A stretch of DNA of 5,870 nt from a virus (lineage: Duplodnaviria > Heunggongvirae > Uroviricota > Caudoviricetes): the IMG/VR virus record IMGVR_UViG_2751185972_000009, positions 1-5,870 of that record, one strand, 5' to 3'. Under the pieces are notes generated by a model. That model saw only the letters and a program-made list of their open reading frames with translations, searched no databases and was not told the origin of the DNA. The translations under genes were made by a program, and so were the position numbers. This document shows positions 1 through 5,870 of this stretch, piece after piece (positions within the stretch are counted from its first letter, which is position 1; each line of letters begins with the position of its first letter).

Positions 1-322
1 TTTTCCAGAGGCGGTCGAACTCCGCCTTCGCAAAATAAGCGGAAGCCTGGCGAAGGATATCGTTACTGCGGCGCAGTTCACGATTTTCACGTTCCAGCTC
101 TTTCAGACGCTGACGTTCAGCGGTGGTGAGCCCGCCATCACCGCCTCCGGTATCCCGCTCATGCTGGCGTACCCAGACACGCAGAGTCTCCGGTGTACAG
201 CCAATCTTTGGGGCAATGGAACAAATTGCCGCCCACTGTGAGTCATATTCGCCCTGACTTTCCAGAACCATACGAATCGCCCTCTGACGGACTTCGGGGG
301 AAAAACGAGTATTTTTAGTCAT
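1..322 (-). CDS. IS3-family transposase OrfA (HTH, leucine-zipper region), truncated by the window edge
   Basis: ATG at 322..320 on the - strand; a plausible RBS (AGAGGTAAACAGG) is 5' of it on that strand. The frame stays open to position 2; its C-terminal ...[20 protein letters not shown] lies where the IS3-family OrfA/OrfB frameshift window normally sits. Confidence 0.8.
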
Positions 323-376
323 CCTGTTTACCTCTTTCTCAGGGAGTTTAGTCTCCAGGATTCCCGGGGCGGTTCA
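1..376 (-). mobile_element. IS3-family insertion sequence (IS629-like), partial; terminus inside window at 376, element continues past the left edge
   Basis: The - strand encodes an OrfA-like product ([42 protein letters not shown]...[35 protein letters not shown]) that I recognise as IS629/IS3-group OrfA. + strand 358..376 is the reverse complement of the remembered IS629 terminus TGAACCGCCCCGGGAATCC, giving a TG...CA-type end at 376. Confidence 0.8.
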
Positions 377-550
377 GTTAGTCATTACCGCATTGTGTGT
401 TTGCAAAAAAATGGGGCTGCGTTAATTAATTTTGTGGATGCCCGAGTGACGGACGGATTTATCTTGCGCGACGGTGAGTTTGTCACTTCATTACAGGCAT
501 TGAAAGAGATCGGAATAAAAGCTGGCTTTTCTGCTTTTTCAGAAGAATAA
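377..550 (+). pseudogene. 5'-truncated ORF remnant (C-terminal 57 codons) abutting the IS terminus
   Basis: The frame starting at 377 is open with no stop from the IS boundary to TAA at 548..550 (...VSHYRIVCLQKNGAALINFVDARVTDGFILRDGEFVTSLQALKEIGIKAGFSAFSEE*). It has no start codon or RBS of its own, consistent with a gene interrupted by the IS insertion. Confidence 0.4.
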
Positions 551-616
551 ACTCATCTACAATCTTGCGCGGGGCTGAACTCCCGCTGAGTAACACCGTG
601 CCACCGGAGAAAACCG

Positions 617-895
617 ATGGCACGCAACGCAAAATATTACAATCATGATAATTCGACCGTTCTTGCCCACACGCACGAGCGGTATTCTCATGCATTTAAG
701 TCAGACTGGTACCAGCATCCCCCATGCACTGAAGAACAGGCCGATTGGCTCATTCAGTGTTACCGCAGGCGCGGATGCGAGGTTAAAAAAGCCCTTAGCC
801 TCGACTACCGTCACTGGATAATCTCCGTCAGGCTCCCTTACTCCGAACGGCCACCGCGTCCGTCCCGCACATTCCAGCAACGTATCTGGAGGTAA
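617..895 (+). CDS. hypothetical small protein (92 aa), first gene of the nin-like operon
   Basis: ATG at 617 preceded by GGAGA (604..608). The stop TAA at 893..895 overlaps the RBS of the next gene, suggesting translational coupling. No family recognised. Confidence 0.4.
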   Translation: MARNAKYYNHDNSTVLAHTHERYSHAFKSDWYQHPPCTEEQADWLIQCYRRRGCEVKKALSLDYRHWIISVRLPYSERPPRPSRTFQQRIWR

Positions 896-896
896 C

Positions 897-1943
897 GTGC
901 GGGTATTACTTCGACCTGTTCTGGTACCGGAACTCGGGCTGGTGATCGTTAAGCCGGGCCGTGAATCCATGCCGGTATTCCACAATACCCGGGTACTGGT
1001 GGAGCCGGAACCGAAAAGCATGCGTAATCTGTCGTCCGGGGTCGTTCCTGCCGTTCGCCAGCCGCTGGCGGAGGATAAATCATTACTGCCATTTTTCAGC
1101 GACGAACGAGTGATTCGTGCTGCTGGTGGCGCTGGCGCATTGTCTGACTGGTTACTGCGCCATGTTAAATCCTGCCAGTGGCCACACGGCGATTATCACC
1201 ACAGTGAAACCGTCATTCACCGTTATGGTACCGGCGCAATGGTGTTGTGCTGGCACTGCGACAACCAGCTGCGCGACCAGACCTCCGAATCACTCGGGCA
1301 ACTTGCTCACCAAAACCTGTCTGCATGGATGATTGACGTCATACTCCATGCAATGAATGGCTCGCAGGAACGGGAATTATCGCTGGCTGAATTATCCTGG
1401 TGGGCGGTCCGCAATCAGGTGGCGGACGCGCTACCGGAAGCGGTATTACGTCGTTCGCTGGGGTTGCGTGCGGAAAAAATCCGCTCAATGTACCGTGAAA
1501 GCGACATCGTACCGGGAGAGCAGACCGCCACCAGCATACTGAAGCAGCGCACAAAAAATCTTGCGCCGCTGTCTCACGCCCACCAGCAAAACCCGCCACA
1601 GGAAGAGACGGTGGTCAGCATTGCCGTTGATCCTGAGTCTCCGGAATCTTTCATGAAACGACCTAAACGTCGCCGCTGGGTTAACGAGAAATACACACGC
1701 TGGGTGAAGACACAGCCGTGTGCGTGTTGTGGTAAGCCAGCCGACGATCCCCATCACCTGATTGGTCATGGTCAGGGCGGAATGGGGACAAAATCTCACG
1801 ATATTTTCACGCTACCGCTGTGTCGGGAGCATCACAACGAGCTTCATGCGGATCCTCTGGCGTTCGAAGAAAAGCATGGTTCTCAGGTTGATTTAATTTT
1901 TCGTTTTCTTGATCACGCCTTTGCAACTGGCGTGCTTGGGTAA
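897..1943 (+). CDS. DUF968/YdfU-like prophage protein with C-terminal Cys/His cluster (HNH/zinc-finger-like)
   Basis: 348-aa ORF with GTG start at 897 and GGAGG at 888..892. The C-terminus (CACCGKPADDPHHLIGHGQGG...LPLCREHHNELH) has CxxC...HH...N...H spacing typical of HNH-type motifs. Size and position (upstream of rusA and Q) match YdfU-like proteins of lambdoid prophages. Family assignment is from memory; the start could instead be ATG 969 or 1020. Confidence 0.7.
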   Translation: MRVLLRPVLVPELGLVIVKPGRESMPVFHNTRVLVEPEPKSMRNLSSGVVPAVRQPLAEDKSLLPFFSDERVIRAAGGAGALSDWLLRHVKSCQWPHGDYHHSETVIHRYGTGAMVLCWHCDNQLRDQTSESLGQLAHQNLSAWMIDVILHAMNGSQERELSLAELSWWAVRNQVADALPEAVLRRSLGLRAEKIRSMYRESDIVPGEQTATSILKQRTKNLAPLSHAHQQNPPQEETVVSIAVDPESPESFMKRPKRRRWVNEKYTRWVKTQPCACCGKPADDPHHLIGHGQGGMGTKSHDIFTLPLCREHHNELHADPLAFEEKHGSQVDLIFRFLDHAFATGVLG

Positions 1944-1955
1944 AAGAGGTGACTG

Positions 1956-2330
1956 ATGCTCATAGATTTGGTTTTACCTTACCCGCCGACGGTGAACACT
2001 TACTGGCGACGCCGTGGCAGCACATATTTTATCTCGGAGGAGGGAAAGCGTTATCGCCGGGCTGTGGCGCTTATTGTTCGCCAGCAGCGGCTGAAATTAA
2101 GCCTGTCCGGAAGGCTGGCGATAAAGGTGATTGCAGAGCCACCGGATAAGCGTCGTCGCGACCTGGACAATATTCTGAAAGCACCACTGGATGCGCTGAC
2201 GCATGCCGGACTTCTCATAGACGACGAGCAGTTTGATGAAATCAATATTGTGCGCGGTCAGCGCGTTCCTGGGGGGCGGCTGGGCGTGAAGATTTACCCC
2301 ATAATGCTTGAAGGGCAGGTCAAAAAATGA
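1956..2330 (+). CDS. rusA: RusA-family Holliday junction resolvase (crossover junction endodeoxyribonuclease)
   Basis: 124 aa with strong SD AAGAGGTG upstream. Motifs LPYPPTVNTYW, PDKRRRDLDN, LIDDEQ and GGRL align with the remembered E. coli RusA (LPWPPSNNRYY, PDRRRRDLDN, WLDDAQ, GGRL), including the catalytic Asp residues. Confidence 0.88.
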   Translation: MLIDLVLPYPPTVNTYWRRRGSTYFISEEGKRYRRAVALIVRQQRLKLSLSGRLAIKVIAEPPDKRRRDLDNILKAPLDALTHAGLLIDDEQFDEINIVRGQRVPGGRLGVKIYPIMLEGQVKK

Positions 2331-3148
2331 AACTGGAAGATTTACCGAAATACTACTCCCCAAAATCCCCCGGCCTGACTGATGCATCGGCCTCAACGTC
2401 GAAAGATGCGCTGAGTATCACTGATGTGATGGCCGCGCAGGGCATGACACAGAATCGGGCTGAGATGGGGTTTTCTGCGTTCCTTGGGAAAATGGGCATT
2501 AGTATGAATGACAGAGAGCGGGCAACAGAATTGCTGACAGAATATGCACTCAGTCGGTGTGATCGCGTGGCGGCGTTAAGAAAACTCCCGGCAGAAATAA
2601 AACCGGCAGTGATGCGTATTATGGCTTCGTATGCGTTTGAAGATTATGCCCGTAGCGCGGCGAGCAAAAAACAGTGCTCCTGCTGTCACGGAAAAAAATT
2701 TATTGAAAGCGAGGTTTTTACAAACAAGATCCAGTATCCGGATGGTAAGCCGCCGGTATGGGCAAAGTGTACGAAAGGTGTGTATCCGTCTTACTGGGAA
2801 GAATGGAAAAAAGTCAGGGAGGTGGTAAAAGTTGCCTGTCCGGAGTGTGGCGGAAAGGGTGAGGTTTCCACCGCCTGTAAGGATTGCCGTGGGCGTGGTG
2901 TCGCCATTCATCGTGAAGAGTCGGTAAAACGTGGTATGCCTGTTATCAGAGACTGCCAGCGTTGTGGTGGTCGTGGCTGTGAAAGACTACCATCAACGGA
3001 GGCATTTAATGCCATATGCAAAGTGACGAGTGCTATCACGCTTGATACGTGGAAAAAATCAGTGAAACGCTTTTACGATACGTTGGTGGTTCGGTTTGAC
3101 ATTGAAGAGGCATGGGCGGAGCGGCAGTTAAAGAGGGTAACGCGATAG
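2327..3148 (+). CDS. Q: Late-gene antiterminator Q (lambda-type), long variant with four CxxCxGxG-like motifs
   Basis: ATGA overlap with the rusA stop. The N-terminus (YYSPKSP...ITDVMAAQGM...GFSAF.GK) and C-terminus (MASYAFEDYARSAA...RFYDTLVV...RVTR) are colinear with lambda Q (FHSPKSP...TDVMAAMGM...ATFAYADYCRSAA...PLYDALVV...AVTR). The central region carries CSCCHGKK, CPECGGKG, CKDCRGRG and CQRCGGRG. Confidence 0.9.
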   Translation: MKLEDLPKYYSPKSPGLTDASASTSKDALSITDVMAAQGMTQNRAEMGFSAFLGKMGISMNDRERATELLTEYALSRCDRVAALRKLPAEIKPAVMRIMASYAFEDYARSAASKKQCSCCHGKKFIESEVFTNKIQYPDGKPPVWAKCTKGVYPSYWEEWKKVREVVKVACPECGGKGEVSTACKDCRGRGVAIHREESVKRGMPVIRDCQRCGGRGCERLPSTEAFNAICKVTSAITLDTWKKSVKRFYDTLVVRFDIEEAWAERQLKRVTR

Positions 3149-3153
3149 TGTTG

Positions 3154-3205
3154 TTGATTTTTCCCGAATCTGTGGTAAATTTGCTCTAACGATGGGCGTT
3201 TTATG
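3154..3205 (+). promoter_or_regulatory. Late promoter pR' with Q-utilisation (qut)/pause region
   Basis: -35 TTGATT (3154..3159), 16-nt spacer, -10 TAAATT (3176..3181), then tgctctaACGATGGG. This is near-identical to the remembered lambda pR' region (GGTAAATTtgactcaACGATGGG), so the predicted TSS is A3189. It lies directly downstream of Q, as in lambdoid phages. Confidence 0.75.
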
Positions 3206-3230
3206 CCTGACGTTAGAAGATTTTTTACAC

Positions 3231-3252
3231 CCCGCCGCCTGGCGGGTTTTTT
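3231..3252 (+). terminator. Intrinsic terminator (tR'-like) about 45-65 nt downstream of the pR' start
   Basis: Stem CCCGCC (3231..3236) pairs with GGCGGG (3241..3246), 4-nt loop, followed by T6 (3247..3252). Confidence 0.65.
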
Positions 3253-3374
3253 ATGACTGAAATCGCGTCAGTATAGTAAACGCGCTGGTGGCGGTGAATA
3301 CCTGTCTTTCAGCTTGCTGGCTTTTTCGACAAGAGTTATTGGTGTGTCACGTTAACCGGAAAAGGGAAAAAGAC

Positions 3375-3572
3375 ATGCTAAAACAGCAGGATATGACAGA
3401 AACCGCCAGAGTGGTGTTTAATGAATTAAGCGTTACCGAACCGGCGACAGTCGGGGAGATAGCGCAGAATACTTACCTTTCACGCGAACGCTGCCAGTTA
3501 ATACTGACCCAGCTGGTTATGGCGGATCTGGCAGACTATCAGTTCGGTTGTTACAGACGCCTTCCGCAGTGA
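3375..3572 (+). CDS. small winged-helix-like DNA-binding protein (65 aa), family unverified (pattern reminiscent of PapI/FaeA-type regulators)
   Basis: ATG 3375 preceded by AGGGA (3363..3367). Product MLKQQDMTETARVVFNELSVTEPATVGEIAQNTYLSRERCQLILTQLVMADLADYQFGCYRRLPQ. The 94-aa version in the ORF track starts at GTG 3288 without an RBS, so the shorter start is preferred. Confidence 0.55.
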   Translation: MLKQQDMTETARVVFNELSVTEPATVGEIAQNTYLSRERCQLILTQLVMADLADYQFGCYRRLPQ

Positions 3573-3583
3573 AGGCTTTTTTA
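3559..3583 (+). terminator. Intrinsic terminator overlapping the stop codon of the small ORF
   Basis: GCCTTC (3559..3564), loop cgcagt, GAAGGC (3571..3576), followed by TTTTTTATTT. Confidence 0.6.
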
Positions 3584-3598
3584 TTTGTGGTAATGGGC

Positions 3599-3627
3599 GC
3601 TGGTGGGTGTTAGGGGCACCCACCAGC
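3599..3627. promoter_or_regulatory. Perfect 11-bp inverted repeat (stem-loop or operator) in the methyltransferase leader
   Basis: GCTGGTGGGTG (3599..3609), 7-nt loop, CACCCACCAGC (3617..3627), all 11 pairs Watson-Crick, no T-tract after it. A second palindrome CTGCTTTgcgcAAAGCAG lies at 3670..3688. Confidence 0.4.
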
Positions 3628-3720
3628 CATCTGCTCATGCGTTGGGTTCACAAGCAAACCTCAGGCCCACTGCTTTGCGCAAAAGCAGAATGAGCCTATC
3701 AGAGACAGGCTTAATGATCC

Positions 3721-4770
3721 ATGCTTAATACTGTAAAAATATCCAGTTGTGAGTTAATCAACGCCGACTGCCTGGAATTTATCCGGTCGTTACCCGAAAA
3801 TTCTGTTGACCTGATAGTCACGGACCCGCCGTACTTTAAAGTGAAGCCTGAGGGCTGGGATAACCAGTGGAAGGGCGACGATGATTACCTGAAGTGGCTG
3901 GACCAGTGTCTGGCGCAGTTCTGGCGGGTGCTGAAACCTGCCGGAAGTCTTTACCTGTTCTGTGGTCATCGCCTGGCATCTGATATCGAAATCATGATGC
4001 GTGAACGCTTCAGTGTGCTGAACCATATTATCTGGGCGAAGCCGTCCGGACGCTGGAACGGATGCAACAAGGAAAGCCTGCGGGCGTATTTCCCCGCCAC
4101 AGAGCGCATTCTGTTCGCGGAACATTATCAGGGGCCGTATCGTCCGAAAGATGCCGGGTATGCGGCGAAGGGCAGTGCACTGAAACAGCATGTGATGGCC
4201 CCGCTGATTTCTTACTTTCGTGATGCGCGCGCGGCCCTGGGGATAACGGCAAAACAGATTGCAGATGCCACAGGAAAGAAAAACATGGTGTCGCACTGGT
4301 TCAGTGCCAGTCAGTGGCAGCTACCGAACGAAAGCGATTATCTGAAATTACAGTCGCTGTTTGCCCGGGTGGCAGAAGAGAAACATCAGCGCGGTGAACT
4401 GGAAAAGCCCCACCACCAGCTGGTGGATACGTATACGTCACTGAACCGGCAGTATGTGGAGCTGCAGAGTGAATATAAGCATCTGCGGCGGTATTTTGGT
4501 GTGACGGCGCAGGTGCCGTACACGGATGTGTGGACACATAAACCGGTGCAGTTCTATCCCGGGAAACATCCGTGCGAAAAACCGGCAGAAATGCTGCAGC
4601 AGATAATCAGCGCAAGCAGTCGTCCGGGTGACCTGGTTGCAGATTTTTTTATGGGCTCAGGTTCAACGGTAAAAGCGGCACTGGCGCTCGGGCGTCGTGC
4701 GATTGGCGTTGAGCTGGAGACCGGACGTTTTGAGCAGACAGTCAGGGAAGTTCAGGATTTAATCGTTTGA
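3721..4770 (+). CDS. DNA methyltransferase, beta-class (motif IV DPPY N-terminal to motif I FxGxG); probably N6-adenine, possibly N4-cytosine; no cognate restriction gene in window
   Basis: 349 aa. DLIVTDPPYF near the N-terminus and DLVADFFMGSGSTVKAA near the C-terminus. This order of motifs defines beta-class amino-MTases. No endonuclease-like ORF is adjacent. Confidence 0.85.
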   Translation: MLNTVKISSCELINADCLEFIRSLPENSVDLIVTDPPYFKVKPEGWDNQWKGDDDYLKWLDQCLAQFWRVLKPAGSLYLFCGHRLASDIEIMMRERFSVLNHIIWAKPSGRWNGCNKESLRAYFPATERILFAEHYQGPYRPKDAGYAAKGSALKQHVMAPLISYFRDARAALGITAKQIADATGKKNMVSHWFSASQWQLPNESDYLKLQSLFARVAEEKHQRGELEKPHHQLVDTYTSLNRQYVELQSEYKHLRRYFGVTAQVPYTDVWTHKPVQFYPGKHPCEKPAEMLQQIISASSRPGDLVADFFMGSGSTVKAALALGRRAIGVELETGRFEQTVREVQDLIV

Positions 4771-4819
4771 AACGGATGAGATTGCAGAATTAATTACGCA
4801 CCATTATTATTCTGCTCCC

Positions 4820-4895
4820 GGCCCTTTAGCTCAGTGGTGAGAGCGAGCGACTCATAATCGCCAGGTCGCTGGTTCAAATCCAGCAAGGGCCACCA
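4820..4895 (+). tRNA. ileZ: tRNA-Ile2 (anticodon CAU, lysidine type; AUA decoding)
   Basis: Manual cloverleaf: acceptor GGCCCTT/AAGGGCC, D-arm GCTC-AGTGGTGA-GAGC, anticodon loop CTCATAA, T-arm GCTGG-TTCAAAT-CCAGC, discriminator A, encoded CCA. Near-identical in design to E. coli ileX. The symbol follows Stx-phage nomenclature recalled from memory. Confidence 0.85.
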
Positions 4896-4904
4896 TATCA
4901 CATA

Positions 4905-4981
4905 CCACCATTAGCTCATCGGGATAGAGCGCCAGCCTTCGAAGCTGGTTGCGCGGGGTTCGAGTTCTCGATGGCGGTCCA
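4905..4981 (+). tRNA. argN: tRNA-Arg (anticodon UCG)
   Basis: Manual cloverleaf: acceptor CCACCAT/ATGGCGG (one A:C mismatch at 3:70), D-arm GCTC-ATCGGGATA-GAGC, anticodon stem CCAGC/GCTGG, loop CTTCGAA, T-arm CGGGG-TTCGAGT-TCTCG (two G:U), encoded CCA. Confidence 0.75.
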
Positions 4982-4995
4982 TTTATCGGTATTCT

Positions 4996-5039
4996 GCGTT
5001 GTTAGCTCAGCCGGACAGAGCAATTGCCTTCTAAGCAGC
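4996..5039 (+). pseudogene. tRNA-Arg (anticodon UCU) 5' fragment: acceptor 5' strand, D-arm and anticodon arm only
   Basis: GCGTTGT-TA-GCTC-AGCCGGACA-GAGC-A-ATTGC-CTTCTAA-GCAGC is a good 5' two-thirds of a tRNA. I could find no T-arm (no 5-bp stem around a 7-nt loop in 5036..5080) and no acceptor 3' strand (ACAACGC-like) anywhere downstream in the window. Confidence 0.5.
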
Positions 5040-5187
5040 TGTGGTTGCACTCCTGTTGTTTCTGGTGGTGATGGTGGACTTCAGCAGCCGGATAATGTCG
5101 GTGCTGTCTGATGGTGTTTTGGTGGCGGGTGTGTGGTTGTTGCTTTCCCGTTGCTGAAAAAGAAAGCATCAGGCGATTAGCAGGGTA

Positions 5188-5386
5188 TCAGTTACCCGTT
5201 GAAATTTTTAAATACCTCACAATTCCACAGCTTGATGATTGTCTGGCTGCCGGAGAATTTGTTAAAAATTACATCGCATGGTGAATCCCCCTCAGCGGCG
5301 GGGCATCTGGCAAAGTGTATGATCCAGAGAACATGCAAATTCAGTAGACAGGCTGAATTTACCGGGAGGCCCCTGGCACCATGCGA
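5188..5386 (+). repeat. Copy 1 of a ~200-bp diverged direct repeat with conserved stem-loop architecture (candidate structured RNA or leader); core 5276..5384
   Basis: Aligns with 5656..5852 at roughly 70% identity. Shared blocks: CAGTT..CCCGT, ATTGTCTGGC, TTTGTTAAAAA, GCATGGTGAATCCCCCT, CTGAATT(T/C)ACCGGGAGGC, CACCATGC. GCATGGTG (5276..5283) is the reverse complement of CACCATGC (5377..5384). Confidence 0.6.
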
Positions 5387-5412
5387 CAGACAGAAATTAG
5401 GCTATACTTCAG

Positions 5413-5435
5413 CCCCTCTCCGGAGGGGCTTTTCT
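5413..5435 (+). terminator. Intrinsic terminator-like hairpin downstream of repeat copy 1
   Basis: CCCCTC (5413..5418), loop tccg, GAGGGG (5423..5428), then CTTTTCT. Confidence 0.5.
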
Positions 5436-5489
5436 GTGCAGGATGTGTCACAGTTTCCTGAATTCTGAGTACTGTCCTGTTACTCAGGG

Positions 5490-5498
5490 TGCTATATT
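5490..5498 (+). promoter_or_regulatory. Candidate extended -10 promoter (TGcTATATT) between the two repeats
   Basis: TGn + TATATT at 5490..5498. A perfect 7-bp inverted repeat CTGAGTA/TACTCAG (5465..5487) overlaps the -35/spacer position. No good -35 hexamer. Confidence 0.3.
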
Positions 5499-5623
5499 TT
5501 CTGACGTGATGAAAGTCTGCCGGAAGGCGGAACGTATCGGAAATGACCCAGTAGAGAAAACGTTGACTCAGATACCGATGCTGAGTTACCGGGAAACCGG
5601 CATCACATGACCGCTATCCTTCC

Positions 5624-5648
5624 AGGCTCGCTCCGGCGGGCCTTTTTA
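5624..5648 (+). terminator. Intrinsic terminator upstream of repeat copy 2
   Basis: AGGCTCGC (5624..5631), loop tccg, GCGGGCCT (5636..5643; 8 bp including one G:U), followed by TTTTT. Confidence 0.55.
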
Positions 5649-5655
5649 CTGCAGA

Positions 5656-5852
5656 AAACAGTTTTCCCGTAAAATGCCACGTTGCTCATAATTCAGGCTG
5701 GCGATTATTGTCTGGCCGGCGGGAAGTTTGTTAAAAAATTTCGCATGGTGAATCCCCCTGTGCGGAGGGGTAATCAGCGAGTAGGTATATGGGATAATCG
5801 CGGATTCAGGTGCTGGTACTGAATTCACCGGGAGGCACCCGGCACCATGCAA
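5656..5852 (+). repeat. Copy 2 of the ~200-bp diverged direct repeat; core 5743..5850
   Basis: Same conserved blocks as copy 1. GCATGGTG at 5743..5750 and CACCATGC at 5843..5850. Hairpins P2 (CCCCT/AGGGG), P4 (GGATTCAG/CTGAATTC) and P5 (CCGGG/CCCGG) are at equivalent positions. Confidence 0.6.
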
Positions 5853-5870
5853 TGGCACATAGCGCCACTC

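Follow-up and report, generated by a model that had tools for sequence, protein, structure and literature searches.

A conserved structured leader RNA and a small winged-helix gene accompany an M.EcoGII-type methyltransferase gene in lambdoid prophages

The window analysed here (the whole stretch of 5,870 nucleotides, positions 1 to 5,870 of the Caudoviricetes record IMGVR_UViG_2751185972_000009 of IMG/VR) carries a small ORF and a DNA methyltransferase gene between a late promoter and two tRNA genes. This arrangement raises the question of how a phage would keep such an enzyme in check until lytic growth, and of what the small protein contributes. An initial annotation had read the pair as a late-expressed anti-restriction methyltransferase preceded by a winged-helix regulator, possibly of the PapI/FaeA type. 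In the reading that we favour, to which we give a probability of about 60%, the methylase would be a toxic enzyme insulated by terminators and gated at the level of translation, and the winged-helix protein would be its dedicated accessory.

The methyltransferase and its late transcription unit

The 65-aa ORF and the beta-class methyltransferase gene are both intact and lie, as first described, between pR'/tR' and the tRNA genes. The region contains the following features:

2327..3148, + strand: antiterminator Q of the lambda-Q family, with an inserted zinc-ribbon region
3153..3192, + strand: late promoter pR', located by alignment with lambda pR'
3231..3252, + strand: tR' intrinsic terminator, 6-bp all-GC stem followed by TTTTTT
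3313..3350, + strand: conserved non-coding block, CTTGCTG-N12-AGAGTTAT..TGTGTCAC, upstream of the small ORF
3375..3572, + strand: small ORF, 65 aa, ATG start, intact, winged-helix protein, PHROG 331
3559..3582, + strand: second intrinsic terminator/hairpin, 6-bp stem followed by TTTTTTATTT, whose stem-loop encloses the stop codon of the small ORF
3721-4770, + strand: methyltransferase ORF, 349 aa, intact, beta-class N6-adenine enzyme of the M.EcoGI/M.EcoGII family
4820-4895, + strand: tRNA with CAU anticodon (tRNA-Ile in RefSeq), from ARAGORN, Rfam tRNA and RefSeq
4905-4981, + strand: tRNA-Arg (UCG), from ARAGORN, Rfam tRNA and RefSeq

The methyltransferase matches Pfam N6_N4_Mtase (PF01555, E=2.3e-44). 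Its DPPY motif (codons 35-38, 3823-3834) is N-terminal and its FxGxG motif (FMGSG, codons 310-314, 4648-4662) is C-terminal, and therefore its motif order is that of the beta class. Over its full length, it is identical to M.EcoGII (GenBank EGT69837.1) at 331 of 350 positions (~95%), an approximate figure since the reference was machine-read from the supplement of PMC11551740 and some of the differences are reading errors. It also shows 94.8% nucleotide identity with phage 1720a-02, which has been named as the carrier of an enzyme very similar to M.EcoGII (PMC5778455). No restriction endonuclease gene is adjacent to the methylase gene, whose neighbours are Q, the small ORF and the tRNA genes; the methylase is therefore solitary and, like its family, is borne by a prophage, in a lambdoid context and without partner endonuclease. 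According to published work, M.EcoGII is non-specific, is silent in lysogens and is toxic or impairs growth (PMC5778455; PMC12707154), and induction probably turns it on to provide broad anti-restriction (PMC5778455). Homologues at 92-94% similarity are listed as non-specific methylases (PMC6602927). Judging from the 95% identity and from these listed homologues, the window methylase is probably non-specific too and would modify adenine in any sequence context; if so, it has no target motif and the suggested search for such motifs in the leader becomes moot. By its sequence, the enzyme is an M.EcoGI/M.EcoGII orthologue, ordinary and already known, and the interest of the locus lies in its control. 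The initial proposal of an orphan phage methyltransferase that likely protects against restriction is supported, and the late-expressed anti-restriction reading is itself already published and not new.

The Q protein is related to lambda Q (PDB 7UBM, E=3e-39; Pfam Antiterm, E=1e-49) and contains a DnaJ_CXXCXGXG-like stretch (Pfam). The elements of pR' are a -35-like TTGATT (3153-3158) and a -10 TAAATT (3175-3180), followed on the 3' side of the -10 by a -10-like pause element, AACGAT (3187-3192). In the alignment with lambda pR', the GGTAAATTTG and AACGATGGG blocks are identical, and the -10 and the pause element are as in lambda. By analogy with lambda, transcription is predicted to start near 3187 and the pause element is probably functional. 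A simple promoter consensus scan, in which pR' scored 8/12 matches, did not flag it. The Q homologue, the promoter with its pause element and the downstream terminator together have the makeup of a lambda-type Q-dependent late unit. With a lambda-type pR'/tR' upstream of it, the pair should be transcribed by Q-modified polymerase alone, and the late transcription proposed initially is in line with this layout.

Homology with phiP27 and with most Stx phage records begins at tR' (query position 82-83 of 3150-4800), and the homology of the module starts there regardless of which gene is upstream. A terminator hairpin of variable sequence is kept at this position across genera. As these boundaries indicate, tR' is the left edge of a mobile module; the tRNA genes (4820..4981) are the right end of the module described here. 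The second terminator (3559-3582) is absent from the initial annotation. Its hairpin around the stop codon of the small ORF is kept in other genera with compensatory changes, whereas a strong T-run is confined to the E. coli phage clade. Between the two terminators, the 3313-3350 block is almost invariant across 17 genus-level loci, with diverging flanks. It is a poor sigma-70 match in the promoter scan and could be a putative operator or a weak promoter.

A small winged-helix gene beside the methyltransferase

The small ORF has a likely ribosome-binding site, AAGGG, at 3362-3366 and is under strong purifying selection (dN/dS 0.06). It is a real gene, present in 65 of the 79 non-redundant loci with the leader RNA described below. 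When loci were found via the small protein, the methylase lay 142-154 nt downstream in 22 of 24 at the species level; when viral contigs were found via the methylase, 74 of 75 had the small ORF. Furthermore, the small protein family was found only beside this methylase family. The pairing is no chance juxtaposition. It is also widespread: of the 5,426 complete E. coli genomes, 2,017 (37%) carry the pair at >=80% query coverage, at up to 7 places per genome, and phiP27 and many Stx2 phages carry the same module between Q and the tRNAs/stx. Remote homologues of the small protein, ORFs of ~77 aa, occupy the same position; they were reached by profile-profile comparison and by iteration from the distant side, and were not reached by an iterated HMM seeded with the close family. 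Lambda orf-64, which has the same position after tR', was rejected as a homologue.

The winged helix that had been suspected from the residue pattern was recovered by structure prediction. The alignment-based AlphaFold model is a confident winged-helix fold (pLDDT 92.3), the single-sequence model (pLDDT 52) being uninformative. PDB sequence searches with the protein or its profile returned nothing useful, and NCBIfam has no model for it.

This fold could suit a conventional DNA-binding transcription factor, whose target would be an operator of the module (the 3313-3350 block, for example) or promoters of the host or the phage, with the leader working independently. The nearest structural neighbours are indeed ArsR, MarR, IclR and TrmB-type repressors, helix 3 is invariant in the family, a conserved non-coding block stands directly upstream of the gene, and RefSeq names some members TrmB family. 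However, the match to the Pfam TrmB HTH (PF01978; 15.1 bits, E=0.02) is below the 25.6-bit cut-off and is, at the sequence level, a generic winged-helix resemblance only. Moreover, the protein consists of the 65-aa core domain without any dimerisation element, and in the window's clade no inverted repeat or motif is robustly common to the upstream block and the leader. The family is also mostly acidic (pI 4.8 in the window, family median 5.6). An acidic pI is unusual for a nucleic-acid binder. Taken together, these features make a transcription factor of this kind unlikely.

The same acidity would better suit protein binding or DNA mimicry, and the small protein might therefore act on proteins, either as an inhibitor, antitoxin or targeting subunit of the methylase or by neutralising an m6A-sensing host defence (Type IV), the leader being a separate cis element. 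The strict co-occurrence with the methylase, and with nothing else, is consistent with such a role, as are further structural neighbours, namely RPA32C and the winged-helix dimerisation domains of SAM-dependent O-methyltransferases. Restriction enzymes that depend on m6A and cleave M.EcoGII-modified DNA have been described (PMC11037411). On the other hand, M.EcoGII is fully active alone in vivo and in vitro (PMC5778455), so that catalysis requires no partner, no fusion of the small protein with the methylase was seen among the homologues listed in database searches, and 14 of the 79 loci lack the small protein. An action on proteins thus appears improbable to us. As to the favoured reading, the status of the 65-aa protein as a dedicated accessory of the methylase family is unproven, the protein being acidic and missing from 14 of the 79 loci.

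The leader RNA

The interval between the small ORF and the methylase is of fixed length (142-154 nt) and contains a structured RNA:

3587..3720, + strand: structured methylase leader RNA, ~130 nt, from an RNAalifold consensus and a covariance model
3593-3598, + strand: leader segment 1
3599-3627, + strand: leader P1 hairpin
3633-3639, + strand: leader segment 2
3644-3655, + strand: leader segment 3
3664-3696, + strand: leader inner hairpin
3709-3720, + strand: leader segment 4, the 12 nt directly 5' of the methylase AUG

The minimum free energy of the window's leader has a z-score of -3.67, and its nucleotides are more conserved than those of either flanking ORF, where synonymous sites are saturated (dS ~1.2). 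The covariance model found matches in 80 of 100 sources. The leader also occurs in divergent phages, which were retrieved with a divergent query methylase to which their own methylases are 55-70% identical. Among 117 independent matches to the leader pattern, from a search in which no protein was used, 111 have the methylase directly 3' of the leader. Rfam contains no match to the leader in the whole window at E<=1, and on 3150-3760 at E<=10 it returned noise only (<=20 bits against cut-offs of >=36 bits). The leader is a new element: it is outside Rfam, conserved and folded.

Its structure is supported by covariation in the comparative alignments, and a regulatory effect would probably follow from it. 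In the alignment fitted to the covariance model, 25 of 34 pairs show compensatory changes, and the share of paired cells is 90.8%, compared to 29-42% in slid controls. Counts are weaker in a MAFFT-only alignment (74-75% paired compared to 31-46% in slid controls), in which the 1:2, 2:3 and 3:4 helices all show pairing-preserving changes, double changes being frequent for 2:3 and 3:4. The 2:3 helix keeps 5 of 7 pairs in the clade of the window, with two mismatches at its centre. Mutually exclusive pairings covary, and in one of them the 12 nt directly 5' of the methylase AUG are buried. G-U pairs are frequent and assign the structure to the + strand. The methylase also lacks a normal Shine-Dalgarno sequence. 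Its conserved first codons can pair with the P1 hairpin in Proteus phages, not in E. coli.

Other candidates in this region were rejected. Two small ORFs of the leader, 3603-3728 (+) and 3498-3638 (-), were discarded, homologous leaders differing by 1-nt indels. A CAGAGTTA motif found upstream of both genes was dropped as a repeated operator because the copy in the leader falls within a variable loop and the window's own clade lacks it.

The leader remains typical in the 14 loci that lack the small ORF (156 bits in one of them, L249), which implies that it can work without a neighbouring copy of the gene. The leader might then be a self-contained sensor, whether a metabolite riboswitch (for SAM or SAH, for example), a feedback site that the methylase itself binds or methylates, or a folding trap responding to the speed of Q-modified polymerase, with the small protein uninvolved. 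Such a sensor would fit the high conservation of several unpaired stretches, a trait of ligand-binding RNAs, and the alternative pairings, of a kind typical of riboswitch expression platforms; in addition, M.EcoGII methylates RNA too (PMC5778455). Against this stands the result that no known riboswitch family of Rfam matches the leader. Furthermore, we know of no precedent for such a sensor in enterobacterial phages, and we regard this explanation as quite unlikely.

Proposed control and comparison with known systems

Under the favoured reading of a terminator-insulated, translationally gated methylase, lambdoid prophages would carry here a mobile late-gene module by which a dangerous enzyme is confined to lytic growth. 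Adenine methylation in any context would make progeny DNA resistant to many restriction systems, and uncontrolled expression of the same enzyme would harm the cell. In the lysogen, the constitutive pR' transcript would stop short at tR' (3231-3252) or at the second terminator (3559-3582), and read-through would be achieved only by Q-modified RNA polymerase, as homology with lambda suggests. In the transcripts that do extend, segment 4 (3709-3720) may pair with segment 3 (3644-3655) and bury the methylase start. Segment 3 may alternatively pair with segment 2 (3633-3639), and segment 2 with segment 1 (3593-3598). With these alternative pairings, the leader looks like a 1:2 / 2:3 / 3:4 switch that would gate initiation. 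Most likely, the 65-aa protein would determine which state the leader adopts, or would adjust methylase expression in some other way, comparable to the effect of Com on mom. A more specific version is tentative and rather doubtful at this stage: the leader would be a new class of cis-regulatory RNA switch for M.EcoGII-type genes and the 65-aa protein a winged-helix translational regulator that flips it, the two forming, in prophages of Enterobacterales and beyond, a functional analogue, made of unrelated parts, of Mu Com and the translation-inhibiting structure of mom.

The initial annotation had also raised the idea of a PapI/FaeA-type co-regulator that would form, with the methylase, a heritable methylation-sensitive switch through Lrp-like binding. 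Like PapI, the protein is a small stand-alone winged helix, and its gene adjoins an adenine methylase; however, Pfam FaeA (PF04703) gives no match at E<=1, a profile search of PDB sequences does not reach PapI at E<=10, the fold has no special structural closeness to PapI, and the locus is a lytic late operon with no fimbrial or Lrp context rather than a phase-variable fimbrial promoter. GATC shows no enrichment (2 sites in 572 nt for 2.2 expected), and the conserved GATC just before the methylase ATG was rejected as a Dam site because it is replaced in divergent relatives and lies on a covarying RNA helix. A non-specific methylase would moreover leave no discrete site for such a toggle. The profile comparisons already refute the idea as regards family membership, and the switch as a whole is extremely improbable.

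The control proposed here concerns a widely used enzyme. M.EcoGII serves as a tool for chromatin footprinting, protein-DNA mapping and RNA methylation, and it is a textbook case of the phage 'master key' that overcomes restriction. In the literature searched, we found no prior description of the small ORF or of the leader, nor of the way in which phages silence and release a toxic M.EcoGII-type enzyme. The combination of a dedicated small protein and a conserved RNA whose alternative pairings covary would be a compact system for translational control of a late gene, and the leader may provide a natural off-switch for safe expression of M.EcoGII. Furthermore, since many Stx2 phages carry the module immediately between Q and the Shiga toxin genes, its terminators and leader are part of the transcript into stx.

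Several known systems resemble parts of this module. PapI and FaeA, like the window protein, are small stand-alone winged helices linked in some way to adenine methylation, but the window protein shows no detectable sequence relationship to them, has a different genomic context and, beside a probably non-specific methylase, would have no discrete methylation sites. The C proteins of restriction-modification systems are also small regulators encoded directly upstream of a gene that is lethal if expressed prematurely. However, they are Xre-type HTH dimers that act on C-boxes and control an endonuclease, whereas the window protein has another fold, no endonuclease is present and no C-box-like repeat was seen at the locus.

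The transcription unit is closest to the Q/pR'/tR' region of lambda and to its counterpart with stx in Stx phages (PMC6266700, PMC7547250). Q is homologous, lambda has the same -10 and the same sigma-dependent pause element, and a short terminated transcript is expected in the lysogen. The window differs by carrying no stx, by the extra zinc-ribbon insertion of its Q and by a second terminator and a probably gated leader placed before the first long late gene. The enzyme is closest to M.EcoGII/M.EcoGI of E. coli O104:H4 C227-11 (Murray et al. 2018, PMC5778455), with the same length (349 aa), ~95% identity, a prophage location and the same order of beta-class motifs. The papers examined are silent on the terminators, the structured leader and the winged-helix ORF upstream of the enzyme.

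The closest parallel in control is the com-mom operon of phage Mu (PMC6483171, PMC3299994), a late function in which, as in the window, a protein of ~60 aa is encoded directly upstream of a toxic broad-range adenine-modifying enzyme whose start is buried in an inhibitory RNA structure beside a hairpin. In FluMu, a com-like gene even accompanies a non-specific methylase, Hin1523, which is of the alpha class whereas the window methylase is of the beta class (PMC6483171, PMC3299994). The parts are nevertheless different. Mu Com is a Cys4 zinc finger; the window protein is a winged helix without zinc site and, since it has two cysteines (C40 and C58) of which only C40 is invariant, it is not a member of the Com family. 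Transcription depends on lambda-type Q antitermination in the window, compared to Mu C, Dam and OxyR for mom, and the window leader is longer than that of mom, with ~130 nt, several helices and a three-way alternative pairing. Overall, the anatomy of the leader, a hairpin followed by a sequestered start, parallels that of com-mom, and by this analogy the small protein is a putative RNA binder.

Identity, location and spread of the methylase module

The initial annotation correctly recognized a module, made of a small regulator-like gene and a methyltransferase gene behind a Q-dependent late promoter; its PapI idea was wrong and the enzyme had already been characterized. The solitary beta-class DNA methyltransferase that it proposed was borne out: the methylase ORF is intact (as is the small ORF), its product matches Pfam N6_N4_Mtase (E = 2.3e-44), the DPPY motif precedes FxGxG, which is the beta-class order, and no endonuclease gene was found among its neighbours. 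The enzyme is of the M.EcoGII type, being identical to M.EcoGII at 331 of 350 positions when compared with the version given in the SUPREM supplement (PMC11551740), a text that includes a few reading errors. M.EcoGII is a prophage-borne beta-class enzyme of 349 aa that methylates adenine whatever the surrounding sequence; it is silent in the lysogen and leads to sick cells when expressed constitutively (Murray et al., PMC5778455). The same authors named phage 1720a-02, which shows 94.8% nucleotide identity with the window, as the bearer of a very similar enzyme. Therefore, the proposed late expression and anti-restriction function are right but not new. From the established biology of M.EcoGII, the role of the methylase would be a broad anti-restriction of progeny DNA, and its sequence indicates an enzyme devoid of any target motif to count. 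A weak Xre-type HTH_3 match (E = 0.031, below threshold) in its centre (4219-4305, residues 167-195, ALGITAKQIADATGKKNMVSHW) may mark a region that contacts DNA; the enzyme lacks a defined target-recognition domain.

The window corresponds to the region from Q to the tRNAs in an E. coli lambdoid prophage that lacks stx. Many human and animal isolates match it with 100% identity over positions 377-5870. In one of these isolates, the early genes of the prophage are of the dicB/ydfABC type, followed by hokD, rem, a DUF968 protein gene, RusA and Q; downstream of Q come a "hypothetical protein", a "DNA-methyltransferase", two tRNAs, and lysis and head genes. The small ORF and the methylase also lie between Q and the tRNAs and stx genes in phiP27 (L23/L24), phage 1720a-02 and many Stx2a, Stx2c and Stx2d phages. 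Other features flank the module:

1-376 (left end of the window), part of an IS3-family element, with a match to an ALIL frameshift pseudoknot (1-41, minus strand, 43 bits, truncated at the window end)
4996-5062, decayed third tRNA, 5′ half identical to tRNA-Arg (UCU) of Stx2a phage EH1910, T-arm and 3′ acceptor end deleted or altered, no ARAGORN call
5246-5439, 5475-5650 and 5715-5870, three tandem copies of the STnc100 sRNA family 3′ of the tRNAs (138, 30 and 102 bits; middle copy below the gathering score, last copy cut by the window end)

The IS3-family insertion is specific to this prophage copy, since the listed 100%-identical genomes match only from position 377.

The winged-helix gene is exclusively associated with this methylase. 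In 22 of the 24 species-level loci retrieved through the small protein, a methylase (59-100% identical) starts 142-154 nt after the stop codon of the small ORF, the two exceptions being a contig end and a truncated remnant. These linked loci belong to Escherichia, Salmonella, Kluyvera, Klebsiella, Citrobacter, Buttiauxella, Proteus, Mangrovibacter, Mixta, Plesiomonas and other genera. The gene located 5′ of the pair differs between loci and homology begins at the tR′ hairpin; therefore, the mobile unit consists of the terminator, small ORF, hairpin, leader and methylase. More distant phages carry an ORF of about 77 aa with the same residue pattern and position, a remote homologue of the small protein (hhalign probability 90.7%, E = 1.3e-6; the two sets were merged by an iterated HMM). 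Overall, the small ORF is present in 65 and absent from 14 of the 79 non-redundant loci bearing the leader. The module is very common in prophages; single E. coli genomes show up to seven module matches, presumably one per lambdoid prophage. One contig (L326) carries two leader copies (375-422 and 3361-3408) on the same strand, 3 kb apart.

Transcription signals and leader RNA

The module and its control region include the following elements, all on the plus strand:

2327-3148, Q, a relative of lambda Q (PDB 7UBM, E = 3e-39)
3231-3252, strong terminator downstream of pR′
3313-3350, non-coding block CTTGCTG..AGAGTTAT..TGTGTCAC, 25-60 nt 5′ of the small ORF, nearly invariant across genera in diverged surroundings
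3375-3572, small ORF (65 aa)
3559-3582, second good terminator
3587-3720, leader: segments 1 (3593-3598), 2 (3633-3639), 3 (3644-3655) and 4 (3709-3720), with the P1 hairpin at 3599-3627
3721-4770, methylase (349 aa)

The promoter is of the lambda type and is followed by two terminators. When the DNA located 3′ of Q is aligned with lambda pR′, the GGTAAATTTG and AACGATGGG blocks, which constitute the -10 element and the sigma-dependent pause element, are identical; together with the terminator at 3231-3252, this confirms the pR′/tR′ previously proposed. According to established lambda biology, the module would thus be transcribed only after Q antitermination. Q has 273 aa compared to 207 aa for lambda Q, and its extra part carries CxxCxGxG repeats resembling a DnaJ zinc-finger domain (E = 4.5e-6, below the Pfam cut-off). 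The second terminator had been overlooked. Its stem-loop contains the stop codon of the small ORF and would be covered by a ribosome ending translation there; therefore, termination at this site could be coupled to translation of the small ORF. The block at 3313-3350 has no good match to a sigma-70 promoter and could serve as an operator or as a promoter that depends on an activator.

The spacer between the small ORF and the methylase is the best-conserved DNA of the module and encodes a conserved, structured leader RNA whose alternative pairings include the methylase start region. The leader of the window folds well (z = -3.67). The RNAalifold consensus comprises the long P1 hairpin with a basal extension and a second domain, in which (G/A)GGUCA-C-AAGC (segment 3) pairs with GCUU-AN-UGAUC(C/U) (segment 4, the 12 nt immediately 5′ of the methylase AUG) and encloses an inner hairpin. 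A covariance model found the leader in 80 of 100 sources, abutting the methylase every time. In the resulting alignment, 90.8% of cells are paired (29-42% in slid controls) and 25 of 34 pairs show compensatory changes, values reached by none of 500 shuffles. Since this alignment is fitted to the model, the covariation count was repeated on 49 diverse leader sequences aligned with MAFFT alone. Segments 1 and 2 are paired in 95.9% of cells, with mostly single pairing-keeping changes (U-A to U-G or G-C to G-U); segments 3 and 4 show AU<->GC and GC<->AU exchanges (13 cells each); and segments 2 and 3, whose pairing excludes both 3:4 and 1:2, show CG<->UA exchanges in 16 cells. Covariation of segment 3 with both possible partners is the signature of a switch, and the frequent G-U pairs place the structure on the plus strand.

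A search of viral contigs with a degenerate pattern built only on the leader gave 117 sites: the methylase is directly next in 111, and the others are at contig ends (n = 3) or rearranged (n = 3). Rearranged relatives include one with a breakpoint within P1 and no small ORF (L063, 3866-4018), one whose leader is joined to only the last ~67 methylase codons (L278) and one with the methylase about 300 nt from the leader (L366); another relative (L322) has the leader pattern without methylase. The synonymous positions of the first six methylase codons (3721-3738, AUG..AAnACUGUAAA) are conserved even in distant phages, which suggests an RNA-level constraint extending into the coding region; a conserved pairing partner for them was sought and none was found. 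No ordinary Shine-Dalgarno precedes the methylase.

The small protein and the control of the methylase

The small ORF is a real gene (median dN/dS of 0.064 at dS of about 1.2), and helix 3 of its product (RCQLILTQL) is invariant whereas its codons vary. The protein matches PHROG 331, of unknown function (E = 1.3e-36), has no NCBIfam model, and its sole Pfam signal is a sub-threshold TrmB HTH (E = 0.02). Its family is narrow (59 clusters at 50% identity among 1.8 billion representatives) and includes two clades that recombine with each other. Codon 51 (3525-3527) encodes Asp (MADL) in the window compared to Gly (MAGL) in >90% of homologues; the Asp allele also occurs in E. albertii and many E. 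coli genomes. The suggested membership in the PapI/FaeA regulators failed every test run: we found no profile match, no proximity of the modelled structure, no PapI/FaeA-type context at the locus and no GATC enrichment.

We propose that the leader would gate translation of the methylase and that the winged-helix protein may be the factor, or one factor, that sets the leader state. Doubts about this mechanism come mainly from the 14 loci that have the leader but not the small ORF, and from the mostly acidic character of the protein family (pI 4.8 for the window copy), which argues against the protein simply binding DNA or RNA. Alternatively, the small protein may be a DNA-binding regulator, a protein partner or an anti-defence factor, and the leader may sense something else. 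The leader, which resembles nothing in Rfam and of which no description was found in the literature searched, and its dedicated winged-helix neighbour deserve follow-up; the pair is compact and testable, and is a candidate for the M.EcoGII control that has been missing so far.

The nearest precedent is com-mom of phage Mu. Mu Com (62 aa) releases translation of a toxic adenine-modifying enzyme by binding a hairpin that lies next to a translation-inhibiting structure, and in FluMu the position of mom is occupied by a non-specific adenine methylase (PMC6483171, PMC3299994). However, the parts of the module are unrelated to Com, so that the module may be said to work like com-mom rather than to be a member of it.

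Follow-up and report, generated by a model that had tools for sequence, protein, structure and literature searches.

What became of the third tRNA gene in the cluster of a lambdoid prophage, and what is the G/T-rich sequence into which it runs? The window analyzed here (the whole stretch of DNA, 5,870 nt, positions 1 to 5,870 of IMG/VR record IMGVR_UViG_2751185972_000009) carries a tRNA cluster that starts at 4820. Its third member had been described in the initial annotation as a tRNA-Arg(UCU) gene cut after the anticodon arm, at about 5039, and possibly marking a recombination or deletion scar at which cargo genes were exchanged.

The truncated third tRNA gene and its setting

The gene order of the window is that of a Qin-like lambdoid prophage. 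Genes for a DUF968 protein (897-1943), RusA (1956-2330) and a Q-type antiterminator (PF03589; 2327-3148) are followed by a small ORF (3288-3572), an N6/N4 DNA methyltransferase gene (3721-4770) and the tRNA cluster. Over positions 377-5870, the window shares 99.96% identity with a prophage in the chromosome of E. coli DA33133, in whose genome iraM and genes for a SASA-family esterase, a holin and a lysozyme lie beyond the cluster. The scar sits between Q and the lysis cassette, in the stretch that carries cargo ("moron") genes; ileZ-argN-argO and stxAB occupy the same position in Stx phages. Two terminator-like hairpins were observed further upstream: a strong one at 3231-3246 (CCCGCCGCCTGGCGGG then a T run), just 3' of the Q gene, that is likely the tR' of the late promoter region, and a second at 3559-3576, after the small ORF. 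At the left edge, positions 1-376 are not collinear with the DA33133 prophage, unlike the remainder, and a partial match to the ALIL pseudoknot (RF01497, an IS3-family frameshift element) runs from 41 to 1 on the minus strand; together, these features probably represent the end of an inserted IS element.

ARAGORN called two tRNAs in the whole window and no others. The first is an intact gene of ileZ type with anticodon CAT (4820-4895, plus strand; Rfam score 72.5 bits), named tRNA-Ile by PGAP in E. coli DA33133 and ileZ in the 933W annotation. The second is a tRNA-Arg(TCG) gene of argN type (4905-4981, plus strand) with a non-standard acceptor pair; its Rfam score is 44.9 bits, compared to 49.9 bits in L022 (loci used for comparison are given L numbers). 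Alignment to 933W shows an A:C mismatch in its acceptor stem (CCACCAT vs. CCGCCAT), and in its T stem a G:U pair replaces G:C. The function of this argN may be weakened, given the acceptor mismatch, the T-stem G:U pair and the lower score. A region homologous to pT, the putative tRNA promoter, lies upstream at 4782-4810 (plus strand). It is assigned solely from homology to 933W, in that window positions 4781-5037 align with positions 21081-21336 of AF125520 at 94% identity, where pT is annotated at 21082-21110; a simple promoter scan made no call at 4782-4810.

The third gene is a 5' stub of argO, located at 4996-5037 on the plus strand and comprising 42 of the 77 nt of the intact gene to which it was aligned. 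The stub contains the acceptor 5' strand GCGTTGT (4996-5002), the D arm (5005-5021), the anticodon stem 5' strand ATTGC (5023-5027), the anticodon loop CTTCTAA (5028-5034, with anticodon TCT at 5030-5032) and the first three nucleotides of the returning strand, GCA (5035-5037). Its sequence is identical to the initial 42 nt of argO in L005 and L019-L029, where the gene is intact, and differs from 933W by one mismatch. No T arm or acceptor 3' strand was found after the stub, and ARAGORN returned no complete tRNA spanning 4996 to about 5072. The earlier reading of a broken tRNA-Arg(UCU) gene, cut after the anticodon arm, was thus borne out by both the tRNA predictors and the alignment; the break itself was placed 2 nt too far downstream, since identity to argO, including that of 933W, ends at nucleotide 42 and puts the breakpoint at 5037/5038.

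Further searches around the stub were in line with truncation. A permissive Rfam scan of 4985-5200 gave a lone local tRNA match at 5005-5039, limited to the D and anticodon arms (positions 10-42 of the 71-position model), with a score of 14.2 bits (E = 2.4) compared to a gathering score of 29. We also considered an unusual but functional tRNA fold and rejected it, as RNA folding of 4996-5075 was no better than that of shuffled sequences (z = +0.77). The initial annotation had suggested looking for a displaced 3' half of the tRNA. No such half was found in the window at up to three mismatches, and the core 18-mer of the argO 3' half was absent from the junction-bearing loci L002, L004, and L006-L017, searched over approximately 3-6 kb on each side; this 18-mer occurs only in loci with intact argO. 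The truncated argO is non-functional, and the prophage therefore lacks a tRNA-Arg(UCU) gene for AGA/AGG codons, as had been anticipated. At most, the element supplies the ileZ (AUA) and argN tRNAs.

The cluster nevertheless resembles that of Stx phages, for which the order ileZ-argN-argO has reportedly been described. This three-gene order and homology to 933W extend across 4781-5037, with two of the three genes, ileZ and argN, intact and 94-96% identity to the Stx phages 933W and VT2-Sakai. In both cases the cluster is preceded by Q and pR' and followed by cargo and lysis genes. However, in the window, argO ends at nucleotide 42 of 77, the argO terminator and stxAB are missing, and a remnant of tciB comes next instead.

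Identity of the G/T-rich tract

The sequence that follows the stub had been singled out as strongly G/T-rich over 5041-5150, and its composition is indeed the extreme of the window. G+T content over this interval is 75.5%, compared to a mean of 52.1% (sd 6.4%) for all 110-nt windows; a value of at least 75.5% is reached in 10 of the 5761 overlapping 110-nt windows, and the maximum begins at 5038. Over 5040-5159, GC skew is +0.40 and AT skew is -0.58.

The tract is not, however, an unusual sequence, as had been supposed, but protein-coding DNA. An ORF on the plus strand, running from GTG 5041 to a TGA (5041-5157), encodes a predicted product of 38 aa, MVALLLFLVVMVDFSSRIMSVLSDGVLVAGVWLLLSRC, which includes the stretch MVALLLFLVVMVDF... 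This product matches Pfam family PF13064 (DUF3927; 42.6 bits, E = 5.8e-11, curated cut-off 25), covering profile positions 11-39 of 53 only, and PGAP calls it a DUF3927 family protein (WP_000226111.1). Collinearity with tciB of phage JLK-2012 begins at 5038. The G/T richness arises because the protein consists almost entirely of Val, Leu, Phe and Gly (codons GTN, CTG, TTG and GGN): T occupies 23 of the 38 second codon positions, first and third positions are mostly G, and the GRAVY value is 1.79. The G/T-rich tract is thus ordinary hydrophobic coding sequence of a small membrane protein.

Other candidates for the tract did not survive. The permissive Rfam scan gave only chance-level matches to other RNA families, and no Pfam match was obtained for the overlapping plus-strand ORFs at 4971-5111, 5111-5284 and 5199-5468. 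A His/Gln-rich antisense ORF of 55 aa (5002-5169), likewise unmatched in Pfam, is presumably the mirror image of the hydrophobic coding sequence. NCBIfam holds no model for the DUF3927 protein. The tci gene names originate from phage P1. A literature search on TciA, TciB and DUF3927 returned nothing relevant save papers on P1-like plasmids that use these names.

The undeleted arrangement and the origin of the junction

Loci that retain the intervening sequence show how the two flanks are otherwise arranged. Their order is ileZ-argN-argO, a terminator, tciA (TerB family), tciB (DUF3927) and the small RNA gene STnc100, and this arrangement is present in 790 of 5426 complete E. coli genomes. In L020-L023 and L028, intact ileZ, argN and argO lie approximately 170 bp upstream of tciA, with the TerB and DUF3927 genes following; as in the window, a complete N6/N4 methyltransferase gene precedes them in L022. 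Full-length DUF3927 genes, with products of 54-57 aa, stand directly behind the TerB gene and overlap its stop in each of the 12 loci examined: the last TerB position is 3004, and the DUF3927 gene begins at 3001. STnc100 follows tciB in L022 as a single copy.

The window differs from this arrangement by the loss of one internal segment. Positions 1933-2367 of L022 and L023 correspond to window positions 4601-5037 at 95-96% identity, and the sequence from 3022 onward corresponds to the window from 5038 onward, leaving a gap of 654 bp without a match between the two flanks. This gap holds the 3' half of argO, a terminator-like hairpin, the whole of tciA and the first 21 nt of tciB; the hairpin (2417-2434 in L022) is homologous to the terminator annotated after argO in 933W. 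Accordingly, no TerB-family gene was found in the window, and the prophage is without the TerB/DUF3927 pair.

The same module is recognizable in phage JLK-2012, in which tciB and the downstream STnc100 region are collinear with the window from 5038 and the module order of the tciA-tciB region recurs in L018-L029. In comparison with this pair, the window lacks tciA, and its tciB is frameshifted and lacks the first seven annotated codons.

The junction itself, at 5037/5038, is blunt. BLAST boundaries fall at this position against 933W, JLK-2012 and L019-L023 alike. With a slash marking the break, the left parental sequence reads ttctaagca/ATCGG, the right reads gcgtctg/GCTGTGG, and the window reads ttctaagca/GCTGTGG; no microhomology was found with any of the eight parental-type sequences compared. 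The junction is the same base for base in the window and in 14 of 14 other junction-bearing loci that were read, although these loci vary in Q type, presence of the methylase gene and downstream genes. Matches across the junction occur in 325 complete E. coli genomes, and four phage records fully cover a 671-nt query spanning it, at 95% identity. The simplest account is one ancestral deletion that later spread among prophage backgrounds by homologous recombination of the flanks.

We consider it highly probable that a deletion has left a scar here, now fixed and without function, within the cargo region of a lambdoid E. coli prophage resembling Qin. In the proposed sequence of events, an ancestor would have had the order ileZ, argN, argO, intrinsic terminator, tciA, tciB and STnc100 sRNA. 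A single illegitimate, blunt deletion of approximately 654 bp, starting at position 43 of argO and extending to codon 8 of tciB (numbered from its annotated GTG), would then have removed the T arm and acceptor 3' strand of argO, the terminator, all of tciA and the start of tciB. The product would have been a 42-nt tRNA stub fused to the body of tciB, and a 1-nt frameshift would have been gained by the remnant later. The immediate parent of the deleted locus is not among the sampled sequences, as judged from tciB: among complete E. coli genomes, the closest full-length allele is just ~92% identical to the right flank.

These findings retain one part of the earlier proposal and replace the other. 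The site is a deletion scar, as suggested, yet cargo was lost rather than exchanged, since one internal deletion of ~654 bp accounts for the difference from the undeleted arrangement. Nor is the suggested connection with stx supported: undeleted relatives carry tciA-tciB at this position and there is no sign that stx was ever present.

An exchange of cargo through illegitimate recombination between two phages, with a Stx-phage-like donor of the tRNA genes and a JLK-2012-like donor of tciB, nevertheless deserves consideration, and we regard it as unlikely. Lambdoid phages are mosaic, and the tciA-tciB pair of JLK-2012 sits behind a different tRNA cluster, with Asn, Thr and Gly tRNAs upstream. 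The tciB region is also a repeated breakpoint, because phage mEp460_ev081 (L005) has a tciB remnant cut elsewhere, at approximately window position 5083, behind intact argO and an unrelated 500-bp insert. In addition, identity to the sampled undeleted loci is lower for the right flank (89-95%) than for the left (95-96%). Against this stands the presence of both flanks together, in the right order and orientation, in the 790 undeleted genomes; as such loci are common, a single internal deletion suffices. Neither stx nor stx-flanking sequence was found at or after the junction. The one-deletion reading has its own weak point in the bluntness of the junction, as the absence of microhomology removes any clue to mechanism. 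On balance, we infer that one deletion event made the junction.

In its essentials, the scar does not differ from the general class of tRNA pseudogene fragments and deletion scars of mosaic or defective prophages. Common to this class are a partial tRNA without its partner, a blunt illegitimate junction and later mutational decay, as are the persistence of the junction and its spread into other prophages by homologous recombination of the flanks. The scar is ordinary prophage decay. We did not find this junction described in the literature on ileZ, argN and argO or on TciA, TciB and DUF3927. The identical junction can conveniently mark the lineage of a single module among Qin-like prophages that are without tRNA-Arg(UCU) and the TerB/DUF3927 cargo pair; together with annotation hygiene, this is the weight of the finding, with little beyond.

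State of the tciB remnant and consequences of the deletion

We compared the remnant with full-length TciB to assess what is left of the gene. Relative to the 54-aa protein (MTVKMRLAVVALLL...VVVVAFPLLKKKASGD), the first seven annotated codons (MTVKMRL) are gone, including the native start. An in-frame TAA at 5032-5034, inside the former anticodon loop, closes the tciB frame upstream, so that GTG 5041 is the sole start left. No usable Shine-Dalgarno sequence precedes it, the nearest candidate, AAGCAG, ending 2 nt upstream. At the other end, a 1-nt deletion at approximately 5133/5134, near remnant codon 32, shifts the frame (GGTGTGGTGG to GGTGTGTGG); the original C-terminal coding part, VVVAFPLLKKKASGD with its stop, persists out of frame at 5133-5180 (plus strand) and is identical to full-length TciB. 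Thus, the remnant falls short of a full-length DUF3927 protein, which would cover ~53 profile positions, typically measure 54-57 aa and begin at the native start.

Comparison of alleles orders these two changes. An unshifted, junction-bearing allele of 46 aa (P0039) is present in L006-L011, and therefore the junction preceded the frameshift. The frameshifted allele is nonetheless the commonest of those bearing the junction. The alleles that carry the junction differ from one another at three points (Gly/Asp, Val/Gly and the frameshift), each of which changes the protein, whereas seven of the eight differences from JLK-type full-length tciB are synonymous and one is non-synonymous. Although the counts are very small, this substitution pattern is compatible with a gene that was under selection until the deletion and decayed thereafter.

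Whether the truncated ORF instead encodes a functional small membrane protein, with a new start at GTG 5041 and a leader derived from the tRNA stub, was weighed against this background, and we judge this very unlikely. The PGAP call and a score above the Pfam DUF3927 threshold could be taken in its favor, as could a frame that is open for 38 aa (or 46 aa in the unshifted form) in an allele that is abundant and conserved; the 38-aa product is listed in 3970 index blocks. Transcription of the tRNA cluster also plausibly reaches the ORF, because the terminator after argO has been lost. However, there is no Shine-Dalgarno sequence at a usable distance, and the native start, which overlapped the tciA stop, has been lost together with the TerB partner. 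Moreover, the commonest allele is frameshifted and without the conserved C-terminus, and each of the three polymorphisms that postdate the deletion changes the protein. The remnant is more consistent with a decaying pseudogene that annotation pipelines still call as a 38-aa CDS, and it is probably not expressed. Two points follow for annotation: WP_000226111.1, recorded in thousands of assemblies, most likely represents a truncated, frameshifted remnant that should not be counted as an intact DUF3927 member, and the argO stub is an unannotated tRNA pseudogene.

Loss of the terminator may have altered transcription downstream of the scar. Transcripts from the pT-homologous region or from pR' would no longer stop after argO, and would instead read through the stub and the remnant as far as a terminator-like hairpin at 5411-5430. 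This hairpin, the first such site 3' of the junction in a terminator scan, ends STnc100 copy 1 (5246-5439, plus strand; RF02076, 138 bits, E = 2.4e-31). It is conceivable, but we think very improbable indeed, that the deletion was retained because it placed STnc100/PasD-type sRNA genes under the tRNA promoter and pR' read-through. If this were so, the stub and tciB remnant would constitute a new leader or processing site, and the scar would reflect rewired sRNA expression rather than neutral decay.

Three STnc100-like (RF02076) units are arranged in tandem downstream of the scar, at 5246-5439, 5475-5650 and 5715-5870. The second is degenerate and scores 30 bits, under the gathering score of 47; the third is cut by the window end (102 bits) and is complete in L004 (6726-6914; 132.5 bits). 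STnc100 has been related to the prophage PasD sRNAs (bioRxiv 10.64898/2026.05.13.724894), in the report of which the argO/tciB junction is not mentioned.

The position of the break also raised the idea that the stub is one half of a split tRNA, or of an attachment site used by an integrase acting at the anticodon loop of tRNA genes. Some tyrosine integrases use the anticodon-loop region of tRNA genes, and the break lies 3 nt beyond the loop. This reading is hardly credible, however: an element that integrates into a tRNA gene normally restores it and duplicates its 3' segment, whereas here the 5' half is orphaned and no copy of the 3' half exists in the window or within the 3-6 kb on each side of the junction in related loci. 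In addition, the sequence past the break comes from inside a gene and runs collinear with tciB, and neither the window nor L004 contains an integrase gene. A sequencing or assembly artefact can be dismissed, given that the 325 complete genomes matching across the junction were assembled independently and that the 671-nt query is fully covered by four phage records at 95% identity.

Erosion of the tRNA cluster was also observed at argN. In a sub-lineage, the interior of argN has been swapped for unrelated sequence while both acceptor-stem strands are retained, and the decayed gene is no longer called by ARAGORN or Rfam. The loci concerned are L002 (phage vB_EcoS-813R8), L012, L013, L015 and L016, at approximately 3865-3945, and mEp460_ev081, at 2625-2705. 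With argN interiors replaced in this sub-lineage as well, the tRNA clusters of non-Stx lambdoid prophages appear to decay stepwise.

Follow-up and report, generated by a model that had tools for sequence, protein, structure and literature searches.

Structured elements between Q and the lysis genes of a lambdoid prophage belong to the STnc100 small RNA family

Identity of the structured elements

The structured elements at positions 5239-5870 of the window, the whole 5,870-nt stretch of viral DNA that was analysed, belong to a known prophage small RNA (sRNA) family, STnc100 (Rfam RF02076), and do not constitute a new RNA class. STnc100 is also EcOnc27 of E. coli O157 Sakai and sRNA103 of EDL933, i.e. 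one RNA under three names. The segment very probably represents a head-to-tail array of three separate STnc100-family sRNA genes, referred to here as units 1 to 3 (Table 1). A first-pass annotation of the same DNA had described two copies of an element without recognising any named RNA family in it, and it was covariance-model searching that supplied the name.

Against the RF02076 covariance model, for which the curated gathering score is 47 bits, unit 1 scored 138 bits (E = 2e-31) in a full-length match over 5246-5439, and unit 3 scored 102.1 bits (E = 4e-22) over 5715-5870, its 3' end being cut by the end of the window. In the identical phage record L001, where unit 3 is complete, its score was 132.5 bits. 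Units 1 and 3 therefore both pass the gathering score at two to three times its value, and the match of the two copies is far beyond chance. Our own core model, R1, gave 100.8 bits for unit 1 and 111.8 bits for unit 3 on the + strand and only 9.7 and 11.4 bits on the - strand, in agreement with the first-pass assignment of helices P1, P2, P4 and P5 to the + strand, the only strand on which they form. The sequence, all helices and the terminator type of these two units agree with STnc100, as does the site between Q/PR' and the lysis genes that the family occupies in lambdoid and Stx prophages, and nothing essential differs. Many copies per genome are typical of the family, with 11 on record in EDL933, and STnc100 matches were found in 2843 of 5426 complete E. 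coli genomes. In this window the units are arranged as a three-gene tandem array, without a convergent anti-sRNA partner of the AsxR/AgvB type.

Expression, Hfq binding and visibility on Northern blots come from the literature on homologues and would apply to the present units by analogy. Hfq CRAC and Northern blot data are on record for EcOnc27 (Tree 2014, PMC4104026; PMC7873438), STnc100_4 was visible on a Northern blot (PMC5331693), and the STnc100 promoters of Salmonella LT2 carried an RpoD ChIP-exo signal (PMC10794520). Changes in the fimZ and espA transcripts are the only ones on record for STnc100 overexpression. Few sRNAs are annotated in bacterial genomes as often as STnc100; one copy adjoins stx2, and variants in the promoter region of that copy track with HUS risk (PMC12711010).

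Array organization and genomic setting

The array occupies the moron slot of a lambdoid prophage: Q, a DNA methyltransferase gene and phage tRNA genes precede it, and the lysis cassette follows. E. coli NCCP15648 and M217, which carry this prophage, match the window at 100% identity over 5188-5870. In annotated identical records the gene order is Q, methyltransferase, tRNAs, array, iraM, (SASA esterase or DUF1737), holin and lysozyme, with the iraM-like gene that comes next past the array on the opposite strand. Annotations of 'hypothetical protein' in phage and RefSeq records overlap these RNA genes. Arrays of two to five units are common in the family.

Base-by-base re-reading confirmed the pair of copies described in the first-pass annotation, with GCATGGTG at 5276-5283 and 5743-5750 and CACCATGC at 5377-5384 and 5843-5850, as well as the positions given for P2, P4 and P5, the ATGs at 5381 and 5847 and the 467-nt distance between the cores of units 1 and 3. 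That annotation had, however, overlooked a third, diverged copy between the two, complete with its own terminator (unit 2), and had taken the central segment to be equal in length in both copies, whereas copy 1 has 33 nt there and copy 2 has 31 nt.

Table 1. Coordinates of the array features in the window (L001, identical phage record; R1, own core model)
Feature	Position	Strand	Detail and evidence
Unit 1 promoter-like site	5239..5269	+	-35 TTGTCT 5239-5244, 17-nt spacer, TTAAAA/TAAAAAT 5262-5269; ends 6-7 nt before P1; read from sequence
Unit 1 core (first-pass copy 1)	5276..5384	+	RF02076 138 bits; R1 100.8 bits; MFE fold
Unit 1 P1	5276-5283 with 5377-5384	+	Closing helix
Unit 1 P2	5288-5291 with 5300-5303	+	
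Unit 1 variable central domain	5304-5336	+	
Unit 1 P4	5337-5344 with 5353-5360	+	
Unit 1 P5	5362-5366 with 5372-5376	+	
Unit 1 single-stranded linker GACAGACAGAAAUUAGGCUAUACUUC, candidate seed region	5385..5410	+	Inferred from PasD; linker exchange
Unit 1 Rho-independent terminator AGCCCCTC-TCCG-GAGGGGCT, then TTTCTG	5411..5436	+	Terminator scan (L001 7224-7243 = window 5411-5430)
Unit 2 extended -10-like site TGcTATATT	5490..5498	+	Hexamer starts 11 nt before P1; position of family-wide -10 peak
Unit 2 core (diverged middle copy)	5504..5608	+	RF02076 30 bits; R1 27.9 bits
Unit 2 P1	5504-5511 with 5601-5608	+	7/8 pairs
Unit 2 P2	5516-5521 with 5526-5531	+	GGAA loop
Unit 2 P4	5564-5571 with 5581-5588	+	
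Unit 2 P5	5589-5592 with 5597-5600	+	GAAA loop
Unit 2 Rho-independent terminator AGGCTCGC-TCCG-GCGGGCCT, then TTTT	5624..5648	+	Terminator scan (L001 7437-7456 = window 5624-5643)
Unit 3 promoter-like site	5708..5739	+	-35 TTGTCT 5708-5713, 17-nt spacer, TTAAAA/TAAAAAAT 5731-5739; read from sequence and family positional profile
Unit 3 core (first-pass copy 2)	5743..5850	+	RF02076 102 bits cut, 132.5 bits in L001; R1 111.8 bits
Unit 3 P1	5743-5750 with 5843-5850	+	
Unit 3 P2	5755-5759 with 5766-5770	+	
Unit 3 P4	5802-5809 with 5819-5826	+	
Unit 3 P5	5828-5832 with 5838-5842	+	
Unit 3 linker AAUGGCACAUAGCGCCACUC...	5851..5870	+	Continues in L001 7684-7716
Unit 3 terminator CAGCCCCTC-TCCG-GAGGGGCTG, then TTTAT	Equivalent to 5873-5894, from 3 nt past window end	+	L001 7686-7707

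Each unit would be served by a sigma-70-type promoter that places the transcription start at or beside the first base of P1. The predicted transcript would begin with a core of ~108 nt, whose 5' end pairs ~100 nt downstream (P1) and closes a junction made up of P2, a hypervariable central domain, P4 and P5, and would continue through a short unpaired linker into a Rho-independent terminator, giving expected products of ~160, 145 and 160 nt. A strict consensus promoter scanner called no + strand promoter in the region, the unit 1 site included, and motif positions were therefore profiled in 78 non-redundant upstream regions of the family. In this profile the -10-like motif TANNNT starts at -10 from P1 in 26 of the 78 regions and at -11 or -9 in 12 more, and TTGA starts at -34/-33 in 22, i.e. 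both motifs peak at fixed distances from P1. The RF02076 model takes in ~30 nt upstream of P1, whereas the promoter analysis places these nucleotides in the promoter, outside the RNA. At the other end, the terminator scan returned three + strand terminators, one per unit (the third in L001, past the end of the window), and the unit 1 terminator aligns to the terminator helix of RF02076.

The middle unit scored 30 bits (E = 0.001) against RF02076, under the gathering score of 47 bits, and 27.9 bits (E = 7e-5) against R1, yet none of the four helices has been lost, and the promoter-like -10 site and the terminator are also retained; it is therefore called a diverged relative and not a curated member. 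The GGGAGG motif is absent from it. Its minimum free energy (MFE) z-score was -3.5, with P1, P2 and P5 predicted, and a variant in UM146 (34.5 bits with our core model) has a perfect P1, together with a P2 and a terminator that are different in sequence yet paired. Unit 2 was found in 673 of the 5426 complete E. coli genomes and was unannotated among the matches listed.

RNA structure and covariation

MFE folds of the + strand gave P1, P2, P4 and P5 in units 1 and 3, with z-scores of -2.2 and -2.8, respectively, and the same helices are seen when the two units are aligned to the structure line of RF02076. Across 99 distinct IMG/VR homologues, 95.5% of cells were paired compared with 79.5% in shuffles, 19 of 26 pairs had changed on both sides, and the covariation score was 0.42, as against 0.14 in shuffles and <=0.07 when the partners were slid. 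A further 29 sequences, gathered with P2 as anchor, presented the same covariation picture, bringing the total to 128 distinct homologues. MAFFT alignment followed by RNAalifold, a procedure not fitted to our own model, recovered P1, P2, P4 and P5 plus a short helix closing the central domain. A pattern scan of genome contigs yielded mostly chance matches outside Enterobacterales, and the model was passed by 29 matches in 22 of 100 loci. The covariation supports the first-pass proposal of paralogous phage-encoded structured sRNAs in the moron region, and the individual base changes cited for it were correct, namely the outer pair of P4, which is A-T in copy 1 and G-C in copy 2, and the G:U pair of P5 in copy 1 (CCGGG/CCTGG), which is G:C in copy 2.

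The helices do not all draw on this test to the same degree. P1, P2 and P4 covary strongly among the 128 homologues, whereas P5 is an almost invariant sequence block, loop included, and covariation therefore barely tests the P5 helix. The first homologue set had been picked by a pattern inside P5 and so provides no test of P5, but P5 was nearly invariant in the P2-anchored set as well. The pairing of P5 is instead predicted from thermodynamics and from the 4-bp, GAAA-capped form in unit 2, and the conservation of the block hints at a sequence-specific role.

A reading in which the repeats are DNA-level features, i.e. a recombination site, an IS or gene remnant or a protein-binding array with only incidental RNA structure, might be suggested by the tandem layout and by module boundaries that resemble recombination break points. 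It is contradicted because compensatory changes keep four helices paired, and on one strand only; with no protein-family match and with transcripts detected for homologues, it is barely credible. A decayed protein gene was likewise discarded, as none of the ORFs that overlap 5188-5870, whichever their strand, had a Pfam match.

The AUG within P1

The first-pass annotation had proposed a conserved long-range pairing of a start codon. The helix is indeed conserved, but most family members lack the AUG. Among the 114 elements tallied, only 26 have CACCATGC as the P1 3' strand, and other pairs, e.g. CACCACAA/TTGTGGTG, are frequent. The idea that the element is a structured translational-control leader, in which P1 hides the AUG and the GGGAGG of P5 hides the ribosome-binding site of an ORF that is embedded or lies downstream, with copy 1 as a decayed duplicate, is consistent with the position of GGGAGG 11 nt upstream of the ATG in both copies and with the presence of this motif in 127 of 136 unique family members. 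However, 87 of these 127 have no ATG 4-14 nt downstream (GTG or TTG being present in only 2 of the 87), and the P1 3' strand changes together with its partner, as in CACCACAA/TTGTGGTG and CACCGTAG/CTACGGTG. Where ATG frames are present they extend over 3-56 codons and are not conserved, and of the 25 distinct frames for which a terminator was detected, 21 stop beyond it. The one that begins at ATG 5847, previously described as open past the end of the window, ends after 46 codons when followed in the identical phage record, ~90 nt downstream of the terminator. The combination that would mark a cis-acting leader, a helix with a conserved start codon followed on the same strand by an ORF or gene that is itself conserved, was not found. 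With an unconserved ATG, a terminator at the end of every unit, ORFs that run through it and a following gene on the opposite strand, start-codon sequestration for a downstream gene was rejected and is considered highly improbable.

A related proposal is that some copies, those of the AUG type, are dual-function RNAs, sRNAs from which a tiny peptide is translated as well. In its favour, 40 of the 127 members have the SD-like motif and an ATG at 11-nt spacing, and ribosome coverage on the EDL933 STnc100 copies varies from 0 to 3.2 and is sometimes high (PMC5331693). Footprints on abundant structured sRNAs with an SD-like motif are, however, no proof of translation, no peptide is conserved apart from residues set by the terminator DNA, the same 21 of 25 ORFs have no stop inside the terminated transcript, and the overlapping ORFs lack a Pfam match, which together make a coding role improbable. 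The AUG in P1 would then arise incidentally from one variant of the helix and would not serve as a start codon.

Comparison with other RNAs

A close parallel is offered by PasD1 and PasD2 of EPEC E2348/69, homologous to EcOnc13, which have in common with the units the P1, P2 and P4 architecture, the GGGAGG motif, a linker followed by a terminator and the site between Q and holin. The PasD1 core scored 43 bits against our STnc100 core model, and Zhu, Shabalina and Storz have put forward a common origin for PasD and STnc100 (bioRxiv 10.64898/2026.05.13.724894). PasD differs in having no P5 hairpin and a longer linker with a UGUGAG seed; in an alignment to PasD, neither this seed nor a PasD-type linker was present in any of the three window units, although the core architecture is common to both.

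The anti-sRNAs AsxR (RF02703) and AgvB (RF02702) resemble the units in their moron locus, Hfq binding and division into a conserved and a variable recognition part. Unlike the units, these RNAs measure 51-60 nt, are encoded on the opposite strand and have their variable part at the 5' end and their conserved part at the 3' end. With Rfam hits accepted up to E <= 1, neither the window nor L001 6400-9100 contained a convergent partner of this kind.

Two genuine tRNAs lie immediately upstream at 4820-4981 (ARAGORN and Rfam tRNA model), and a tRNA-like origin was considered for the units in view of these adjoining phage tRNA genes. As in the tRNA cloverleaf, the ends of the units form a closing helix and the last hairpin (P5, 5 bp) abuts its 3' strand, but helix and loop sizes differ and the units have no T-loop or anticodon-loop signature. 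Neither ARAGORN nor the Rfam tRNA model returned anything at 5239-5870, and this origin was set aside.

Linker exchange and proposed function

Among 232 pairs of elements with cores >=90% identical, 99 have linkers <60% identical. This joining of near-identical cores to unrelated 3' linkers suggests a conserved scaffold with an exchangeable seed. In PasD, the UGUGAG seed defined by RIL-seq and the RIL-seq chimeras of PasD1 fall in the linker equivalent to 5385-5410, and the linker of the present units is assigned as the seed region by analogy with that RNA, which lacks the P5 hairpin. The units may accordingly be envisaged as acting in trans as Hfq-dependent base-pairing regulators, in which the conserved core would be a scaffold, e.g. 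an RNA-stabilising 5'-end clamp or a protein-binding module, and the variable linker that directly precedes the terminator would, like that of PasD, act as the seed for target recognition. With candidate linkers at 5385-5410, 5609-5623 and 5851-5872, each unit would then aim at targets different from those of the other two.

An alternative is that the core works mainly without target base-pairing, as a protein or ribosome decoy or as a cis-acting processing or stability element of the Q-antiterminated late transcript for neighbouring moron genes. J1/2 (GAAUCC), the P2 loop and the whole of P5 show extreme sequence conservation, which exceeds the need of a plain scaffold and counts towards this alternative, as does the location of the units inside the PR' late operon, where they would also be transcribed in the late mRNA upon Q read-through. 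PasD levels, moreover, were not lowered in a delta-hfq strain under activating conditions (log2 fold changes of +0.5 and -0.2; supplement of PMC8550237). Against it, the units have their own promoters and terminators, and homologues were recovered by Hfq CRAC and by RIL-seq with many mRNA partners; on this evidence, a core that functions mainly in this way is unlikely.

The likely explanation of the whole, and the best one available, is thus three STnc100-family sRNA genes, each with its own promoter and terminator, a scaffold core and a linker seed. A more speculative extension, offered only tentatively, is that the STnc100 core is a dedicated sequence-specific scaffold (a 5'-end clamp or a protein or ribosome platform) onto which prophages graft interchangeable seed linkers, that tandem arrays are module-shuffled libraries of regulators, and that unit 2 represents a widespread unannotated subfamily with GNRA-capped P2 and P5 and loss of GGGAGG. 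The position of P1 at the predicted transcription start, the maintenance of P1, P2 and P4 by compensatory change beside a frozen P5, the swapping of linkers between identical cores and the sub-threshold subfamily may all serve as guides for experiments, and these additions leave the classification as the known STnc100 family unchanged. Exchange of linkers could also come about by plain recombination at the conserved core boundaries, without selection for new targets.

Assignment to STnc100

The element, which the first-pass annotation did not recognise as any named RNA family, belongs to STnc100 (RF02076). Its identity was settled by the first Rfam covariance scan, in which copy 1 matched the full model at 138 bits (E = 2e-31; gathering score 47) and the truncated copy 2 at 102 bits, rising to 132.5 bits for the complete copy 2 in the phage vB_EcoS-640R1 record. 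The helices of the Rfam structure line are those described in that annotation, namely the closing long-range helix P1 and the inner hairpins P2, P4 and P5. Every feature that could be tested places both copies, hereafter units 1 and 3, in RF02076. The window has not two copies and a spacer but three units in tandem, spaced about 230 nt apart, the middle one (unit 2) being a diverged relative under the curated threshold. The reading of the copies as paralogous structured phage sRNAs was right, and is a finding already known; the third unit, tandem-array habit, promoter placement, frozen P5 and linker exchange are modest additions.

STnc100 was first defined from Salmonella. The E. coli O157 form, EcOnc27 in Sakai and sRNA103 in EDL933, is Hfq-crosslinked and Northern-verified, and changes in fimZ and espA transcripts are the only effects reported on overexpression (PMC12711010; PMC7873438), with function given as unknown (PMC9029176). 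Tree et al. described sRNA pairs including EcOnc27 at the moron site downstream of PR' in at least eight lambdoid prophages (PMC4104026); EDL933 carries 11 copies, one of them Northern-verified (PMC5331693), an STnc100 copy is situated 75 nt downstream of stx2B (PMC12370729), and a 2026 preprint ties the family to EPEC PasD1 and PasD2 (bioRxiv 10.64898/2026.05.13.724894). Over 5188-5870 the window shares 100% identity with hundreds of E. coli chromosomes and with several phage records, and of 5426 complete E. coli genomes 2843 contain similar sequences, at 8186 places in all. Three other identities were rejected: PasD (PasD seed and linker absent), anti-sRNA (no RF02702 or RF02703 match) and tRNA-like (no support from ARAGORN or the Rfam tRNA model).

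Structure and covariation

Direct reading of 4900-5870 bore out the coordinates of both copies, whose cores are 74% identical, along with the 8-bp P4 hairpin (outer pair A-T in one copy and G-C in the other), P5 as CCGGG-AGGCx-CC(T/C)GG with a G:U in copy 1, and ATGs at 5381 and 5847. The central segments, described as equal in length, measure 33 nt (copy 1) and 31 nt (copy 2). Folding of the + strand gave P1, P2, P4 and P5 in both copies (minimum free energy z = -2.2 and -2.8), and the claimed strand specificity was upheld by the core covariance model, which gave + strand scores of 100.8 and 111.8 bits versus - strand scores of 9.7 and 11.4 bits.

Two patterns were used to collect homologues: one lying within P5, run on IMG/VR (set 1, 120 loci), and one spanning P1 and P2, run on a single genome per species (set 2); true matches in set 2 were found in Enterobacterales only, including Salmonella, Klebsiella, Enterobacter, Kosakonia, Raoultella and Pantoea. 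The core model aligned 136 and 29 instances, respectively. Among the 99 distinct sequences of set 1, 95.5% of cells were paired versus 79.5% in shuffles, and both sides had changed in 19 of 26 pairs (8/8 in P4, 6/8 in P1, 5/5 in P2). The covariation score was 0.42; shuffles scored 0.14, and sliding the partners by 1-3 columns left at most 0.07. The 29 instances of set 2 agree. A MAFFT alignment analysed with RNAalifold, unfitted to the core-model structure, recovered all four helices and also yielded a 3-bp covarying helix closing the hypervariable central domain, from which the core is modelled as a five-branch junction rather than four helices and an unstructured spacer. Of the four helices, P1, P2 and P4 covary. 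P5 is almost invariant, even in the set not anchored on it, and because of this is read as a conserved sequence block, the support for its pairing coming from energy and from the shortened, GAAA-capped form in unit 2, not from covariation.

Features of the RNA array and its surroundings in the window
Feature	Position (strand)	Sequence or detail	Source
Unit 1, RF02076 match	5246-5439		Rfam scan
Unit 2, RF02076 match	5475-5650		Rfam scan
Unit 2, core-model match	5501-5610		filters off
Unit 3, RF02076 match	5715-5870	cut by window end	Rfam scan
P1, unit 1	5276-5283 with 5377-5384	GCATGGTG/CACCATGC	direct reading
P1, unit 3	5743-5750 with 5843-5850	GCATGGTG/CACCATGC	direct reading
P2, units 1 and 3		3' of AATCCCCC	direct reading
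Central-domain helix, unit 1	about 5304-5307 with 5333-5336	alignment A7 columns 32-34 with 93-95; one pair GC 26, AU 12, CG 3, UA 2	RNAalifold
P1, unit 2		ACGUGAUG/CAUCACAU, 7/8 pairs	direct reading
P2, unit 2		UCUGCC-GGAA-GGCGGA	direct reading
P4, unit 2		UGACUCAG/CUGAGUUA	direct reading
P5, unit 2		CCGG-GAAA-CCGG	direct reading
Extended -10 site, unit 2	11 nt upstream of P1	TGcTATATT	
Terminator, unit 2	5624-5643 (+)	plus T-run	terminator scan
Promoter-like site, E. coli-type units	ends 8-9 nt before P1	TTGTCT, 17-nt spacer, TTAAAA	
Upstream box	5216-5225, 5448-5457, 5685-5694	CTCAcAATTC; TCACAGTTTC in middle unit	
'Hypothetical proteins'	5646-5858 (-); 5443-5610 (+)	overlap sRNA genes	phage GenBank
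Pseudogene fragment	5733-5858	within the 5646-5858 (-) ORF; overlaps sRNA gene	RefSeq
tRNA-Met (anticodon CAT)	4820-4895		ARAGORN
tRNA gene remnant	4997-5050		
DUF3927 ORF	5041-5157 (+)	38 codons; 42.6 bits (cut-off 25)	Pfam
DUF3927 ORF, shorter	5071-5157		RefSeq
ALIL pseudoknot (IS3-family frameshift element), partial	1-41 (-)	43 bits vs gathering score 50; cut by window edge	

Start codon and coding potential

The alternative reading, that of a structured translational-control leader with copy 1 as a decayed duplicate, drew on the ATG embedded in the P1 3' strand of both copies, and is wrong, as this start codon is unconserved among homologues. The P1 3' strand reads CACCATGC in only 26 of 114 tallied elements, common variants of the helix including CACCACAA/TTGTGGTG, CACCACAC/GTGTGGTG and CACCGTAG/CTACGGTG, and of the 127 unique members that carry GGGAGG, 87 lack an ATG at a distance of 4-14 nt downstream. 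Where an ATG is present, the frames span 3-56 codons and are unconserved except at residues set by terminator DNA; of 25 distinct frames for which a terminator was detected, 21 have their stop codon beyond it. The reading frame opened at ATG 5847, which runs off the window, is not open-ended: in vB_EcoS-640R1 (MQWHIAPLSSPSPEGLF...) it passes the terminator and stops after 46 codons, inside an antisense iraM-like gene. No Pfam match was found for ORFs overlapping the region, and the two annotated ORFs and the pseudogene fragment are probably spurious calls.

Promoters, terminators and tandem arrays

The first base of P1 served as common reference for comparing 78 non-redundant upstream regions. 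Of these, 26 have a TANNNT hexamer beginning at -10 and 12 more have it at -11 or -9, and 22 have TTGA beginning at -34 or -33, over a background of 0-7 counts per position. Given this placement, transcription should start at or beside P1, with the RNA 5' end locked in the closing helix. A 5'-terminal helix is a known brake on 5'-end-dependent decay (RNase E and RppH pathways). The terminator scan identified three + strand intrinsic terminators, one after each core. RpoD has been located at STnc100 promoters in Salmonella LT2 by ChIP-exo (PMC10794520). A CTCAcAATTC box, which recurs in many E. coli-type units among the IMG/VR loci, lies 56-60 nt upstream of each P1, just upstream of the -35 region, and is a possible regulator or UP-type site.

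The window is not alone in having a tandem array: 2-5 units occur together in 21 of 129 hit clusters among the loci collected (modal spacing 220-265 nt). One of these arrays lies outside Escherichia and Salmonella, with five tandem STnc100-like units on the 400-kb Pantoea sp. App145 plasmid pAPP145_2 (locus L213, 3114-4488).

The middle unit

Unit 2 matched RF02076 weakly (30 bits, E = 0.001) and the core model at 27.9 bits (E = 7e-5), retains all four helices, and has the strongest fold of the three units (z = -3.5). Its variant in E. coli UM146 is 92% identical and differs exactly where compensation is informative: P1 is perfect, P2 is GCCUG-UCAG-CAGGC, and the terminator stem is changed in sequence with pairing retained. 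Unit 2 was found in 673 of 5426 genomes, with no annotation among the matches listed.

Linker exchange and proposed mode of action

Each of the three units is an independent gene encoding a structured RNA from a known family associated with Hfq. The RNAs would act in trans by base pairing, with the core as scaffold and the unpaired linker between core and terminator as the putative seed. The linker is favoured because the core of EPEC PasD1 matches the STnc100 core model (43 bits) while its seed, UGUGAG, which the window units lack, and its RIL-seq chimeras lie in the equivalent linker, and because near-identical cores carry dissimilar linkers. Linkers were less than 60% identical in 99 of 232 element pairs with cores at least 90% identical, and the core of unit 3 recurs unchanged with at least four unrelated linkers. 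This joining of near-identical cores to unrelated linkers and terminators indicates recombination at core boundaries, and the UM146 array, in which the middle unit stands alongside a unit-3-like core and a third type, shows module shuffling. Arrays in different prophages have differing units around the same middle unit (UM146, L244 1294-1890; vB_EcoS-640R1, L001 7086-7665). The GAAUCC junction and P5 are both nearly invariant, suggesting a further partner that recognises sequence.

Genomic surroundings

Gene order in annotated identical records agrees with the proposed moron slot between Q and lysis: DUF968, RusA, antiterminator Q, a small ORF, a DNA methyltransferase, tRNA(CAT), tRNA-Arg and the DUF3927 ORF precede the RNA array, which is followed by the iraM-like gene (opposite strand), a SASA esterase or DUF1737 gene, holin and lysozyme. 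The gene called tRNA-Met by ARAGORN is identical to one named tRNA-Ile in RefSeq, in keeping with a phage tRNA of the lysidine-modified ileX/ileZ type. The remnant is of a third phage tRNA gene; over its first ~56 nt it is identical to the UM146 tRNA-Arg(UCU), which there follows tRNA-Ile and tRNA-Arg, and about 20 nt spanning the T-arm are deleted, with no ARAGORN call. The DUF3927 ORF lies between this remnant and the first sRNA unit, and in E2348/69 a separate DUF3927 gene adjoins PasD1.
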